The notes beneath the pieces were generated by a model that ran no database searches, was not told the DNA's origin, and saw only the letters and a program-made list of their open reading frames with translations. The translations under genes were made by a program, and so were the position numbers. From Thermoproteota archaeon (GTDB taxonomy: Archaea > Asgardarchaeota > Jordiarchaeia > Jordiarchaeales > Freyrarchaeaceae), in NCBI GenBank assembly GCA_029258835.1, contig JAPDJY010000037.1, positions 1 through 62,400 on the forward strand: DNA of 62,400 nucleotides. Reading direction: 5' to 3'. The number at the start of each line of letters is the position of its first letter. Within the stretch, counting starts at the first letter, position 1. Below, piece by piece: positions 1 through 62,400 of this stretch.

Positions 1-1433
1 CCTATGGCTTCCCCCTGGAGCTCACCGAGGAGATCGCCGGGGAAGCCGGGGTGAAGGTAGACAGAAAGGGGTTCGAGCGCAAGATGGAAGAGCAGCGGTC
101 CCGCTCCCGCAGCGTGAGTGCCTATGACGGCGGGGCCACTTCCGAGGAAGTGGTGGCGGCCAGGGTCACCCCTTTCCTCGGCTACCGGACGCTGGAGGCC
201 GAGGCGGAGCTCCTTGCCGTCCTGGACGGGGAGGGGAATGAGCTTCCCGCGGCTGAGGAGGGGGAGGCGCGGCTCGTCTTCTCCGCCACCCCGTTCTACG
301 CCGAGGCCGGGGGACAGATCGCGGACACCGGCCGGGTGGAGAACCTGTCCCGCCCCGGCGTAGCGGAGGTGACCGACGTCCAGAGGTCCCCTCAGGGAAC
401 GCTCCATTTCGTCGAGGTAATGGAGGGCGAGTTCCGGCCGGGGGACAAGTGCCGCCTCGTGGTGGACGAAGCCCGCCGCCGGAGGATCGAGCGGGCCCAC
501 ACCGCCACCCACCTCCTCCACGCCGCCCTGCGGAAGATCCTGGGGGAGCACGTGATCCAGGCCGGTTCCTGGGTGGGGCCGGAGGAGCTACGGTTCGACT
601 TCACCCACTTTTCTGCTCTCACGGAGGAGGAGCTGGCGCAGGTAGAGCGAGAGGCCTTTCTACCAGTGCTCTCAGATATAGCACTAAAAATCCAGGAGAT
701 GGGTTTGGAGGAGGCCAAGGCCTACGGGGCCATCGCCCACTTCGAGGAGGAGTACCGGGGGAAGGAGCGGGTGCGGGTGGTGGAGGTGCCCGGGGTTTCC
801 AAGGAGCTGTGTGGCGGAACGCACGTCAGGCGCACCGGCGAGATCGGCCCCATCGTGATCCTCGCCGAGGAGGCGGTTGCCGCCGGCACCCGGAGGATCC
901 GGGCCCTGGTAGGGGAGCGGGCCCGGGCATACCTGGCCGCCCTGCGGGACGAGCGGCGGGGACTGGCCCGCCTGCTCAAGGTGCCGGAGGCGGAGGTAAC
1001 GCAGGCGGTGGAGCGGCTGGCCGCCGAGGCCACCGCGCTCCGCAAGGAACTGGCCGCCTTGGAAGAGAAACTGGCCTCCCTGCAGGCCCTGGAACTCGTC
1101 TCCCGTGCCGAAGAGGTAGGAGGGGTGAAGCTCCTGGGGGCGGTGGTGGAAGGGGGGCCGGAGGCGGCCAAGCAATTGGTGGACCACCTAGCGGAGCGCC
1201 TGGGGCGGTGTGCGGTGATCCTGGGAACCAGGTCCGGCGACCGGGGAGTGGTAGTGGCCAAGGTAACCGACGAGCGGCTTCACGCCGGGGAGCTGGTGCA
1301 GGAGGCCGCCCAGGCGTTGGGCGGGAAGGGCGGCGGCCGCCCCACCTTCGCCCAGGGCGGCGGCCCGGACGTAGGGGCTTTACCTCAGGCGATCGAAGCG
1401 GCTTTGAGAATCGCCCGGGAGAAGCTCAGATAA
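1..1433 (+). CDS. alaS: Alanine--tRNA ligase, C-terminal part (5'-truncated by window edge; bacterial fragment)
   Basis: YGFPLELT upstream of the listed ORF; TPFYAEAGGQIADTG, HTATHLLHAALR, ELCGGTHV editing motifs; C-terminal GGKGGGRPTFAQGGG. Confidence 0.97.
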   Translation, partial: YGFPLELTEEIAGEAGVKVDRKGFERKMEEQRSRSRSVSAYDGGATSEEVVAARVTPFLGYRTLEAEAELLAVLDGEGNELPAAEEGEARLVFSATPFYAEAGGQIADTGRVENLSRPGVAEVTDVQRSPQGTLHFVEVMEGEFRPGDKCRLVVDEARRRRIERAHTATHLLHAALRKILGEHVIQAGSWVGPEELRFDFTHFSALTEEELAQVEREAFLPVLSDIALKIQEMGLEEAKAYGAIAHFEEEYRGKERVRVVEVPGVSKELCGGTHVRRTGEIGPIVILAEEAVAAGTRRIRALVGERARAYLAALRDERRGLARLLKVPEAEVTQAVERLAAEATALRKELAALEEKLASLQALELVSRAEEVGGVKLLGAVVEGGPEAAKQLVDHLAERLGRCAVILGTRSGDRGVVVAKVTDERLHAGELVQEAAQALGGKGGGRPTFAQGGGPDVGALPQAIEAALRIAREKLR

Positions 1434-2565
1434 GGCGGACCGGCATGCACACGTAGATGAACCCCTCGTCACCGGGGGCGATGTCCCCGGCGGGCTCGAT
1501 CAGCCCAGCCCGATCGGGCTCGGATAGCCACAGCGCCACCTGCTCGGAGTCCATGCGCCTGAGGGCGTCGATCAGGTACTCGGCCTTGAACGCGATCTCG
1601 ATGCCCTTGCCCGGGGCCTTCGCTAGGCGCACCCGCTCATGCCCCTCCCCCTTCTCCTTGGAAGCCGAGTGCACCTCCACCGCCGTTTCTTCCGGGCTGG
1701 CCTTGATGGTCACCGCCCCGGACTCCTCGGTGGCGGTGATCTCCAGGCGGCGCAGGGTGTCCAGGAACGCCTCGCGGGGCAAGAACAGGCCGATCTCGTT
1801 ATCCCGCGGGATTACCCGTTCGAAATCCGGGAACTGCTCCTGAATCAGGCGACTGGAGAACAGTACTGGGCCGGCGGCGAAATGAAGCTGGCCGTCCTCC
1901 GCGTAAATCTCCACTTCCTCCGCCTCCACCGGGGACAGCACTCGCTGCAGGTCCCCCAGCACCTGGGCATCGACCAGGAACGAGGCCTCGTACCCCTCGG
2001 GCAACCCTTCCACCGGCACCCGCTTGATCGCCAGCCGATAGCCGTTGGTGGCGGCCAGCTTCAGCGTCCCGTCGCGGAACACCAGGTCCACGCCGGTGAG
2101 GGCGAGTCGGGTGGTCTCGGAGGCCTTGAGGGCGGCGAATGCGGTTTGGGAGATGGCCCTGAGGAAGGAAGGCAGCGGCAGCTTGCACAGGGGGGCGTCG
2201 CTGGGGCGAGTCAGTTCCGGGAAGTCGTCCGCGGCCATGGTGAGCAGGTCGAACACCGCCTCCCCGCATTGCAGCCGCACCTTCCCGTCCACTTCGGTGA
2301 GGCTCACCTGGTCGGCCTCTGGGAGGCGGGTCACTAGCTGGGCCAGCACTTGCCCCGGGCAAACCACCGTGCCCTCCCCGTCCACCTTGGCCGGAACTTG
2401 ACACAGGATGGCCCGCTCCAAGTCGGTGGCCGCGAGTTCCATCCCTTCCGGTGTCCCCCGGAACCGGATCCCCCCCAGGATGGGCATGGAGGTCCGCCCG
2501 CCTAGGGCATGGCTGGTTGTCCTAACGCCGAACACCAAGTCCTCACGGCCACATACGATCTCCAT
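1426..2565 (-). CDS. dnaN: DNA polymerase III beta sliding clamp
   Basis: PILGGI, ATDLE, ATNGYRLA, FPDFERVIP, C-terminal YVCMPVRL; 379 aa. Confidence 0.96.
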   Translation of the reverse strand: MEIVCGREDLVFGVRTTSHALGGRTSMPILGGIRFRGTPEGMELAATDLERAILCQVPAKVDGEGTVVCPGQVLAQLVTRLPEADQVSLTEVDGKVRLQCGEAVFDLLTMAADDFPELTRPSDAPLCKLPLPSFLRAISQTAFAALKASETTRLALTGVDLVFRDGTLKLAATNGYRLAIKRVPVEGLPEGYEASFLVDAQVLGDLQRVLSPVEAEEVEIYAEDGQLHFAAGPVLFSSRLIQEQFPDFERVIPRDNEIGLFLPREAFLDTLRRLEITATEESGAVTIKASPEETAVEVHSASKEKGEGHERVRLAKAPGKGIEIAFKAEYLIDALRRMDSEQVALWLSEPDRAGLIEPAGDIAPGDEGFIYVCMPVRLI

Positions 2566-2619
2566 CTTCCCTCCTCATCACCGAAACTTGACCGGGGCGG
2601 TCTACTCGCCCACCGCATG

Positions 2620-3222
2620 TTACCCGGGCAGGGGGAGGCGGGCCAGGATCTCCCGGCACACCTGCTCGGGGGGGCTGGTGGCATCGATCACATATCCCCG
2701 GGGGACAGAGCGGATGAGCTCAAGGTAAGCGGCCCTCACCTGGGTGAAGAACTCCAGCCCCTCCCCTTCGAACCTGTCCCTATCCCGGGTGCGCTGATAG
2801 GCGACCTGGGGAGGCAGATCCAGCAAGAACACGTAATCCGGCTCGAGCCCGCCGGTGGCAAGCTCGTTGAGCTGCCGCAACAGGGCCAGGTCCACCCCCC
2901 GGCCATAGCCTTGATAGGCCAAAGTGGACAAGGTGTAACGGGAGCAGAGCACCCATTTCCCTTCGTTTAGGGCAGGTCGAATCACGCGTTCCACGTGTTC
3001 ATGTCGATCCGCCACCATGAGGAGGAGCTCCGTGAGGGGGCGGATGTCCCGGCGGGGGTCCAGAAGCAGCCGCCGCAGTTCCCGCCCCAGAGGAGTGCCG
3101 CCCGGCTCCCGGGTGGTGAGGTGGGGAATATTGTGGGCCGCCAGGTGCTCCGCCAGTAGCTTAAGCTGTGTCGACTTGCCGGAGGCGTCCGGGCCCTCCA
3201 GCACCACGAACAACGGCTTCAC
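2620..3222 (-). CDS. tmk: Thymidylate kinase
   Basis: [16 protein letters not shown]-loop, [19 protein letters not shown]; probable GTG start overlapping the lspA stop (GTGA). Confidence 0.95.
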
Positions 3223-3365
3223 CCGTCCCTCCACACCAGTCCCACCGCCAACAACACCGCCCCCACCACCACCGCGGCGTCGGCCAAGTTGAACACGGGG
3301 AAGTGCGGCAGTTCCAGGAAGTCAAGCACGTATCCGTAGGCAAGTCGGTCGATGAAGTTCCCCCA
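3219..3365 (-). CDS. lspA: Lipoprotein signal peptidase II, C-terminal fragment (5' part cut off at sequence junction)
   Basis: Manual translation [34 protein letters not shown] carries the LspA GNxxDR, DF and FNxAD motifs; not in ORF track. Confidence 0.9.
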
Positions 3366-3372
3366 TGAAACA
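3360..3372. other. Junction between bacterial (GC-rich) and archaeal sequence; probable contig concatenation or chimera
   Basis: lspA is cut mid-gene; composition switches at once to AT-rich intergenic DNA followed by archaeal genes. Confidence 0.85.
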
Positions 3373-3511
3373 TCCATCTTACTGGGAAGTCTCCCGTAAA
3401 ATAAAATTAGATAAAGATTTTTTCACTCACATTATCCTTCGCAAGATGGCGACATAAAAATTAAAATGGGGAATTAGACCTAGCTGTTACTGCCTTAAAA
3501 GAAACGCAAAT

Positions 3512-4741
3512 TTACGATTTTGTGGCGTCGCCATTCTCCTCTTCAATTATCATTGTTATGGGAACCTTGCCGCCATTAGATATAATGTTATAAAGCTCAA
3601 TGACTTCTTCATGCGGTACACTGGTCTTTCTTCCAAAGAGGTATTGCTCCTGTATTTTTAAGAGAATCTTGCTTACGACAGGATCGTCCTTGTTGATATC
3701 TATCCCAGCTTCCCTCAGGACGAAAACTATGCTCTCTCTTCCCGTGGTCTCCCCTATAACTATCTTCTCTCTCAGACTACCCTCTCTCATTCCTACTTCC
3801 TCGGCTCTCACCCTTTCGTACAAAGACACGTCCCTGAGAACCCCGTGTGCATGTATCCCTGACTCATGACGGTAAATGTTCCTGCCGACTATAGGCGTGT
3901 TGGGTGGCAGCTTTATCCCTGAGGCTTTCTCTACGAACGCTGCCAACTCTGCCAATTTGCCGATCTTATACTTCCTTATGTTAAAGTGTTTGTACAGGTT
4001 GTATAGTAGTGCTTCAAGGGATGTGAAGCCGCCTCTCTCGCCTAGACGGCAGACGCTGGTGTCAAGCCATTTGGCGCCTGCCCTGAACGCTTCTATAGCG
4101 TTTCCTACAGCCATGCCCATGTCATCGTGCCCGTGAAACTCTATTGGAATCTTAACTTTCCTTTTCAGCTCCGAAATCACAGTATACGTTTCGTGTGGTA
4201 TGAGTTCTCCAAGGGTGTCACAATACCTTATCCTGTCCGCTCCCGCATCGGCCACCGTGTTAGCGAACTCCACCAAGTATTCTGGCTCTGTGCCCACGCT
4301 CTTCTCCGCGTTAACGGAGACATAGAGTCCGTGATCCTTGGCGTAGGTTACGGCCTCACACATTGTCTCCATAATCTGCTCTTTCGTCATGCGAAGCTTC
4401 TTCTCCCTGTGCCCCTTCTCGGTGGCTATCGATAATGCCACCGCTCCAAAGTCAAGCCTTGTACCAATCGACTTCTCCAAGTCTCTTCGTAGTCCTCTAT
4501 GCCAGACTAGGAGCTTGTCAGACAATCCCATCTTGTTTAGCTCCCTGATAAGGTAGTAGTCCTTTATTACGTATGAGGGGGAGAAGACTTCTATCTGGTC
4601 TACGCCTATTTCGTCGAGCATCCTAGCTATCTCGATGCACTCGTAAAGTGTTAAGTAGACACCTGGCATTTGCCGTCCGTCTCTGAGTGTAGTATCGCAA
4701 ATATACACTTCGTCCATCTCTAGCACCTTTACATTTTTCAA
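3512..4741 (-). CDS. Homocitrate synthase / LeuA-family Claisen condensing enzyme (DRE-TIM), no regulatory domain
   Basis: DTTLRDGRQ, YCDTLG, HGHDDMGMAVGN, LGERGG, HESGIHAHG. Confidence 0.85.
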   Translation of the reverse strand: MKNVKVLEMDEVYICDTTLRDGRQMPGVYLTLYECIEIARMLDEIGVDQIEVFSPSYVIKDYYLIRELNKMGLSDKLLVWHRGLRRDLEKSIGTRLDFGAVALSIATEKGHREKKLRMTKEQIMETMCEAVTYAKDHGLYVSVNAEKSVGTEPEYLVEFANTVADAGADRIRYCDTLGELIPHETYTVISELKRKVKIPIEFHGHDDMGMAVGNAIEAFRAGAKWLDTSVCRLGERGGFTSLEALLYNLYKHFNIRKYKIGKLAELAAFVEKASGIKLPPNTPIVGRNIYRHESGIHAHGVLRDVSLYERVRAEEVGMREGSLREKIVIGETTGRESIVFVLREAGIDINKDDPVVSKILLKIQEQYLFGRKTSVPHEEVIELYNIISNGGKVPITMIIEEENGDATKS

Positions 4742-5439
4742 GATAGAACATTACATAATTCCAAGTACGAGATATGGGATACATAGGAAATTCATTGTCT
4801 TATATTCTTTTCTCCAGCACCACAATACAAACGTCAACATTCAACTTCGACCGTAACCATGTCATAGGCAAGTTTAAACAATTTAAAAGGGTTTAAATGA
4901 AAGATGCAGAAAATATGACCCGGGTTTTATCGCACAAACAGTTAAGATGCTTGATGGCGAAAAATGGGGACTCGTCAACGTGGTCCAAGGTTAACTTGTT
5001 GGGTGGTCTTTCTGCCATTCCAATGTGGGCTGTTATCATCTCTACTCTCGTCGCCGTGGCTCTGTACACGTCTTCTCCGCTGAGACCGGCTTTCCTAGGG
5101 CTATTCAGGTTCGTCCTCCCGTCACTCTTTCCAGTAGCAACGCAAGGTACACTACTTTAGCCAGTATATCAGTGAGCTTGGAATAAGGCTATAGCTCCTA
5201 CCCATCCAACTGTGGACTGATAGTTCAGGTGTATTGGATGCCCTCACTCCCTAGCCTACTTAAACTTTTGAGAAAAGCAGCCATCACGAAGGCGTTATCT
5301 TCGGCTTTGCTGCAGCCGTCGCTTGACCAGCATAGGCGCCTTCCCCATGTCGATTTCCCCCTTACGTAAGTCTTTCCGCGCCTTGCGAAACAGTTAAATA
5401 TTTGGTAAGTGTCTGTGAGTGCTGGTCTGGCCACAGGGT

Positions 5440-5745
5440 GGCCTAATGGGGTGGAATCTTCAGGTGTGGGGCTCCGGGGCTACCCCGAAAGCCCCATCAG
5501 AGGCGTACGCCTCGATGACGGGGAAACGCCTGACAGACCAAAACCCACATCACCCATAAAAGCCTATCAAGCGTGAATCCCGCTTTCTTTGTGTTGTAGG
5601 CGTATCAACAGCCCTTCTCCGGCTGGGAACGTAAAAAAGCGCGTTCTTCCCGAAGGCCGTAGCATGCCATATTTCCTCTTCGCAGTAATTGACTTGACCT
5701 TCATAATCCTATGGATCCCGGCTCTGAAGGGTGACGTGTTCTTCT
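5440..5745 (+). mobile_element. Degraded IS200/IS605-family remnants (tnpB 3' end/right-end-like and left-end-like hairpin)
   Basis: CAGGTGTGGGGCTCCGGGGCTACCCCGAAAGCCCC resembles archaeal tnpB 3' ends; ATCCCGGCTCTGAAGGGTGAC resembles IS605 terminal hairpins; no intact ORF. Confidence 0.4.
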
Positions 5746-6004
5746 TCATCCTAGTATCATGGATTCCTGCAGGGTGCAGATGCTACTGAAACGCAACGTG
5801 ACAGAGGTATAGCTGGTACTAGTTAACAGTTTAAAAAGAGAAAGAAGAAAGTTTCGCGGGACGCAGCCTTTCTCCTAAGGTTTTCCCTTTTTATTGCAAA
5901 AGCTATTCCCTAGAGGAATTAGGATTCGCACTAATGAATTATATTTAAGTGAAAAAACTCGCGTTTATTAACTGCTACACGTGGTTAGATTTGGAGGGAA
6001 CGGA

Positions 6005-7174
6005 ATGGCTTCTGGCTTCGATTTCGAGGGGAGATTAAGAAGGATTCGATCTTTAATGGAAGAGGAAGACGTAGATGTTCTGGTTGCCACTAGGCTTATG
6101 AGCGTCTGCTACGTTTCTGGCGCGTTCATCCCGTACAGGGCAGCAGCCATGATACCGAGGGAAGGAGATGTTGAACTGTACCCTTCACTCATTGAATCAG
6201 AGCGTATAAGAGAAGAGTCGTGGATAAAAAATATAAATCCTTGGGCTCCGATACCCGGGCTAAACTGGACCGAGCAAGTTGCTGAGAGGATCAAGGCGTT
6301 AGGGCTTGAAAAAGCGAGGATTGGTGTTGAATCGGAAATAACTCCTAGGCTGATCGAGGGCGTAATAACCCATGCCGAGCTAAGCATGTTACAAGAGAAG
6401 CTTCCAGACGCCAAATTTGTGAACGCATCAAGGGTTATGAATGAAGCGGTGGTCGTTAAGGAACCGGCTGAAATTGAAAGGATGAGGAAGGCAGCCGACA
6501 TTGTTGATGCTGGAATAAAAGCCTCGCTTAAAGCGTTAAAGGTTGGTGTAACGGAGACGGCGGTCGTCGGAGCCGGGGAAAAGGCCATGCGTGAACTCGG
6601 CTCAATGTGGAACTGGCCCATTACAGGAGGCGACGAGATATCATCAGGTTATCGAGGCGGATACTCGAGGTGTGGCTGCACTCCCCCCTCAAACAAGACA
6701 ATTAAAGAAGGAGAAATAGTTATGATCGACCTGCACGCAACGTATGACCTATACTACTCGGATTTATCGTTTAACGTCGTCATGGGGAAAGCCAACCAGG
6801 AGCAGAGGAAAATGATAGAAACGTTCGTCGAGCTATCATATACCCTCCTCGACAACGTCGCCCCCGGAGTGAGGATAGGAGAAGTCGCTCAGAAAGTTAT
6901 GGATAAGCTCAGCAAGACAGAGTACGCCCCTCACACTCCACCGGTATTTGGGCATGGAATAGGAATAGTTGGTCATGAATGGTACCCGCCCATAGCCCCG
7001 TTCGAGCCATGGACGAAATATGAGCTTAAAGAGGGGATGGTGGAAGAACTCTACCTCCAGATAAACAAGCCTGGGGTCGGAGGGCTAAGGCTGGAGGTTC
7101 CCGTGCTGATAACTGGGAGAGGGTGCGAAAAGCTTACGAAAACCCCGATAGAGCCGGCTGAGCTACCCGTGTAG
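6005..7174 (+). CDS. M24-family (Xaa-Pro peptidase/creatinase-like) protein
   Basis: Creatinase-type N-domain, VKEPAEIERMRKAA, IDLHA..YYSD, GHGIG, GGLRLE. Confidence 0.85.
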   Translation: MASGFDFEGRLRRIRSLMEEEDVDVLVATRLMSVCYVSGAFIPYRAAAMIPREGDVELYPSLIESERIREESWIKNINPWAPIPGLNWTEQVAERIKALGLEKARIGVESEITPRLIEGVITHAELSMLQEKLPDAKFVNASRVMNEAVVVKEPAEIERMRKAADIVDAGIKASLKALKVGVTETAVVGAGEKAMRELGSMWNWPITGGDEISSGYRGGYSRCGCTPPSNKTIKEGEIVMIDLHATYDLYYSDLSFNVVMGKANQEQRKMIETFVELSYTLLDNVAPGVRIGEVAQKVMDKLSKTEYAPHTPPVFGHGIGIVGHEWYPPIAPFEPWTKYELKEGMVEELYLQINKPGVGGLRLEVPVLITGRGCEKLTKTPIEPAELPV

Positions 7175-7276
7175 CCCCCTCCTGCCCTTAATCTCCATCA
7201 AATCAACTGCAAAACCTTTAACTAGCCTACCATCTCTAAAACGCGAAATCGGCTTAACTTGCGCGTCCTTCCGGAT

Positions 7277-8338
7277 TTAACTGAAGATTAAATCCTTAGG
7301 TCTCCTCGTTAGAACCTTTGCCCCTCTTTTCTCGACGACAACCATGTCCTCTACTCGTACCCCTCCAACACGGAGAATGTACACTCCGGGTTCAACGGTG
7401 AAAACCATGCCCTCTTTAAGCTTTGCCTCACTCACCGGGGAAATGTGAGGTAGTTCGTGCACGTCTAACCCTACCCCATGCCCTAGACTGTGGGTGAAGC
7501 ACTCCCCGTACCCCCTCTCCTCCAGAATACTCCTAGCCGCGCGGTCTACTTCTTTGGCGCTAACACCGGGCTTGACAGCATTTACAGCTGCCTCTTGGGC
7601 TTCAATGACCGCGGTTAGCATTTCCACCTTCTCCTTCCCTCCTCCAAGAACAACAGTTCTCGTAACGTCTGAGCAGTAGCCGCCGTACTTCGCCCCTAAA
7701 TCTATTACTACAAGGTCCCCCTTCCTGATCCTGCGTGTGCTGCAGGTGGCGTGAGGGTTTGCCCCCCTCTTACCGGATGCAACTATGGTGTCGAAGGGGA
7801 ACCCTTCAGCCCCCGCCCTCCTCATAGCGTACTCTGCCTCAGCAGCCACCTCACACTCTCTAACGCCAACGTCCACCATACCCACTGCAGCCTCCAGCCC
7901 CCTCTCAGCTATCTTGGCAGCCCTAACAATCCTCTCAAGCTCCCCCTTCGACTTAACGCTTCTAACCCTCATCATCACGTCTGAACTTTCAAAGGAAACA
8001 TGTGGAAGCTCCTCCCTAAACCTAGACAGCAACCCTGACTCTAACGAGTCCTCAACCATAACCCTCCCAAGCCTCCCCCCTGCAACCTCCCTAAGCTTCC
8101 TAGCGTATCCCCCCTCCCCCGCAACCTCCACCCTAACCTTACAATTCTCCCTAGCAAGCTCCGCGTCTCCCCGGGAAACCACAAGCACAACCTCCCCCCT
8201 CTTAGGAACAAAAAGAAGAGCAGGAAACCCTGGGGTAAACCCTATAACATACCCTATGTTTTTCGGGTTCACCAAGAGAAAACCGTCATATTCGCCCATC
8301 ATCTCCCTCAAAACGTTGACGCGCATCCTCGCACCCAC
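7277..8338 (-). CDS. pepQ: Xaa-Pro dipeptidase/aminopeptidase (M24B)
   Basis: DLGAKYGGYCSDVTRT, HSLGHGVGLDVHE, TVEPGVY, GVRVED. Confidence 0.9.
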   Translation of the reverse strand: MGARMRVNVLREMMGEYDGFLLVNPKNIGYVIGFTPGFPALLFVPKRGEVVLVVSRGDAELARENCKVRVEVAGEGGYARKLREVAGGRLGRVMVEDSLESGLLSRFREELPHVSFESSDVMMRVRSVKSKGELERIVRAAKIAERGLEAAVGMVDVGVRECEVAAEAEYAMRRAGAEGFPFDTIVASGKRGANPHATCSTRRIRKGDLVVIDLGAKYGGYCSDVTRTVVLGGGKEKVEMLTAVIEAQEAAVNAVKPGVSAKEVDRAARSILEERGYGECFTHSLGHGVGLDVHELPHISPVSEAKLKEGMVFTVEPGVYILRVGGVRVEDMVVVEKRGAKVLTRRPKDLIFS

Positions 8339-8466
8339 CTAACAAAGACGAAAACATAAAAATAAAATAAGCGTTCCCTAACGGGGAACAGCGAGAAACG
8401 CTAACCAGAGGAGCCTCGAAACACGTAAACGTCCCCAAGCAGCTTAACATGCTGAAGGTGGCCCAC

Positions 8467-9048
8467 ATGCTCACCGTAGCCGTAGGATCCCAAAACCCTG
8501 TAAAAGTAGACGCCGTCAGGTCCGTCATGGGCAGGCTAATAGGCAAGGTAAAGGTAACTCCCGTTAAAGTAGACCCGAAAGTACCAAGCCAACCCATCGG
8601 AGTGGAGCAAACCCTGAGAGGAGCCATAAACCGCGCCTCCCTAGCGCTAGAAAAAACAGGCGCAGACCTAGGCGTCGGAATAGAAGCAGGACTCATCGAG
8701 TTCCCCCAAACAAAAACCGGATACATGGACTTCCAGTACTGCGCCATAACAGACAGGGAGGGGTGGACAACACTAGGCTGCGGTCCAGGCTTCGAATACC
8801 CGCCACATGTAATCCAAGCAGTCTTCACGAGGAAAATCGAGGTAGGAGTGGCGATGATGGAGCTTACAGGCATCAAGGACCTAGGAAGAAAACAAGGAGC
8901 TATAGGCTACCTCACCCACGGCGTCATACCAAGGAAAAAGCTAACCGAAATATCAGTCATAATGGCAATGATACCACGAATAAACAAGCAACTCTACACC
9001 ACAACCAACACACCACTAAAGAAAAAAGCAACCCAAAAGAAAACTTAA
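8467..9048 (+). CDS. yjjX: Inosine/xanthosine triphosphatase (YjjX/DUF84 family)
   Basis: VGSQNPVK, QPIG...GAINRA, GIEAG, GAIGYLT. Confidence 0.9.
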   Translation: MLTVAVGSQNPVKVDAVRSVMGRLIGKVKVTPVKVDPKVPSQPIGVEQTLRGAINRASLALEKTGADLGVGIEAGLIEFPQTKTGYMDFQYCAITDREGWTTLGCGPGFEYPPHVIQAVFTRKIEVGVAMMELTGIKDLGRKQGAIGYLTHGVIPRKKLTEISVIMAMIPRINKQLYTTTNTPLKKKATQKKT

Positions 9049-9070
9049 AAACAGCCCGGCCCTCTAAAAC

Positions 9071-9448
9071 CTAAATTAACTGCGCGATCTTTTCAGCAGC
9101 CCTCTTCATGTAAAGCCTAAGAACCCCCAGATTAGCATCCTTAGTCGCACTAGCCGTTATCACGGCATTCGGGCCAGCACCCATAACCAGAATGTACCCG
9201 TCACTACCCCTAACATAAACCTCATCCACAATCCCCTTCTCAAACTCCTGAACAGCCCTCTCACCCAGACTAAGAATCGCCGCAGTAATAGCCGCCAACC
9301 TCACATCATCAATCTCCGGAGGAAGACTAGCCGCAATAGGCAACCCCTCAACACTAACCACAGCCGCCCCCTCAATTTGAGGAACATTCTCATGCAACTC
9401 CCTCAACACATTCTCAATCTCCTCGTTCTTGCCAAGCAGCATCCACAT
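9071..9448 (-). CDS. Roadblock/LC7 (MglB-like) protein
   Basis: GAAVVSVEGLPIAA, AAILSLGER, VYVRGSDG, ANLG. Confidence 0.92.
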   Translation of the reverse strand: MWMLLGKNEEIENVLRELHENVPQIEGAAVVSVEGLPIAASLPPEIDDVRLAAITAAILSLGERAVQEFEKGIVDEVYVRGSDGYILVMGAGPNAVITASATKDANLGVLRLYMKRAAEKIAQLI

Positions 9449-9514
9449 ACCACCTCAAACACCACTTCAAACAAAAACCCAAGCAACACCAAAACCCTTA
9501 CATCTTACTCTTAC

Positions 9515-10078
9515 TTACATCTTATAAAGCCTCTTCAAAAGCACCTCCCTGGCAATAGCCTGAAAGGCCCTCTTAACGCCCAAACCCTTAATAGCAATCG
9601 ACTCGTAAATTGGAAAACCGTCAACACCAAGAGCCTCCACAAGCTCCTGCCTAGGCATCGCATCAGGCAAATCCCTTTTATTAAGCAAGACAACCATTGG
9701 TATCTCCTTACCAAGCTTATCCCCCAAAAACCCCCTAAGCTCCTCCAAGCTCTCAATGTTATTCTGAAGCTGCCTCCTCGACGAATCAACCACAAATATC
9801 AACCCATCCGCCCCCTGAAGAACTATCTTACGCTGATGCCTATGCCTCCTCTGACCAGCCACAGTGAACACGTCAAAAACCACCTTACCAGTAGCTGAGA
9901 TCGGCGTGTAGTCAAAGTATAATGTGCGTCCTGTCGGGTCTTCCACCGAGGTGAATCCCCCCTTAGTTAGCCCGGTGACCTCGTCATAGATCCAGCGTAA
10001 GCACGTAGTCTTCCCGCTCAGGCTAGGGCCGACATATACTATTTTAAAATGTATCCGTCCCTCCGCATCCTTTCTCAA
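9515..10078 (-). CDS. MglA-family small GTPase
   Basis: KIVYVGPSLSGKTT, RTLYFDY, TVAGQ (MglA-type G3), NKRD. Confidence 0.92.
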   Translation of the reverse strand: MRKDAEGRIHFKIVYVGPSLSGKTTCLRWIYDEVTGLTKGGFTSVEDPTGRTLYFDYTPISATGKVVFDVFTVAGQRRHRHQRKIVLQGADGLIFVVDSSRRQLQNNIESLEELRGFLGDKLGKEIPMVVLLNKRDLPDAMPRQELVEALGVDGFPIYESIAIKGLGVKRAFQAIAREVLLKRLYKM

Positions 10079-10131
10079 GGCTTACACGTCTCCTTCTCTT
10101 TTTTAGGGCTGGAGGGTTTGAGAGGGCGTTA

Positions 10132-10614
10132 TTACACTTTTTCCAGTTCTCCGAATGCTGCTTTCAGCTCTTCCTCTTCTTCTCCTTCTGTTAATGGTAC
10201 TACTGGTTTCTCGGCTAGGAACTCGTCTAGGATTACTTTTAGCTGTTCTGACGCTTTCTTCATGAGCAGCCTTACCATTCCTATGTTTACCGTTTCATCC
10301 GTTATGACGCATAGGATTCCTTTCCCGCAGCTCGCCGCGAAGATTTTCCCGTGCTCAAACTCGGATGTTACTATTTGGAGTTCTCCTAGCTCTAGTCCTT
10401 TCCCCTGTTCTTCGCTTGCACAGTAGACCGCTGAGGCTATGGCTCCTATCCCGTCTACGTCTACTTTAAAATAGCTGAACCGCGTCGTATATGCTATGGT
10501 TAAACCCGTCCTGTCGACCAGGATTACCTTTTTAATGCCGCTCTCCGCCTTGATCACTTCGGCTAGTACGCGTTCGAACGCCTTAACATCTACTGCCATT
10601 TGGGTTTCCTCCAA
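10132..10614 (-). CDS. Roadblock/LC7 protein with acidic C-terminal tail
   Basis: ILVDRTGLTIA, IGAIASA, VNIGMVRL. Confidence 0.88.
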   Translation of the reverse strand: MEETQMAVDVKAFERVLAEVIKAESGIKKVILVDRTGLTIAYTTRFSYFKVDVDGIGAIASAVYCASEEQGKGLELGELQIVTSEFEHGKIFAASCGKGILCVITDETVNIGMVRLLMKKASEQLKVILDEFLAEKPVVPLTEGEEEEELKAAFGELEKV

Positions 10615-10707
10615 CTTGACGTCCTTTTAATTGTAAAGTTTTTTCGCATATATTTGGTTTTCGCACAGTTGTTTTTGTATTGTTTCTGCTGTTTCTTGGA
10701 TCTTGAT

Positions 10708-11004
10708 TTATTCTTCTTTTTCTCTTAGTACTATTAGTACGAATTCTTGTTCGGGTGCTATTTGGATTTCGCTTTTGCCTGCGTCGAGGGTGAGGAATTT
10801 TAGTCCTTCTTCTCCCATTTCTTTTATGACGCTTCTTGCTTTTCCCACGAGGGATGTTACGAGGGCTGCTATTGTCTCCGTCTTTTGGGGGTCGAGCGTT
10901 GTGCTTATCGGTAGCCCTTCGCTGCTTGTGACGACTACTCCCTTTACTCCGGGGTGTTTCTGGAGTTCTTGAAGTGTTTTCTGGAAAACTTTTGAGCTTA
11001 TCAT
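10708..11004 (-). CDS. Roadblock protein, dynein light chain roadblock (DYNLRB)-like
   Basis: 98 aa; GVKGVVVTSSEGLPISTTLD, KARSV, LKFL....KSEIQIAPEQEFVLIV closely match the eukaryotic DYNLRB pattern. Confidence 0.88.
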   Translation of the reverse strand: MISSKVFQKTLQELQKHPGVKGVVVTSSEGLPISTTLDPQKTETIAALVTSLVGKARSVIKEMGEEGLKFLTLDAGKSEIQIAPEQEFVLIVLREKEE

Positions 11005-11057
11005 TTTTAATCCCCTTGCCGCTCTTTCTTTGATATCATTTTAGGACTTTATGGGAT

Positions 11058-12443
11058 TTAAAGGCTTTCGTCAGGTGCTTCTCCGGGGGTTGATGGGTTT
11101 TGCGTGCTTGTTCTTCTTTTCGTGCTGTGCGTGGCTGGTTGTTTCTGCTCGCTTCTCCCTTGGCTTGCTTCCTGGAGCGTTACTTCATGTTTGGCCTTGA
11201 CTATGGTGTTTGACGGTACATTGGCTGCTACCACGATGCCTGGGGCTATTAGGCTGTTTGCCCCTATGGTTACGCCGGGCATTATCATTACTCCGATTCC
11301 TGTTTTCACGTTGTCCCCTATCACTGCGCCCATCTTCCTTCTCTTGGTGTCGACCTTTCTGCCTTTAACGGTGGCTGTTACGTTCCTTTCGTCGAGCCTC
11401 AGATTTGCTGTTATGGTGCCCGCTCCAAGGTTCACGTTTTCTCCTATTATGCTGTCTCCCACGTAGGAGAGGTGGGCTACGTTTGTCCTGCTCATTATGA
11501 TCGAGTTTTTCACTTCGCATGCGTTCCCTATATGGCAGCTGTCACCTATGACCGTGTAGGGTCTAACGTAGCAGTTTGGCCCTATGACCGCGTTTTCCCC
11601 TATGTGTACTGGCCCCTCTATGTATGCTCCCGCCCTCACTATGGTTCCCCTCCCAACCATGACGGGTGGATGTATGACGACTCCCTTTTCAATTCTGGCT
11701 TCTTCGACGACGACCCTCCTCTCTCCCTCATGCTTCTTCATTAGTTCCTCGTTTGCGGTGAGGAGGTCCCAAGGGTAGCCTACATCTAGCCACCAGCCTT
11801 CTATTCTGTAGGGTATTATTTCTCCGCCTTCATCTATTATTTTCTGAATGGCATCCGTTATCTCGTATTCTCCTCTCTCTGAAAGAGGGACTTCTCTTAA
11901 AGAGTTGAACACCTCGCTGCTGAAAACGTAAATGCCTGCGTTAACTAGGTTGCTGCCTACCTTGACGGTGGGCTTCTCAACCACCCTAACTATTTTCTCT
12001 CCCTTAACCTCGACCACACCGTAGCTTGAAGGGTCAGCGACCTCGGCGAGAGCCATCACATGGCTCCCATGCTTACGGAACGCCTTAACCGCTTCGCCAT
12101 AGTTTTCCCCCTCGGTTAGGACGTCTCCGTTCACGAGGATGAAGTCTTCACCTCCCACAAACTCCTCCGCTAGGCTGGCTGCATGCGCCGTTCCCAGGGG
12201 CTTTTCCTGAACGATGTACTCCACCTTTAAGCCGAGCCGTCCTCCATCACCTACGGCCTCAACCACCTTATCTTTATGTCTTCCCACCACTACAGCGGCT
12301 TCCGTCACACCGCCCCTTTTCAGCATTGATAGTATGTGCTCTAGGATCGGCTTCCCAGCCACGGGGAGAAGCGGCTTGGGACGCGTATGCGTCAAAGGGT
12401 ACATTCGAGTTCCTTCCCCAGCGGCTAAAACCACCGCCTTCAA
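11058..12443 (-). CDS. glmU: Bifunctional sugar-1-phosphate nucleotidylyltransferase/acetyltransferase (archaeal GlmU)
   Basis: LAAGEGTRM, VEKP, hexapeptide repeats, HLSYVGDS, GAGTITANLR. Confidence 0.9.
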   Translation of the reverse strand: MKAVVLAAGEGTRMYPLTHTRPKPLLPVAGKPILEHILSMLKRGGVTEAAVVVGRHKDKVVEAVGDGGRLGLKVEYIVQEKPLGTAHAASLAEEFVGGEDFILVNGDVLTEGENYGEAVKAFRKHGSHVMALAEVADPSSYGVVEVKGEKIVRVVEKPTVKVGSNLVNAGIYVFSSEVFNSLREVPLSERGEYEITDAIQKIIDEGGEIIPYRIEGWWLDVGYPWDLLTANEELMKKHEGERRVVVEEARIEKGVVIHPPVMVGRGTIVRAGAYIEGPVHIGENAVIGPNCYVRPYTVIGDSCHIGNACEVKNSIIMSRTNVAHLSYVGDSIIGENVNLGAGTITANLRLDERNVTATVKGRKVDTKRRKMGAVIGDNVKTGIGVMIMPGVTIGANSLIAPGIVVAANVPSNTIVKAKHEVTLQEASQGRSEQKQPATHSTKRRTSTQNPSTPGEAPDESL

Positions 12444-12511
12444 CGGGGCACCACCAGCCGAAAACCTTTAGCTTTGCCTTCTCATTGTTCGCTTCCTCAT
12501 CATGTTTCCAC

Positions 12512-13114
12512 CTACTCAGGGATGAACTTTTTGCAGGGATCCTCCCTGAGAACCCTTTCCAGCTCGGAGATCGTTAGGCCCTTGACCTCGTCCCCGAAGA
12601 CCTCGCACTTCTCCCTTAACCCTCGCTCCTCTGGGGGGCGAACTACAACCTCAACGGTAATCCCCTCAGCGGTCTTAAGGTAAACGTGAACATACTTCCT
12701 CACCTTCTCCTTCCCCGCCTCCTTAACCCGGACGACCTCGCCGCTTCCCTTCGCTTTCTCCACGACTTCCTGGGGGTCTTCAGCGTAAACTCTAATGTCT
12801 ATGTCACTTCCCTCCCTAGCTGTCCCCCTCCAGACCGAGCCGACGAGCACAGGGTTAAACTCCCTCAACGCCTTCATCACCCTTAACGCTTCAAGTCTGA
12901 GCTTCACCATCATCCTCCTTCTCCCTTCTCCCTCTAGGAGGTCCGCGAGCCTGTCTAGTTCAACAGCTACCTCCCTGTTGCTTGGGAGGACGCTGACCCC
13001 TAGGTTTTCAGCCGCTTGACGCTTTGCCTCGTAATACTCTGAAGCAAACCTGAAGTAGAGAAGGCGAGCTGCCTCCCTAGCAACATGCCTCCTCTTACTC
13101 GAGGAATACCTCAA
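12512..13114 (-). CDS. Minimal nucleotidyltransferase (Pol-beta fold) domain protein
   Basis: LVGSVWRG...SDIDI motif. Confidence 0.8.
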   Translation of the reverse strand: MRYSSSKRRHVAREAARLLYFRFASEYYEAKRQAAENLGVSVLPSNREVAVELDRLADLLEGEGRRRMMVKLRLEALRVMKALREFNPVLVGSVWRGTAREGSDIDIRVYAEDPQEVVEKAKGSGEVVRVKEAGKEKVRKYVHVYLKTAEGITVEVVVRPPEERGLREKCEVFGDEVKGLTISELERVLREDPCKKFIPE

Positions 13115-13245
13115 GTAAACCCCCTGACAACTTGGAACTCCAGCGAAAAATTTCTTTCCCTAATAAGCCGTGAGCCCTTATTGTGGCGCCCCCTCAACGT
13201 GCTACTTTTATAAGTTAGAATCTTATTTGTTACGCCGCTCAGGAG

Positions 13246-14034
13246 GTGAAGCCCTTGACGTATCAGAACATAATACTCGAAAAGGATGGATACGTTGCGA
13301 GAATAATACTTAACAGGCCGAACCGGCTTAACGCCTTAAACCCGGACTTGATGATGGAGCTTGAAAGAGCACTGGAGGAAGTCCAGAACGATAAGGATGT
13401 CCGAGTTCTAGTGATCACGGGTGCAGGAAAGGCTTTCTCTGCTGGCGCGGACGTGACGGTGATGAAGGATGCAACACCCCTTCAGGCAAGGTCATTCTCA
13501 CAGCTTGGGCAGAGAGTTCTAATGAAACTGGAAAACCTAGAGATTCCGGTGATAGCTGCGATAAACGGCTACGCTCTAGGTGGAGGATGCGAGATAGCCC
13601 TGGCATGTGACATTAGAATTGCAAGCGAGAAAGCGCAGCTTGGCCAGCCGGAAATCAACCTAGGGATCATTCCCGGATGGGGTGGATGCATCCGCCTTCC
13701 AAGGATTGTTGGTTCGGCTAAGGCGCTCGAAATAATCCTAACAGGAGACCGGATAAGCGCTCAGGAGGCGCTTCAAGTAGGCTTAGTCAACATGATCGTT
13801 CCAGAAGACCAGCTTGAAAAAGCAGTAAAGGAGCTGGCTGACAAGCTTGCAAGCAAACCCCCCGTAGCAGTGAAACTAGCTAAAAGTGTAGTCAAGAAGG
13901 GGTTGGAGTCAAGCTTGAAGTCTGGCATGAACCTCGAGTCGTCCGCCTTCAGCATATGCTTCGCCACCGAAGACCAGAAGGAAGGCGTAAAGGCATTCTT
14001 GGAGAAGCGTAAACCACAATTCAAGGGAGAGTAG
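13246..14034 (+). CDS. Enoyl-CoA hydratase (crotonase)
   Basis: LNRPNRLNAL, AFSAGAD, GGGCEIA, PEINLGIIPGWGG. Confidence 0.93.
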   Translation: MKPLTYQNIILEKDGYVARIILNRPNRLNALNPDLMMELERALEEVQNDKDVRVLVITGAGKAFSAGADVTVMKDATPLQARSFSQLGQRVLMKLENLEIPVIAAINGYALGGGCEIALACDIRIASEKAQLGQPEINLGIIPGWGGCIRLPRIVGSAKALEIILTGDRISAQEALQVGLVNMIVPEDQLEKAVKELADKLASKPPVAVKLAKSVVKKGLESSLKSGMNLESSAFSICFATEDQKEGVKAFLEKRKPQFKGE

Positions 14035-14104
14035 TTATGGAAACCCCCCTTCCACCATGCTCTTTTTCTTAACTAGGAAAACCTGTGATGATACTCGATT
14101 ACGT

Positions 14105-14117
14105 AACTTTTAAAAAG
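14105..14117 (+). promoter_or_regulatory. BRE/TATA-like promoter for tRNA-Cys-sepCysE-sepCysS
   Basis: AACTTTTAAAAAG about 30 nt upstream of the tRNA start. Confidence 0.55.
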
Positions 14118-14145
14118 TTTCCCGTATATCTGGCTAATCAGCTAA

Positions 14146-14257
14146 GCCGGGGTGGCCGAGTGGCGAGCCCCATCTAGAGGGTGCCAAGCGGCAGGCTGCA
14201 GACCTGCTCTACCGGGGTTCAAAACCGTTAACGGTGAAACTCCCTGCCCCGGCTCCA
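14146..14257 (+). tRNA. tRNA-Cys(GCA) with two non-canonical BHB introns (14168-14187 at position 23/24; 14224-14240 at 59/60), CCA encoded
   Basis: Acceptor GCCGGGG/CCCCGGC, U73, anticodon arm GCAGG-CTGCAGA-CCTGC; removing both BHB-defined introns gives a standard cloverleaf with T-loop TTCAAAT. Confidence 0.93.
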
Positions 14258-14279
14258 CTACTTCTCCAATTTTTGTGAG

Positions 14280-14909
14280 ATGAGACGTATGCCCTTCCTG
14301 ATCCCCCCTGACGTCGTCGATAAGATCACTTCTGCTGTAGATGACCTCATAACTCTCTGGTCTATCATCCGCAGGTCGTCTCCAAGCCACGTGCTTAACG
14401 GAGACGAGGAAAAATCGTTTATTGAACGTTTAAAGCGCGCCTCTCTGCGCCTCTCAGAAGCTCTGGAAAGGCTGGACGTTAAAGAGTCTGGTTTAGAGGG
14501 TCTTGAAAGCTCTCTCTCCACCCTCTCCCCGCATACCACGCTAATACTGGTGGCTTCTCCTTCCCTGCGTAAGAAACTTTTAGGCATGGGCATCCCGCGT
14601 AGCAGGGTGCTGGCCATTGGAGGGCCGCTGACGGTTGACGATATGAAAAAGCTTAACCCGGACATTTCAGACCAAGCTGTGAAGGGTTTAGAGGCTCGCA
14701 TAGAAAGATTTTGGAGAGATCTCGAACGAAGAGCAAAGGAGATAAAGGATGTAATTCTCCTTCTGGGTGAAGGTAAGCGTGCCGATGACATGATAGCTAG
14801 ACGTTCAAGCCTCATATCTGAAAGGACGGGGGTCAACGTTAGGGTTATCCGTTTAAAACGGTTTGACGACCCGTCACTAAAAGTCCTTCTCAGATTTTTT
14901 GGAGGGTGA
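14280..14909 (+). CDS. SepCysE (DUF2100), scaffold of the transsulfursome
   Basis: GGPLTVDDMKKLNPDIS..AVKGL motif typical of DUF2100; about 210 aa; lies between tRNA-Cys and SepCysS. Confidence 0.8.
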   Translation: MRRMPFLIPPDVVDKITSAVDDLITLWSIIRRSSPSHVLNGDEEKSFIERLKRASLRLSEALERLDVKESGLEGLESSLSTLSPHTTLILVASPSLRKKLLGMGIPRSRVLAIGGPLTVDDMKKLNPDISDQAVKGLEARIERFWRDLERRAKEIKDVILLLGEGKRADDMIARRSSLISERTGVNVRVIRLKRFDDPSLKVLLRFFGG

Positions 14910-14912
14910 AGG

Positions 14913-16118
14913 GTGTTGCCGTTTAGCCCTTATGCCACCTCACGCTACTTGAACCTTACAAGGACGACCGAAATGAACATGATAAACCTTAACCCCATCC
15001 AGAGCGGTGGCAGAGCCGGAGACTATCCTGGAGTCGTTAAAGCGGTGCTAGAATTCATCGACGGCTACAGCACATGCGACTACTGCATAAAGGGGAGGCT
15101 CGACGAGATCGAAACACCCCCACTAAGCGACTTTCACGCGGATCTGGCATCCTTCATAGACATGGACGAGGTTCGCTTGCTCCCAGGATGCAGACAAGCA
15201 CAATTTGCAGCCTTCCACAGCCTAGCTGAACCAGGAGACTACGTGGTCGTAGATTCCTTATCCCACTATTCAACTTATTTGGCTGCCGAAAGAGCTAGGT
15301 TGAACATCGTCGAGGTTCCGCATAGCGGACACCCTCACTTCGAAATCAACCCTGAACTTTACGCTGAGAAGATCGAGGAGGTTAAGCGTTCCACGGGTAA
15401 GCTGCCTGCAGTAGTCTTCCTAACGCACGTTGACTACTCATATGGGAACTTGAATGATGCAAAGGAGGTCGGGAAAATAGCCCGTGAGTACGGGGTGCCG
15501 TTCATGTTGAACTGCGCGTATACTATTGGTAGGATGCCTGTCTCGGGAAAATCTCTTCATGCTGACATCGTAACAGCCTCTCTCCACAAGTCTTTCGCAT
15601 CTCCCGCCCCCTCCGGCATTCTAGCAGCCAACGGCGAATACGCGGAGAGAATTTTCGTGAAATCAGAGGTTAAAGGGGACTGGAGTGGCAGGTCGTTCCC
15701 AAATAAGGAGGTGGAGCTTCTGGGTTGCACCCTGCCCGGCTGCGTAGCAGTGGGGGTTATGGCAGCTTTCCCCTATGTCGTGAAGCGGGTGGAAAAATGG
15801 GAAGAGGAGGTGAAGAAGGCACGCTACTTTTCCTCCCAGCTGACCAGGATTGAAGGGGTCGCCCAGCTTGGCCAGGTACCTCACAACCACGACCTCCTCC
15901 ACTTTGAAAGCCCAAGCTTCTTCGACGTTGCCCGGCGCCATCCACGGAAAGGCTTCTTCCTTTACGATGAGCTCAGAGCTAGGGGGGTTGTAGGGGTTCA
16001 ACCCGGCCTTTCGAAATCATGGAAGGTTTCAACCTACGGTCAGAGCTGGGAAAACGTTAAAGCCGCTGCACAAGCCTTCCTTGACATAGCGGAAAAGTAC
16101 GGCGTCTCCGTTCTTTAA
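14913..16118 (+). CDS. pscS: O-phosphoseryl-tRNA:Cys-tRNA synthase (SepCysS)
   Basis: NLNPIQSGG, DGYSTCDYC..GRLDEIETPP, SLHKS PLP lysine, KEVELLGCT. Confidence 0.95.
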   Translation: MLPFSPYATSRYLNLTRTTEMNMINLNPIQSGGRAGDYPGVVKAVLEFIDGYSTCDYCIKGRLDEIETPPLSDFHADLASFIDMDEVRLLPGCRQAQFAAFHSLAEPGDYVVVDSLSHYSTYLAAERARLNIVEVPHSGHPHFEINPELYAEKIEEVKRSTGKLPAVVFLTHVDYSYGNLNDAKEVGKIAREYGVPFMLNCAYTIGRMPVSGKSLHADIVTASLHKSFASPAPSGILAANGEYAERIFVKSEVKGDWSGRSFPNKEVELLGCTLPGCVAVGVMAAFPYVVKRVEKWEEEVKKARYFSSQLTRIEGVAQLGQVPHNHDLLHFESPSFFDVARRHPRKGFFLYDELRARGVVGVQPGLSKSWKVSTYGQSWENVKAAAQAFLDIAEKYGVSVL

Positions 16119-16250
16119 CGTTTTTATGCTGAGTTATGCATGTATATGCTGCATTTTAGAAAAGTTTATTAAACGATCATTAATGATTTTAATGGGCTTA
16201 CCCTCAGCCCTCCTGAAAGGGGAAACTGAGGGAAGAAGGTGATTTAAGGG

Positions 16251-16514
16251 ATGTTTTGCCCTAAAGATGGCTCACTTATGGTTCCGAAAAGGAAAGATGG
16301 TAAGACCGTTTTAGTGTGCAAGAGATGTGGGTACGAGGAAAAGGCGGCGGACGAGAAAAAGTATAAACTCGTTGTTAAAATCCCCCACACGACAAAGGAT
16401 AAAACAGCAGTTGTCGAAGAGGAAATAGGAATACCTCTTAGAAGAGACGAGGAAGAAAGGGAGGAGCTCCGCCGGCAAACTCTAGAGTTCCTCGTTGAAG
16501 AAGGAGAAAGCTAA
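16251..16514 (+). CDS. RpoM/TFS-family zinc-ribbon protein lacking the C-terminal catalytic ribbon
   Basis: MFCPKDGSLMVP...CKRCGY N-terminal ribbon; ends in an acidic helix, no ADE motif. Confidence 0.75.
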   Translation: MFCPKDGSLMVPKRKDGKTVLVCKRCGYEEKAADEKKYKLVVKIPHTTKDKTAVVEEEIGIPLRRDEEEREELRRQTLEFLVEEGES

Positions 16515-16576
16515 CCCTTACTTTCCCTCCAACATTTATTCTTTTTATTCTTTTTCTCCCCTTTTAACTGGCTACG

Positions 16577-17233
16577 GTGATGCACGTGACGCTTCACAAA
16601 GGAAAATTACTTGAAAAGATAAGGGACTGTATCGTACTCCTCAATGGCGGCGAACTTGAAGAGCTAATCAGGGAAGCTTTAACTGAGGGAATACCGCCAT
16701 TAGAAATCCTGAATGCAATGTCAGCTGGAATGGATGAGGTGGGAAAGAAGTATGAAAGCCAAGAATACTTTTTAAGCGAACTTATTTTCAGCGGGGAGAT
16801 ATTTAAGAAAGGAATGGCCCTCCTAGAACCACACTTGAAGGGGGGAGATAGCCCCCCTAGAGGAGTTGTTGTGGTTGGAACGATCGCGAACGATCTCCAT
16901 GACATAGGGAAAAACATTTTTCTAACGCTCCTCATGGCCGCCGGATTTAAAGTGGTGGATCTGGGGGTGGATGTCCCACCAGAAAAGTTCGTTGAGGCGA
17001 TTAAAGAGAATCACGCCGAAATTCTTGGAATTTCGGCTCTTCTAACAGCTACAGCACCTGGAATACGAGAAGTAATAAGGCTGCTAGAAGAAAATAATCT
17101 GCGTGGACGCGTTAAGGTTATCGTCGGGGGGGCTGCTTTAACACGTGAAATGGCTGAGGAGTTCGGAGCCGACGCTTACGCCAAGACAGCTGTAGAAGGC
17201 GTTGAAATATGTAAGAGATGGGTTGAAGGGTAA
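16577..17233 (+). CDS. Corrinoid (cobalamin-binding) methyltransferase partner protein
   Basis: B12 cap GMDEVGKKYE..EYFLSEL; DLHDIGKN; SALLT; VGGA. Confidence 0.92.
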   Translation: MMHVTLHKGKLLEKIRDCIVLLNGGELEELIREALTEGIPPLEILNAMSAGMDEVGKKYESQEYFLSELIFSGEIFKKGMALLEPHLKGGDSPPRGVVVVGTIANDLHDIGKNIFLTLLMAAGFKVVDLGVDVPPEKFVEAIKENHAEILGISALLTATAPGIREVIRLLEENNLRGRVKVIVGGAALTREMAEEFGADAYAKTAVEGVEICKRWVEG

Positions 17234-17248
17234 CACCTCCTGCAGCAG

Positions 17249-18196
17249 CTATCCTCCCTTTTTACTCTTTACGGTTGACCCGAACGCCTCACCCACCTCT
17301 TTAAACATTTCAAAGAATTCTTTTGGAACCACGTACTTCTTAGCCGCCCCCTCACCGATCCTGTTCAACGTTTCCAAGTACTGAAGCGTCATGGTTTTCT
17401 CGTCAATCTTCCTAGCAACGTTCATTATTCTCTCTAAAGACTGAGCGAATCCTTCTGCTCGAAGTATTGCCGCCTGCTTACTCCCCTCCGCTCTAATGGT
17501 GAACGCCTTCCTTTTCGCCTCCGCCCTTGTAACCATCGCCCTCTTTTCGCCCTCTGCTACAAGTATTGATGCCTCCCTTTTACCATCAGCTTGCGCCACG
17601 GTCGCCCTCCTAATCCTTTCAGCCTCCATCTGCCTTATCATCGCGTCCAGAACGGTTGGCGGAGGCAAAATCTCTCGTATTTCAACACCTGTAACCTTAA
17701 CCCCCCACCTCTCCGTTACCTCATCGAGCTTCTCTTGGAGGACGGCGTTTATGTGCTCCCTCTCGGCAAGCACTCCATCCAAGTTTATGTCCCCCACCAC
17801 CGACCTGAGGGTTGTCTGAGCTATTCCCACCGCTGCAAGCCTCCAGTTTGCAACCTTAAGGACAGAGTCGAGAGGGTCGACAACCTTATGGTAGATTATC
17901 ACGTCTATGTCAACCGGAGCATTATCTCTCGTTATACATCTCTGATGAGGCACTTCAAAGTAGTCCTCCCTAAGATCCACCTTAACCATCCTATCAATAA
18001 TGGGTATCAGGTAGACGATTCCTGGGCCTTTAACGTTTGGAAGAGCTCTTCCAAGCCTAAATACAATACCTCTCTCGTACTCCCTTAAAATCCTTAAACC
18101 ACTAAGCAAGATCAACGCCACGAAAAAAAGGATCACCACTAGAGCCATGAGGAAAGGTGTCTCAGCAATCCCTTCTTGAAGAGGCAAAAGCAACAT
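17249..18196 (-). CDS. SPFH/band-7 (stomatin/QmcA-like) membrane protein
   Basis: N-terminal TM helix, EYERGIVFRLG, AQTTLRSVVG, RQMEAER, LQYLETL. Confidence 0.93.
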   Translation of the reverse strand: MLLLPLQEGIAETPFLMALVVILFFVALILLSGLRILREYERGIVFRLGRALPNVKGPGIVYLIPIIDRMVKVDLREDYFEVPHQRCITRDNAPVDIDVIIYHKVVDPLDSVLKVANWRLAAVGIAQTTLRSVVGDINLDGVLAEREHINAVLQEKLDEVTERWGVKVTGVEIREILPPPTVLDAMIRQMEAERIRRATVAQADGKREASILVAEGEKRAMVTRAEAKRKAFTIRAEGSKQAAILRAEGFAQSLERIMNVARKIDEKTMTLQYLETLNRIGEGAAKKYVVPKEFFEMFKEVGEAFGSTVKSKKGG

Positions 18197-18416
18197 TTAC
18201 CCCTCCTTCTTGAAGAAGGAAGCCTTCCATCCTTAAGAACATTTCCCATTTACTATCTTCCACCATTCTTGCTTCTTTCCAGCATCAAGCTCCCATCACA
18301 TAACACCATATAAGTATCATAAGTATCTTTTTTAAAGAATGAAGTTAAAGAGTAAAGGTAAAGAATAAAATTCAAAGGGAGATGCGTCTTCACTTGTCTA
18401 AGAGTGAGGGAGAGAA

Positions 18417-20963
18417 TTGTTTTTCATAGAGGTTGCTGGGCGCGAAGAAGACGTATATGTTGTTGATGTTGACGCGCAGGTTGGCGTCGGGTCTGGCGCC
18501 ATAAGCAAGTCCTATAGCATAGATGAAATACATGACTTAGCTAGGATGCTTGAAGGAGACCTAGCCATCAAAAGCGCCTCCCTTAAACATCCAATCGTAA
18601 GGTTCAGCTCAAGCTTCTTCTTCGAGCTTAGGGAAGATGTAAGTAAGAGAAGCCGCCTCGTAGATGAATTCTTCATTTCACCTTTCGTTACTAAAATTGC
18701 CAGTGGTGGAGGGGACGTAGAATACATAGTTGAAGAGGTTACTAGAAATAACGAACTTGTGTTACGATGGCAGAAAAATGTAAAATTCTTTAACTTTTCC
18801 TCTTTCCGCTACATCCTCCCGGGCGAAGTACCGGATGTCCCCTACCTTGTCCTAGAAGGGTACAGGGGGGCAAGAGTTAAAATCGTTGACTCACCATGGT
18901 TCACGACTCTCTACTCTGACCTCTCTTATGTTAGGATGCCCCTGATCGTAGAGGTTTTCAGCAGGAGGGGGCTTGACCAACTTGAAAGGTTTGTTGAGGG
19001 TAACGAGGTCGGCGGTAAGCTTGAAAACCCTGTGATCGTGATCCCCTACATTAAAGAGACCATAAGACCAGAACTTTACGGTTTCATGGGCGTCGGAAAC
19101 GTCTTCCTCTCCCTCTCCCCAATGCCTCTAACCTTCGTAAAGCAAGTTATTTACAGTTTAAGTGAAATGGAAAAGGAGTGGTTTAAGCGCCTCGTCTTCG
19201 GAACAGGCTTCCCTTACTCCAGCGTTAAGGACGTTGCAAAAACGATCCTGTTCTTTTTAAGTGAGGACTTCCCCGGCGGACTGAGGGAGCTTAGGTGGAT
19301 TATGGGGTTAAACGCCGTCTCCCTCCTCCCCCCCAAAGCGGATCGAAGAGGCGGCGTCGAACAAGAGGACAGATGCTTCATGGTCGATGCTAAAGTTTCT
19401 AAAAAGTTTCTTTCATCTTTTAAAGACGTGATGACGCATGCTTTAAAAAGGGAGTCTATAGCAGTAACCGCATGTGACTACTTAATAGACATGCATCAAG
19501 AAAAAGTGGACTTGGGAAAGTGCTTCATCAACCTTGCTTCCACGAGAGGCGAGAAGAAGGTGGGAAACATACTTGTTTTAGATGGCCGCGACACTTCATC
19601 ACCACTAATGCTACTCTTGCTAAAACTCGAAACAGTCAGAAAAATCAGAAGCAGGTTTACCGAAGACATAGCTAAAACGCCTGAAATCAGAAGCGCGATA
19701 TCACGTGCCGTAAAGGTTTTATCAGAGGAAGACGCCGAGCTAACTCTACAGGAACTCATCAATCACTTTAAAGATACAAGTCTAATCAGCCATGAGGACG
19801 TAAACTTATTTACAATTCACACCTTTCAACTTGGCAGGAAAGTGGCTCAAATGAATGACCAAGACATGCGGCTACTAAACCTTAAAAACGGCGACTTAGC
19901 ATTGGTTAGGGTAACCCTAACCGGAGACTGGTATGTTGTCCCGGTCGCATCGGGAGAAGACGTTCTCGGAGGAGAACTTCACGTAGACGAAGGAGTAATC
20001 AACAACTGGTATGTTTTTGATGGCGACACTGTACATGTTGAAAAGTTTGAGGGAAACGTGCCAATGTTAGAAGAAGTCAGCTTCGTGGTCGAGGAGAATG
20101 AGGGGAGAATAGGCAACGTTGAGGAGGTTCTCGAAGACGCCCTAGACGGTATCATAGTCGGCAAAAACTCTAGGTTTGTCTTACCTGAAACAGAAAGGAT
20201 ACCTCCTGTAGCGATCGTAGCCAGCATGGACCCAGAGTTTTCCACAGTCGGATTAGTTAAGAAAGGGAAGACAAGGGTGCGTGTCGTCTCAAAGTCCGCC
20301 TTAAAACCATATAATATGATTTTCGCCATAGACCTCTCAGAAAACATGGGTAAAGGATCTTTACCTCTTAAAGACCGAGGCTTGCTCAACGAATTGAAGT
20401 CTCTTGCACCTTCAAGGATAGACCTATTAGAGGGCGAATTTATTAGACGGAACATAGGTGCTGCCCTTATATCCTGTTGCCTGCTTACAAGGGCAGCCAA
20501 GCTAAGCCGTCTACGTAAGATATTCTCTATAACGTACTCGAAGGAGGCAAGCTTATTCTCAATCCTTGAACGGCGAAGGATATCTCCCTACTTAGAGCTA
20601 ACCCCGCAAAAGAAAAACATCGTGTTGAAGGTTTTATCATCACATATATTTGACAAGTGTAGGGAGCCGGGAGTGGGAAAGGGGGACCTAACTGGAGCCT
20701 TAGAAAAAATAAGAGAAATATTAGAGAACTTAAAGGAAAGTAACCCAGTAGTGGTCCTCTTCATGATCCCCCAGGAAAATGTTGATGAAACGCTTAAAGC
20801 AGTTTCCCCATTAAAAAATGACAGCCGCGTCAGATCCGCTTTGGTATGTCTAGGAGGTGACGGTGTTCAAGAGGTTGAAGAAGGGAATTGTATTTACGTG
20901 AATGAAATCAGCGTAGCCGCCCTTGATCGGCTAGTAGACATGATTCTCGGCCTGATAGAATAA
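18417..20963 (+). CDS. Large multidomain hypothetical protein (degenerate amidohydrolase-like, CDC48-N-like and vWA-like regions)
   Basis: 848-aa ORF; RLVFGTGFPY and IMGLNAVSLL, DMRLLNLKNGDLALV, IFAIDLSENM. Confidence 0.55.
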   Translation: MFFIEVAGREEDVYVVDVDAQVGVGSGAISKSYSIDEIHDLARMLEGDLAIKSASLKHPIVRFSSSFFFELREDVSKRSRLVDEFFISPFVTKIASGGGDVEYIVEEVTRNNELVLRWQKNVKFFNFSSFRYILPGEVPDVPYLVLEGYRGARVKIVDSPWFTTLYSDLSYVRMPLIVEVFSRRGLDQLERFVEGNEVGGKLENPVIVIPYIKETIRPELYGFMGVGNVFLSLSPMPLTFVKQVIYSLSEMEKEWFKRLVFGTGFPYSSVKDVAKTILFFLSEDFPGGLRELRWIMGLNAVSLLPPKADRRGGVEQEDRCFMVDAKVSKKFLSSFKDVMTHALKRESIAVTACDYLIDMHQEKVDLGKCFINLASTRGEKKVGNILVLDGRDTSSPLMLLLLKLETVRKIRSRFTEDIAKTPEIRSAISRAVKVLSEEDAELTLQELINHFKDTSLISHEDVNLFTIHTFQLGRKVAQMNDQDMRLLNLKNGDLALVRVTLTGDWYVVPVASGEDVLGGELHVDEGVINNWYVFDGDTVHVEKFEGNVPMLEEVSFVVEENEGRIGNVEEVLEDALDGIIVGKNSRFVLPETERIPPVAIVASMDPEFSTVGLVKKGKTRVRVVSKSALKPYNMIFAIDLSENMGKGSLPLKDRGLLNELKSLAPSRIDLLEGEFIRRNIGAALISCCLLTRAAKLSRLRKIFSITYSKEASLFSILERRRISPYLELTPQKKNIVLKVLSSHIFDKCREPGVGKGDLTGALEKIREILENLKESNPVVVLFMIPQENVDETLKAVSPLKNDSRVRSALVCLGGDGVQEVEEGNCIYVNEISVAALDRLVDMILGLIE

Positions 20964-21068
20964 ACGGTGATCCAGTTTAGTGGCTTTCATACGATGTTGC
21001 TTACTAAAGAAAAGTTTATCCAACTGTTCATGCATATTAACTTTAGAGCCATCTTGTGTGGGTTGAAT

Positions 21069-22139
21069 ATGTCAAGCGGCTCTGAAGTAGAATTTGAACC
21101 CTGGAGTCGAAGGTCAATCATTGCTGGAAGCTCCTACGCCGTCCAGATAGGGAAGGTTAATGGTGAGTGGGCTGTTTGCATCTACAGAGGGAGAGAGGTT
21201 GTAGGAGTTAGAAAAACAGGTACGCTCGACATCAACGTTCTTACCTCTGTGGTTTACAATAGCATGGCGCTTCCAATGTCACATTACAGCATAATGAGAG
21301 CCCTAAGTAACTTAATAGTGGAAGCTAAAACTAGAAATCGGCCTATAACGGCTGAAGCCCCCCCAAGACCCGCCTCAGAGCCTGCTCCTCAGCCTCCTTC
21401 ACAGCTAGGGGAGGCGGCTGCCGCCGTTCAGCCGCAACCATTAGAGCAAACAGCGGATGTGCAGCCTCCACCAGCTCCTAAAATTAAGATCGAAGAGGCG
21501 GAAGGGGAAGCGCCTAGTCCCGTGGCCGAAGTTAGCGAAGGCATGGAGTCTGTTGGGGAAAGCTTTTACGAGTTCTTTAAAAGAAGCGAGCTTATTGAGG
21601 AAGAAACCAAAGCTGCTGAGCAGCTGGTTGAGGAGGAAACTGGAAAAATAGAGCTTAAATTAGAGGACATCCCTCTTCCGGAAAGGTGGAATAGGAGTAT
21701 TTCGAGCCTTCTCCTTCTCTGGGGTATTTCGGTCTCGTTCATCATGGAGAAAACAAAGAAGAAGGCTGATGAATTGTGGAGCTACTACAGGGATCTGATT
21801 AGGAAGTCTTGGAGTAAGGTGAAAGAGAAAAGCTTTGAAAATGTGGTGAAGCTCTTCATGCATCAGTGCCGGTTGATAGGTGCAGAATACGATGTTAAAG
21901 AGTTTACGAGCAGAAGCTTCAAGGCGGAAATAAAATGTTTAGGGTCAGCGTTTAAGGAGAGATATAAGGGACTCCTCAATCTTCCGTCAGAGTTCCCATG
22001 CATAATATGTAAAATGCGAGGCGAGGAAATAGGGAAGCTATATGGTTTCACCGTCACCGTCGACGAGGCAGATGGTGGATGTAAAGTGAGGATGCAGGCT
22101 CCTCCCAAGGAGAGAGGCGAGGAACCAATTATCATTTAA
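21069..22139 (+). CDS. Hypothetical protein with Pro/Glu-rich linker and Cys-containing V4R-like C-terminal domain
   Basis: Long ORF; PRPASEPAPQPP linker; C-terminal KC...FPCIIC...GGCKV. Confidence 0.55.
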   Translation: MSSGSEVEFEPWSRRSIIAGSSYAVQIGKVNGEWAVCIYRGREVVGVRKTGTLDINVLTSVVYNSMALPMSHYSIMRALSNLIVEAKTRNRPITAEAPPRPASEPAPQPPSQLGEAAAAVQPQPLEQTADVQPPPAPKIKIEEAEGEAPSPVAEVSEGMESVGESFYEFFKRSELIEEETKAAEQLVEEETGKIELKLEDIPLPERWNRSISSLLLLWGISVSFIMEKTKKKADELWSYYRDLIRKSWSKVKEKSFENVVKLFMHQCRLIGAEYDVKEFTSRSFKAEIKCLGSAFKERYKGLLNLPSEFPCIICKMRGEEIGKLYGFTVTVDEADGGCKVRMQAPPKERGEEPIII

Positions 22140-22142
22140 GCT

Positions 22143-23339
22143 TCAACCACTTCTTTTCCTTTTCATAAATTCCTCTAACCTGTTAAACGCTTCCTCTAAG
22201 ATATCCACTGTTGGGAGGAAAACCATCCTAAAGTGCCATCCCCCATTCTCCCCAAAACCTGACCCATTAACCAGGAGTACGCCCGCGTCGTTAAGCACCT
22301 CAATGACAAACTCTAAGTCGTCTCTCCACTTTCTAAGGTTTATCCTCGGGAAGACGTAGAATGCCCCACGGGGCTCCTCACAGTGGAATTCGTGGATCTC
22401 GCTTAAACGTTTAAAGGTGTAATCTCTCCTTTCCCTCAGCGCGGAAACGAGTTCCTTAACGTGTTCTTTTGAACCATTAAGTGCTGCCGCCCCTGCCACT
22501 TGAGCTGGAACATTAACTGAAAGCCTCACCCGTGCTCCCTTCACAACTCCCTCCTTCACATCCTGAATGACTCCTTCTGGATCATGAAAGTAAACATACC
22601 CCAGTCGCCATCCAGGAACCAGGTAAGTCTTAGAGAGCCCATTGAGACCTATTACAGGTACGTCTTCAGCAAGCGACGCGGCACTTCTAAACCTCCCCTC
22701 ATAAACTATTTGGTCGTAGATCTCGTCGGAGACTATGGGGACGCCATACTCCCCCGCCACATCTACTATTTCCTTAACCCTCCTCTCAGGGTAAACTGAA
22801 CCGCATGGATTATTAGGGTTGATTAAGAAGACAGCCTTAACATTTTCATCCATCTTACTCCTCAGGTCGTCCACGTCAGGCGTCCACCCCTCATCCTCCA
22901 AGCAGCTATAAGTTCTAATCCCAACCCCGTTGAGGGCTGCGTAGGATCTGTAAGGTGGATAGGTGGGGTCTGGAAGCAGTACTTCGTCGCCTGGATCCGC
23001 TAACGCTTGCATTACAAGCTGTATTCCCTCTGAGACCCCCGCTGTAGCTATCACATCATCAGGAGTTATACTAGTCACCTCGTTAACTTCCCTCTCTTTC
23101 CTGCAGACAGCTTCTCTAAATTCAGGGATGCCCTCCGAGGGGGCATACCCGGCACTCCTCTCCATCACAGCTTTAACCATGGCCTCCCTCACGTGGCTTG
23201 GCACCTCGAAGAAGGGTGCAGGGTCGCCTATGTTCAAGTAAATGATCTTCCGCCCTTTCTCCTCCAAGCGCTTAGCATGAACTATAAGATCCCTTATCGC
23301 ATATTTCACACGCGAAATCCTCTCGCTAGCCTTCCCCAC
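22143..23339 (-). CDS. PLP-dependent aminotransferase class I/II (alanine aminotransferase-like)
   Basis: YAIRD, LNIGDP, INPNNPCG, DEIY, SKTYLVPGWRLG. Confidence 0.92.
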   Translation of the reverse strand: MGKASERISRVKYAIRDLIVHAKRLEEKGRKIIYLNIGDPAPFFEVPSHVREAMVKAVMERSAGYAPSEGIPEFREAVCRKEREVNEVTSITPDDVIATAGVSEGIQLVMQALADPGDEVLLPDPTYPPYRSYAALNGVGIRTYSCLEDEGWTPDVDDLRSKMDENVKAVFLINPNNPCGSVYPERRVKEIVDVAGEYGVPIVSDEIYDQIVYEGRFRSAASLAEDVPVIGLNGLSKTYLVPGWRLGYVYFHDPEGVIQDVKEGVVKGARVRLSVNVPAQVAGAAALNGSKEHVKELVSALRERRDYTFKRLSEIHEFHCEEPRGAFYVFPRINLRKWRDDLEFVIEVLNDAGVLLVNGSGFGENGGWHFRMVFLPTVDILEEAFNRLEEFMKRKRSG

Positions 23340-23391
23340 GTTTAATACTCCCTCCAGTCAGGGTTTTATGAATCCCTAAAAATAATGCACC

Positions 23392-24840
23392 TCATACAGG
23401 TTTAAGTGTTCTCAGGAAATGTTCCAATGGCCCTTTAAACCCTAGGTCTCTCGCTTGCCTCTTGGTGAACCCTCTTTCAGACGCTATCCTCCTGAGAAGT
23501 TTGTCGACGCCAGAGCCATACTGCATCGCCAGCTTATCCCTCTCCACCACCGATTTAGGGACGGAAAAGCACCTGGCAATCTTCCTTAAAACAAGTTTCC
23601 TGACGTATTTCCCTCTAACATTGGAAATTTTAAGTTGCGGCGGAACCCTTACTGCATAGTCGATAACATCCCCATCAAGAAACGGCCTCCTCAGAAAAAC
23701 TCCGAGGGAGCTTGCTACCTCTTCCTCACGTATGAGATCCTTCTCGGCAAGTCCCTCCAACGCATCCACTAGGACGTTATGCAACGCATCATATCCCCTC
23801 TCCTCCAGCACTGTTATGTACCTAGCATATCCGCCGAAGCCCTCATCCGCCCCTGTCCCAAGTAAAGCGTAAGGTACACCATCTCTTCTTGCAGCCTTCA
23901 ACGCGAAGAAAAGAGGAATCGAGAGTTCCACGTCTAGAACGTTGCATCCCACCAAACTCACTATTTCTGGAAGAACCTTCTCAACGTCTTCTGCAGAGAA
24001 CGTTTCCACCTTTAACTCTAACCCCATCTTATCAGCTGTGGAGGCAGCATTTTCCACGTCCTTCCCTGATTCAACCCCTGAACAGTAAAGTCGAGGCTTC
24101 AGCCCCAACTCGTCAAGCACCTTCACTATTATCGTGCTGTCAAGCCCCCCAGAAAAAAGCACGCCTAAGCGTCCCTTACACCGTCTCGAAACAGCATTCC
24201 GAATTAGCTTCGAAAGCTCATTCACAGCTTTATCCAAGCTAATTTTTTCATCGTAATTTCGCGGTAAAGGAGGGTAAACTCCTTTAATGCTCACCCTACC
24301 CTGTGAAACCCTTAAAATAGATCCAGCAGGGGCTGGCTTAACCTTCAAGCCTAGCCTTTCTCCACCCCTCAACCTACCCGTGAAGACAGTCATGTCATTC
24401 CTTGTACCCCAATATAATGCTTTGCACCCAAACCTGTCCCTTACCGCTATGAGCTCGCTCTCTTTAAGGATTAAGGACGCAAAGTTCCCTTCTAATGATT
24501 TTAATCCTTCCTCAAGGTCACCAAGTCGTCCTACATTATCAACTAGGAAACGTTCAAAACCAGATTCTCCGCCGCCAAGCCGTCCCCCATAAACTTCACC
24601 ATTAACTACTGACACGCTTCCCCCCTGAACATGGTAGGATACCCCCTCACCTAGGAGGGCAACTCCCACACCGCCCTTAGCCTTCTCGATTGGAGCATTC
24701 CTCACTTTCCCTGAGAAAATCTCGCCTTTGGAGGAGGCGAAGAACGCTTGCTCCTCCTCACGGAGGATAAGCGCCTCCGCTAACACCTGAAAAACATTAA
24801 TTTCCTTTTCGGAGCAAACGCCGGCTATCACCATCAGCAT
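23392..24840 (-). CDS. Asparagine synthetase B-like protein with degenerate glutaminase domain
   Basis: FSGGLDS, GTGADEGFGGY, PFLD, KLAMQYGSG; N-terminal Cys absent. Confidence 0.8.
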   Translation of the reverse strand: MLMVIAGVCSEKEINVFQVLAEALILREEEQAFFASSKGEIFSGKVRNAPIEKAKGGVGVALLGEGVSYHVQGGSVSVVNGEVYGGRLGGGESGFERFLVDNVGRLGDLEEGLKSLEGNFASLILKESELIAVRDRFGCKALYWGTRNDMTVFTGRLRGGERLGLKVKPAPAGSILRVSQGRVSIKGVYPPLPRNYDEKISLDKAVNELSKLIRNAVSRRCKGRLGVLFSGGLDSTIIVKVLDELGLKPRLYCSGVESGKDVENAASTADKMGLELKVETFSAEDVEKVLPEIVSLVGCNVLDVELSIPLFFALKAARRDGVPYALLGTGADEGFGGYARYITVLEERGYDALHNVLVDALEGLAEKDLIREEEVASSLGVFLRRPFLDGDVIDYAVRVPPQLKISNVRGKYVRKLVLRKIARCFSVPKSVVERDKLAMQYGSGVDKLLRRIASERGFTKRQARDLGFKGPLEHFLRTLKPV

Positions 24841-24903
24841 CCCCCTGAAACCAATAATCTTTATATTTGTTTTTTATAAGGCTGTTCTATCGTCCCTCTA
24901 GAG

Positions 24904-26223
24904 GTGTGGTTTTTGTCGAGAGAACATGTTGTGAAGGAGTTAAGGGAGCACAAGGGACTATACCTTCCAAATTACAAGCAAAATATTTTCTCGGTAGTGC
25001 CGACGGCGCTACGCTTCCTAGACGTGGATGTTAACCGGCAAACGCTGCTCAACACGCGTTCCCTTAAAAGAGTTTTCGAAGACACGTGCTGCATGGACGC
25101 TGAAAACGTGGTATGCCTCGTAGTGGACTCTGTTGGTGTTCATCAGCTTCCCTGCTTCACCCATTTATTTGATGCTTGGAGCAGCCTTGGACGGCTTAAA
25201 TTGTCCTCTGTTTTCCCAACAATAACGTCAGCCGCCATAGTTTCGATCCACTTCGGAATCCCCCCGGAAAGGCATGGAATCGTGGGGCATAAGGTGCGGT
25301 TTAAACAGCTTGGAACAGTGGTTGACACGCTCAAAATGGCGTCAGTAAAATCCCTATCCGTTGACAGGCTCGTGAAAAGCGGAATCGACGTGAGGGTTCT
25401 ACTGCTTGAAAACGGCTTCTACGATGAACTCAAAAATAAGGAGGTCGCCCACGTTGAGTTAATGCCATCCGACATAGCCGGCACAGGCTTATCTCATCTT
25501 CTTGAAGTAGAAGATGTAACGGTTGGCTTTAGCAACGTTGTAGACGCCTTCTCAACCCTGCGCAAAGTCCTAGACAAGTTTGAAGGGAAGAAAAAGATAG
25601 TTAACGTTTACTTTGGCCTGATGGACGACATAAGCCATAAGTATGGTCCTTTAAGCGAAGAGTACAGGTTAGCCGCCCACCACGTGGAGGAGGTCTTCAC
25701 CCACTTCCTCAAGGGTCTAAGCGGTAAAACCGAGAGGACCGTGTTCCTCTTCTTCAGCGACCACGGCCAAGGGCAAGTCCACGAGGAGAAAACCGTTAAA
25801 GTTTCAGAGGATGACGCTGAGGATGTTTCGCGCTTCATGGAGTCCCCCCCGGGAAGGTCGGGCAGGGTCTGCCACTTCTATGTTAAGGAAGGTGAGGAGG
25901 AGAGGGTTAAGGATTGGATTGAAGGGAAAGTTGGGGAAAACGGGGTGGTATTATCGTTCGAAGAACTATGCAGAAGTTTTAACCTTCAGGTTAAAGGCAA
26001 AAACAGGGAAGAGTTGAAGTCTAGGATGGGAAACCTAGTGCTAGTTTTGAAGGGTGAGGCAGAACTTAAATTTCAGAGAAAAGAAAAAGAAGAAAAGGAA
26101 AAAATAGTTGAAGAGAAGTGGCGCGGCTCCCACGGATCGACTACGCTCAATGAAATCCTGGTTCCCCTGATAGCCGCGAGAGGCGACGTACTAAAAGAAG
26201 TGTTAGGAGTGAGGAGTCGTTGA
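24904..26223 (+). CDS. Alkaline phosphatase superfamily (nucleotide pyrophosphatase-like) protein
   Basis: VVDSVG, SVFPTIT, DDISHKYGP, SDHGQ, GSHGS. Confidence 0.85.
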   Translation: MWFLSREHVVKELREHKGLYLPNYKQNIFSVVPTALRFLDVDVNRQTLLNTRSLKRVFEDTCCMDAENVVCLVVDSVGVHQLPCFTHLFDAWSSLGRLKLSSVFPTITSAAIVSIHFGIPPERHGIVGHKVRFKQLGTVVDTLKMASVKSLSVDRLVKSGIDVRVLLLENGFYDELKNKEVAHVELMPSDIAGTGLSHLLEVEDVTVGFSNVVDAFSTLRKVLDKFEGKKKIVNVYFGLMDDISHKYGPLSEEYRLAAHHVEEVFTHFLKGLSGKTERTVFLFFSDHGQGQVHEEKTVKVSEDDAEDVSRFMESPPGRSGRVCHFYVKEGEEERVKDWIEGKVGENGVVLSFEELCRSFNLQVKGKNREELKSRMGNLVLVLKGEAELKFQRKEKEEKEKIVEEKWRGSHGSTTLNEILVPLIAARGDVLKEVLGVRSR

Positions 26224-26930
26224 CTCACCCCCTATTCTCCGTTGTGATCCCAACGTATAACGAGGAGAGGTACCTTCCACTATGCCTAAACTCGGTCCTA
26301 AACCAAACGATGCCGAGGGAAAAATACGAGATAATAATAGTCGACGGGTACAGTGAAGATAACACGGTTAAGATAGCCGAGGAGAAAGCCGACAAAGTTA
26401 TCTTGTCGGAGAAGAGGGGGCCAGGAGACGCCAGAAATAAGGGAGGAAGAGCTGCTAGGGGAAAGATACTTCTCTTCCTGGACGCCGACACGGTCATCTC
26501 TAGGTCCCTCATGGAGAAGGTTTACGTCGCCTTTTCAGATCCCCGAGTGGTAGGCGGAACCTGCGACATTTACCCGTTGGAACGGGATAGCCGCGGGTAT
26601 GCCCTCTACTCCACGATAAACCTTCTTTATAGGGTGTTATACGCGGCGGGCTTCCCCCACGCCCAAACAAAATGCTGCTTTTACCTACGTAAAACCTTCT
26701 TGGAGGCTGGAGGATTCAAGGAGACGCTGATTGTAGCCGAGGATCAAGAGCTTGCGTGGCGCATGTCAAGGAAGGGAAGAATGGTTTACGTTAAGGACGC
26801 TGCAGCCTACTCCTCCATGAGACGTGAAAGGAGCATGGGATACGCCAGGGTTACCTGGGAATGGGTGAAGAACTACCTTATGGCCCTTATAATGGAAACG
26901 TCTCAAAGGGTATGGGAGCCTATAAGGTGA
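26220..26930 (+). CDS. Glycosyltransferase family 2
   Basis: SVVIPTYNEE, VDGYSED, ARNKG, FLDAD. Confidence 0.92.
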   Translation: MTHPLFSVVIPTYNEERYLPLCLNSVLNQTMPREKYEIIIVDGYSEDNTVKIAEEKADKVILSEKRGPGDARNKGGRAARGKILLFLDADTVISRSLMEKVYVAFSDPRVVGGTCDIYPLERDSRGYALYSTINLLYRVLYAAGFPHAQTKCCFYLRKTFLEAGGFKETLIVAEDQELAWRMSRKGRMVYVKDAAAYSSMRRERSMGYARVTWEWVKNYLMALIMETSQRVWEPIR

Positions 26931-26940
26931 GGCGTTCACG

Positions 26941-27543
26941 TTGAGCATAGTGGACATGCACGTTCACACAAAGTACTCTCCGTGCTCCCGAACTAAAGTA
27001 TCAGACTTGCTCCTGAAGGCGGCGGACTTGCAGGTGGGCATAGCGATTACAGACCACGACACCATTAAGGGGGCGCTAAAGGCTAAAGAGCTGTCTAGAA
27101 AGTACGACGTCAAAGTATTCGTAGGCTGCGAGATATCCAGCAGGGAAGGACAGATACTAGCTTATGGGCTAACGGAGCCCATTCCATCATATCTACCAGC
27201 CGAGTTAACCATAGACCTCATACATGAGCAGGGGGCAGTCGCCGTTGCAGCCCACCCGTTCCGCACGGACAGGGAAAGCCTCCTTGAAAAAGTGTACCAT
27301 CTCCCCCTAGACGGAGTGGAAGTACTGAACCTTGCCGGTGGAGGGGTAAGTAGGGAAGCAGAGCTTGTAGCCGCTCAGAGAGGGCTCGCCCAGACAGGTG
27401 GAAGCGACGCCCACACCCTGCAACTCGTCGGAAGAGCCGGCACGCTTTTCCCATGCCAAGTGGAGTGTGAAGACGACATAATAAAGGCGATCAAGAAAAG
27501 AGATTGCAAGCCTGTCCGGCTATGGAGAACCACTAGCACGTAG
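26941..27543 (+). CDS. PHP-domain phosphoesterase
   Basis: DMHVHT, ITDHD, AHPF, GGSDAH. Confidence 0.9.
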   Translation: MSIVDMHVHTKYSPCSRTKVSDLLLKAADLQVGIAITDHDTIKGALKAKELSRKYDVKVFVGCEISSREGQILAYGLTEPIPSYLPAELTIDLIHEQGAVAVAAHPFRTDRESLLEKVYHLPLDGVEVLNLAGGGVSREAELVAAQRGLAQTGGSDAHTLQLVGRAGTLFPCQVECEDDIIKAIKKRDCKPVRLWRTTST

Positions 27544-28065
27544 CCTGGCCTCACAAGCAAGCCTCCTCCCCCAACCGTCAAGCCTCCTCCACCATGAAGG
27601 CCACCCTGTTTTCGCAACCCTCAACCTTCTCTCCGGGTCTTCATAAACCCATCTTAGGAGACTTATAAACCTCTCCCTCCCGCTTTTAATGGTAAGCAGC
27701 CCCCTAGGAACCCCTAAACTAGCTAAGTGTTCAAGGTATGCCCCCTCAACTAGGAGTTGAAGGTCTCCTTCAACTCTAACGCATTCAACCTTAAACTCCC
27801 TAGAAAGCCACACCCTAGCAAGCTTTAAGACGTCCCCCCTACACACCTGAACCCGCTCCCCCCTCCTCACCTTAAGCCTTCTGAAGGCCTCCAAAACTAT
27901 CCGGGCAGCCTCCTCCAGATACCTTCTCTCCCTGAAGAGCGGCTCCTGGAAATATCGAACCGGAACCACCCCCGATACGAACTCTCGGCTCTCAACCCTT
28001 AAAACACCTATGACGCATCCGCCTACAGGATCCCCTGTTCCCGCGTCATCAACCATCACGGTCAA
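27520..28065 (-). CDS. Hypothetical protein, possibly RNase H-like fold
   Basis: N-terminal VDDAGTGDPVGG resembles the RNase HII DEAGRG motif. Confidence 0.5.
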   Translation of the reverse strand: MTVMVDDAGTGDPVGGCVIGVLRVESREFVSGVVPVRYFQEPLFRERRYLEEAARIVLEAFRRLKVRRGERVQVCRGDVLKLARVWLSREFKVECVRVEGDLQLLVEGAYLEHLASLGVPRGLLTIKSGRERFISLLRWVYEDPERRLRVAKTGWPSWWRRLDGWGRRLACEARLRASGSP

Positions 28066-28109
28066 CCCCTACCATCCTCCATCACGCTTTTTAGTAAGAA
28101 AAAATATAA

Positions 28110-29147
<1,038 letters not shown>

Positions 29148-29246
29148 CCTCTAACCCTCACGCCTTTTATCCTTTACATTCAACTTAAATTTTTTATAAT
29201 GCTTAGAGTCCTCATCGCTCCGCTAAGAAACGGAAGTTCTTCTCTT

Positions 29247-29684
29247 TTATTTCTCTAATAATTCTGCTTTTGAAACGTAGCAGCATGTTTTTTCTGGCCC
29301 GTTAAGTAGCATTGGTATTTTGTTGATGACTTCTCTTCCGGCTAATAGTTTGCCTTCTCCAAGCCTTGGCGTCTCCACAAACGTTTCAAGTTCAACCCCT
29401 ACCTTCGGAAGCGTTAGGGTTGCCCTCGCCCTCCGCATTACTATCTCCCCGGTTAACGTCCTGTAAACTCTGAATGCAGATTCTGGAAGCTCCCCTAGCA
29501 TGAACATTTCATAGTGTCGCCTAGTTAGAAGGATTGATCCTGAGAAGCCGGTATCAATGTTTAGCCTTAGCACTCCCTTTTCGGGAACCCTTCTCCCATC
29601 AACCGACACGAGTACTACGTCTATTTTCGGCATGTCTCCATCGTAACTCCAGCATTCAACTACTCTAAAGATCCCCCTAGCCAT
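29247..29684 (-). CDS. Clan AA (retropepsin-like) aspartic protease
   Basis: IDTGFSG catalytic motif and LLAGR flap-like motif. Confidence 0.8.
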   Translation of the reverse strand: MARGIFRVVECWSYDGDMPKIDVVLVSVDGRRVPEKGVLRLNIDTGFSGSILLTRRHYEMFMLGELPESAFRVYRTLTGEIVMRRARATLTLPKVGVELETFVETPRLGEGKLLAGREVINKIPMLLNGPEKTCCYVSKAELLEK

Positions 29685-30040
29685 TCATGCTCCTCCCTTC
29701 TATCTACTCCAACTTTGACCACTATGGCGTGTCTCCCGGCTTCCCTCCTCCTAAGAACCTCCCTGACCTCTCTGAGATCGTTGCATACTCCTATTAGCTT
29801 CCCTCCCGAGATGACAGCATATTTTCCCTTGTACTTCGCCTCAAGCTCCTCTCGCATCTTCTCGTATGCTTCATTGTTAATGTCTACTTCACTTCTCACC
29901 TGTTCCCTGCTGGAAAGCCAAAGCCTCATGGACTCCTCTATCGCCTGAGAAACCTTCATTCCTCTCCTGACGGCTTCCGCCTTGAACTCCCTGTAAAGCT
30001 TCCCATCAACCCCTCTTGCAACTAACGTCACCTTTGTCAT
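29660..30040 (-). CDS. Ribbon-helix-helix plus DUF5678-like protein (putative antitoxin)
   Basis: RGVDGKLYREFKAEAVRRG RHH; KYKGKYAVISGGKLIG. Confidence 0.65.
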   Translation of the reverse strand: MTKVTLVARGVDGKLYREFKAEAVRRGMKVSQAIEESMRLWLSSREQVRSEVDINNEAYEKMREELEAKYKGKYAVISGGKLIGVCNDLREVREVLRRREAGRHAIVVKVGVDRREEHEWLGGSLE

Positions 30041-30093
30041 CTAAATCACCAAATTCAACTTGTCGATAAACCTATAAATTTTTTGAGGTTTTC

Positions 30094-30645
30094 ATGTCTG
30101 AAACTAAAATCTTAAAATCAACTTCCTTTCATTTTTTAAATGGTGGGACCATGCTCTTCATGCCAAGTATAAGGGGAATAATAAGTTTCATCGTGGGCAT
30201 ATCCTTCATTTTCGGAATAGTGTACTTCGTCGCACTAGGTCACACCTTAACAGAGTTTACACACATCCTCATCGCCATCCAACTTGGAGGGTGGGGTGGA
30301 CTGGCTCTTCTCACACCAGCACTAAGCGCTTCGGTAACCGACTACCTGATAAGACCATACACGCTTGCAACAGCATCGCCTCCAGCCCAGACCTTTGTTC
30401 CAATAGCTGCACTGGCTATAGGCGGCTTCGTCACAGGACTCATCAGGAAGCACCCGTTAAACGCATTTTTCATAGGGGTAATCTACGCTATAATAATCGT
30501 AATCGCATATGGTGTGTCCTTAATATTCAGCGGCCCATTTAACATACTGCCTAGCATTCTGGGTCTTTCACTAAGTGACTTCTTCCTCCTCTTCCTGACA
30601 CCATCCATCATGGGGTTCATCGGCGGAATACTGACAGCGATCTGA
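30094..30645 (+). CDS. Hypothetical membrane protein
   Basis: Several hydrophobic segments. Confidence 0.6.
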   Translation: MSETKILKSTSFHFLNGGTMLFMPSIRGIISFIVGISFIFGIVYFVALGHTLTEFTHILIAIQLGGWGGLALLTPALSASVTDYLIRPYTLATASPPAQTFVPIAALAIGGFVTGLIRKHPLNAFFIGVIYAIIIVIAYGVSLIFSGPFNILPSILGLSLSDFFLLFLTPSIMGFIGGILTAI

Positions 30646-30710
30646 AACGTTATTAACCCGTTTAAAGACCAGCAAAAGAACGCAGCATTAAATCTGTTTC
30701 TCCCCTTTTT

Positions 30711-31802
30711 TCAGGGGAAAAGTTGGGAGCAAAGCTTCACCGCTGGGATTATGTTATATGCTATTCCAAGCATGTGTGGTGAAAGAGAGGCCTTCACATC
30801 CGAGTATATTTCAAACCGGTGCTCGACTTCCCGCTCCATTAACGTTTCATGTAACTCCTCCGCCACCTTAGTTAACCCGAACTCGTCTCTGGCCTCGCAG
30901 CTAAGTGCAACATGTACGTCTCTTAAGGCATCAGGCTTATCCTTAATCAGCGTGTTCAGGTCGTTTTTCCTCCACTCTCCGAGCGCCCTTTCGTTGAAGC
31001 CTACTATCTTCCCCTCCTCGTCTCTTTCGATCGATGACAGCAGCTTTCTCCCCGTAAAGACCAAATCTAGAGTGTCCAGAATGTCGTCCCATGTTAACGC
31101 TCCAAGTTTCTCGGCAAGCTCCCTCCCAATCACCTTCTCGTAGATTGGAATAACCAGTTTCCAATCCAGCAAGTCTAAAGTAACGTTTGCAGGGCTTAAA
31201 GCCACTAATATGGAGAAGAGCTCAGGGTGGTCTATGCATAACCTTAAAGCCCCGTAACCACCCATCGAACCGCCAACCATTGCCCTGCACCTCCTGTCCC
31301 GAATAGTCCTGTAGTTCGACTCCACAAACCTTACTACGTCGTAAACAATGTAATCTTCGTACATTCCCGTGTAAGGAGAGTTAACATAGAAGCTCCCCTT
31401 AGTTTGAACCTCCCCTGTTAAATCCTTCACTCCATGCTTGTGGGGTAGGTGGAGGCTTCCGTCAGGCTGAACGAAAATGAAGGGTTCAACTTCACCATCA
31501 ACAATTAACCTGTCAAACTTCTCGTATGATGCTATACGGTCAACGTCGATCTCCCTTAAAACCTCCGGTGGGATAAGTCCTAAAGGCAAGTTCTTATTGT
31601 CCTCGACACGAGGAGTCACAGTCACCTTCCGGCTATTACCGCTATAACCATGGAGAAAGTATATCACAGGATACCTTCTATCAGACTCAAAGTAGTCTGG
31701 TGGAAGGTAAACATGTAGCTCCCTCTCAACAGGGCCACCAAGCGGGTTCCCCTCTAGGCTCTCCGAGCGAAAATGGTCAACCCTATACCTCAGATTAACC
31801 AC
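30711..31802 (-). CDS. Alpha/beta-hydrolase, putative esterase
   Basis: VYLPPDY, YPVIYFLHG, GGSMGG nucleophile motif. Confidence 0.88.
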   Translation of the reverse strand: MVNLRYRVDHFRSESLEGNPLGGPVERELHVYLPPDYFESDRRYPVIYFLHGYSGNSRKVTVTPRVEDNKNLPLGLIPPEVLREIDVDRIASYEKFDRLIVDGEVEPFIFVQPDGSLHLPHKHGVKDLTGEVQTKGSFYVNSPYTGMYEDYIVYDVVRFVESNYRTIRDRRCRAMVGGSMGGYGALRLCIDHPELFSILVALSPANVTLDLLDWKLVIPIYEKVIGRELAEKLGALTWDDILDTLDLVFTGRKLLSSIERDEEGKIVGFNERALGEWRKNDLNTLIKDKPDALRDVHVALSCEARDEFGLTKVAEELHETLMEREVEHRFEIYSDVKASLSPHMLGIAYNIIPAVKLCSQLFP

Positions 31803-31937
31803 GCTCCCTCATAAAACATAAATAGCTGGATGATCAGGAAAGCAGCCTCTGTAAAAGCACGTTTAAACCCCGGGAGGATTAGCAATCTTTCCTTTTGCTC
31901 ATTCTTATTGATGGGGGGAATAACGTTACCTTCTTTT

Positions 31938-33419
31938 TCACTCGCTTAAAGCGTTGTCGACGTGAATGTACTGTTGCCAGACCAGTAACGGGACAATATC
32001 GTGAGCGCCAGGTGGATACGCTGTATCCTTAACGCCGCCCATTAGGACGCTGATGTCCACAACCGATGGCTTCGTGTTTATCATTATTCCTCCTGTTTCC
32101 AGCTGTTGAGCTATTCTCCGTGCTCTTTGAACGTCATGACAGTAAATTGACGCCCTCATGCCATAGTTCGTGTCGTTGGCAAGTCTAATCGCCTCCTCCT
32201 CCGTCTCGTACTTCACTATGCTCCTAGCCGGACCAAACGCTTCCTCCACCCACATGAACGGCTTCTGGCTTGCCTCGGCTCCCAGTATTTTCTCCTTTTC
32301 GAACTCTATCAGTGTTGGCTGGTAGAATGGCGGTTCCTTCTCGCCACCCTTAAGAAGCTTCCCACCCTTCTCCACAGCATCTTTAACCATGTAATCTATT
32401 AACGTGAGGATTTTCTCTGATCCTAAAGGTCCTATGTCGGTTTGTGGATCCAGCGGGTTCCCCATCTTAAGATCATCCATTTTCGCCATCATCGCCTCCA
32501 CAAACTCGTCATATACGTCCTTATGTACCAGTATTCGCTTCATGCTAAAGCACTGTTGGCCACTGTTAGTGTATGCGGCCTTCACAGTATAGTCCGCCAC
32601 CTTCTCTACATCCACGTCGTCCGTTATTATTCCTGCATCATTACCGGCCATTTCGAGAATGAACATTTTAAACTTCCCATTTATCATGAATCCTCCCGCA
32701 AAACTAAGGTCTTTAATGGTCGTTTTAAGGTATTCGGCGTAATCTACCAGAAGCTTTTTCCCGACGTGGCTGCTGCCAAAGAACAGGATGGCGTCTATCA
32801 TAGGGTTGTGAATGAACTCTTGGACAGCAAAGGCTCCAGGAGTCACGACAGGCTGCGCGGATTCGACGGGGAATTCCGAGTTCACTTCTTCAGCCATCTC
32901 AAGAAGTTTAAGGGTAGTAAGGGGTACGGCTGTACTGGGCTTTATGAGAATGGAATTCCCGGTAAGCCAGCAAGCTCCCACAGCCCACCCATTGAGGGAG
33001 AGAGGGGTATTCCTAGGGGTCATAGCGGCGCATACTCCTAAGGGATGATAAACAGCGTAGCTTTTCCCCCTAACAGCCTGCAGCTCCCTTTCCTCCAAGT
33101 AAAGCTCAGCTCTCATGTCAGCGTGAAGGTATCCCTGAGCGATCATGCTTACCTCCCAGTTAGCATACTTAATCGGCAGCCCTCCCTCCCTTGCTATAAG
33201 CTCTGTGAGCTGGTTTCTAGCGAACCTTATCCTTCTACCAAGCTTCCTGATGAACTCTACTCTTTCATCCAGGCTCTTACTCCTCAACTTATCCTTGTTA
33301 CTGTACGCTACTTTGATCTTTTCCCTTAAGCTTTCAACGTTGTCCGCTTGGATTTCACCTAGCACTTCCCCAGTGTACTTGTCTCTAACAGCTATTCTTT
33401 CAGGTATCTTAGCCGCCAC
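31938..33419 (-). CDS. Aldehyde dehydrogenase family protein
   Basis: PRNTP, IKPS, FFGS, LEMAGND, NSGQQC, EEAFGP. Confidence 0.9.
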   Translation of the reverse strand: MAAKIPERIAVRDKYTGEVLGEIQADNVESLREKIKVAYSNKDKLRSKSLDERVEFIRKLGRRIRFARNQLTELIAREGGLPIKYANWEVSMIAQGYLHADMRAELYLEERELQAVRGKSYAVYHPLGVCAAMTPRNTPLSLNGWAVGACWLTGNSILIKPSTAVPLTTLKLLEMAEEVNSEFPVESAQPVVTPGAFAVQEFIHNPMIDAILFFGSSHVGKKLLVDYAEYLKTTIKDLSFAGGFMINGKFKMFILEMAGNDAGIITDDVDVEKVADYTVKAAYTNSGQQCFSMKRILVHKDVYDEFVEAMMAKMDDLKMGNPLDPQTDIGPLGSEKILTLIDYMVKDAVEKGGKLLKGGEKEPPFYQPTLIEFEKEKILGAEASQKPFMWVEEAFGPARSIVKYETEEEAIRLANDTNYGMRASIYCHDVQRARRIAQQLETGGIMINTKPSVVDISVLMGGVKDTAYPPGAHDIVPLLVWQQYIHVDNALSE

Positions 33420-33661
33420 AATGCATCCTCCTAAAAAACGATGTTTCGGTTAAGGGTTGTGGAAAGTCGGTGCTTCCTTTTAATCCTTACCCAACCCCCA
33501 CACTTCAACTATAGCATTTTTAGAAGTCTAGCCATATTTTTCGAATATTTAAGAAATAACTCTTAAAAGTTGGTTTTCAACGAATTTACACTACTACGTT
33601 GGCATAACAGTTAAATTTTTCTCTTTTAAACCGTGAAAACCAAAAACCTGCAGGTGATCTC

Positions 33662-35068
33662 TTGACGGACACAGACAGTTTATATCTTGAACTTTCAAGC
33701 ATCGTTGGCGAGGAGAATGTCACCTCAAGCCAGCTAGACCTTTACGCTTACAGCCGTGATGCAAGCCCATACTGGCTATCCATGCCAGGTGTAGTCGTGC
33801 GGCCTAAAGACACCTTCGAGGTATCCCAAATATTGAGGCTCGCCAACAGGACAAGGACTCCTGTTGTTCCCACGGGGGCGAGGAGCAGTATAAATGGCGC
33901 ACCTCTTCCGAGGGTTCAGGGAGCGATAATGCTCGACTTGACGCGCATGGACCGCCTTCTAGACTTGGACGAGGATACGATGACCGTTACCGTTGAAGCC
34001 GGTTTAAGGTGGGCTGAGCTTATCCACCTTTTAAGGGAAAGGGGTTTTAAGCTGGGGTTTAGAGGACCTTACGGCGGTAATGCTGGCACGATTGGCGGCT
34101 CCCTCAGCAGTAACAGCGTTGGGTGCGGCTCAAGCATGTGGGGGAGTGCTTGCGACAGTGTTGTTGGACTTGAAGTCGTGCTTCCTACAGGTGAAGTCTT
34201 GAGGACGGGGAGCGGATGGAATCCTTCCTCAAAAATCTTCACAAGGTATTCCTCATTTAACGATCTTACTGGCCTCTTCCTAGGTGACCATGGAACTCTA
34301 GGCGTCAAGACAAAGGCAACGCTGAAGATATACCCCCTACCAGAAGGGGCCGCCTTCGCCGATTATGGCTTTACATCGATCAAAGACTGTTCAAGGGCCA
34401 TGTACGAGATTCAGAAACGCAAGCTTGCAGAGGAAATCGTGATCCTAGGAGACAGGAACTCGATAGACCTTCTGGCCTCAACCTACCTTGAAACATTCGA
34501 CAACCTCGAATGCATTTTAGCAGTCATAATTGAGGACGTAGACGAACAAGTAGCGAATAGGAAGCGTGAAATAATCGATAGCCTAGCTAAGCAAGCGGGA
34601 GGACGCGCCCTAGGAACCTTTCTCTCAAGAGCCCACTGGCTTGACATGTTCAACCTAACTCAGTCCCTTTTCGACGCTGGCTTCTGGTATAACACGTGCC
34701 ACCTGAGACCCATCCAAACCCTCCCAGACGTGGTGGAGGCTGCCGCCAGAATCTTCGAGAAATACCGTCTTAAGGAAAGGGGAGCTAACTGGATAATCAG
34801 CGCCTTAGCAGCTGACAGGTGCTACTGCACAGGCTGGATAACGATATTCATGGGTTCATCATCTAATAAGGATGTGGTTGAAGCAGCATGGCAAGAACTT
34901 AAAAAGATCGAGATGGAGACCGGCGGGGCAGTACCATACTGGAACGGCCCTCTCTGGGAGGAAGAAACCCTGAGAAGGGTTTCAGCTGGCTTCTATGAAG
35001 CCCTCAAGAGAATCAAGAAGGCGCTTGACCCAAACAGCATCCTTCACCCGATGGTATTCGGGCTGTGA
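33662..35068 (+). CDS. FAD-binding oxidoreductase (GlcD/D-lactate dehydrogenase/VAO family)
   Basis: AYSRDAS, VEAG, TIGG, GTLGV, IKKALDPNSILHP. Confidence 0.88.
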   Translation: MTDTDSLYLELSSIVGEENVTSSQLDLYAYSRDASPYWLSMPGVVVRPKDTFEVSQILRLANRTRTPVVPTGARSSINGAPLPRVQGAIMLDLTRMDRLLDLDEDTMTVTVEAGLRWAELIHLLRERGFKLGFRGPYGGNAGTIGGSLSSNSVGCGSSMWGSACDSVVGLEVVLPTGEVLRTGSGWNPSSKIFTRYSSFNDLTGLFLGDHGTLGVKTKATLKIYPLPEGAAFADYGFTSIKDCSRAMYEIQKRKLAEEIVILGDRNSIDLLASTYLETFDNLECILAVIIEDVDEQVANRKREIIDSLAKQAGGRALGTFLSRAHWLDMFNLTQSLFDAGFWYNTCHLRPIQTLPDVVEAAARIFEKYRLKERGANWIISALAADRCYCTGWITIFMGSSSNKDVVEAAWQELKKIEMETGGAVPYWNGPLWEEETLRRVSAGFYEALKRIKKALDPNSILHPMVFGL

Positions 35069-35077
35069 GGTGTTCGA

Positions 35078-36697
35078 ATGGCTGGGAGCAATTTTTCAAG
35101 ACTAAAGTCCTTCTCGGACCTTCTCGAGAAATGCGGTAGGTGTGGCGACTGCACCTACGCTGTTAAGGTGAGCACCGCTAGGAAGCACGTTTATAAGCCA
35201 TGCCCTGTGTACAACGTGTTAGGCTTCGAAACCTACAGTGCAAAGGGAAGAATCATAATCCTTCAATCCTTATTGGAAGGGAAGATTAAACCTGATGATC
35301 GGCTTCTAGAATGGGCTTACTTATGCCTTACATGTGGGAACTGCAAGGAGACGTGCCTAGCCGTAGAAGGAGGAATAGACATCCCCTCAATCATCGAGGC
35401 TCTTAGGGAAGACCTTGTAAGTGCAGGAATGCACTTAGAGAAGCACCTTGAAATAAGGGACAAGGCATTACGCAACTACAATCCTTACGGTGAACCCCAT
35501 GACCAGCGTTTCTCCTTTCTCAACGTCTCCCTTCCAAAAGAGGCTGACATAGTCTACTTTGTCGGTTGTACGTCAGCCTACAGGAGGCAAGAAATAGCTA
35601 AAGCCACCGTAGCATTGCTTGAGAAAGCATCCGTCGACTTCACCATACTTGAGGACGAACGGTGCTGTGGCTCGACCCTCTTCAGGTTAGGGTACAGAGA
35701 TGACGCCATGAAACTCGCAGAACACAACATATCCATGCTGGAGAAGACCGGGGCTAAAACCGTGATCTTCTCGTGTGCAGGATGTTACCGTACGTTCAAG
35801 AAGGACTACGCCTCCCTTGAACCAAACTTTCAAGTTCTCCATGTTTCAGAGTTCCTTAAGGAGTTGGTGGATAAAGGAAAGCTCCACTTTTACGCATCCA
35901 AACCGGTGCGCGTAACCTACCATGACCCATGCCATCTTGGACGTCACACCGGCATCTACGAGGAGCCCCGATCCCTCATAAGGCAGATCGGGAATGTTGA
36001 ACTGGTTGAAATGATCACAAACAGGAACTATGCCCACTGTTGCGGTGCAGGCAGCGGGGTTAAAGGAACATTTCCCGAGATAGCGGTAAAGATCGCCAAG
36101 CAAAGGATAGAGGAAGCCACCCTAACAGGGGCAGAGATCCTTCTTTCAACATGCCCTTTCTGCAAGACAAACCTTGCAGATGCGTCGGATGGAATAGCAG
36201 TACTGGATCTAACGGAATTCCTACTTCAAAGCATCACCGAGGAACCAGTGGAAGTCGAAGTGAAAGCCCCCTCGCCAGAGGAGTCCCTCGCTGAAACGTT
36301 CAAAAACTACCTTAATCAGCATCCTGAAATATTCGAGGATCTAGTGGAGGGTGCAACCATGGACTTCGCCATTTACGATTCGATTGACGCCTTCGAAAAC
36401 GAGGAAAAACCAGTATCAGTATTTAACGTCGTGAGAACCGGGAATGGAATAAAGATAAGCAATGGAAGGGCGAACGCCCCTGACATGGAAATAGCGTTCT
36501 CAGAGAAAGCCGTAGAGAAACTTGTTAAATCAAAGTCACGGCAAAGCTACGCTAAGCTCTTTGGCACATTCTACAACGAACCAACAGAGGAAGAATGGAT
36601 AGACTTCCAACTGTATAAACGAACGAGAGCGCTAATAAACATGGGCTACGGGAAATTCGCAGAAGAAGCCGGAGTCCTACGGGAGGACGAATACTAA
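35078..36697 (+). CDS. HdrD/GlcF-like Fe-S oxidoreductase (2x 4Fe-4S and 2x CCG) with C-terminal SCP2-like extension
   Basis: CGRCGDC...CP, CLTCGNCKETC, ERCCG, YHDPCHLGR, HCCGAG, CPFC; about 150 aa extra C-terminus. Confidence 0.88.
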   Translation: MAGSNFSRLKSFSDLLEKCGRCGDCTYAVKVSTARKHVYKPCPVYNVLGFETYSAKGRIIILQSLLEGKIKPDDRLLEWAYLCLTCGNCKETCLAVEGGIDIPSIIEALREDLVSAGMHLEKHLEIRDKALRNYNPYGEPHDQRFSFLNVSLPKEADIVYFVGCTSAYRRQEIAKATVALLEKASVDFTILEDERCCGSTLFRLGYRDDAMKLAEHNISMLEKTGAKTVIFSCAGCYRTFKKDYASLEPNFQVLHVSEFLKELVDKGKLHFYASKPVRVTYHDPCHLGRHTGIYEEPRSLIRQIGNVELVEMITNRNYAHCCGAGSGVKGTFPEIAVKIAKQRIEEATLTGAEILLSTCPFCKTNLADASDGIAVLDLTEFLLQSITEEPVEVEVKAPSPEESLAETFKNYLNQHPEIFEDLVEGATMDFAIYDSIDAFENEEKPVSVFNVVRTGNGIKISNGRANAPDMEIAFSEKAVEKLVKSKSRQSYAKLFGTFYNEPTEEEWIDFQLYKRTRALINMGYGKFAEEAGVLREDEY

Positions 36698-36841
36698 CCT
36701 TTCCCATTACTTTTTAACAAGGAGTCATCAGAAACAGGAGTTAAAAAATAAAAAATGTAAGTTTTTCTGTTATTTTCCTTGTTTCATTTGTATTTGTGTA
36801 TTCATAAAATTTACCTGTACGTCTGGTGTCCCTCGTAAAGT

Positions 36842-37726
36842 TTAGGTAATTTTCTTGTATTTCTTGAATCCGTCTCTAAGCCATGTAATTACGACCTTTG
36901 CAAAGTCCATACCCACCCTCTTTATTACCTCAGAGTCCTTAAAGTACCTTTCCAGGGCGGTGTTAGCTAAGTAATTAATATCGTCAAGTTTGTCCACGTT
37001 CTCCTCGAAGAACTTCCAGAATTTATGGAAAACTTCACGGGCTTCACTGATTATGTTTTTAGCATCGTCACCATCCCAGCAGCCAAAGTGTCCCAAGCAA
37101 ATGCTGTTAAAATCTATTTTCTCCATTTTATCAAGCGATGCAAGGTACGTTTCCTTGTCAAACCATGGCGGGTTGAAGACCGGAAGGAACGTTGTTGCGT
37201 CCACCTTGTTACCTACAGCATCCCCAACGAAAAGTGTTTTAGTCTTTCTTTCTAAGAGAGCTATGTGTCCGGGTGTATGTCCTGGAACGTGGAAAACTTC
37301 TAATTCTACGCCTCCTCCGAGGTCTATGACGTCTCCTTCCTTAAGAGGCGTAACCTTTTTAACGCCCTCTATGGGGCCCATTCCAAAGTCATATTCTATC
37401 TTTGATGGGTTCTCGATGAACGGTGCCGCTACCTTCGACGCTAAAACTTCTACTCTGTCCTCTCCCATATCTTTAAGTAGGGGGGCGACTCCCTGAATGT
37501 GATCCCAGTGCTCATGCGTTGGGATAATGTAATCCACCGGATACAATCCGAAGTTTTTGAGGGCTTCTATAATGGTGTTGGCGAAGTGGCTCGTCCCTCC
37601 ATCAATAAGTGCAGCCTTCTCCCCCTTAACAACGTAGAGGCTAAGTATCCTCGGAACACCAACCATGTTACCGTCTATAAGCCAGGTGGTCTCGTTTATC
37701 TTCCCCGGCTCCGCTTTATGACCCAT
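36842..37726 (-). CDS. Metallo-beta-lactamase fold hydrolase
   Basis: THEHWDH, PGHTPGH, GDA, GHFG. Confidence 0.9.
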   Translation of the reverse strand: MGHKAEPGKINETTWLIDGNMVGVPRILSLYVVKGEKAALIDGGTSHFANTIIEALKNFGLYPVDYIIPTHEHWDHIQGVAPLLKDMGEDRVEVLASKVAAPFIENPSKIEYDFGMGPIEGVKKVTPLKEGDVIDLGGGVELEVFHVPGHTPGHIALLERKTKTLFVGDAVGNKVDATTFLPVFNPPWFDKETYLASLDKMEKIDFNSICLGHFGCWDGDDAKNIISEAREVFHKFWKFFEENVDKLDDINYLANTALERYFKDSEVIKRVGMDFAKVVITWLRDGFKKYKKIT

Positions 37727-37935
37727 AAAACCCTCTCCTCTCCATTCTCCTTTTAACCCATTAAATCGCCCTATTCTTCAAAAATAAAATTTTCCTAAGT
37801 GAGCTATAAGTATCGTTTAAATTTTCTTTTCCCCTTCGATCCATGCACTGCTGAAGCCTGTAAACCGATGCACTTTTAAGAGAGAATTTTAAACTTCAGT
37901 ATTTAAAAGGGTGTGTTGGACAGGAGGCGAAGCCG

Positions 37936-38808
37936 ATGTTGACGTTGAAGGACATATTAGTGCTCGCCGTGGTGTACGTGTACGTGTTCTCCGTAATAGG
38001 CATAGGAGAACTTCTCAGGAGATGGAGGGGGCTGGAACCCGAGTTCACAAGGAAGGTAATACACTTCTTCGCCGGGGACGCCATAATCTTCTGCCCGTTC
38101 TTCGATACACCGCAGATCATCCCCCTGATCCCCCTAACCCTAGCGTTGCTAATATTCTTCACGACGCCCAAGAGCCCGGTTAAAGCCCTCAGGTCCATGT
38201 TTGAAGTCATGGCTAGGGAAGAAGACTATGCTACAGGCCACATATATGGTCCCCTATACTACATCATTTCCATAGGAATAATAGTGTCCGTCTTCGCCAT
38301 ACCGTTCAATGCCTCTTACTGGCCTCTCTTCACTCTAGGCGCCTTCCCTCTCTTTGCAATGTTCTATGGAGATGGACTTGCCGCAATAGTAGGAAAACGA
38401 TGGGGTAAACGGAAGTATACCCTGCGTGGCTCCACACGGAGCATCGAGGGATCCCTAACGGTCTTCGCGATGTCCCTTCTCTCCGCCATCATAGCCTTCC
38501 TTTACTACTCATTCTTCGGCTTCTGGCCCAGCATGAACATGCTCACTTCAAGGATCATAACGCTCTCACTCCTTGGGATCTCGCCGCTCTGGCTCTTAGC
38601 TCTCTTCCTTGCAGCCACCCCGGTACAGGTGGTGGTACTCCTACTAGCCTTAACAGGGTCGCTTCTGGCTTCGTTAATTGAGGGAGTTTCACCCAGCGGC
38701 TTAGACAACCTAACACTACCTTTGATCTTAACGCCAATCATGGTGTTCTCGGTTTACCTGCTCATGCCATGGTACTTCACGTTCCTCTCACTGCCAGCAC
38801 TGCTCTAA
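37936..38808 (+). CDS. CTP-dependent phytol/dolichol (polyprenol) kinase family membrane protein
   Basis: TRKVIH, GPLYY, GDGLAAIVG..WG, RSIEGS, DNLTLP. Confidence 0.85.
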   Translation: MLTLKDILVLAVVYVYVFSVIGIGELLRRWRGLEPEFTRKVIHFFAGDAIIFCPFFDTPQIIPLIPLTLALLIFFTTPKSPVKALRSMFEVMAREEDYATGHIYGPLYYIISIGIIVSVFAIPFNASYWPLFTLGAFPLFAMFYGDGLAAIVGKRWGKRKYTLRGSTRSIEGSLTVFAMSLLSAIIAFLYYSFFGFWPSMNMLTSRIITLSLLGISPLWLLALFLAATPVQVVVLLLALTGSLLASLIEGVSPSGLDNLTLPLILTPIMVFSVYLLMPWYFTFLSLPALL

Positions 38809-39779
38809 GAGAAATAGAATTCGTATCCCTCCTCCTCGTCCTTCTCCTCCCTCTCTTTTTGAGGAGGAGCAATCCCAAGCCTCTCCTTAAGCTCTCTATT
38901 CTCCCTCTTCAGGCTTTCAACTTGGCTTCTAAGCTCGAACATCGTGTCCTCTATGGACTTAACGGTCTTCTCTATGGCCTTACTCCGCCACTCGTCTCTC
39001 TCCTTCATTAACTCTTGAATATGCTGCTCATATCTTCTCCTCGTAGCCCTCAAGGCCTCTAAAAGCCTATTCGTCCTTTGCCTTAAAGCGTTATTTTCCT
39101 CTAGGAGGCTCTGATAAGCCGTGGATTCAGCGCCGCACCTTAACTCCTCCACCTGCCTTCTCAACTCCTTGTTTTCCTCCTTTAACCTCTCCAGCTCCTC
39201 AATTAGCTCCCTCTGCCCCCCATCAAACGGCTCCATGAGGAAGCCTCCACCCTTAAGCCTTTCAATCTCCTCCCTCAGCGTCCTGTTTTCCTCCTCCAGC
39301 TTCCTAACTCTCTCCTTAATCGATAAGATCCTCCTTATCAACGGATCCTCATCTTCGGATGCGGCGAAACCATTTCCGGTGCCACTTCTAGCTGAAACCG
39401 CCTCAACAAGCCTGCCGAGAGCCCCAATAACATCGTTCAACCTACTCCTACTGATGTGAAGGGCTCTGGCGGAGCTCAGATCATCCGACGTTAAAACATC
39501 ATAGTACTCCTTAACCTTTTGAAGCGCCTCGCTCTTAGCCTCCTCCAGCTTCTCCACGTCGATGCCGGCATCAGCATCCATGGCCAACATGTAAACCCTA
39601 TTGACATCCCTCATCAACTGCTGAGTCTTAGCTATAGCCGTCCTCCGGCACTCTACAGGTCCTCCCTCGCTGTTAAGCGCCTTATCAACGTCAGCCTTCT
39701 CCCTAAGCCACCTTATAATCTCATTTATCTCGGCTACTACCCGGCCGACTTCCTCCCTTTCCAAACAATTCTTAGCCAT
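38805..39779 (-). CDS. Coiled-coil hypothetical protein
   Basis: Repeated LEEENxxLR heptads; probable ATG start overlapping the end of pyrK. Confidence 0.65.
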   Translation of the reverse strand: MAKNCLEREEVGRVVAEINEIIRWLREKADVDKALNSEGGPVECRRTAIAKTQQLMRDVNRVYMLAMDADAGIDVEKLEEAKSEALQKVKEYYDVLTSDDLSSARALHISRSRLNDVIGALGRLVEAVSARSGTGNGFAASEDEDPLIRRILSIKERVRKLEEENRTLREEIERLKGGGFLMEPFDGGQRELIEELERLKEENKELRRQVEELRCGAESTAYQSLLEENNALRQRTNRLLEALRATRRRYEQHIQELMKERDEWRSKAIEKTVKSIEDTMFELRSQVESLKRENRELKERLGIAPPQKEREEKDEEEGYEFYFS

Positions 39780-40602
39780 CCTTAACACCTGCAAGTTTTT
39801 CTTTAGCTCCCGATGAATCCCTCCTAAACAATCCAAACTCATCCAATACCCGCCTCAACATTTTACTATCAAATACAGGCCCATCCTTACACACAAGGTA
39901 TGAGCCTAAACTGCAACTTCCACATATGCCAAAACCACACTTCACGTACCTCTCCAAGGATGCCTGAACACCCACTCCGACCTCTTCGGCTACAAGGAAA
40001 ACCTTTGCCATCATCCCTTCGGGGCCACACACGTAAACCTGATCGTAATCCCCCCTTTTGATGATCCTTTCAGCCACGTCACCGGCCGTACCCTTCTCCC
40101 CAACGCTTCCATCCTCGGTCACTAGGGTTAACTCGTCCGCTAGACGCTTGAACACGTTGGTGAAAATCAGCTCTTTACCTGTTTTAGCCCCAACTACGAC
40201 ATGAACCATTAACCCCTCTCCCACAGCATCCTCCACTAAGGGGCGTAACGGGGCAACCCCTATACCTCCTCCAACGACAAGAATGGACTTCCCTTCAAGC
40301 CTGAAGCCTCTCCCCAAGGGACCCCTAACACCTATGATATCTCCCTTCTTTAAGTTGGAAAGGGCTGAAGTAGCCTCCCCCACTATTTTAAAGGTGAACC
40401 CTGCCGGGTTTCTGTGGGAGACGCTCATTGGAACCTCATCCACCCCCGGGATCCATACCATAACAAACTGTCCTGGAGTAGACGCTGAGGCCAGCTCGTC
40501 CTCGAAGAAGATCGTCTTAACGGAGGAAGCCTCTGCTTTTACCTCTTCAACCCTCCTAATCCTAGGCTTCTGAACAGTCAGGTCATCCATGTGCAAGCCC
40601 AA
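39772..40602 (-). CDS. pyrK: Dihydroorotate dehydrogenase electron transfer subunit
   Basis: PGQFVMVW, RGPLGRGF, GGGIG, CGFGICGSC, CKDGPVF. Confidence 0.95.
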   Translation of the reverse strand: MGLHMDDLTVQKPRIRRVEEVKAEASSVKTIFFEDELASASTPGQFVMVWIPGVDEVPMSVSHRNPAGFTFKIVGEATSALSNLKKGDIIGVRGPLGRGFRLEGKSILVVGGGIGVAPLRPLVEDAVGEGLMVHVVVGAKTGKELIFTNVFKRLADELTLVTEDGSVGEKGTAGDVAERIIKRGDYDQVYVCGPEGMMAKVFLVAEEVGVGVQASLERYVKCGFGICGSCSLGSYLVCKDGPVFDSKMLRRVLDEFGLFRRDSSGAKEKLAGVKDG

Positions 40603-41485
40603 CTACCTCCCTAACGCTTTTGAACCCCTTCCTTTCAAGGTACTCTTTAACCCCGGTAACTATCTCCTTAAAAACGCCTAGCCCCTTAACGAGCGCGGTA
40701 GCCACCTGAACAGCAGACGCCCCTGCCAGCAAGTGCTCCACAGCATCCCTCCACCCCATGATCCCCCCAACGCCTACCACGGGAACCTTTAATGCCTCGT
40801 AGAGCTCGTAAACGCAGCGTATGGCTATTGGCTTTATAGCGGCTCCGGAAAGCCCCCCAAACCTGTTGGACAGAACGGGGCGTAGAGCGTCCACATCTAT
40901 AACCATTGCCTTAACCGTGTTTATCGCAGTCACCCCGTCAACTCCCGCCTCCTCGGCAGCCTTCCCCACCTCAACTATGTCCGTCACGTTAGGGGTGAGT
41001 TTAACGAAGACGGGTACGCCAACACGGCGCTTCACAGCTCTAACTACCTCTCTGACAAGGCGTGGATTCTGCCCTATTACCCCCACCTCTGCGTGAGGGC
41101 ATGAAACGTTAAGCTCGAGAGCGTCTGCTCCCGCCTCCTCGGCATAGCCAGCTACGTAAGCAAACTCCTCCGGGCTCCCCCCGAAAACGCTAACTATAAT
41201 AGGGACCCCTCCCTTCTTAGCCGCTTTAATTTCCTCGGCGAACTCTTCTATGCCCGGATTCGGCAGCCCCATGCAGTTAACGTAGCTTCCATGTGAAGCC
41301 TGCACTATCGTAGGGTTGGCATATCCGCTGTTTCTAGCTGGACCAACAGATTTTGTCACGACCGCTCCTGCCCCGGCCTCAGCGACCCTCACTAAGAGCT
41401 TCCCAGTTACCCCTAAAACGCCTGATGCGAGCATGACAGGGTTCCTCAACTTAAGACCACTAACCTCTACGCTGACATCTACCAT
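40583..41485 (-). CDS. pyrD: Dihydroorotate dehydrogenase family 1B catalytic subunit
   Basis: NPVMLASG, TKS, ELNVSCPH, KLTPN, GGLSGAAIKPIA. Confidence 0.96.
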   Translation of the reverse strand: MVDVSVEVSGLKLRNPVMLASGVLGVTGKLLVRVAEAGAGAVVTKSVGPARNSGYANPTIVQASHGSYVNCMGLPNPGIEEFAEEIKAAKKGGVPIIVSVFGGSPEEFAYVAGYAEEAGADALELNVSCPHAEVGVIGQNPRLVREVVRAVKRRVGVPVFVKLTPNVTDIVEVGKAAEEAGVDGVTAINTVKAMVIDVDALRPVLSNRFGGLSGAAIKPIAIRCVYELYEALKVPVVGVGGIMGWRDAVEHLLAGASAVQVATALVKGLGVFKEIVTGVKEYLERKGFKSVREVVGLAHG

Positions 41486-41787
41486 GACCTTTATCCCTCT
41501 CGAACTTGGAAACGGGCCGTCCACCTTACGATCAGCGTACACCTAGCCGTTTATAAGCTTCGTATTCCAAGAGTATTTCCCATGAAAGTATAAGGGTGAG
41601 CATTTTTCCTCTTTAAGTCATGGTGCCTGAGAGGCTAACTGAGGATTAACTATAAAAAAGTGTACCTCGTTTAAGTAGGGAAGTCAAAAGGAAGCAATGC
41701 TGCTTACTTTATGCTTCGTCGAGAATCGTGGATTAAGAGAAGGCTTTTTAAACGTTTTAAGTTTGTTTTAGGGTTGAGGGGTGCGTT

Positions 41788-42987
41788 TTGAACGTTCACC
41801 TTACCGCCTGCGTTTTTGGGGTATTTGCACTCGACGACTCCGGGAACATGCTAAGCTTTTCAACCTTCCCAATGGATCCTGAAGTCGTAGCAGACCGCAT
41901 GTTTGCCCTTCAAAGTGGAAAGCTGATTCCCGAGCTAGAATCCCTCGTTAAAACCTTCAAGAGCGGCTGCATCTTTATTGTTGAGGATAGATGGGTGGCT
42001 GAATCCCTAAGGAACAGCATCGGGGTTGAGGTTAAGGTTCAGAGGCCCGACGGCGTAGCCCGCCTTTTCAGATCTAGGCTTTTAAGGTATGTCGAGGGTG
42101 CCGGCCTCTTCGTCTCCGAAGAGGAGCTCAAAGAGTTCACCTATAAAGTTTCATCGATCCTAGCACGTAAAATCGTCAGGGAAGCTGGAAGCAGACGGGA
42201 TGAACTCCTAATTCAGGCAGTTTATTGTCTTGACGATGTTGAAGAGGTGTTGAACCTTTTCTCCATAAGGGTTCGAGAATGGTACAGCCTAAACTTTCCA
42301 GAGCTTACACGTGTAATCTCATCTCATCCTTCCTTCATAAAAATAGTATGTGAGGTGGGCCCTAGAGAAAAAGTGTTTAGGGGGGTTCTCGAGGAGAGGC
42401 TCGGCTTCCAGCCGGAACTGGTAGAAAGCATAGTTAGCGAGGCTAGAAGATCTATGGGCGCCCCTATCCTAGATGAAGACTTTAAACCTCTAAGGGACTT
42501 CGCCTCGATAACCATGATGCTTTACGAGTTTAGGGATTCCCTAAGATCCTACATCTCCAAGGTGATGGAGGAGATAGCTCCCAACCTCACATCCATAATA
42601 GGCCCCTTAGTGGGGGCGAGGCTGATTTACTTGGCAGGAGGCTTGGAGAAGCTTGCTAGGCTTCCAGCCTCAAAGATACAGGTTTTAGGGGCTGAGAAAG
42701 CTCTCTTCCGAAGCTTAGCTAAGGGCACTCCCCCTCCAAAGCACGGGGTTATATTCAGGCATCCCGAGGTCAGCGGCGCTCCATGGTGGCAGAGGGGGAA
42801 GATCGCTCGGGTGCTGGCTAACAAGATAGCAGTAGCCGTCCGCGCCGATGTTTACACCGGAAACTACATAGGCGACGCCTTACAAAGTGATCTTGAGAAA
42901 AAAATTAAGGAGATAAAGGAGAAGTTTCCAGCCCCCCCTGCCGAAAAGCCGCGACGCCCCCCTAGAAAGGCTAGGAAGAGGCGGTAA
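41788..42987 (+). CDS. nop5: Box C/D sRNP core protein Nop5 (Nop56/58)
   Basis: REWYSLNFPEL, APNL, QVLGAEKALFR, PKHGVIF, RGKIAR. Confidence 0.96.
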   Translation: MNVHLTACVFGVFALDDSGNMLSFSTFPMDPEVVADRMFALQSGKLIPELESLVKTFKSGCIFIVEDRWVAESLRNSIGVEVKVQRPDGVARLFRSRLLRYVEGAGLFVSEEELKEFTYKVSSILARKIVREAGSRRDELLIQAVYCLDDVEEVLNLFSIRVREWYSLNFPELTRVISSHPSFIKIVCEVGPREKVFRGVLEERLGFQPELVESIVSEARRSMGAPILDEDFKPLRDFASITMMLYEFRDSLRSYISKVMEEIAPNLTSIIGPLVGARLIYLAGGLEKLARLPASKIQVLGAEKALFRSLAKGTPPPKHGVIFRHPEVSGAPWWQRGKIARVLANKIAVAVRADVYTGNYIGDALQSDLEKKIKEIKEKFPAPPAEKPRRPPRKARKRR

Positions 42988-42989
42988 AC

Positions 42990-43691
42990 GTGTCCGAGAG
43001 AAAGCCCCCTGTAGTGAAGCCTCACGAATCGTACAACGACGTGTATATCGCCCACTTAAGGGGTAGACGGCGCCTTGCAACCAAGAACATTTCCCCCGGC
43101 TTCAAGGTTTACGGAGAGGAACTCGTAGAGTATAAGGGTGAGGAGTACAGATTATGGGATCCTAACAGGAGCAAGCTGGCAGCAGCCCTCCTAAAAAACC
43201 TGAAAAGGCTGCCTATTAAGCAGGGCAGTAGGGTGCTTTACCTTGGCGCCGCGACGGGGACAACCTCAAGCCACGTAGCGGACATAGTTGGAAGAAAGGG
43301 TGTTGTTTTCTGCGTTGAGTTTGCACCGAGGGCTATGAGGGAGCTGGTAATGGTTTGCGAACGTAAGGGTAACATGATTCCGGTGCTTGGCGACGCACGC
43401 TTTCCAGAAAGATACTCGATGATGGTTGACGAAGTTGACACTATATACTGCGACGTGGCTCAGCCAGAGCAAGCTAAACTCCTAGCGGATAACGCCGACA
43501 TGTTCCTTAAGAGGGGGGGATGGATCCTTCTAGCCATAAAAGCAAGGAGTATAGATGTAACGAAGAAACCATCCGAAGTCTACAGGATGGAGATATCCGT
43601 GCTTGAAGGCAGGGGGTTTAACGTGGTTCAAACCTTAAACTTAGACCCGTTTGACAAAGCTCACTCCATGGTTCTTGCAAAGTACGCGTAA
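42990..43691 (+). CDS. flpA: Fibrillarin rRNA/tRNA 2'-O-methyltransferase
   Basis: VYGE, WDPNRSKLAA, VLYLGAATGTT, DVAQPEQ. Confidence 0.97.
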   Translation: MSERKPPVVKPHESYNDVYIAHLRGRRRLATKNISPGFKVYGEELVEYKGEEYRLWDPNRSKLAAALLKNLKRLPIKQGSRVLYLGAATGTTSSHVADIVGRKGVVFCVEFAPRAMRELVMVCERKGNMIPVLGDARFPERYSMMVDEVDTIYCDVAQPEQAKLLADNADMFLKRGGWILLAIKARSIDVTKKPSEVYRMEISVLEGRGFNVVQTLNLDPFDKAHSMVLAKYA

Positions 43692-43708
43692 GAGGTGGCA
43701 TCTAAGAA

Positions 43709-44155
43709 ATGGCTTTTGAACGTTTCTTCAAGGCGCTTTGGAAATCAGAGCTTCAGAAACTCAACGACCACCTTCCAAGGGAGTATAAGACCTTATCCCA
43801 GCTTTTAAAAGAGAATGACCCGGCTGTTCCAACGGTGGGTGGCGACTTAATATTCCTAGATAAGGCAGACTTGGAAACCATGGCAAGTCTGGTTCCGGAG
43901 AAGTACCACGGTAGGCTTCGCCTTCCCCTAGTTTTCATCCGGAGAATAGACATGGGGGAGGGAGTCTACACCGTAAGTGGAGGCCTAGTAGAGCAGTTGA
44001 CGGTGTCTTCTCTCCTAAACGATAAGGAAGGGTTCATAGAGGACTACGAGAAAGCCGTAAAGTACGTCTACAGACCTCAACTCTGGTACTTAAAGAAGAG
44101 GGTTCGAAGCCTTATCGTAGTCGGCTTCTTCATGCCTAAAATTGAAGCCCCATGA
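43709..44155 (+). CDS. DUF61 (UPF0216) family protein
   Basis: LNDHLP...TLSQLLKE, LRLPL, YRPQ; usual neighbour of fibrillarin. Confidence 0.75.
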   Translation: MAFERFFKALWKSELQKLNDHLPREYKTLSQLLKENDPAVPTVGGDLIFLDKADLETMASLVPEKYHGRLRLPLVFIRRIDMGEGVYTVSGGLVEQLTVSSLLNDKEGFIEDYEKAVKYVYRPQLWYLKKRVRSLIVVGFFMPKIEAP

Positions 44156-44162
44156 CATTCAG

Positions 44163-45062
44163 CTACCTTCCAAACCTCCTCTCTCTTCTCTGATACGTTC
44201 TCACAGCGCGGAGCAAGTCAATCTTCCTTATTTCAGGCCAGTAAACATCGCAGAAGTAGAGCTCAGAGTAGGCTGACTGCCACAGCAGAAACCCGGACAG
44301 CCTTTCCTCCCCCGACGTCCTTATTATGAGATCCGGGTCAGGCATCCCCGCCGTATAAAGATGCTGTTCTATTAACCTCTCATCTATGTCTTCCACCCTC
44401 AACTCGCCGTCGGCTATCTTCTGAGCTATCTTCCTTACAGCGTCAACTATTTCAGCCCTTCCACCATATCCTATTGCAACGTTAAGGAAGTACCTGTCGT
44501 AGTCCTTCGTCGCCTCCTCCGCCCTTCTTATAGCTTCCCGCACCCTTTCAGGTAGAATATCGGTTCTCCCTATCGCCTTAACCCTAACCTTATACTTATG
44601 TATCTTCTTGTTCTCTAAAACCTCATAGAATTTCTCTTCAGCAAGCTTCATTATCTCTTTAACCTCTCTCGGTGAACGGTTAAAGTTCTCAGTTGAAAAA
44701 GCATATAGCGTGACAACCTTCACCCCAATCTCCCAGCACCACTCTAAAAACTCGTTAACCTTTGCAGCGCCAAGCTTATGCCCCATCCAAGTGTTCATCC
44801 CGCGAGAACGCGCATACCTCCTATTACCATCCAATATTACAGCAAGGTGGGTTGGCTTATCCCCATACTTAATCTGCCGCATCAATGCCTTCTCGTAAAG
44901 GTAATAAACCGGTATTAAAAGCCTGTTAATTAGTGGGAGACCCAGCACGGGCACGTCCTTCCACATCTGGAGGAAAACCCTAGGCGTTTTTCCACCATCC
45001 TTATTCTTCCTCATAAAAATCCCCAAAACTAGTTTGTCGCATTTTCCTATCCCTTCACTCAA
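44163..45062 (-). CDS. uppS: cis-prenyltransferase (undecaprenyl diphosphate synthase)
   Basis: ILDGNRR, YAFSTENF, YGGRAEI, IRTSGEERLSGFLLWQ; true start likely downstream of 45062. Confidence 0.95.
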   Translation of the reverse strand: MSEGIGKCDKLVLGIFMRKNKDGGKTPRVFLQMWKDVPVLGLPLINRLLIPVYYLYEKALMRQIKYGDKPTHLAVILDGNRRYARSRGMNTWMGHKLGAAKVNEFLEWCWEIGVKVVTLYAFSTENFNRSPREVKEIMKLAEEKFYEVLENKKIHKYKVRVKAIGRTDILPERVREAIRRAEEATKDYDRYFLNVAIGYGGRAEIVDAVRKIAQKIADGELRVEDIDERLIEQHLYTAGMPDPDLIIRTSGEERLSGFLLWQSAYSELYFCDVYWPEIRKIDLLRAVRTYQRRERRFGR

Positions 45063-45167
45063 AAATAAACTTTTTTAAGCGGTCGATTTTTCCGGGAGCT
45101 TAGGGGGTAGGTGGGTAGAAACTTTTAAATATAGCGAAGTATAACTTTTTGTAGCGGAGTGTAGTAT

Positions 45168-45806
45168 ATGGGTGAGAGGCTGTTACCACCTAGGGAAGCT
45201 TGTAGAAGGCTTGGGATTCACTTTGTCACTTTGAAGAGGTGGATTTATTCTGGTAAGATTAGGGCTGTTAAGACTCCTACTGGCAGATGGATGATACCGG
45301 AAAGCGAGATAGAGAGGATAATAGGCGGAGGAGAAGGAGTTAAGGAGGTTAGAGCTGTTATCTATGCTCGTGTGAGCTCTAGTGATCAGAAGAGTGATTT
45401 AGAGAGACAGGTCCAGTACCTTACCCAGTATTGTACTGTTAAAGGCTATAGAGTAGTTGTTATCCTAAGCGATGTAGCTAGTGGACTTAAGGCTAATCGT
45501 AGAGGATTACAAAAGCTCTTCAACTACGTGGTAAACAAGCAAGTAGACGTAGTAGTTATCGCCTACGAGGATAGACTTACCCGTTTTGGTTTTGAGTATC
45601 TAGAGTACTTCTTTAAGCAGTACGGTGTCAGAATAGAAGTTGTCTACGGCGAGGAACCTAAAGAAGCTTACCAAGAGTTTGCAGAGGATTTACTAGCGAT
45701 AGTTACCAGTTTTGCTGGTAGGCTCTATGGTATGAAGAGTCGTAAGAAGAGACGCTTGGTTCGAGGTTTTAAGCAGTTACTGGAGGAGGTTGAGGAGAGT
45801 GGCTAG
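45168..45806 (+). CDS. tnpA: IS607 transposase TnpA (MerR-like HTH plus serine recombinase)
   Basis: HTH, YARVSS, DVASG, DRLTRFGF, IVTSFAGRLYG. Confidence 0.95.
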   Translation: MGERLLPPREACRRLGIHFVTLKRWIYSGKIRAVKTPTGRWMIPESEIERIIGGGEGVKEVRAVIYARVSSSDQKSDLERQVQYLTQYCTVKGYRVVVILSDVASGLKANRRGLQKLFNYVVNKQVDVVVIAYEDRLTRFGFEYLEYFFKQYGVRIEVVYGEEPKEAYQEFAEDLLAIVTSFAGRLYGMKSRKKRRLVRGFKQLLEEVEESG

Positions 45807-47100
45807 GGTGGCGAGAACGGTCATTGTTAGGAGCGTTAGGTTGCCAAGGAAGGTGTTTAGGGTTTTCGTTGAGCTTGAAGGTATGTACCGCAACATGGTT
45901 GAACAACTAGTACTCTACGCCGTGAGGAGCAACGTTAATAGCTTCACTAGGCTCAAAGCGCTCAAGTACCGTGAAATGAAGAGTATTTACCTGCAATCAC
46001 CCAGCCACTATGTTTATACTGCTTGTCAAGACGCTGGTGCTAGGGCTAAGAGCTTCCTAAGACTGAAAAAGCTAGGACTAGCTGAGAGGTATTACCCGGA
46101 GGTTAGGAGAATTAGTGTCTGGCTTGACGACCACCTATGGAAGCCGAACGGGTACACTTCAATAAAGGTAGCTACCCATGAGGGACGGATAGGGGTGGAG
46201 TTTGAGCCTTACAGGCAGTACTGGAAATACATTAACAGGGGGTGGAAACTAGCTGGTGAAGCCAGGATTAAGCTTGATAAGAAGAATAGGCAACTCATAG
46301 TCTACTTCACTCTCGTTAAGTGGGTTGAGGAGCGTAAGCCTAGAGGTTACCTGCCTGTAGATGTAAACGAAAACAATGTTACAATGCTCGCTGACGGCGT
46401 TGCATCCCTCTTTGAAACCGGTACCGAGAAGCTCGTCCTCGGCTATTACTACCATAGGAAGAGGGTGCAGGAGAGGTATGATAAGCTATACGGTAAGAAG
46501 TCAAGGGTTAAGAGGAAAGTTTTAAGGAAACTTAAGGAGAAAAGGAAGAAACATAATATCAAGTGGAAGATAGCGAATCTAATTGTTAGAGCTGCCTACG
46601 AGAAGCGGTACGCTGTTGTCCTTGAGAAGCTGGGTAGGAAACCAGCTAGCAACATGATTAAGAGGGTAAAAGATAAGCAACTACGGCACAGAATCTTCCA
46701 AGCATCACTCAAAGGCATCTAGGAAGCAGTAAAGGAGAAGGCTAAGGAGTACGATGTACCAGTAATCCACGTTAATCCAAGGAACACCTCAAAACTATGT
46801 CCAGTACATAACATACCGATAAGTTACGGTAGTTCAAGAACAGGTAAATGTTCTAGAGGAGGAGAACTATGGCGTCGAGACGTTGCCGCCTGCTGGAACC
46901 TCCTCCTTAAAGCCCTACGGGGTGATGGGAGCCGCGCTCCAAGCCCCATAGGGCCTAGATCTATACTAGATGGGAGCCGCATTCCGTTCGGCTCGACAGC
47001 CACCCATGACCCCATAGGGATACCCAAGTCCCTATGGGCGAGGTGGAAGTCCACACCGCAGATACAATATGCTACAAATCCAAACAGAATGAAGCGGTAG
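45790..47100 (+). pseudogene. tnpB: TnpB RNA-guided nuclease interrupted by in-frame TAG at 46720-46722
   Basis: RuvC D (VDVN), E (VLEKL); the frame continues after TAG through VNPRNTSKLCP and RDVAACWNL to TAG at 47100. Confidence 0.88.
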
Positions 47101-47177
47101 GGACAAACGGCTGTTAATCGAAAAATGATAAAAACATCCTTTGCGAAGGTTTCTACCGGTTGCTTTAAGGTTTACAG

Positions 47178-47819
47178 GTGGGCCTATTGAGTTGGGAAAA
47201 GCGGAAGTTAAACCTTGCTGAGGAAGTATGCGAGCTAATACAATCTATTTCAGCTTTAAAGTTCGGCTTTTTCACACTGACTTCCGGTAAGAAATCTCCA
47301 ATATACATAGACTTAAGAGTTATCCCATCATACCCTGAAGTATTTGAAAGAATAACCGAAATTTACCTAGAAATAATAAAAAACGAAGTCGGCTCCTTCG
47401 ACAAGGTGGCAGGAGTCCCGACAGCGGGCCTTCCCATAGCAACCTTGGTAAGTTATAAGTTGAAGGCACCCATGATCTACGTGAGAAAATCGGCTAAGGC
47501 CCATGGAACAAGAAGCATGGTTGAAGGCGTGCTAAATCTAGATGACCGCGTCCTCATAGTAGACGATTTGGTAACTACCGGATCAAGCATCGCAGAAACT
47601 GCTAAAGCCGTGCGCCTCAGCGGAGGAATAGTGGAGCATGCCGTAGTGTTAATAGACAGAGAGCAGGGAGGAATCGAAAACCTCTTAAAGGAAGGCATCA
47701 GACTCCATTCACTTCTAAACATAACTTTCCTTCTAGAGACACTTCACCGGAAAAATCTCATAAGCACCATGGATTACCACCGCGCAATGAAATACCTTTC
47801 CACAGAGAAAGCCTCGTGA
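47178..47819 (+). CDS. pyrE: Orotate phosphoribosyltransferase
   Basis: FTLTSGKKSPIYIDLR, VDDLVTTGSS, DREQGG. Confidence 0.96.
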   Translation: MGLLSWEKRKLNLAEEVCELIQSISALKFGFFTLTSGKKSPIYIDLRVIPSYPEVFERITEIYLEIIKNEVGSFDKVAGVPTAGLPIATLVSYKLKAPMIYVRKSAKAHGTRSMVEGVLNLDDRVLIVDDLVTTGSSIAETAKAVRLSGGIVEHAVVLIDREQGGIENLLKEGIRLHSLLNITFLLETLHRKNLISTMDYHRAMKYLSTEKAS

Positions 47820-48047
47820 CAAAATGGACGCCTTCTTCAAAAGAAAAAGGGCCACAGATATGCGGCCATGTGAGAAATGCTGGAAATGAATATGGTAAAA
47901 ACTATCGCTGCTCCCAAACAGCATTGCTCATCTTTGTTTTTAACTTACAACTAAGGGTTTTGAGAAAATCTTTATATTTCTTTAAGACAGAAAAAGAACT
48001 AAGAGTTACTATTGCAGGATTTTAACCTTTCTGGAGAGTGCATTAAA

Positions 48048-49130
48048 ATGCCTCTTGGGATGATCGTGGTGCGTTGGGATAATAGGTTAGGCGCCGTTTT
48101 GGAGGCAAGGTATCCTCCTCAGCTCAGGGTTACGGAAGATCAAATTATGAAAATTTACACTGCTCATGCTATGTCAATTGGCGAGGCGCCTGCGGGCTTC
48201 CTCTCGCTCAAGGTTGGAGACCTTAATGTTGCCTCATACTATGGGGGATGGGACATCAACTATTACGTGGCACTTCTTCTAACACCGGAGGAGGACGCTG
48301 ACGCTTATGAGGATGGTCTTGCCGAGGTCGCCGCAGCAATTTTCTCTAAGCTTGAAGATGAAGCTTATAAAGACGAGCTTGAAGAGCTCTTCAATAAACT
48401 TACTCGCTTCCCAACCCTTACCGAGGAGCAGAAGATGGCGGTCGTCCTCTCCGACCCCCTCAGAAAAGCCCTGCTTGAAAGGTTAATAGAAGAAGGCAGT
48501 TCAACCCTCTCAGACCTTGAAGTCTGGTTAAAACATAAGTTTAATTTGAAATCCGTTGAGCTCCACTCTCTGCTCACCCCCCTTGTTAAGAACGGCCTCG
48601 CCACTCTTAGATGGGTGGAGGGGCTGCCAAGTCAGTGCGCCTTCCTGCTACGGGACGTTTTTATATCCCGTGTTCCAGCAAGAGCCATTGTTAGAAAGGC
48701 GCAGGCTGGGGAATGGGGTCCTGAAGCATCCTCAGAGTACCTTGACGAGGTTAAAAGCTTTTTCAGGGATTACGTCATATCTCCCGAGGACGTGGAAGTC
48801 ATAACCAAAGTTTTTGCTGACCCCGACATGTATGATGTTCTAGTCGCTCTTAGGGAGGACGTTTACACTAGGGATGAGCTCGTCGAGCGCCTCGGCAAGA
48901 AGAAGTCTGAAATCAACCGTATCGTGAAGTTCCTGCGTGAAAACAACTTTGTAATGGAGTTAAAGATAGAGGGTAAGAAGTGCCTCACGCTTAAAACGGA
49001 CGCGAAGATCATGACTTTCTTCCCAGAGTACATGGTTGACCAGATTGCAGTTCAGTACAATGAGCAGATTAAACCTCCTAGGATGCTCCTCTGGCACCTT
49101 AAAGCCCTACGAGACAGCTACCCCATGTGA
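48048..49130 (+). CDS. uDENN/longin-like N-terminal domain plus winged-helix repeats (C9orf72/NPRL2-like architecture)
   Basis: N-terminal IVVRWDNRLGAVLEARYP; two wHTH-like segments (DPLRKALLERL..GS; ELVERLG...INRIVKFL). Confidence 0.55.
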   Translation: MPLGMIVVRWDNRLGAVLEARYPPQLRVTEDQIMKIYTAHAMSIGEAPAGFLSLKVGDLNVASYYGGWDINYYVALLLTPEEDADAYEDGLAEVAAAIFSKLEDEAYKDELEELFNKLTRFPTLTEEQKMAVVLSDPLRKALLERLIEEGSSTLSDLEVWLKHKFNLKSVELHSLLTPLVKNGLATLRWVEGLPSQCAFLLRDVFISRVPARAIVRKAQAGEWGPEASSEYLDEVKSFFRDYVISPEDVEVITKVFADPDMYDVLVALREDVYTRDELVERLGKKKSEINRIVKFLRENNFVMELKIEGKKCLTLKTDAKIMTFFPEYMVDQIAVQYNEQIKPPRMLLWHLKALRDSYPM

Positions 49131-49159
49131 TAGAAATCCCTGAGGTGGTTGGGTAAGCC

Positions 49160-50008
49160 GTGATCCGGAACGTTGAAATTCTGGATTCAAATGGTCGGTT
49201 GATGTTCCAGAAAATATATGGTGCTAGTGGCATTCCCGAAGAAGTTTTCGACGACTTCATCGCTAACCTTGCAAAGGTCGTTTCGAAAATCCACCTTGAT
49301 GGATATGTTGAGTATATGAACCTCCGGAGGACTCGCCTTTACTACAGTAACGTTAACACTACGGTTTTTATCTTTGAAGCAGATAAAAATGATGACACAA
49401 ACGAAATGAAGCTGAAAATGAGGAACCTAAGCAGCCAGTTCGTGAACGACTATGCAGACACGATAGAGAAGTGGGATGGCGACCTATCCGTCTTCACAGG
49501 CTTTAATGATAAAGTAGACGAGATCACCACAACTCTTCTAAAACTTTCACTAGTAGGGTTTAGTGGGGTTGGAAAGACAACAATCCTTAAGCTAATCAGA
49601 GAAGAGGAACTACCTAGAGAACACATACCAACAATAGGAGTAGGAATAAAAGGAGTAAAGGGCGCCATGATAGGTAACACACAACTTGTATGCTGGGATC
49701 TGGCTGGTCAGGAACGTTTCAAAATGACATGGGATAAATTCATTAAAGCATCCTCGCTAATAATCATAGTTACAGATTCAACTTTGGAGAACGCTGTCAA
49801 GTCACGCTTCTTCGTGAGACTTGTAAGGGAGGAAGAACCAGAAGCAAACATTGTAGCCTTAGCCAATAAGCAAGATCTCCCAGGATCTCTACCCCCAGAG
49901 AAGGTGGAGGAGATTCTTGGGGTTAAAACATATGGTTTTGTGGCGATAGACCCTATGAATAGGTCAAAGTTCTTTGAAATAATTAGGGAAGCCGTTATGG
50001 GGTTGTAA
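49160..50008 (+). CDS. Longin-domain/Arf-like small GTPase fusion
   Basis: N-terminal longin (MIRNVEILDSNGRLMFQKIY); GFSGVGKTT, PTIG, WDLAGQ, ANKQD. Confidence 0.85.
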   Translation: MIRNVEILDSNGRLMFQKIYGASGIPEEVFDDFIANLAKVVSKIHLDGYVEYMNLRRTRLYYSNVNTTVFIFEADKNDDTNEMKLKMRNLSSQFVNDYADTIEKWDGDLSVFTGFNDKVDEITTTLLKLSLVGFSGVGKTTILKLIREEELPREHIPTIGVGIKGVKGAMIGNTQLVCWDLAGQERFKMTWDKFIKASSLIIIVTDSTLENAVKSRFFVRLVREEEPEANIVALANKQDLPGSLPPEKVEEILGVKTYGFVAIDPMNRSKFFEIIREAVMGL

Positions 50009-50020
50009 GGAGGAGAGATT

Positions 50021-50341
50021 ATGGGATTAATTGATAAAGTTAAGAGTATCTTTAAACGGTTCACAAGAGCCCCCCCACCAATACCTAAGCCGCCAGTAAC
50101 GGTTGAGGAAGAAGAGGAGATAGCCCGGCTAAAACAAGTAATGGAGGAACTTAAAGGAAGAAAAGAAGAAATTCAGCTTGAACTAAAGAAGCTTGACGCC
50201 GACTTCATGCTCGGAAAAATTGACGCTAGGAAACGCGACAGACAATACATAAACTTAATGAGGGAGACCATGAAGATAAATAGAGAACTCGCTAACATTA
50301 GACAACGCATAATAAGCCTAGGCGGTGTAATAGAAATTTAA
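50021..50341 (+). CDS. Small helical protein with N-terminal amphipathic helix, Pro-rich linker and helical hairpin
   Basis: GGAGG SD; MGLIDKVKSIFKRF, PPPIPKPP, coiled coil, FMLGKID turn. Confidence 0.7.
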   Translation: MGLIDKVKSIFKRFTRAPPPIPKPPVTVEEEEEIARLKQVMEELKGRKEEIQLELKKLDADFMLGKIDARKRDRQYINLMRETMKINRELANIRQRIISLGGVIEI

Positions 50342-50393
50342 ATGGTTTCTGGGAGCTCAGCTAAACTAAAGCCCTAGAAAAACATTAGTCAGT

Positions 50394-50948
50394 CTATTCT
50401 CTTATGATCCCCCTCTCAATGAGCGTTTCCATAATCCTGTCAACTGCAACATAAACATCTTCCTCTTTTTTCGCTCCCGTACAAACCAGCTTCCCTGACC
50501 CGAACAAGAGAATAACAACTTTAGGGTCTCTCATACGGTAAATTAACCCTGGAAACTGCTCTGGCTCGTACATGGTATTTTCTAGGGAAAACGCTGCTTC
50601 CTCTAGGTTTATTTCCACCCCTAAATTTGCCGAGGCTACTATGTTTTGAACCTGTATTATAGGTTCGTTCTTGATTTCTATCCCTGCTTCCTTAAGGTTC
50701 TCAACTATTTTCTTGACAGCCTTGACAGCGTCCCTCTCCGATTTACTGCCAGTGCAAACCATCTTACCGCTGTTAAAGATTAAGGTAGCAGTCTTTGGCT
50801 TATCGAGACGGTAAACGAGACCTGGAAATTGGTCCGGGTCGTACTCGACGTTTGGCAGTCTTTCAGCTACTAAGTCTAAATCTATCCGCTGATTTAACGT
50901 AACTGATGCTACAACGTTCTCTATTTTAACCGATTTAGCTTTAGGCAT
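50394..50948 (-). CDS. tbp: TATA-box binding protein
   Basis: Two repeats [17 protein letters not shown] / [17 protein letters not shown]. Confidence 0.98.
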
Positions 50949-51115
50949 ATTCCTCCCCCACAGATGCCTCTCCTATTTTGGAGATAGAAATATATAAATT
51001 TATTTTAAAGCAGCTAAAAATTCGATCGATCACCACTACAGCATCCCCCTCTTTAACCCAACACCACACTTTTTAATTAAATTCAAGTGCGTTTCTATGT
51101 CCTTCTTAAGCCTCA

Positions 51116-52324
51116 TTAAAGCATCGAATTCAACGTTTTTTCTATTTCCTCTATTCTAGCTTCAACCTCCAATGGTTTCTCGCAGGTCTTTACAGCGATG
51201 TCCGGGTCTTTTAATCCGTGGCCTGTAGTTACACAAACCACTCTTTCATCCTTATCTATCACCCCTTCTTCCAATAGTTTTATCAGTCCCGCTATCGAGG
51301 CTGCCGATGCGGGTTCAACGAAGATTCCCTCTGTTCTGGCGAGCAGCTTCTGAGCAGCTAAGATCTGAGCGTCTGTAACGCTTTCCGCCGTTCCATCCGA
51401 GCCATAGATAGCCCTTAACGCTTTCTCCCAGTTTACAGGGGTACCTATTCTTATCGCCGTTGCGACCGTTTCAGGTTTCTCCACGAACCTAACCTCTCTA
51501 CTCTTTTTTCTGACAGCCTCGACTATTGGCGCGGCACCCTCTGACTGAATCCCAATCATCCGCGGCTTCCCGCCTATGATGCCCAGTTCCTCCCACTCCG
51601 TTAGCCCTTTGTATATTGCACTTATGTTTCCAGCGTTTCCGACTGGGAGCACTATTACGTCAGGAGTAACCCCTAACTGTTCGATAATCTCGAATCCTAT
51701 GGTTTTCTGCCCCTCTAAACGGTACGGGTTAAGGCTGTTAAGGAGGTATAGCCCAAAACGCTCGCAGCTTTCTTGGACGAGCTTTAATGCATCGTCAAAA
51801 TTCCCTTTAACGGCAAGCACCAAGCATCCATACATCATCGCCTGTGCAAGCTTTCCAAAAGCGATCTTGCCTGATGGAATCATAACGATGCATTTCATCT
51901 CTGCCCTGGCGGCGTAGGCTGCTAGGGATGCTGAGGTGTTCCCGGTTGAAGCGCAGGCAACTACGCGTTTACCTAGGGTCTTCGCTATGGATACGCCCAC
52001 CGTCATCCCTCTATCCTTGAAACTTCCAGTAGGGTTTTCACCCTCGTTTTTAACCCATAACTCTTTCATGCCGAGCCTTTTAGCTAGCCTCTTGCAGCTG
52101 TAGAGGCTTGTTCCTCCCTCGTTGAGGCTGACCTTCTCCCTCACCCTAGGCAGAAACGCCTCATACCTCCAAACGGATAAACTGCCTTTTCCCAGTTCCA
52201 CCCTTGGAGCCTCTTCGAAGTCGTACTTAACGTCTAGGAGGGCTCCACACTCACGGCACGTATAAATTACACTGTCCCACGGATACTTCCTTCCACATCT
52301 TATGCACTCAAGCCAAAGGTTCAT
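51116..52324 (-). CDS. thrC: Threonine synthase
   Basis: NPTGSFKDRG, CASTGNTSAS, PVGNAGN, TGHGLKD. Confidence 0.95.
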   Translation of the reverse strand: MNLWLECIRCGRKYPWDSVIYTCRECGALLDVKYDFEEAPRVELGKGSLSVWRYEAFLPRVREKVSLNEGGTSLYSCKRLAKRLGMKELWVKNEGENPTGSFKDRGMTVGVSIAKTLGKRVVACASTGNTSASLAAYAARAEMKCIVMIPSGKIAFGKLAQAMMYGCLVLAVKGNFDDALKLVQESCERFGLYLLNSLNPYRLEGQKTIGFEIIEQLGVTPDVIVLPVGNAGNISAIYKGLTEWEELGIIGGKPRMIGIQSEGAAPIVEAVRKKSREVRFVEKPETVATAIRIGTPVNWEKALRAIYGSDGTAESVTDAQILAAQKLLARTEGIFVEPASAASIAGLIKLLEEGVIDKDERVVCVTTGHGLKDPDIAVKTCEKPLEVEARIEEIEKTLNSML

Positions 52325-52331
52325 TTACCCT

Positions 52332-53342
52332 TCACCTTCCACTTCTCTCCTTAACTATGGTTAGAAGGTCGCTTAGTACCGCACTTGCAGTCTCCCTCGG
52401 CCCAGCGCCCTTACCGATGAGTGTTATGGGACCGGCTAAATCCGCTTTAATCGTTATCACGTTGAATGTTCCTCCTATGGATAGAGGCGAGTTTTTCGGG
52501 ACAAGTCTGGGTCCCACTTCCATCCGCTCCCTGTCAAGGTAGCTTATATGCTTCACTAAGTATCCTTCCTCCTCTGCTAGCTCTATCATTTCCGGTGTAA
52601 CTCCTCTTACTCCCTCCCTCTCAACGTCTGAAATCCTCTTGTTCATCCCCATTATGCCGTTGGCGAGTATCACTAGCTTACATGCTGCATCTATACCTTC
52701 CACATCGTATGTTGGGTCCGCCTCAGCGTAGCCCATTTCCTGCGCCTCCCTAAGAGCATCGTCAAATGAAACCTTATCCTCGCTCATCCTTGAAAGTATG
52801 TAGTTTGTGGTTCCATTAAGTATGCCCTCTATGCACTCTACCTCATTATGCTTAAGCGCCTCCCTGGCAACGGCGAAAACAGGGATGGCTGCCCCAACCG
52901 TTGCCTCGTAAAGTAGAAAGCACCCTTTCTTCTCTGCTATGTTCAGGAGTTCTCTCATGGAAACTACGAGGGGTCCTTTATTGGATGTAACCACGTCTTT
53001 TCCTTCTTCAAGAGCCTTCTTTATGAAGCTTAACCCCGGTTCTCCAGTCTCTATGTTGGTTACGGTCATCTCAACAACGACGTCGCATGGCAGCTCCGAT
53101 ACGCCTTCAAGCGCGCTAGCTTCGGGAACCCAGCTTGGGTGTCTCTCCCCCCTTTCCAAGACGTCCTTAAGGTTTAAACCGTCTGGGCTGATGAATCCCC
53201 CCTTACTCCTAAATATTCCTGTGACATTGAAGTTAGCGCCGATTTCTTTAAGCTCGGCTTCTCTCTCAACCAGAACCTCTGCTAAGGCGCGTCCTACATT
53301 CCCAAAACCAATAAGAATTAGGTCCAAGGTTTTCAGCTCCAA
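52332..53342 (-). CDS. hom: Homoserine dehydrogenase
   Basis: GFGNVG, SNKGP, YEATVGAAIP, GILNGTTN, GYAEADP, GAGPRETA. Confidence 0.95.
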   Translation of the reverse strand: MELKTLDLILIGFGNVGRALAEVLVEREAELKEIGANFNVTGIFRSKGGFISPDGLNLKDVLERGERHPSWVPEASALEGVSELPCDVVVEMTVTNIETGEPGLSFIKKALEEGKDVVTSNKGPLVVSMRELLNIAEKKGCFLLYEATVGAAIPVFAVAREALKHNEVECIEGILNGTTNYILSRMSEDKVSFDDALREAQEMGYAEADPTYDVEGIDAACKLVILANGIMGMNKRISDVEREGVRGVTPEMIELAEEEGYLVKHISYLDRERMEVGPRLVPKNSPLSIGGTFNVITIKADLAGPITLIGKGAGPRETASAVLSDLLTIVKERSGR

Positions 53343-53818
53343 ACAATAAAGAGCCTTTTTTCATCGGCTATTTTCTTCAGGAGCCTTATGGTTCTCTCCA
53401 GCTTATCCTTTGCGTCTGCTTCAAGAATAAACTTAACCGTGGACGCCTCCTCAGCGCTCTTAATTCTCGCGACAACTCTCTTCACCCGAACCCCTCTCTC
53501 AAGCACCCTATCTATGGTGTCCTTTATGTTTGTTGCAAAGACATGGCCAACCATGATCACTATTTTCCTGCACACCTCCGGGTGGGGCTCTGTACTCGTA
53601 ATCTGAACGCCAGCTGCCTCTATGGCTTCCTTTATTTTTAGAAACTGCTGCAGGTCTTTAACGTCAAACGTCACCATAACCGGGAGAAAATTACCCTTTT
53701 TCTCCTCTCTAAGATGGGATATCTCCCTTATGTTTCCCCCAAACTCGGCTATAGGCTGCAAAATCCTGAGAAGCTGACCCGGCTCATCGGCAAGGTTAAA
53801 CCACATTTTAACCCTCAC
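53333..53818 (-). CDS. ACT-domain protein, predicted allosteric regulator of homoserine dehydrogenase
   Basis: DEPGQL..ILQPIAEFGGNI..ISH, GHVFATNIKDTIDR; adjacent to hom. Confidence 0.8.
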   Translation of the reverse strand: MRVKMWFNLADEPGQLLRILQPIAEFGGNIREISHLREEKKGNFLPVMVTFDVKDLQQFLKIKEAIEAAGVQITSTEPHPEVCRKIVIMVGHVFATNIKDTIDRVLERGVRVKRVVARIKSAEEASTVKFILEADAKDKLERTIRLLKKIADEKRLFIVWS

Positions 53819-53989
53819 CTTTACACCTCCACAACGTTAACTCCCCCGCATACTTGGCAACCGTGGAAACAACCCTGCGCCTAAACTTCATGTTAGCGTC
53901 TACGTCAGAATCGTAGAGTCTAGGCTTCAAGTCTACTGGTATTGATGAGCTGTTCTAACAGGCATAATCCATTACTCCTCTCACCTTCA

Positions 53990-55402
53990 TTACCCCTCCG
54001 AGCCAAGCTGAAACTCTGAGTGGATCGCCCTAACAGCATCCCTTAGATCTTTCCTAGAAACGACAAGTGTTATGTTAAGCTCACTGCTTCCTTGGGCTAT
54101 TGCCCTTATGTTTATACTCTTCCTTCCAAGAGCCGAACATACTCTAGCAGCTATCCCGGGAGTGTTCTTCATTCCCGCCCCTATGACGCTCAGCAACCCT
54201 ACATCGTCTTCAACGTTCACTTTGATCCAGTGGCTTCCGAAGAAGTCGGATCTTTTTATTGCCTCAACAGCTTTCTCCTTGTCAGCCGAATCTATAACTA
54301 GAGTTATATTGTTCTCCGAGGACGATTGAGATATCATCCTAATGTTAACATTTTCTTCCCCCATTAACGTGAAAAGTTTAGCTGCAGTTCCCGGTCTTGA
54401 AACCATTGCCTCTCCCTCAACGGTTATCATGGTCACCTTCTCTATTCCCGAGACAGCCTTCACCACCTCTGCCCTAGACTCCACTATGCTTGAAATGGTA
54501 GTATACTCTTCAGATTCAGCCTTCCAGAAATTCCTTATTTCAAGCGAGATCCCTTTCCTCTCTGCCGGGATAAGGCAGAGAGGATGGAGGAGTTTAGCCC
54601 CAAAAAAGGCTAACTCCTTCGCTTCAGCGTAGGAAATCGTCTTAATTAACCTGCAGTTCTCCTCGTACTCCGGGTTAGCTGTAAGCAATCCGTCAACGTC
54701 CTTCCACAGGATCACTTTGACATCGCTTCTGTCATCCTTCAAGCCATAAGCAAGTATTGTTGCGGTGAAGTCGCTTCCGCCTCTGCCAAGTACGGCCGGT
54801 GTCCCGTCAACGTTCTTACATATAAATCCCGGAACTATAGGGATTACCCCTCTTTCAAGGAGTGGAACAATTTTCTCCTTAACGTTCGCCGCTGTCTCCT
54901 CTAAAAGAGGAAGGGCGTTAAGGTAATTGTTGAACGCTAATATCACTTCCTCAGCATCAACCCTCTTAACGTTAAGTCCCTCATCCCTTAAAAACCCTTC
55001 AAGGATAACGCTCGAAAACTTTTCCCCAAACCCCTCTATGAACGCAAGAATGGACTGCTTTAATCCTTCCCTTTCAACCTTACCTAGTGCCCCCCTAAGG
55101 TCCTCACATAGCCTTTCTACGCTCTCCATAACGTTTCTCATAATGTCTCCGTCCCTTATGGCTTCACCCGCTACTTTCAAGTGCTTTCTTAGGATTTCGT
55201 CGACGCCAGGCTTGACGTCTTCCCTCCTACTTGTTTTATCAGCCGCCTTAATAAGCTGGTCTGTAACACCTGATAGTGCGGAAGGAACCAATACGATCTG
55301 GTGTCCACCGTACTCCTTAACTATGTCGGAAACCCTCCTGAACGACTCGGAATTCCTCAAGCAGCTACCGCCAAACTTCATGACAACCCTGCTAACCCTC
55401 AT
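53990..55402 (-). CDS. lysC: Aspartate kinase
   Basis: MKFGGS, LGRGGSDFTA, DVDG, two ACT domains (SQSSSE, AQGSSE). Confidence 0.94.
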   Translation of the reverse strand: MRVSRVVMKFGGSCLRNSESFRRVSDIVKEYGGHQIVLVPSALSGVTDQLIKAADKTSRREDVKPGVDEILRKHLKVAGEAIRDGDIMRNVMESVERLCEDLRGALGKVEREGLKQSILAFIEGFGEKFSSVILEGFLRDEGLNVKRVDAEEVILAFNNYLNALPLLEETAANVKEKIVPLLERGVIPIVPGFICKNVDGTPAVLGRGGSDFTATILAYGLKDDRSDVKVILWKDVDGLLTANPEYEENCRLIKTISYAEAKELAFFGAKLLHPLCLIPAERKGISLEIRNFWKAESEEYTTISSIVESRAEVVKAVSGIEKVTMITVEGEAMVSRPGTAAKLFTLMGEENVNIRMISQSSSENNITLVIDSADKEKAVEAIKRSDFFGSHWIKVNVEDDVGLLSVIGAGMKNTPGIAARVCSALGRKSINIRAIAQGSSELNITLVVSRKDLRDAVRAIHSEFQLGSEG

Positions 55403-55447
55403 TTTTAACCCCACCTCTACTGAGGCAAGCAAGTAAAAATATAAAGC

Positions 55448-55918
55448 TTGCGAAAACCCCGTAAAACGTCGCAAACAAAAACTAATAAGCCAGTTCAAGT
55501 AAAGAAGGTCAGGCAACCAATTACTCCATTAAAGGTCAAGGAGGCCGACGAAATTCCCGCGGGTTTGCTCGTGATCAGCTGGGGTAAAAAGCTGGGTGCT
55601 TACTTAGAGGCTTCCTTCCCTGCAAAGCTAAATGTTCCGCCAGGCTTCATAACCCAGATTTTCTCAGCTCACTTCCAGGGAGACTTAAACACGTATACGC
55701 CTCGGGTTGCCTTTCAAGCATCAGGAAGAAAAGTGGTGAGCTACCTTGTTGATCAAGGTGGCGTTAAAAAATGCTTCGCCCTTCTCCTTCACAAGGAGGA
55801 GAAGTCAAGTGACTGGTTTGATACTCTCCGAAAAATAGCACTAGAATTCATGAAGGCTAGGAATCCCAAGAAGTTGCCTTCAATCTATAAGAAATATGTG
55901 CTGAAAGGAGGAGGCTAA
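55448..55918 (+). CDS. Stand-alone uDENN/longin-like protein (paralogue of the 48048 N-domain)
   Basis: GLLVISWGKKLGAYLEASFP...QIFSAH...FALLL aligns with GMIVVRWDNRLGAVLEARYP...KIYTAH...VALLL. Confidence 0.6.
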   Translation: MRKPRKTSQTKTNKPVQVKKVRQPITPLKVKEADEIPAGLLVISWGKKLGAYLEASFPAKLNVPPGFITQIFSAHFQGDLNTYTPRVAFQASGRKVVSYLVDQGGVKKCFALLLHKEEKSSDWFDTLRKIALEFMKARNPKKLPSIYKKYVLKGGG

Positions 55919-56637
55919 GCCGTGAACTCAACCTCATTAGAGAACGTTTCCCCATCCACATAAAGAGTACGTTTAACCCTTCCCCGTCTCTTTGACCGTA
56001 ACCTTACTTCCCTTGCTGAAAGCCTCTCCCTGTCCTCAGGGAAAATTATCTCTTCTACTATAAACTTGTTCTCTAAGAGCAATGATTTAAATGGCAACCT
56101 GATCTCCTTTAGGAAATCTGGGGCGACTTCCTCAACGATCCTCTTAACACCCTCCTCACTTAGTTTAAGCCTGCCAACGCAGAACTCCCTTCTTTCCTCC
56201 TCAAACCCTTTATATTCTAACTTCCTTTTTGAACGCACACTCCCCTGCCTCGTTTTAATGTTCAACATTAAGACGCATTCGTCCGCATACCTCTCATAGA
56301 TCTCTCTTAACTCGCCAACCCTGCAGGAAAACTCGACATTAATCTTATGCACCTCTCCTTTTACGCTAACCTTCCCCCCATACTTCCTCGTCTCCTCGAC
56401 ACAAGCCTTACCTATAATAACGCCCTTAACATCACATTCCTCGTTTTCATCAACCGTAGTCAAAAGAAACCATCCGATGAAATCCTCATAGCCTACATCT
56501 CCTTTCAAAACCACATTTCTACCTCGAACCGAAACCTCCAACCAAGGGCCGTCGAACTCTCCGACAGAATATTTAACAAACCTCCTATGAACCCCCTCAT
56601 CTATGTTTCCGTTGACGACGCGGGTTAACCAGTGCAC
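55915..56637 (-). CDS. Conserved archaeal hypothetical protein
   Basis: 240-aa ORF with SD; VHRRFVKYSVGEF, SKRRGRVKR. Confidence 0.6.
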   Translation of the reverse strand: MHWLTRVVNGNIDEGVHRRFVKYSVGEFDGPWLEVSVRGRNVVLKGDVGYEDFIGWFLLTTVDENEECDVKGVIIGKACVEETRKYGGKVSVKGEVHKINVEFSCRVGELREIYERYADECVLMLNIKTRQGSVRSKRKLEYKGFEEERREFCVGRLKLSEEGVKRIVEEVAPDFLKEIRLPFKSLLLENKFIVEEIIFPEDRERLSAREVRLRSKRRGRVKRTLYVDGETFSNEVEFTA

Positions 56638-56858
56638 ACGAACCCCTCCGAAACAAAATTTGAGTTCATTTTTTAACTTTATTCCTTAGCGGTCTTTACA
56701 CGTTTCCAATTTGCGTTTGCTTTTCATTACCTCTCTTCAGTACACTTACATTTAGCTTATTAGCGAAAGTACACAATTAAACAGAAGATTTTAATGTTAT
56801 GTAGCATCTTAAAAAGGTAAGAAGCAGTTTTGAAAGTAAAGAGGAGGTTTAATGTTAG

Positions 56859-57581
56859 ATGGCGGCTAGGAAATATCATCTCCTGTTTGGCGTCATAGTT
56901 TTTGTGATCTTCACGGCTGCATATTATAAGTGGTATCTGGGGACTTGGACGTTAACGGTGTTTGCCGGGATGATCATACCAACTGTGAACACGTTCTCCT
57001 CAAAGGACATAGTATGGTTAACCATAGCCTTCTTCCTATGCCTGACGGGTGCTGAAATAGCGGATTTCGACCATGCAATAACGTGGATGCACCATAGAGA
57101 CTTTCTCACGCATTCAGCTATAATCCCCGCGATCCCCGCTATAGTGGTTTTAGCTGCAAGCTTCACACCAACATTCCTTCAAGAAGTGCGTCTAGCATCA
57201 GCTCTCCTCCTAGCAGTAATACCTTTTATCTTCGCAGCGGCGTCACACCTCCTCATAGACGTATTTCCAAGCGTCCCAATTGAAGAGCTAAGTAAGGAGG
57301 GAAAATACGTGGAGCTTGCGGTCAGAATGGCTGACAGCGCTATTAGAGGAATGATTCTAAGTGAATTCTCAAAACGCCTGTCGGGAAGCTACCTGATCCA
57401 TTTCTGGTGGAGCATAAAAACAGATAAAAGGGAAAGGCACACCCTACCTGAGGGGAAAACAAAAACATGGCTTGTTATCAACGGCCTCATACTAATCGGC
57501 ATCGCACTAGCTCTCCTTGCCAGGTACCTAATGCTCGAGTCAACAGCCATACTAACTCAGCTAACCCCTCTTTTCCTGTAA
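56859..57581 (+). CDS. Membrane-bound metal-dependent hydrolase-like protein (YdjM-like)
   Basis: H...DFDH...HRDFLTHS...SHLLID with TM helices. Confidence 0.65.
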   Translation: MAARKYHLLFGVIVFVIFTAAYYKWYLGTWTLTVFAGMIIPTVNTFSSKDIVWLTIAFFLCLTGAEIADFDHAITWMHHRDFLTHSAIIPAIPAIVVLAASFTPTFLQEVRLASALLLAVIPFIFAAASHLLIDVFPSVPIEELSKEGKYVELAVRMADSAIRGMILSEFSKRLSGSYLIHFWWSIKTDKRERHTLPEGKTKTWLVINGLILIGIALALLARYLMLESTAILTQLTPLFL

Positions 57582-57604
57582 CCATTCCTACTCATTCCAA
57601 CTCC

Positions 57605-57810
57605 AGCAGAAGGGGAAACCTTAAGGTGGAGGGGCCTATGGCTTGAACCAATAAAAAACAGCTTCCACCCCACAATTTCCACATAAACTCTATTCTAGGC
57701 CGTTCCCCACTCAGGCAGAGTTTAGTAGCTCAAAGGGATGGCTTCCCCTCAAACTCCTAACCCCATTTAACCCCCTTTTAGGAGTTCTTCATCCCAATCC
57801 ATCTTCAAGT
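57605..57810. ncRNA. Candidate structured non-coding RNA
   Basis: Nested stems GGGGAAACC/GGCTTCCCC, GGTGGAGG/CTTCCACC, TAAACTCT/AGAGTTTA and adjacent AACTCCTAA/TTAGGAGTT in an intergenic gap. Confidence 0.35.
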
Positions 57811-57848
57811 CTTTTACATAGAAAACTAAAGTTTTTAGGAGCTAACCT

Positions 57849-58598
57849 TCAAAAGATGTCGAAAAGTCCGGGTGTGGGCAGCTCCCCCACTATTATTTTT
57901 CCTTCAGATCCGTCGACCAGCACCTTATACCTTTTACGTTTGTACGTGTAGGTTACGTCCCATATTGGAGCGTGGAGGTAGTATGTGTCCTTAATTGTAA
58001 AATCTGTTTCATGCTCGATTATTTTGTCGACTTCCCTCCTTGCAAGATATAAGTGGTGTTCCACCACCTCACTTTTCGCCCTTTCTACCGCCTCTTCCTC
58101 ACCGAACTCTGCATTGAGGACCCTAGCGTACTCCGGAATTTTCGTGAAGTCGTAGGGTATTTTTCCTTGAAGTGGGACATCATACTCCCTTGTTGGAAAC
58201 TTTGAGGCCCTCTGCGCTATTATAACCCAGTCGTAACTCCCACTTACGGTGCCCTTCCTCACGTATCCCGGTCCCAAACGCTCGAAAATACCCTTAAACC
58301 TCGTAGTTGCCTCTATAGGAACCACCCAGAAAGGATAAATGAACAATACAGCATCCCTAATTTTAGCACGTTTGGAAAGCAGCTTAGGAGCTAGGAAGCT
58401 TGAATCCATCCATTCCCTAACTATCTCGGCAACATCACCCTTCTCAACATTAACTGGGAGAAGCGCGTGCTCCAGCGTGAAAGGCTTCTCGTACGTCAGA
58501 ATAGTCGTGTATCCACAGTATTTACATGTAGCAACATAATCTCCAGCATTGTAATCAAGTGGCGCCCCACAATGCTCACACTTAATTACAATTTTCAA
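57849..58598 (-). CDS. Zinc-ribbon protein of SPFH-associated loci
   Basis: CEHCGAPL..CKYCG, YPFW, C-terminal VDGSEGKIIVG. Confidence 0.75.
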   Translation of the reverse strand: MKIVIKCEHCGAPLDYNAGDYVATCKYCGYTTILTYEKPFTLEHALLPVNVEKGDVAEIVREWMDSSFLAPKLLSKRAKIRDAVLFIYPFWVVPIEATTRFKGIFERLGPGYVRKGTVSGSYDWVIIAQRASKFPTREYDVPLQGKIPYDFTKIPEYARVLNAEFGEEEAVERAKSEVVEHHLYLARREVDKIIEHETDFTIKDTYYLHAPIWDVTYTYKRKRYKVLVDGSEGKIIVGELPTPGLFDIF

Positions 58599-58709
58599 AA
58601 TTTACACCTCACCAAGGAGTACCAGTGTGCTATTCTTTTACTAAAAACTTAATACCCACGTTGACTCTAAATTACTTTCTGGAATTTATAGTGTATAGTG
58701 TAGAATGGT

Positions 58710-60041
58710 TTGAAGGATGATCTGGAAAGGAGGCCGTCATTAATGGGGCATTTAGTGTTCCTTAAGGCGCGGATGGCGACGGCTCTCTTAGCAATGTCCG
58801 CTTTAACCTTCATCTTTCTCGTGGGAGTAAACGTGGCGTTCAGAGCTGTTTTCGGCTCCGCGCTGCTAGACCTTATTTTTAATGCAGGAAATTATATCGG
58901 AGAAATGGTCGGGGAGATAACCGGGAAATTTACTTTTGGAAGCGGGTTAAGTTTAAATGCTCTCCTTCCGCTGCAGGAAAACTGGGATTTCACACATCTC
59001 CAACAGGACCTCCAAGACATTTACTGGGCGATAAACACGCTCATTAACGAGGTTACGCAAGGTGTTCAATGGAATCTAGCGGCTACATCATGGCTTGAGC
59101 CATATACCTTAGGCGGGCTCGCGTTTCTTACAGGCATGTTCATGCTCTTCGAGTGGTTTATTGGCCCCTCCGTAGCTGCCAAGTCCCTCAGCTTAAAATA
59201 CGTAGCAAGCGAGGAAGCGCCATGGCTCCACTCCGTTGTGGAGGAGTTGTCGAGGAAAAGCGGTATTCCAAAACCCAAGATTGCTGTAGCACCGTATCCC
59301 GTTCCTAACGCATGTGTTTTTGGAAGGACGATAAGGGGGGCAACCCTAGCGGTCACCGAGGGATTACTTGAAAACCTTAACGCAGACGAGGTTAAAGCAG
59401 TCATATCCCATGAGCTCGGCCACCTAAGACATAAAGACTGCATAGTACTAACACTGTTAAATGCGATTCCAACATTGTGCTTCATAATAGCAACCTTCAC
59501 CATGTCAGGTTTAAGGTTAAGCTACAGGCCATACAGTAAAAGATCCGGTGGGATATTAGCCATCATACTATTCGTCATCGGGCTAATAGCCATGGCTACG
59601 TACATTGTGACGCTCTTGGTCGTGAGGTACTTAAGCAGGATGCGTGAATTCTACGCAGATGTCTACGCAGCATACCTTACCCACCCATCTTACATGAAAA
59701 GCGCCTTGGCAAAAATTGCCTACGGCCTCTCCACGCGTCCCATGGAAGTCCACGGGGCACGGGCATTTTTCGTTGAAGACCCTGCCACGGCATCAAAAGA
59801 AATAGGAGAAATAATAAGTAAAATGGACGAATACGACCTCAACAAAGACGGAGTCCTAGACGAAAAAGAACTTCAGCTAGCCATGGAGAAAGAAGCAGAG
59901 AAAGTTAGTAGATGGAATAAGTTCAACATGCTTTTCTCAACACATCCACCAACATTCAAAAGGATACTCCTCCTCTCACTGATAGAAAAAGAGCTTAGGC
60001 TAGGACGTTTCACCAAAGAAAACATTTACAAATACATCTAA
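58710..60041 (+). CDS. htpX: HtpX-like M48 zinc metalloprotease with EF-hand
   Basis: PNA, HELGH, SRMREFYAD, STHP; EF-hand loop DLNKDGVLDEKE. Confidence 0.92.
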   Translation: MKDDLERRPSLMGHLVFLKARMATALLAMSALTFIFLVGVNVAFRAVFGSALLDLIFNAGNYIGEMVGEITGKFTFGSGLSLNALLPLQENWDFTHLQQDLQDIYWAINTLINEVTQGVQWNLAATSWLEPYTLGGLAFLTGMFMLFEWFIGPSVAAKSLSLKYVASEEAPWLHSVVEELSRKSGIPKPKIAVAPYPVPNACVFGRTIRGATLAVTEGLLENLNADEVKAVISHELGHLRHKDCIVLTLLNAIPTLCFIIATFTMSGLRLSYRPYSKRSGGILAIILFVIGLIAMATYIVTLLVVRYLSRMREFYADVYAAYLTHPSYMKSALAKIAYGLSTRPMEVHGARAFFVEDPATASKEIGEIISKMDEYDLNKDGVLDEKELQLAMEKEAEKVSRWNKFNMLFSTHPPTFKRILLLSLIEKELRLGRFTKENIYKYI

Positions 60042-60282
60042 AAATTAAAAGTCCACACGAAGCAATCACCCTACGTAAAACATTCGCCTAACTTTTTTAA
60101 CAGGATCCTTAAAGTCCTCGCTCTTTGAACACACATCTCCCAAGATGCTTTTAGCCACCTTCACACCCCCTTCTAAGCACGCAATCCCCCTCAAACATGA
60201 AAACTAAAGCAGATAAAAGAAAGAGTACCTCTAGAAAGGAGGGAAAGTGTCCGTCACCCGCCCTCCTTATCTCCGGATTTTT

Positions 60283-61260
60283 TCACGTAAGCTTGGCTCC
60301 GCAGTTAGGGCAGAACCTAGCATTGAATGGAACTGACGATCCACACTGAGGACAGAATCTTCCGCTTTTTGCTATTCTTTGCCCACAGTTACTGCAGAAC
60401 TTTGCGTTCTGAGAGTTTTGCGCTCCACAGTTAGGACAGATAACAAAGTTTTGAGGTTGAGGCTGCTGTAGGAGCGGTGGGAGGATAGCCACCCCAGCCC
60501 CAAAGGCTGCTCCGGAAGACCGCCCAAGAGCCTCCGCGCTTCTCTCAACGGCCTCCAACGTCCTCGCCCTCTCGCCCTCAACTTGGCCTGTTTGCAGCCA
60601 GAAGAGCCTCTCCCTGTACTCCGGTGTAGTATCCATTCCCTCAAACCTTAAGTCTATAAGGTCTATGCCAAGCCTCCTGAACTGCTCCCTAATTTTAACT
60701 TTAACCTTCATGCTCGTTTCATCCAGCTGAGTAAAAACATCCTGCAACCTAAATGCTGCAAGACTATCTATCACGTTCTCCAGTATGAACCCCCTAACGA
60801 ACTGGTTTACCGCATCGGTGGTGAACGCACTAGCATTACCAACAACTTCAACAACGAAAAGCTTTGGTTCCTCAACCTTAAACCAGAACGTACCATGAAA
60901 CTTTAACGGAGCCAAGTCCCTCGTCTGTCCCTGCCCTCCAAACCTCCCTTGAAACTGAGATGTTGAGACAAAAATAACCTCAGCTGCGAAAGCAGACTTA
61001 TCAAGCATTTGAAGCTTCTGTATAACCTTAGATATCAGTGGAAGATTAGCCGTCGTAAGTTGATGCCTTCCCGGACCAAGAACATCATATGCCTTCCCGT
61101 CCCTAAAAAAGACCGCCACTTGGTTCTCCCTAACTATCAGGTTTGATCCCCACTCTATCCTATCGTTAGGATACCTCCAAACTACCTCGTCACGACCACC
61201 CTTCCACTCTATAACCTTAGGCAACCTTACACCACTCATTCCTTTTATTCCTTTTTTCAC
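60283..61260 (-). CDS. SPFH-domain protein with double zinc ribbon (YdjI-like)
   Basis: VWRYP, LIVRENQVAVFFRDG, PGRHQLTTANLP; C-terminal CPNCG..FCSNCG..CPQCG..FCPNCG. Confidence 0.9.
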   Translation of the reverse strand: MKKGIKGMSGVRLPKVIEWKGGRDEVVWRYPNDRIEWGSNLIVRENQVAVFFRDGKAYDVLGPGRHQLTTANLPLISKVIQKLQMLDKSAFAAEVIFVSTSQFQGRFGGQGQTRDLAPLKFHGTFWFKVEEPKLFVVEVVGNASAFTTDAVNQFVRGFILENVIDSLAAFRLQDVFTQLDETSMKVKVKIREQFRRLGIDLIDLRFEGMDTTPEYRERLFWLQTGQVEGERARTLEAVERSAEALGRSSGAAFGAGVAILPPLLQQPQPQNFVICPNCGAQNSQNAKFCSNCGQRIAKSGRFCPQCGSSVPFNARFCPNCGAKLT

Positions 61261-61877
61261 TCTTTAATCTTCAACATACAATTCTCTCTATCACTAATTT
61301 TTTTATCGATGTCATCAAGAGTACGCCTCAGCCTGAAGATCTGCTGATAAACATCCTTAAAGTTACCTTGCTCCATTCGTCCCTTAAGACTTAAAACATC
61401 CCTGCGAAACACCTCGACATCCTCAAGAACCCCCGCGTCGAACTCGTAAAGCCTGTCAAGCTCCTCCTCTCTAATCTTCACGGCATCGAAAAACCCGGAG
61501 TACCCGTAATCAGCATGGTTAATCCTCTCCGAAACTCTGTCAAGCAACGCCATAAGCCTATCCATCTGATCCCAACTCTCACGAAGGTCATAGTCAATAA
61601 GCATCTCCTGAACCAAGCTCAAATTTGACCTGCACTCCCTCAACACACCATAAACATAGTTTCTAAGTATTTTATCAGTTTCTCTCCGAACTTCCTTAGC
61701 CTTATACCCGTGTTAGCCAGCCCGGAAAAACCAAGACTTATAGCCAGGTATAAGGCTCATCAACTTCTCCAGCAAATTCCTCTTAGCCTGCTTAGAAACC
61801 TCCTTCCTAATCCTCTCAGCAACATCCTCCTTCTTTCTCCTTCCAAACAACCACAAAAACACCACCCCATACTTCAT
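61257..61877 (-). CDS. Conserved hypothetical protein (SPFH operon leader), split by a putative 27-nt BHB intron: exon1 61877-61740, exon2 61712-61257
   Basis: Spliced product reads LLEKLMSLIPGY-HGYKAKEVRRETDKILR...ADYGYSGFFDAVKIREEELDRLYEFD; unspliced has in-frame TAA; start may be TTG at 61856. Confidence 0.75.
61713..61739 (-). other. Putative bulge-helix-bulge intron in mRNA
   Basis: GGCU-AUA-[AGUCUUGG UUUUU CCGGGCU]-GGCU-AAC; flanking 11-bp exon stem AGCCTTATACC/GGTATAAGGCT. Confidence 0.72.
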
Positions 61878-61930
61878 TCAAAACTATAACAGCAAAAAAC
61901 ACTTGAACTTATTAAGTGAAAAATGAGGAT

Positions 61931-61945
61931 AAAAAATTTATATCT
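61931..61945 (+). promoter_or_regulatory. BRE/TATA promoter of tRNA-Val
   Basis: AAAAAATTTATAT about 30 nt upstream of the tRNA. Confidence 0.6.
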
Positions 61946-61971
61946 GCGGCAAAAATCTAAACCCTGAGTGC

Positions 61972-62060
61972 GGGCGGGTAGTCTAGCGGTTATGACGCCA
62001 CACAATAGGGCGAAGCTTACGACGTGGAGGTCCCAGGTTCAAATCCTGGCCCGCCCACCA
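61972..62060 (+). tRNA. tRNA-Val(TAC) with 13-nt non-canonical BHB intron (62002-62014, position 30/31), CCA encoded
   Basis: Acceptor GGGCGGG/CCCGCCC, T-arm CCAGG-TTCAAAT-CCTGG; BHB CGCC-ACA...GGCG-AAG; spliced anticodon arm CCACG-CTTACGA-CGTGG. Confidence 0.92.
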
Positions 62061-62127
62061 ACCTCCTATTTTATCTTTCATTGAAGAAATTATTCTCTAA
62101 TAAATAATTAAGAAATTACTTGGTTTT

Positions 62128-62400
62128 TTACGCCTCGCTGAAAAGCTTTTTCAACCTATTCAACTCAGCTAACATAGCATTCCTTAACTCAGTAATAGAT
62201 GCAGCCTCAGATCTAGTTGTAACAGGTGCAACAGACGGCACACCAGTTGTCGGCGCTGCCGCTGGTGCTGCTGGTGGTGCTGATGGTGGGGCCTTTGGGG
62301 GTGCCGCTGGAGGTGCTTTTGGGGGTGCTGCTGGTGGGGCTGCTGGTGGGGCTGCTGGTGGGGCTGCTGGTGGGGCTGATGGTGGGGCCTTTGGGGGTGC
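62128..62400 (-). CDS. C-terminus of a Pro/Ala-rich protein ending in an amphipathic helix with LKK (5' part outside window)
   Basis: Manual translation (APPx)n...SITELRNAMLAELNRLKKLFSEA*; open for 91 codons. Confidence 0.8.
   Translation of the reverse strand, partial: APPKAPPSAPPAAPPAAPPAAPPAAPPKAPPAAPPKAPPSAPPAAPAAAPTTGVPSVAPVTTRSEAASITELRNAMLAELNRLKKLFSEA
62268..62400 (-). repeat. Coding tandem repeat, 12-bp unit (APPA/APPK/APPS)
   Basis: About 11 copies of a GCNCCNCCA-NNN unit, e.g. GGTGGGGCTGCT on the + strand. Confidence 0.9.

Follow-up and report, generated by a model that had tools for sequence, protein, structure and literature searches.

In the searchable literature, introns of the bulge-helix-bulge (BHB) type within coding sequences have been described solely for the crenarchaeal cbf5 gene (Watanabe 2002; Yoshinari 2006; Yokobori 2009, PMC2738675), together with one case in a 5′ UTR, the Haloferax volcanii HVO_1309 intron (PMC7714728, PMC10485636). 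The rule that cleavage takes place between the second and third base of each bulge is stated in PMC2738675. For the archaeal lineage studied here, the intron passages of PMC11291895 give introns in 92-95% of the tRNA genes and mention no protein-coding gene. Further coding BHB introns are expected in a passage of a 2023 review (PMC10485636), and in the literature that we searched no report was found of a BHB intron within a protein gene from Asgard archaea.

We analysed a window of 62,400 nucleotides, the stretch 1 to 62,400 of contig JAPDJY010000037.1 (assembly GCA_029258835.1) from an archaeon assigned to the Asgardarchaeota, which contains an interrupted gene, herewith designated geneA, upstream of a gene for an SPFH protein. 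As judged from the comparison of homologous loci, geneA very probably carries a genuine archaeal BHB intron and would be one of the rare archaeal protein genes that are spliced. The features of this region are as follows.

56859..57581, plus strand: membrane protein of 240 aa whose position beside the SPFH gene is conserved in Jordarchaeia
57849..58598, minus strand: 249-aa protein with N-terminal zinc ribbon, uncharacterised family, divergent from HtpX
58710..60041, plus strand: HtpX-type M48 zinc metalloprotease with HELGH motif, N-terminal extension and EF-hand-like loop
60283..61260, minus strand: SPFH (Band_7_1) protein with C-terminal double zinc ribbon, start GTG 61260 or ATG 61238
61257..61712, minus strand: geneA exon 2, HGYKAKEVRRETDK... 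to TGA 61259..61257
61698..61757, minus strand: full predicted splicing motif, outer exon-exon helix 61757..61745 / 61710..61698
61713..61739, minus strand: predicted BHB-type intron of 27 nt, AAGUCUUGGUUUUUCCGGGCUGGCUAA, its last three bases an in-frame TAA; borders set from homology alone
61740..61877, minus strand: geneA exon 1, ATG 61877 to ...IPGY
61929..61943, minus strand: TATA-box-like element ATATAAATTTTTTAT (minus-strand reading) upstream of geneA, read from sequence

The geneA gene, located on the minus strand from 61877 to 61257, is interrupted by an insert of 27 nt (61739..61713) with an in-frame TAA. The open reading frame 61877..61713 (minus strand) terminates directly after ...LIPGYKSWFFRAG, and the open reading frame 61646..61257 (minus strand) shares its frame; deletion of the 27 nt yields the sequence ...IPGY-HGYK.... 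The borders of the insert were fixed by tblastn and by alignment to intron-less homologues, independently of any RNA fold. All 34 aligned intron-less homologues are contiguous across the junction, at IPG[YF]-xGYK, and the nine extra residues of the read-through translation are present in that translation solely. The start of the gene is more likely to be TTG 61850 (MFGRRKK...) than ATG 61877, because the protein of relatives in genus g3 begins with MFGKK, in several of them right after a stop codon. The TATAAATTTTTTATCC motif lies also upstream of geneA in two family relatives (L002 and L003), with a near copy in a third (L004), and we infer a promoter role for the TATA-box-like element.

The pairing around the insert conforms to the BHB architecture, with a central 4-bp helix GGCU/GGCU, a 5′ bulge AU↓A, an inner helix AGUCU/GGGCU and a 3′ bulge AA↓C (arrows mark the predicted cuts), and the borders set by homology coincide with the BHB cut sites between the second and third base of both bulges. 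All 11 distinct variants of the motif retained the four central-helix pairs, the 3-nt bulges cut after the second base, an abutting inner helix and a closing U-A outer pair. The variants fall into two intron types of unrelated inner-helix sequence (AGUCU/GGGCU and GAGCAG/CUGCUC), a double change from A-U to G-C occurs in the BHB pairing within the family, and variant L004 carries a mismatch at the first inner pair. The minimum-free-energy fold of the motif in this species has a 13-bp outer helix, with the 3′ bulge widened to 5 nt and a central helix of 3 bp; since this 5-nt bulge is preferred and the canonical BHB form is 4.9 kcal/mol less stable than the best fold at 37 °C, the motif of this species is classed as relaxed. 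The same BHB pairing rule was satisfied by 2001 of 27,145,870 random position pairs 27-31 nt apart in this genome, so that the chance of such pairing at a fixed site is 7.4e-5, and the geneA junction is far beyond chance. No similar copy of the intron was found elsewhere in the genome at six or fewer mismatches.

Inserts at the same codon junction (PGY-HGYK) were identified in 6 of the 10 Jordarchaeia species genomes that hold geneA, with lengths of 27, 28, 28, 29, 31 and 31 nt, and inserts of 27-31 nt in 8 of the 9 close metagenome loci. Most of these lengths are not multiples of three, and the exons therefore lie in different frames; excision restores the conserved uninterrupted frame, which would be shifted if the 28-, 29- and 31-nt inserts stayed in place. 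The intron that the sequence-only reading had placed at this junction is thus borne out by the same-site inserts, the contiguous homologues and the BHB with matching cut sites, and it extends well beyond a single strain. In the gene tree, a single intron-less clade (support 100/100) is nested among the intron-bearing lineages, which are thereby paraphyletic, and the interrupted state persists across two families. This topology fits one gain in an ancestor of the Jordarchaeia, followed by one loss in one subclade, where the intron would have been removed precisely. Since this subclade keeps the same operon after the precise loss, the intron is dispensable.

The genome encodes two paralogues of the tRNA-splicing endonuclease (tRNA_int_endo, PF01974; 105.7 and 82 bits, both above the cut-off) and one RtcB ligase (PF01139, 606.9 bits). 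Since 92-95% of the tRNA genes of this lineage carry introns (intron passages of PMC11291895), the endonuclease and the ligase must work constitutively. In this genome the codon for the catalytic Asp of cbf5 is also interrupted by a canonical BHB intron, at the intron site published for Crenarchaeota (cbf5 section of PMC2738675), and this cbf5 intron is present in 16 Asgard genomes. In the tRNA gene at 61972..62057, 95 nt upstream of geneA, we read an intron of 13 nt whose bulges, AC↓A ... AA↓G, resemble those of the geneA motif. Genome-wide scans for further coding introns were powerless, and no count of such introns is derivable from them: 629 candidates came from the search by BHB pairing and merging of two open reading frames, compared with 624 from a decoy with shifted pairing, stricter filters being of no help, and the scan constrained by bulge sequence yielded 1176, compared with 1333 for two decoy shifts, which were biased by the fixed AA. 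An Rfam search of 55000..62400 gave the tRNA and a sub-threshold C/D-box match only.

We propose that, in the message before splicing, the last bases of exon 1 and the first bases of exon 2 would pair both mutually and with the two intron ends, yielding two 3-nt bulges around a 4-bp helix, and that the tRNA-splicing endonuclease, for which the two paralogues would fit a heteromeric enzyme of broad specificity, would cut each bulge between the second and third base. The exons would then be ligated by RtcB, and the joining would restore the ...IPGY-HGYKAKE.RRE.DK... motif of a protein of about 180 aa that is predicted to be all-helical and a fixed partner of Band_7_1 SPFH proteins, while an unspliced geneA message would end at the TAA of the intron. 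The intron itself may represent a spill-over from the massive tRNA-intron load of Jordarchaeia. In this scheme, we infer the cutting and joining of the intron, their constitutive nature and the role of the geneA protein, the constitutive nature of splicing being a matter of argument.

The geneA protein matched the NCBIfam LIMLP_15305 family (NF047596) with 50 bits (E 3e-13, residues 65-203) against an equivalog cut-off of 210 bits, and is by this comparison a distant relative of the family, outside the equivalog. No Pfam family matched it, and look-ups in the atlas gave unnamed clusters only. The AlphaFold model of an intron-less orthologue (P0003) is all-helical (pLDDT 79, pTM 0.69), for which a Foldseek search against PDB gave only generic helical bundles, none of them at E <= 0.001 and the best E being 0.028. 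The geneA case also defines a partner for the Band_7_1 SPFH proteins that is conserved but uncharacterised.

The TGA of geneA (61259..61257) overlaps the GTG of the SPFH gene (61260..60283), the product of which matched Band_7_1 (PF13421; 101 bits, cut-off 24, 9e-29) and DZR (48.8 bits, cut-off 27.3, 8e-13) in Pfam. Among the 105 archaeal and bacterial loci with room to show the neighbour, 85 have the SPFH gene as the next gene after geneA, with both on one strand, and this recurrence, together with the overlap of stop and start, supports the earlier view of geneA as the lead gene of an operon with the SPFH/double-zinc-ribbon gene. The HtpX gene is convergent with the SPFH gene; its product matched Peptidase_M48 (111.9 bits, cut-off 20.3, 4e-32), with HELGH read in the translation as the HExxH zinc site, and scored under the NCBIfam HtpX equivalog cut-offs (e.g., 172 against 341 bits). 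The 249-aa zinc-ribbon protein matched no Pfam family at cut-off; the atlas clusters for it bear the name 'zinc ribbon domain-containing protein', with members mostly from Bathyarchaeota, and homologues were detected by tblastn within short flanks in 14 of 119 geneA loci, archaeal and bacterial. The 240-aa membrane protein also matched no Pfam family, and in relatives the genes for its homologues (31-76% identity) come next after the SPFH gene, in convergent orientation.

Because HtpX is encoded on the plus strand and the 249-aa zinc-ribbon gene is divergent from it, the two are neighbours of the geneA-SPFH operon in separate transcription units. Their inclusion in one membrane quality-control locus, as first read from the sequence, stands in part: they adjoin the operon, and in distant archaea and bacteria the geneA-SPFH pair recurs with the zinc-ribbon protein and sometimes with HtpX, as in the Bathyarchaeia locus L031, where an HtpX homologue of 47% identity adjoins the module; against it are the orientations of the two genes and the nearest relatives, in which both genes are absent from this place and the SPFH gene is directly followed by the homologue of 56859..57581.

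Altogether, we consider it likely that this locus is a geneA-SPFH operon with a genuine 27-nt BHB intron that is spliced constitutively, was gained once and was precisely lost in one subclade. The same sequence-only reading had proposed that stress-dependent splicing could control the locus. Under such gating the intron would be excised exclusively or chiefly when the membrane is stressed or the cell is heated, and full-length geneA, with the translationally coupled SPFH protein, would otherwise be left unmade. This regulation is improbable in our estimate, although several features are compatible with it: each of the 11 variants introduces a stop codon in frame, at the 5′ junction or a little beyond it; geneA ends in a stop codon that overlaps a start of the SPFH gene, by which premature termination 450 nt upstream could lower SPFH translation; and two outer-helix registers compete in this species, in principle allowing condition-dependent cutting. 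Against it are the sister clade that lost the intron precisely and retained the operon, the intron of the same kind that this genome carries in a housekeeping gene, cbf5, and the product of the unspliced message, which is not conserved between variants; moreover, nearly every tRNA of the lineage depends on the same endonuclease and ligase, as the tRNA-intron passages of PMC11291895 imply. An IRE1-type RNase domain (PF06479) gave no match in this 94.7%-complete genome, in a search for which none of the control genomes provided a positive control. On these grounds stress-gated splicing of the locus is not upheld. Should such a gate operate, improbable as we hold it, the rate of splicing would be set by the competition between outer-helix registers or by the traffic of ribosomes across the site, and it would be a prokaryotic forerunner, in logic, of HAC1/XBP1 splicing, based on the endonuclease and RtcB, in the archaeal group closest to eukaryotes.

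A second explanation, to which we give still less credence, is that geneA is not spliced but split or decaying, and yields a short N-terminal peptide and/or a 129-aa product from GTG 61646. The public annotations of Jordarchaeales and Freyarchaeota relatives indeed give truncated geneA proteins of 114-131 aa, and a spliced read is absent from the RNA contigs, which leave the junction uncovered. In two metatranscriptome runs with small shares, contigs covered parts of the zinc-ribbon, HtpX and SPFH genes with 95-99% likeness (DNA carry-over being possible) and left 61688..61831, including the junction, uncovered. Exon 2, however, contains the invariant G, Y, E, R, D and R of the family within its first 22 codons, which include no ATG, GTG or TTG before GTG 61646; without a start of their own, these codons are readable only through exon 1. 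Purifying selection acts on each exon in its own frame, with pairwise dN/dS of 0.09-0.32 for exon 1 (last 33 codons, intron-bearing genomes) and 0.05-0.09 for exon 2. A split or decaying gene agrees poorly also with the BHB fold kept with compensatory changes in 11 of 11 variants and with the persistence of the interrupted state across two families. The constitutively spliced geneA would instead be one that gene callers systematically truncate to 114-131 aa in the records.

Translational recoding, by read-through of the TAA, frameshift or a hop between the repeated GGN-UAY codons that flank the insert, is very unlikely. The insert is preceded by GGC-UAU and followed at a short distance by GGG-UAU, and a hairpin can form within the gap; yet read-through fails for the inserts of 28, 29 and 31 nt, a Tyr-to-Tyr codon hop would delete H-G-Y, including the invariant G and Y, and the conserved structure is specifically a BHB with its cut sites at the homology borders. 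We know of no such translational bypass in archaea. Reassignment of TAA as a sense codon was considered separately and is ruled out by the frame-shifting inserts in relatives. An assembly or sequencing artefact has a negligible probability, given the identical 27-nt insert in two independent metagenome contigs (L055 and L056), the related inserts in five other species genomes and the DNA contig of run X2 that covers the insert-holding bin, with no joint reported.

In the HAC1/XBP1 splicing of the unfolded protein response, a short non-spliceosomal mRNA intron is cut at stem-loops by the stress sensor IRE1 under stress induction, with a change in the reading frame of a transcription factor, and in animals RtcB joins the exons. 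The geneA intron is likewise a short non-spliceosomal mRNA intron, but its motif is a BHB, the substrate of the tRNA endonuclease, and the parallel drawn earlier stays a conceptual analogy. For the crenarchaeal cbf5 intron, the passages of PMC2738675 describe, as here, a short intron in coding sequence with a (relaxed) BHB, cuts between the second and third bulge base that match the protein-deduced borders, hosts with more than one endonuclease subunit gene, and one gain followed by lineage-specific precise loss. The two differ in that cbf5 encodes an RNA-modification enzyme whereas geneA encodes an uncharacterised helical SPFH partner, and in that the geneA intron belongs to an Asgard phylum (Jordarchaeia) and is known from sequence comparison, this genome having both introns. 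HVO_1309 of H. volcanii, in the passages of PMC7714728 and PMC10485636 on this intron, is likewise an mRNA substrate of the tRNA endonuclease outside tRNA and rRNA; its intron lies in the 5′ UTR and cutting was shown in vitro and in vivo, whereas the geneA intron interrupts the frame and is supported by comparison. The multi-intron tRNA genes of Freyarchaeia/Jordarchaeia and Atabeyarchaeia (intron passages of PMC11291895) share the lineage, the kind of motif and presumably the enzymes, with their introns in tRNAs. Against these systems, geneA represents a well-supported Asgard coding BHB intron in a gene unrelated to RNA metabolism, with a clear history of gain and precise loss. Together with the cbf5 intron in 16 Asgard genomes, it suggests that the intron-rich Asgard classes splice several mRNAs, which would bear on the spread of introns into coding genes near the root of the eukaryotes.

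The lead gene of the locus, here called geneA (minus strand, 61877..61257), is interrupted by a short insert, and the reading frame was resolved into the following parts.

ATG 61877 to TAA 61715..61713, minus strand: geneA open reading frame 1, by ORF reading, ending in ...EKLMSLIPGYKSWFFRAG followed by the stop
to TGA 61259..61257, minus strand: geneA open reading frame 2, by ORF reading, in the same frame as open reading frame 1
61739..61713, minus strand: the 27-nt insert of geneA, AAGUCUUGGUUUUUCCGGGCUGGCUAA

Excision of these 27 nt (61739..61713) yields ...IPGY↓HGYKAKEVRRETDK... (↓ marks the insert border here and below), which reproduces the junction proposed in the sequence-only reading. 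The invariant residues of the geneA family, G, Y, E, R, D and R, lie within the 22 codons directly 3′ of the insert, a segment with no start codon before GTG 61646. The same residues would be missing from the 114-131-aa proteins of the public annotation of relatives. The annotated start, ATG 61877, is probably wrong (61850-61877, minus strand), because the protein of relatives starts with MFGKK, immediately 3′ of a stop and an SD-like GGGGTTGT, and this start corresponds to TTG 61850 (MFGRRKK) in the window, with GGGGTGGTG upstream.

A total of 41 related genomes were searched with the read-through translation as the query, and geneA was present in 25; the close relatives belong to Candidatus Jordarchaeia/Freyarchaeota, which are Asgard archaea. 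After separate placement of exon 1 and exon 2 by tblastn, inserts were located precisely at PGY↓HGYK in the genome of the window itself (27 nt), in three genomes of the same family (29, 28 and 28 nt) and in two of the neighbouring genus (31 and 31 nt); the named genome records cover these species a second time and add no independent samples. By the same placement, the insert is absent from four other genomes of the neighbouring genus and from all six more distant genomes with a placeable exon 1, while one family member, G001, gave no match to the read-through query. Among nine close metagenome loci, eight carry an insert (27, 27, 29, 28, 30, 31, 30 and 30 nt) and one is intron-less. The complete genome behind locus L026 carries the 31-nt version. 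The survey across relatives thus found same-site inserts of 27-31 nt in several genomes and in most of the close metagenome loci (8/9). Lengths of 28, 29 and 31 nt set the two exons in different frames, and each exon is under purifying selection in its own frame (omega 0.09-0.32 for exon 1 and 0.05-0.09 for exon 2). All 34 aligned homologues from archaea and bacteria are contiguous at the junction, and the nine extra residues are present solely in the read-through translation of geneA. At the level of comparative sequence, the intron noticed earlier in geneA is confirmed.

The intron borders were set by homology alone and then compared with the bulge-helix-bulge (BHB) motif, the archaeal splicing motif that is cut by the tRNA-splicing endonuclease before the exons are joined by RtcB. 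All 11 distinct variants have a 5′ bulge of 3 nt (AU↓A, AU↓G or AC↓U) made up of the last two bases of exon 1 and the first base of the intron, a central helix (GGCU/GGCU, GGCU/GGCC or GGUU/GGCC) in which the four bases 5′ of this bulge pair 4/4 with intron bases -6 to -3, and a second bulge (AA↓C, AG↓C or UG↓C) made up of the last two intron bases and the first base of exon 2. The inner helix abuts the central helix, and on the outer side there is a closing U-A pair, again in 11/11 variants. Since the homology borders lie within both bulges, the cuts would fall between the second and third bulge base, which is the rule given for cbf5 introns (PMC2738675). The same pairing rule was satisfied by 2001 of 27,145,870 random position pairs 27-31 nt apart in this genome. 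The inner helices of the two intron types are unrelated (AGUCU/GGGCU vs GAGCAG/CUGCUC). Within the family, A-U is replaced by G-C at the first inner pair, and the L004 variant carries a mismatch at this pair. For the copy in the window, the minimum-energy structure has a 13-bp exon-exon helix whose register enlarges the 3′ bulge to 5 nt; at 37 C the canonical BHB form is less stable by 4.9 kcal/mol (2.9-7.1 kcal/mol over all variants), and this copy is a relaxed BHB motif. The exon-exon helix has its source in the I-P codons (AUA CC) and the G-Y codons (GG UAU), which are mutual reverse complements (61698-61757, minus strand; also in the intron-less loci L005-L008), and the geneA coding sequence is therefore predisposed to form a BHB outer helix.

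Maximum-likelihood analysis of the exon-2 and SPFH proteins places all intron-bearing sequences in one Jordarchaeia clade (support 99/96) and groups the intron-less copies in a single clade (100/100) nested inside the intron-bearing genus. The simplest history would be one gain in the ancestor followed by one precise loss, and recombination with a spliced copy would produce such an exact loss at the predicted borders.

At 61972-62057 (plus strand), 95 nt upstream of geneA, a tRNA gene (Rfam tRNA, 53 bits) carries 13 extra bases in the anticodon arm. ARAGORN called it Leu(CAA); we read it as tRNA-Val(UAC) in which positions 30 and 31 are separated by a 13-nt intron, with bulges (AC↓A and AA↓G) that resemble those of the geneA mRNA intron. 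Further on, an open frame at 62128-62400 (minus strand) encodes a low-complexity Ala/Pro/Lys repeat (APPAAPPAAPPK...) and extends beyond the window end.

The stop codon of geneA overlaps a GTG of the SPFH gene (61260..60283). The product of that gene matches Pfam Band_7_1 (9e-29) and, at its C terminus, a double zinc ribbon (8e-13). Two further genes follow.

58710..60041, plus strand: HtpX-type M48 protease, on the opposite strand to the SPFH gene and convergent with it
58598..57849, minus strand: 249-aa zinc-ribbon protein, divergent from HtpX

All the genes listed in the sequence-only reading were recovered, but with these orientations the operon is limited to geneA and the SPFH gene. The SPFH gene lies directly downstream of geneA on the same strand in 85 of the 105 loci that leave 400 nt or more of room, elsewhere in the locus in 14, and was not found in 6 (the three locus sets behind these counts overlap in part). 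Within short flanks, homologues of the 249-aa protein were detected in 14 of 119 geneA loci of archaea and bacteria and HtpX in 6/119, three of the six belonging to the window's own species; a locus of Bathyarchaeia (L031) has the order HtpX (divergent), zinc-ribbon gene, geneA, SPFH. A homologue of the 240-aa membrane protein (56859..57581, plus strand) directly follows the SPFH gene in the nearest Jordarchaeales relatives. The HtpX/zinc-ribbon pair (57849-60041) thus stands between these two genes solely in the window's species (compared with L022, L028, L057 and L058), which suggests that a local insertion or rearrangement brought it beside the geneA-SPFH module.

The geneA protein has no Pfam family match and only a weak one to NCBIfam LIMLP_15305 (50 bits; cut-off 210). 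For an intron-less orthologue, structure prediction gave a bundle made up entirely of helices (pTM 0.69), and a PDB structure search with this model gave no significant neighbour. From the known roles of SPFH proteins and HtpX, the geneA-SPFH module may act in membrane quality control. The HtpX homologue has an EF-hand-like calcium loop, DLNKDGVLDEKE (59823-59891, plus strand; Pfam EF-hand_1, E 5e-4, below cut-off), and its N terminus is extended by about 130 residues; these two features are unusual for HtpX. Inside the zinc-ribbon gene, 58048-58103 (minus strand) weakly matches the C/D-box sRNA family sR52 (24.6 bits, gathering score 50, E 0.074), probably by chance.

Two paralogues with the catalytic domain of the tRNA-intron endonuclease are encoded in the genome (regions C1:12233-12481 and C6:39796-40056), as is a single rtcB (C1:78966-80273). 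Two metatranscriptome runs covered small shares of the stretch, with contigs on the zinc-ribbon, HtpX and SPFH genes and none over the geneA junction; a DNA contig spans the insert region, with no joint reported. It had been proposed that stress-dependent splicing could control the locus, as a conceptual parallel to the UPR. We consider it very improbable that splicing is a regulatory switch, for instance via competing helix registers or lost translational coupling to the SPFH gene, and nothing found speaks for it. Several findings argue against a dedicated role: the intron is dispensable in the sister clade that lacks it, the product of the unspliced message differs between variants and is not conserved, and cbf5 in the same genome is likewise interrupted by a 27-nt BHB intron. 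In addition, introns are reported in 92-95% of the tRNA genes of the lineage (PMC11291895), so that the endonuclease and ligase should be constitutively active. The regulatory reading is thus left unsupported.

In a literature search largely confined to sources outside subscription journals, we found no report of a protein-coding BHB intron in Asgard archaea and nothing combining cbf5, Asgard and intron. A protein-coding intron is unmentioned in the passages on introns of the Freyarchaeia/Atabeyarchaeia paper (PMC11291895) and in the relevant passages of a 2026 preprint on Asgard tRNA introns. A 2020 paper gave cbf5 as the sole further BHB intron then reported besides its own Haloferax 5′-UTR case (PMC7714728). 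In the window's genome, the cbf5 intron is canonical and lies outside the window (L124:1706-1732, equal to contig C27:11929-11955, plus strand), with 5′ bulge AG↓A, central helix CACU/GGUG, an 8-bp inner helix and 3′ bulge AA↓A. Of 21 Asgard cbf5 loci examined, 16 have inserts of 26-41 nt at this site, namely those of all 11 Jordarchaeia genomes together with G021, G031, G028, G038 and G033, and the central helix co-varies among them (CACU/GGUG, CUCU/AGAG, CCUU/AAGG). The intron splits the catalytic Asp codon after its first base, at the same cbf5 site as published for Crenarchaeota (PMC2738675).

What the first reader, a model, noticed from the sequence alone, without database searches (positions are those of the whole stretch)
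61698..61757. Candidate BHB-spliced intron inside a protein-coding gene (mRNA splicing in a putative Asgard archaeon)
Seen: on the minus strand the gene reads ...ATA CCT GGC TAT [AAGTCTTGGTTTTTCCGGGCTGGCTAA] CAC GGG TAT AAG GCT.... The 27-nt insert (61739-61713) contains an in-frame TAA, so gene callers see only a truncated 129-aa ORF. The RNA can form a bulge-helix-bulge: 4-bp central helix GGCU/GGCU (2 GC, 2 GU), 3-nt bulges AUA and AAC, and an intron hairpin AGUCU(U)GG/CCGGGCU. A perfect 11-bp exon-exon stem (AGCCTTATACC 61757-47 / GGTATAAGGCT 61708-698) flanks it. Established: the archaeal splicing endonuclease EndA cuts after the 2nd nt of each bulge. Here that removes exactly 27 nt and gives IPGY-HGYKAKE, matching the IPG(F/Y)xGY motif I recall for this family. 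Archaeal mRNA introns are known mainly from crenarchaeal cbf5. The same cutting rule correctly splices both tRNAs in this window. Caveats: a one-nt-shifted register (GCUA/UGGC, bulges UAA/UAA) would remove 25 nt and frameshift, and CTGGCTA is repeated at both ends.
Basis: partly seen in the sequence, partly recalled or inferred. Interest (0 to 1): 0.93.

Follow-up and report, generated by a model that had tools for sequence, protein, structure and literature searches.

The report
tRNA-type intron splits Asgard protein gene
A conserved protein gene of an Asgard archaeon (Jordarchaeales) is interrupted by a 27-base insert shaped like a tRNA intron, and relatives keep it at the same codon in other lengths, so the mRNA is very probably spliced by the tRNA-splicing enzymes, which published work documents inside a coding sequence only for cbf5.

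Summary

- **The insert.** It lies on the minus strand at 61739-61713, carries an in-frame TAA, and sits inside the family's most conserved motif. Uninterrupted homologues read PGY-HGYKAKE, which is exactly the predicted junction.
- **Relatives.** Twelve distinct alleles from Jordarchaeales/Freyarchaeota assemblies carry an insert at the same codon boundary, 27 to 31 nt long. Most lengths are not multiples of three, so read-through or a 9-residue insertion cannot explain them.
- **Structure.** All alleles keep a 4-bp helix between two 3-nt bulges. The inner hairpin covaries: 99% of cells pair, against 19-45% in slid controls.
- **Cut sites.** Cutting after the second bulge base restores the conserved protein in every allele.
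- **Selection.** Both exons are under purifying selection.
- **Losses.** Some congeners lack the intron precisely.
- **Machinery.** The genome encodes alpha- and beta-type EndA subunits and RtcB.
- **Other genes.** I found like introns in EF-1alpha, cbf5 and hypD, and in the neighbouring tRNA-Val.

The BHB is relaxed, with a weak outer helix. I found only one tRNA in the window, not two. No RNA run covered the gene.

This scan has already reported such mRNA introns in other Jordarchaeales genomes, including this same gene. No paper in the library searched describes them in Asgard archaea.

The parts
61740..61877 (-). Exon 1, ending ...LIPGY. The longest ORF starts at ATG 61877. The likelier start is TTG 61850, which gives MFGRRKKED..., like the MFGKKNKE of the intron-less homologue P0003.
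   Evidence: Purifying selection among intron-bearing alleles: dN/dS 0.13-0.33.
61713..61739 (-). 27-nt BHB intron with an in-frame TAA at 61715-61713. Predicted cuts lie between 61740|61739 and 61713|61712.
   Evidence: It is absent at exactly this point in intron-less homologues.
61742..61745 (-). 5' strand of the central 4-bp helix (GGCU, exon 1). It pairs with 61715-61718.
   Evidence: Paired in 10 of 10 alleles, with GC/GU changes.
61715..61718 (-). 3' strand of the central helix (GGCU, intron).
61739..61741 (-). 5' bulge AUA, cut after the second base. Relatives have AUA, AUG or ACU.
61712..61714 (-). 3' bulge AAC, cut after the second base. Relatives have AAC, AGC or UGC. It is followed by A61711, which can pair with U61746.
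   Evidence: The U-A pair is possible in 10 of 10 alleles.
61719..61738 (-). Inner intron hairpin: AGUCU(U)GG, loop UUUUU, CCGGGCU.
   Evidence: Three of its pairs show compensatory changes across alleles. In Freyarchaeota alleles it is replaced by GAGCAG/CUGCUC.
61747..61757 (-). Exon-1 arm of the exon-exon stem. It pairs with 61698-61708.
   Evidence: The stem is perfect only in this lineage (-19.4 kcal/mol) and imperfect in relatives (-11 to -15).
61698..61708 (-). Exon-2 arm of the exon-exon stem (codons for G-Y-K-A).
61257..61712 (-). Exon 2 (HGYKAKEVRRETDK... to the stop). Its first 22 codons have no start codon and lie upstream of the 129-aa ORF that gene callers report.
   Evidence: dN/dS of the first 22 codons is 0.09-0.17. 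Matches NCBIfam NF047596 at E 3e-13.
60283..61260 (-). Downstream gene for an SPFH/Band-7 protein with a double zinc ribbon. It overlaps the stop of the intron-bearing gene by 4 nt. The same pairing is seen in the relatives' loci examined.
61972..62057 (+). Neighbouring tRNA-Val(UAC) with a 13-nt intron (about 62002-62014). Helix CGCC/GGCG, bulges ACA and AAG, no inner helix.

Best explanation
The 27 nt at 61739-61713 are an archaeal bulge-helix-bulge (tRNA-type) intron inside a protein-coding gene.

In the pre-mRNA, GGCU of exon 1 pairs with GGCU at the 3' end of the intron. This 4-bp helix is flanked by the bulges AUA and AAC. A hairpin inside the intron and an exon-exon stem hold the motif in place.

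The host's heterotetramer-type splicing endonuclease (EndA alpha plus beta) cuts after the second base of each bulge, and RtcB joins the exons. The result reads ...CCU GGC UAU|CAC GGG UAU..., that is LIPGY-HGYKAKE, and yields a full-length protein of about 190 residues (188-197, depending on the start codon). Unspliced mRNA would give only a 45-54-residue peptide.

The intron was probably gained once in the ancestor of the Jordarchaeales/Freyarchaeota order and lost precisely in some lineages.

Shown here: the anatomy, its conservation and covariation, the exact match of the predicted junction to intron-less homologues, selection on both exons, and the presence of the enzymes. Inferred: cleavage, ligation, and translation of the spliced product.
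For: 1. **Junction.** All full-length homologues have contiguous PG(Y/F)-xGYKxxExRRE. The nearest intron-less ones read PGY-HGYKAKE.
2. **Alleles.** Twelve distinct alleles have an insert at the identical phase-0 site, with lengths 27, 28, 29, 30 and 31 nt. In the 28-, 29- and 31-nt alleles the two exons are in different frames, and every insert has a stop in the exon-1 frame.
3. **Structure.** Of the BHB cells, 99% are paired, against 19-45% when partners are slid. The central helix is paired in 10 of 10 alleles. Three inner-helix pairs show changes on both sides. The inner hairpin of the Freyarchaeota alleles has an unrelated sequence but the same position.
4. **Cut rule.** The canonical rule gives the conserved protein in every allele. 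The 25-nt register does not, and it loses a pair in 7 of 10 alleles.
5. **Selection.** dN/dS is 0.13-0.33 for exon 1 and 0.09-0.17 for the start-less head of exon 2.
6. **Losses.** Intron-less alleles sit among intron-bearing ones in the protein tree and within one genus.
7. **Machinery.** There are two EndA paralogues. One is most like the catalytic subunit of the Aeropyrum pernix heterotetramer over its whole length, including the stretch corresponding to the specific loop. RtcB is present. Asgard EndA is reported as (alpha-beta)2 with the loop that confers broad specificity (PMC5829648).
8. **Same genome.** The same motif and rule restore GHVDHG-KST in EF-1alpha, GTL-DP in cbf5 and CG-THEH in hypD. 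They also splice the adjacent tRNA-Val.
9. **Independent assemblies.** The same 27-nt insert is in two independent metagenome contigs (L070, L071).
Against: - The outer helix next to the 3' bulge is a single U-A pair followed by an irregularity, so the motif is relaxed, not strict.
- Energy minimisation prefers other local pairings: a 5-nt bulge in the window, and a 4x4 internal loop in the Freyarchaeota alleles.
- Exon-exon complementarity is not clearly stronger in intron-bearing than in intron-less alleles.
- The alleles are related, so the covariation counts overstate independence. Most of the both-sided changes separate just two clades.
Confidence: 0.88

Rival explanations
1. Translational recoding. 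The ribosome gets past the insert by stop-codon read-through in the window, by frameshifting in relatives, or by bypassing (hopping) from the Tyr codon to a downstream codon.
For: In the Freyarchaeota alleles a UGA in a hairpin directly follows the Tyr codon. This superficially recalls the take-off site of T4 gene 60. Stop-codon recoding (Sec, Pyl) has been reported for this lineage (PMC9723677).
Against: - Close relatives would need three different mechanisms: read-through for 27 and 30 nt, and +1 or -1 shifts for 28, 29 and 31 nt.
- Read-through would put 9-10 unconserved residues into the family's most conserved motif.
- The triplet before exon 2 (UAA or CAA) does not match the take-off codon UAY. 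Landing on the next UAY would delete H-G-Y from the motif.
- What is conserved is a 4-bp helix between two bulges, not coding capacity.
Confidence: 0.04
2. A broken gene or two separate genes. The insert is a disabling mutation, and only the 129-residue ORF, or nothing, is expressed.
For: Gene callers annotate only truncated ORFs of 114-131 residues in all intron-bearing genomes.
Against: - The interruption is kept across two families at 60-76% protein identity, while exon 1 and the start-less head of exon 2 stay under purifying selection in the correct frames.
- Called starts differ between relatives and cut off the conserved HGYKAKEIRRE motif.
- The essential single-copy EF-1alpha of the same genome carries the same kind of insert.
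Confidence: 0.03
3. EndA cuts the BHB but the exons are not re-joined. The motif would then be an mRNA cleavage or decay site that switches the gene off or separates the transcript.
For: BHB motifs outside coding regions are processed for other purposes, for example in rRNA precursors and in the 5' UTR of HVO_1309 (PMC7714728).
Against: Precise restoration of frame and motif in every allele despite variable lengths is expected only if the joined product matters. RtcB is present.
Confidence: 0.04
4. An assembly or sequencing artefact created the insert.
For: The 7-nt direct repeat CTGGCTA lies at both ends of the insert.
Against: - The identical insert is in two independent metagenome contigs that differ by a nearby synonymous change.
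- Homologous inserts occur in many independent assemblies, including a closed chromosome (CP147778.1).
- The repeat follows from GGCU pairing with GGCU plus bulges that begin with A.
Confidence: 0.01

Closest known systems
BHB intron in the cbf5 pre-mRNA of Crenarchaeota (Desulfurococcales, Sulfolobales; Yokobori et al. 2009, PMC2738675, and the work it cites)
   Same: - A short intron inside a coding sequence.
- An unconventional (relaxed) BHB.
- Predicted cuts between the second and third bulge residues that restore the reading frame.
- A host with hetero-oligomeric EndA.
- Lineage-specific precise loss of the intron.
   Different: A different gene (an uncharacterised partner of an SPFH protein) and a different phylum (Asgard). 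Here it is one of several interrupted protein genes in the genome, whereas cbf5 was described as the only coding-region case (PMC7714728). Splicing of cbf5 was shown by cDNA and in vitro cleavage; nothing of that kind exists here.
Archaeal tRNA introns at non-canonical positions, very abundant in Freyarchaeia and Atabeyarchaeia (PMC11291895; bioRxiv 10.64898/2026.10.13.758758)
   Same: The same motif, the same presumed enzymes and the same size range. The neighbouring tRNA-Val has a 13-nt intron obeying the same rule.
   Different: The host RNA is an mRNA, so exon sequence in the motif is also constrained by coding. Neither paper's text reports introns in protein genes.
BHB intron in the 5' UTR of Haloferax volcanii HVO_1309 (PMC7714728)
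   Same: An mRNA substrate of the splicing endonuclease.
   Different: That intron lies in the UTR and does not interrupt the reading frame.
Unconventional splicing of HAC1/XBP1 mRNA in eukaryotes (my own knowledge, not checked here)
   Same: Spliceosome-independent excision of a short intron from an mRNA, followed by tRNA-ligase-type joining (RtcB in animals). It changes the protein made.
   Different: The nuclease there is IRE1, not the tRNA splicing endonuclease. That splicing is a regulated stress switch; no regulation is shown here.

Membership tests
Archaeal BHB (tRNA-type) intron in a pre-mRNA | [quoted passage not shown] | tested here: met
   GGCU/GGCU with bulges AUA and AAC. The helix is paired in 10 of 10 alleles.
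Archaeal BHB (tRNA-type) intron in a pre-mRNA | Flanking helices on both sides (strict hBHBh'). | tested here: inconclusive
   The inner helix is present and covaries. The outer helix is one U-A pair, then an irregularity, then an exon stem. It fits the relaxed class only.
Archaeal BHB (tRNA-type) intron in a pre-mRNA | Cutting after the second base of each bulge gives the functional, uninterrupted sequence. | tested here: met
   The junction PGY-HGYKAKE equals the intron-less homologues in all 12 alleles, whatever the insert length.
Archaeal BHB (tRNA-type) intron in a pre-mRNA | The host encodes a splicing endonuclease able to cut relaxed motifs, and an RtcB ligase. | tested here: met
   Two EndA paralogues. 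The alpha-like one is nearest to A. pernix 3p1z_B (E 4e-46). RtcB scores 607 bits. Broad specificity itself is inferred from PMC5829648.
Archaeal BHB (tRNA-type) intron in a pre-mRNA | The spliced RNA, the excised circular intron or in vitro cleavage is observed. | not testable with these tools
   No RNA run holds the gene. Four wetland RNA runs laid on the Freyarchaeia homologue gave no cover.
NCBIfam NF047596 (LIMLP_15305 family protein) | Score above the curated cut-off of 210 bits. | tested here: not met
   50 bits, E 3e-13, over residues 65-203. It is a relative of that family, not a member of the equivalog. No Pfam family matches.
Programmed translational bypassing (T4 gene 60 type) | Matching take-off and landing codons bracket the gap, so that decoding resumes at the right residue. 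| tested here: not met
   The take-off would be UAU or UAC. The triplet before exon 2 is UAA or CAA.

The most novel reading that the evidence does not exclude
The intron is kept because splicing acts as a gate. Full-length protein is made only when EndA/RtcB splicing occurs, so tRNA-type splicing would control a membrane-scaffold operon, much as IRE1/RtcB splicing controls HAC1/XBP1 in eukaryotes. The effect could extend to the SPFH/zinc-ribbon gene, whose start overlaps this gene's stop by 4 nt. It would be one instance of routine, possibly regulated, mRNA splicing in the closest prokaryotic relatives of eukaryotes.
Probability: 0.1. Interest if true: 0.9.

Novelty: new member of a known kind. 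Interest (0 to 1): 0.72.

Why it matters
**Published state.** Published work describes endonuclease-dependent splicing inside an archaeal coding sequence only for cbf5 of Crenarchaeota (PMC7714728, PMC2738675). Here a second, unrelated gene carries such an intron in an Asgard archaeon. The same genome has like introns in EF-1alpha, cbf5 and hypD.

**If RNA data confirm it**, three things follow.
- Gene callers systematically truncate or split genes in this order. All seven close homologues with the intron are annotated as fragments of 114-131 residues.
- Counts of pseudogenes and of 'missing' genes in Asgard genomes need revision.
- tRNA-type splicing of mRNAs is a normal part of gene expression in a lineage close to the eukaryotic stem. 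That bears on how intron-containing protein genes and RtcB-type mRNA ligation arose.

**On its own**, this single intron is a further member of a known mechanism, without direct RNA evidence.

Tried and rejected
**RNA evidence.**
- No RNA holder was listed for the window gene or for the homologue on the closed Freyarchaeia chromosome.
- Four wetland RNA runs laid on that homologue gave no cover at all.
- This says nothing about expression.

**Genome-wide scan without homology**. I took structural BHB candidates, required coding potential on both sides, and required a broken frame.
- About 400,000 structural candidates came up. Gene boundaries dominate those that pass.
- Out-of-register controls pass as often as the true register. 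The frame-consistent fraction is about 1/3, rising to 0.49 only for short candidates with strong inner stems.
- The scan recovered the window intron and hypD, but it gives no usable count of introns.

**Exon-exon stem as a discriminator**. Intron-less alleles keep similar complementarity, so it does not separate the two classes.

**The 25-nt register**. Rejected.

**Other points.**
- Minimum-energy folding does not return the BHB in the Freyarchaeota alleles. I do not count this against the motif, because two 3-nt bulges around a GU-rich helix are penalised by the energy model.
- A second tRNA in the window was not found by ARAGORN or Rfam, even at E up to 1.
- Literature searches for mRNA introns in Asgard, Jordarchaeia or Freyarchaeia found none. 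The library lacks most subscription journals.

Full report
**1. What is in the sequence.**

On the minus strand an ORF from 61877 reads ...LLEKLMSLIPGY, then KSWFFRAG and a TAA at 61715-61713. The same frame continues with HGYKAKEVRRETDK... into the 129-residue ORF that an ORF list shows (61646-61257). The 27 nt in question are 61739-61713.

- GGCU (61745-61742) with GGCU (61718-61715);
- bulges AUA and AAC;
- the hairpin AGUCU(U)GG/CCGGGCU;
- an 11-bp exon-exon stem, 61757-61747 with 61708-61698.

The 76-nt region folds better than all 200 dinucleotide shuffles (z = -3.0).

One detail is weaker than described. After the 3' bulge there is a single possible U-A pair, then two unpaired bases, then the exon stem. 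The minimum-energy fold instead extends the exon stem and leaves a 5-nt bulge. This is therefore a relaxed BHB.

**2. The gene.**

The read-through product has no Pfam family. It matches NCBIfam NF047596 (LIMLP_15305 family) below that model's cut-off. The stop overlaps the start of an SPFH/Band-7 gene with a double zinc ribbon (60283-61260), and that pairing recurs in every relative's locus I looked at.

A search of 5.8 billion proteins gave 154 homologues. Every full-length homologue in the alignment (A1) has contiguous PG(Y/F)-xGYKxxExRRExDK. The nearest ones (188 residues, Freyarchaeota) read PGY-HGYKAKE. The nine window codons are a clean insertion into the most conserved motif, and the predicted splice junction is exactly the sequence of the uninterrupted relatives.

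**3. Relatives.**

Seven close homologues were annotated as fragments of 114-131 residues. The DNA shows why. Each has an insert between the same Tyr and His codons. I collected twelve distinct alleles:

| Length | Where |
|---|---|
| 27 nt | the window, plus a near-identical strain in two independent JGI metagenome contigs that differs by a synonymous CAC to CAT next to the site |
| 28 nt | three alleles |
| 29 nt | one allele |
| 30 nt | two alleles |
| 31 nt | four alleles |

The assemblies are labelled Jordarchaeia, Jordarchaeum, Jordarchaeales and Freyarchaeota. They include the closed chromosome CP147778.1.

In the 28-, 29- and 31-nt alleles the two exons lie in different frames. Every insert has a stop in the exon-1 frame.

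Four species of the same genus as two intron-bearing species, and one further contig, have no insert at all. Homologues from other Asgard families are also uninterrupted.

In a protein tree the intron-less sequences sit among the intron-bearing Freyarchaeota ones, although that part of the tree is poorly resolved. [quoted passage not shown]

**4. Structure conservation.**

I aligned ten alleles (A2) and counted the named structure: closing U-A pair, 4-bp helix, 6-bp inner helix.
- 99% of cells pair, against 19-45% when the partners are slid by 1-3 columns.
- The central helix pairs in 10 of 10 alleles, with GC/GU changes.
- Three inner-helix pairs change on both sides.
- The Freyarchaeota alleles carry GAGCAG/CUGCUC where the Jordarchaeales alleles carry AGYYC/GGGCY. 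The hairpin sequence was replaced while its position relative to the bulges was kept.
- Bulge bases vary: AUA, AUG or ACU at the 5' bulge; AAC, AGC or UGC at the 3' bulge.

The sequences are related, and most double changes separate two clades. The counts therefore support the structure but are not independent events.

All intron-bearing alleles use CCU for the Pro codon, whose U can close the 3' bulge. The intron-less alleles of the order use CCC or CCG. This is a small but consistent hint.

**5. Both halves are translated.**

Among intron-bearing alleles, dN/dS values are:

| Region | dN/dS |
|---|---|
| Last 36 codons of exon 1 | 0.13-0.33 |
| First 22 codons of exon 2 (no start codon) | 0.09-0.17 |
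| Rest of exon 2 | 0.07-0.10 |

That rules out a decaying pseudogene. It also rules out a short independent ORF followed by a gene starting at an internal Met.

**6. Machinery and context.**

The genome (2.72 Mb, 91 contigs) has two EndA paralogues and one RtcB.
- One EndA ORF (190 residues) aligns end to end with the catalytic subunit of the Aeropyrum pernix heterotetramer (3p1z_B, E 4e-46). The alignment includes the stretch that forms the Crenarchaea-specific loop there.
- By eye, this ORF keeps Tyr, His and Lys in the expected motifs.
- The second paralogue lacks the His.

This fits the (alpha-beta)2 type with the loop that gives broad substrate range, as reported for Asgard archaea (PMC5829648).

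The tRNA 230 bp upstream on the other strand is tRNA-Val(UAC) with a 13-nt intron. Its motif is helix CGCC/GGCG with bulges ACA and AAG. Removing the 13 nt by the same rule gives a standard tRNA.

**7. Not an isolated case.**

Earlier first-reader notes of this scan listed other candidate mRNA introns in this genome. I tested three myself.

| Gene | Place | Length | Motif restored | BHB features |
|---|---|---|---|---|
| EF-1alpha | C27:28832-28874 (-) | 43 nt | GHVDHG-KST | helix CGGC/GCCG, bulges AAU and AAG, 10-bp inner stem |
| cbf5 | C27:11929-11955 (+) | 27 nt | GTL-DP | helix CACU/GGUG |
| hypD | C36:2539-2555 (-) | 17 nt | FMHVCG-THEH | helix CGGG/CCCG |

- For EF-1alpha, the family model matches only from position 19 onward.
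- For cbf5, the model matches across two in-frame stops. The intron sits after the first letter of the catalytic Asp codon, the same site as the crenarchaeal cbf5 intron (PMC2738675).
- For hypD, the Pfam match starts at model position 29, immediately after the insert.

An essential translation factor cannot be a pseudogene, so this organism must remove such inserts.

My own homology-free scan of the whole genome was too noisy to count them.

**8. Rivals.**

- **Recoding** would need different mechanisms in close relatives, and it would fill the most conserved motif with unconserved residues. Bypassing lacks a matching landing codon.
- **A broken gene** is contradicted by selection on both exons.
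- **Cleavage without ligation** does not explain why every allele restores frame and motif.
- **An assembly artefact** is excluded by independent assemblies.

**9. What is missing.**

There is no RNA evidence. No RNA run was listed as holding the gene, and four wetland RNA runs gave no cover on the Freyarchaeia homologue.

**10. Comparison with what is known.**

The closest known case is the cbf5 intron: relaxed BHB, cuts between the second and third bulge bases, hetero-oligomeric EndA, lineage-specific loss (PMC2738675). A 2020 study states that cbf5 is the only additional BHB intron reported in an archaeal mRNA besides a 5' UTR case (PMC7714728).

Work on Freyarchaeia and other Asgard archaea reports that most tRNA genes carry introns, but says nothing about protein genes (PMC11291895; bioRxiv 10.64898/2026.10.13.758758). 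Seven literature searches found no report of Asgard mRNA introns. The library lacks most subscription journals.

This scan has reported the same phenomenon before in other Jordarchaeales genomes. One first-reader note covers this same gene in another genome, and two follow-ups cite RNA-library contigs with spliced forms of other genes. I did not test those.

**11. Verdict.**

This is a real feature. It is very probably a spliced tRNA-type intron (confidence 0.88). It is a new member of the cbf5-type class in a new gene and phylum, and part of a wider pattern in this genome that looks unpublished.

Noticed in passing
G000 C27:28832-28874 (-), outside the window: EF-1alpha carries a 43-nt BHB insert inside the P-loop (GHVDHG-KST). 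It has a perfect helix CGGC/GCCG, bulges AAU and AAG, and a 10-bp inner stem. The family model matches only from position 19.
   Followed up: partly
G000 C27:11929-11955 (+), outside the window: cbf5 carries a 27-nt in-frame insert with two stops in GTL-DP. It sits after the first letter of the catalytic Asp codon, the same site as the crenarchaeal cbf5 intron (PMC2738675). This raises the question of shared ancestry versus repeated gain at that site.
   Followed up: partly
G000 C36:2539-2555 (-), outside the window: hypD carries a 17-nt insert (helix CGGG/CCCG, bulges ACA and AAG). Removing it gives FMHVCG-THEH. The Pfam HypD match begins at model position 29, right after it.
   Followed up: partly
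window 61972-62057 (+): ARAGORN without intron mode calls this tRNA-Leu(CAA). It is tRNA-Val(UAC) with a 13-nt intron at a non-canonical position, in a bulge-helix-loop motif without an inner helix.
   Followed up: yes
G000 C8:63575-63604 (+), C6:26513-26548 (-), C60:2966-2995 (-): Further candidates from my scan with clean motifs and A-rich bulges. Examples: GACG AA|A, a 10-bp stem, CGTC AA|A; and TCAG AA|A ... CTGA AG|A. I did not check them against homologues.
   Followed up: no
G001 (same family as the window's genome, 95% complete): No homologue of the intron-bearing gene was found with the query used, although three sister genomes have it.
   Followed up: no
window 30696-30733 (+) and 58048-58103 (-): Weak Rfam matches below gathering score: a CRISPR repeat family (24 bits) and a C/D-box sRNA family (25 bits). 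These may well be chance matches.
   Followed up: no
window 62128-62400 (-): An ORF running off the window end encodes a Pro/Ala-rich repeat (APPAAPPKAPP...) followed by a short charged C-terminal tail.
   Followed up: no
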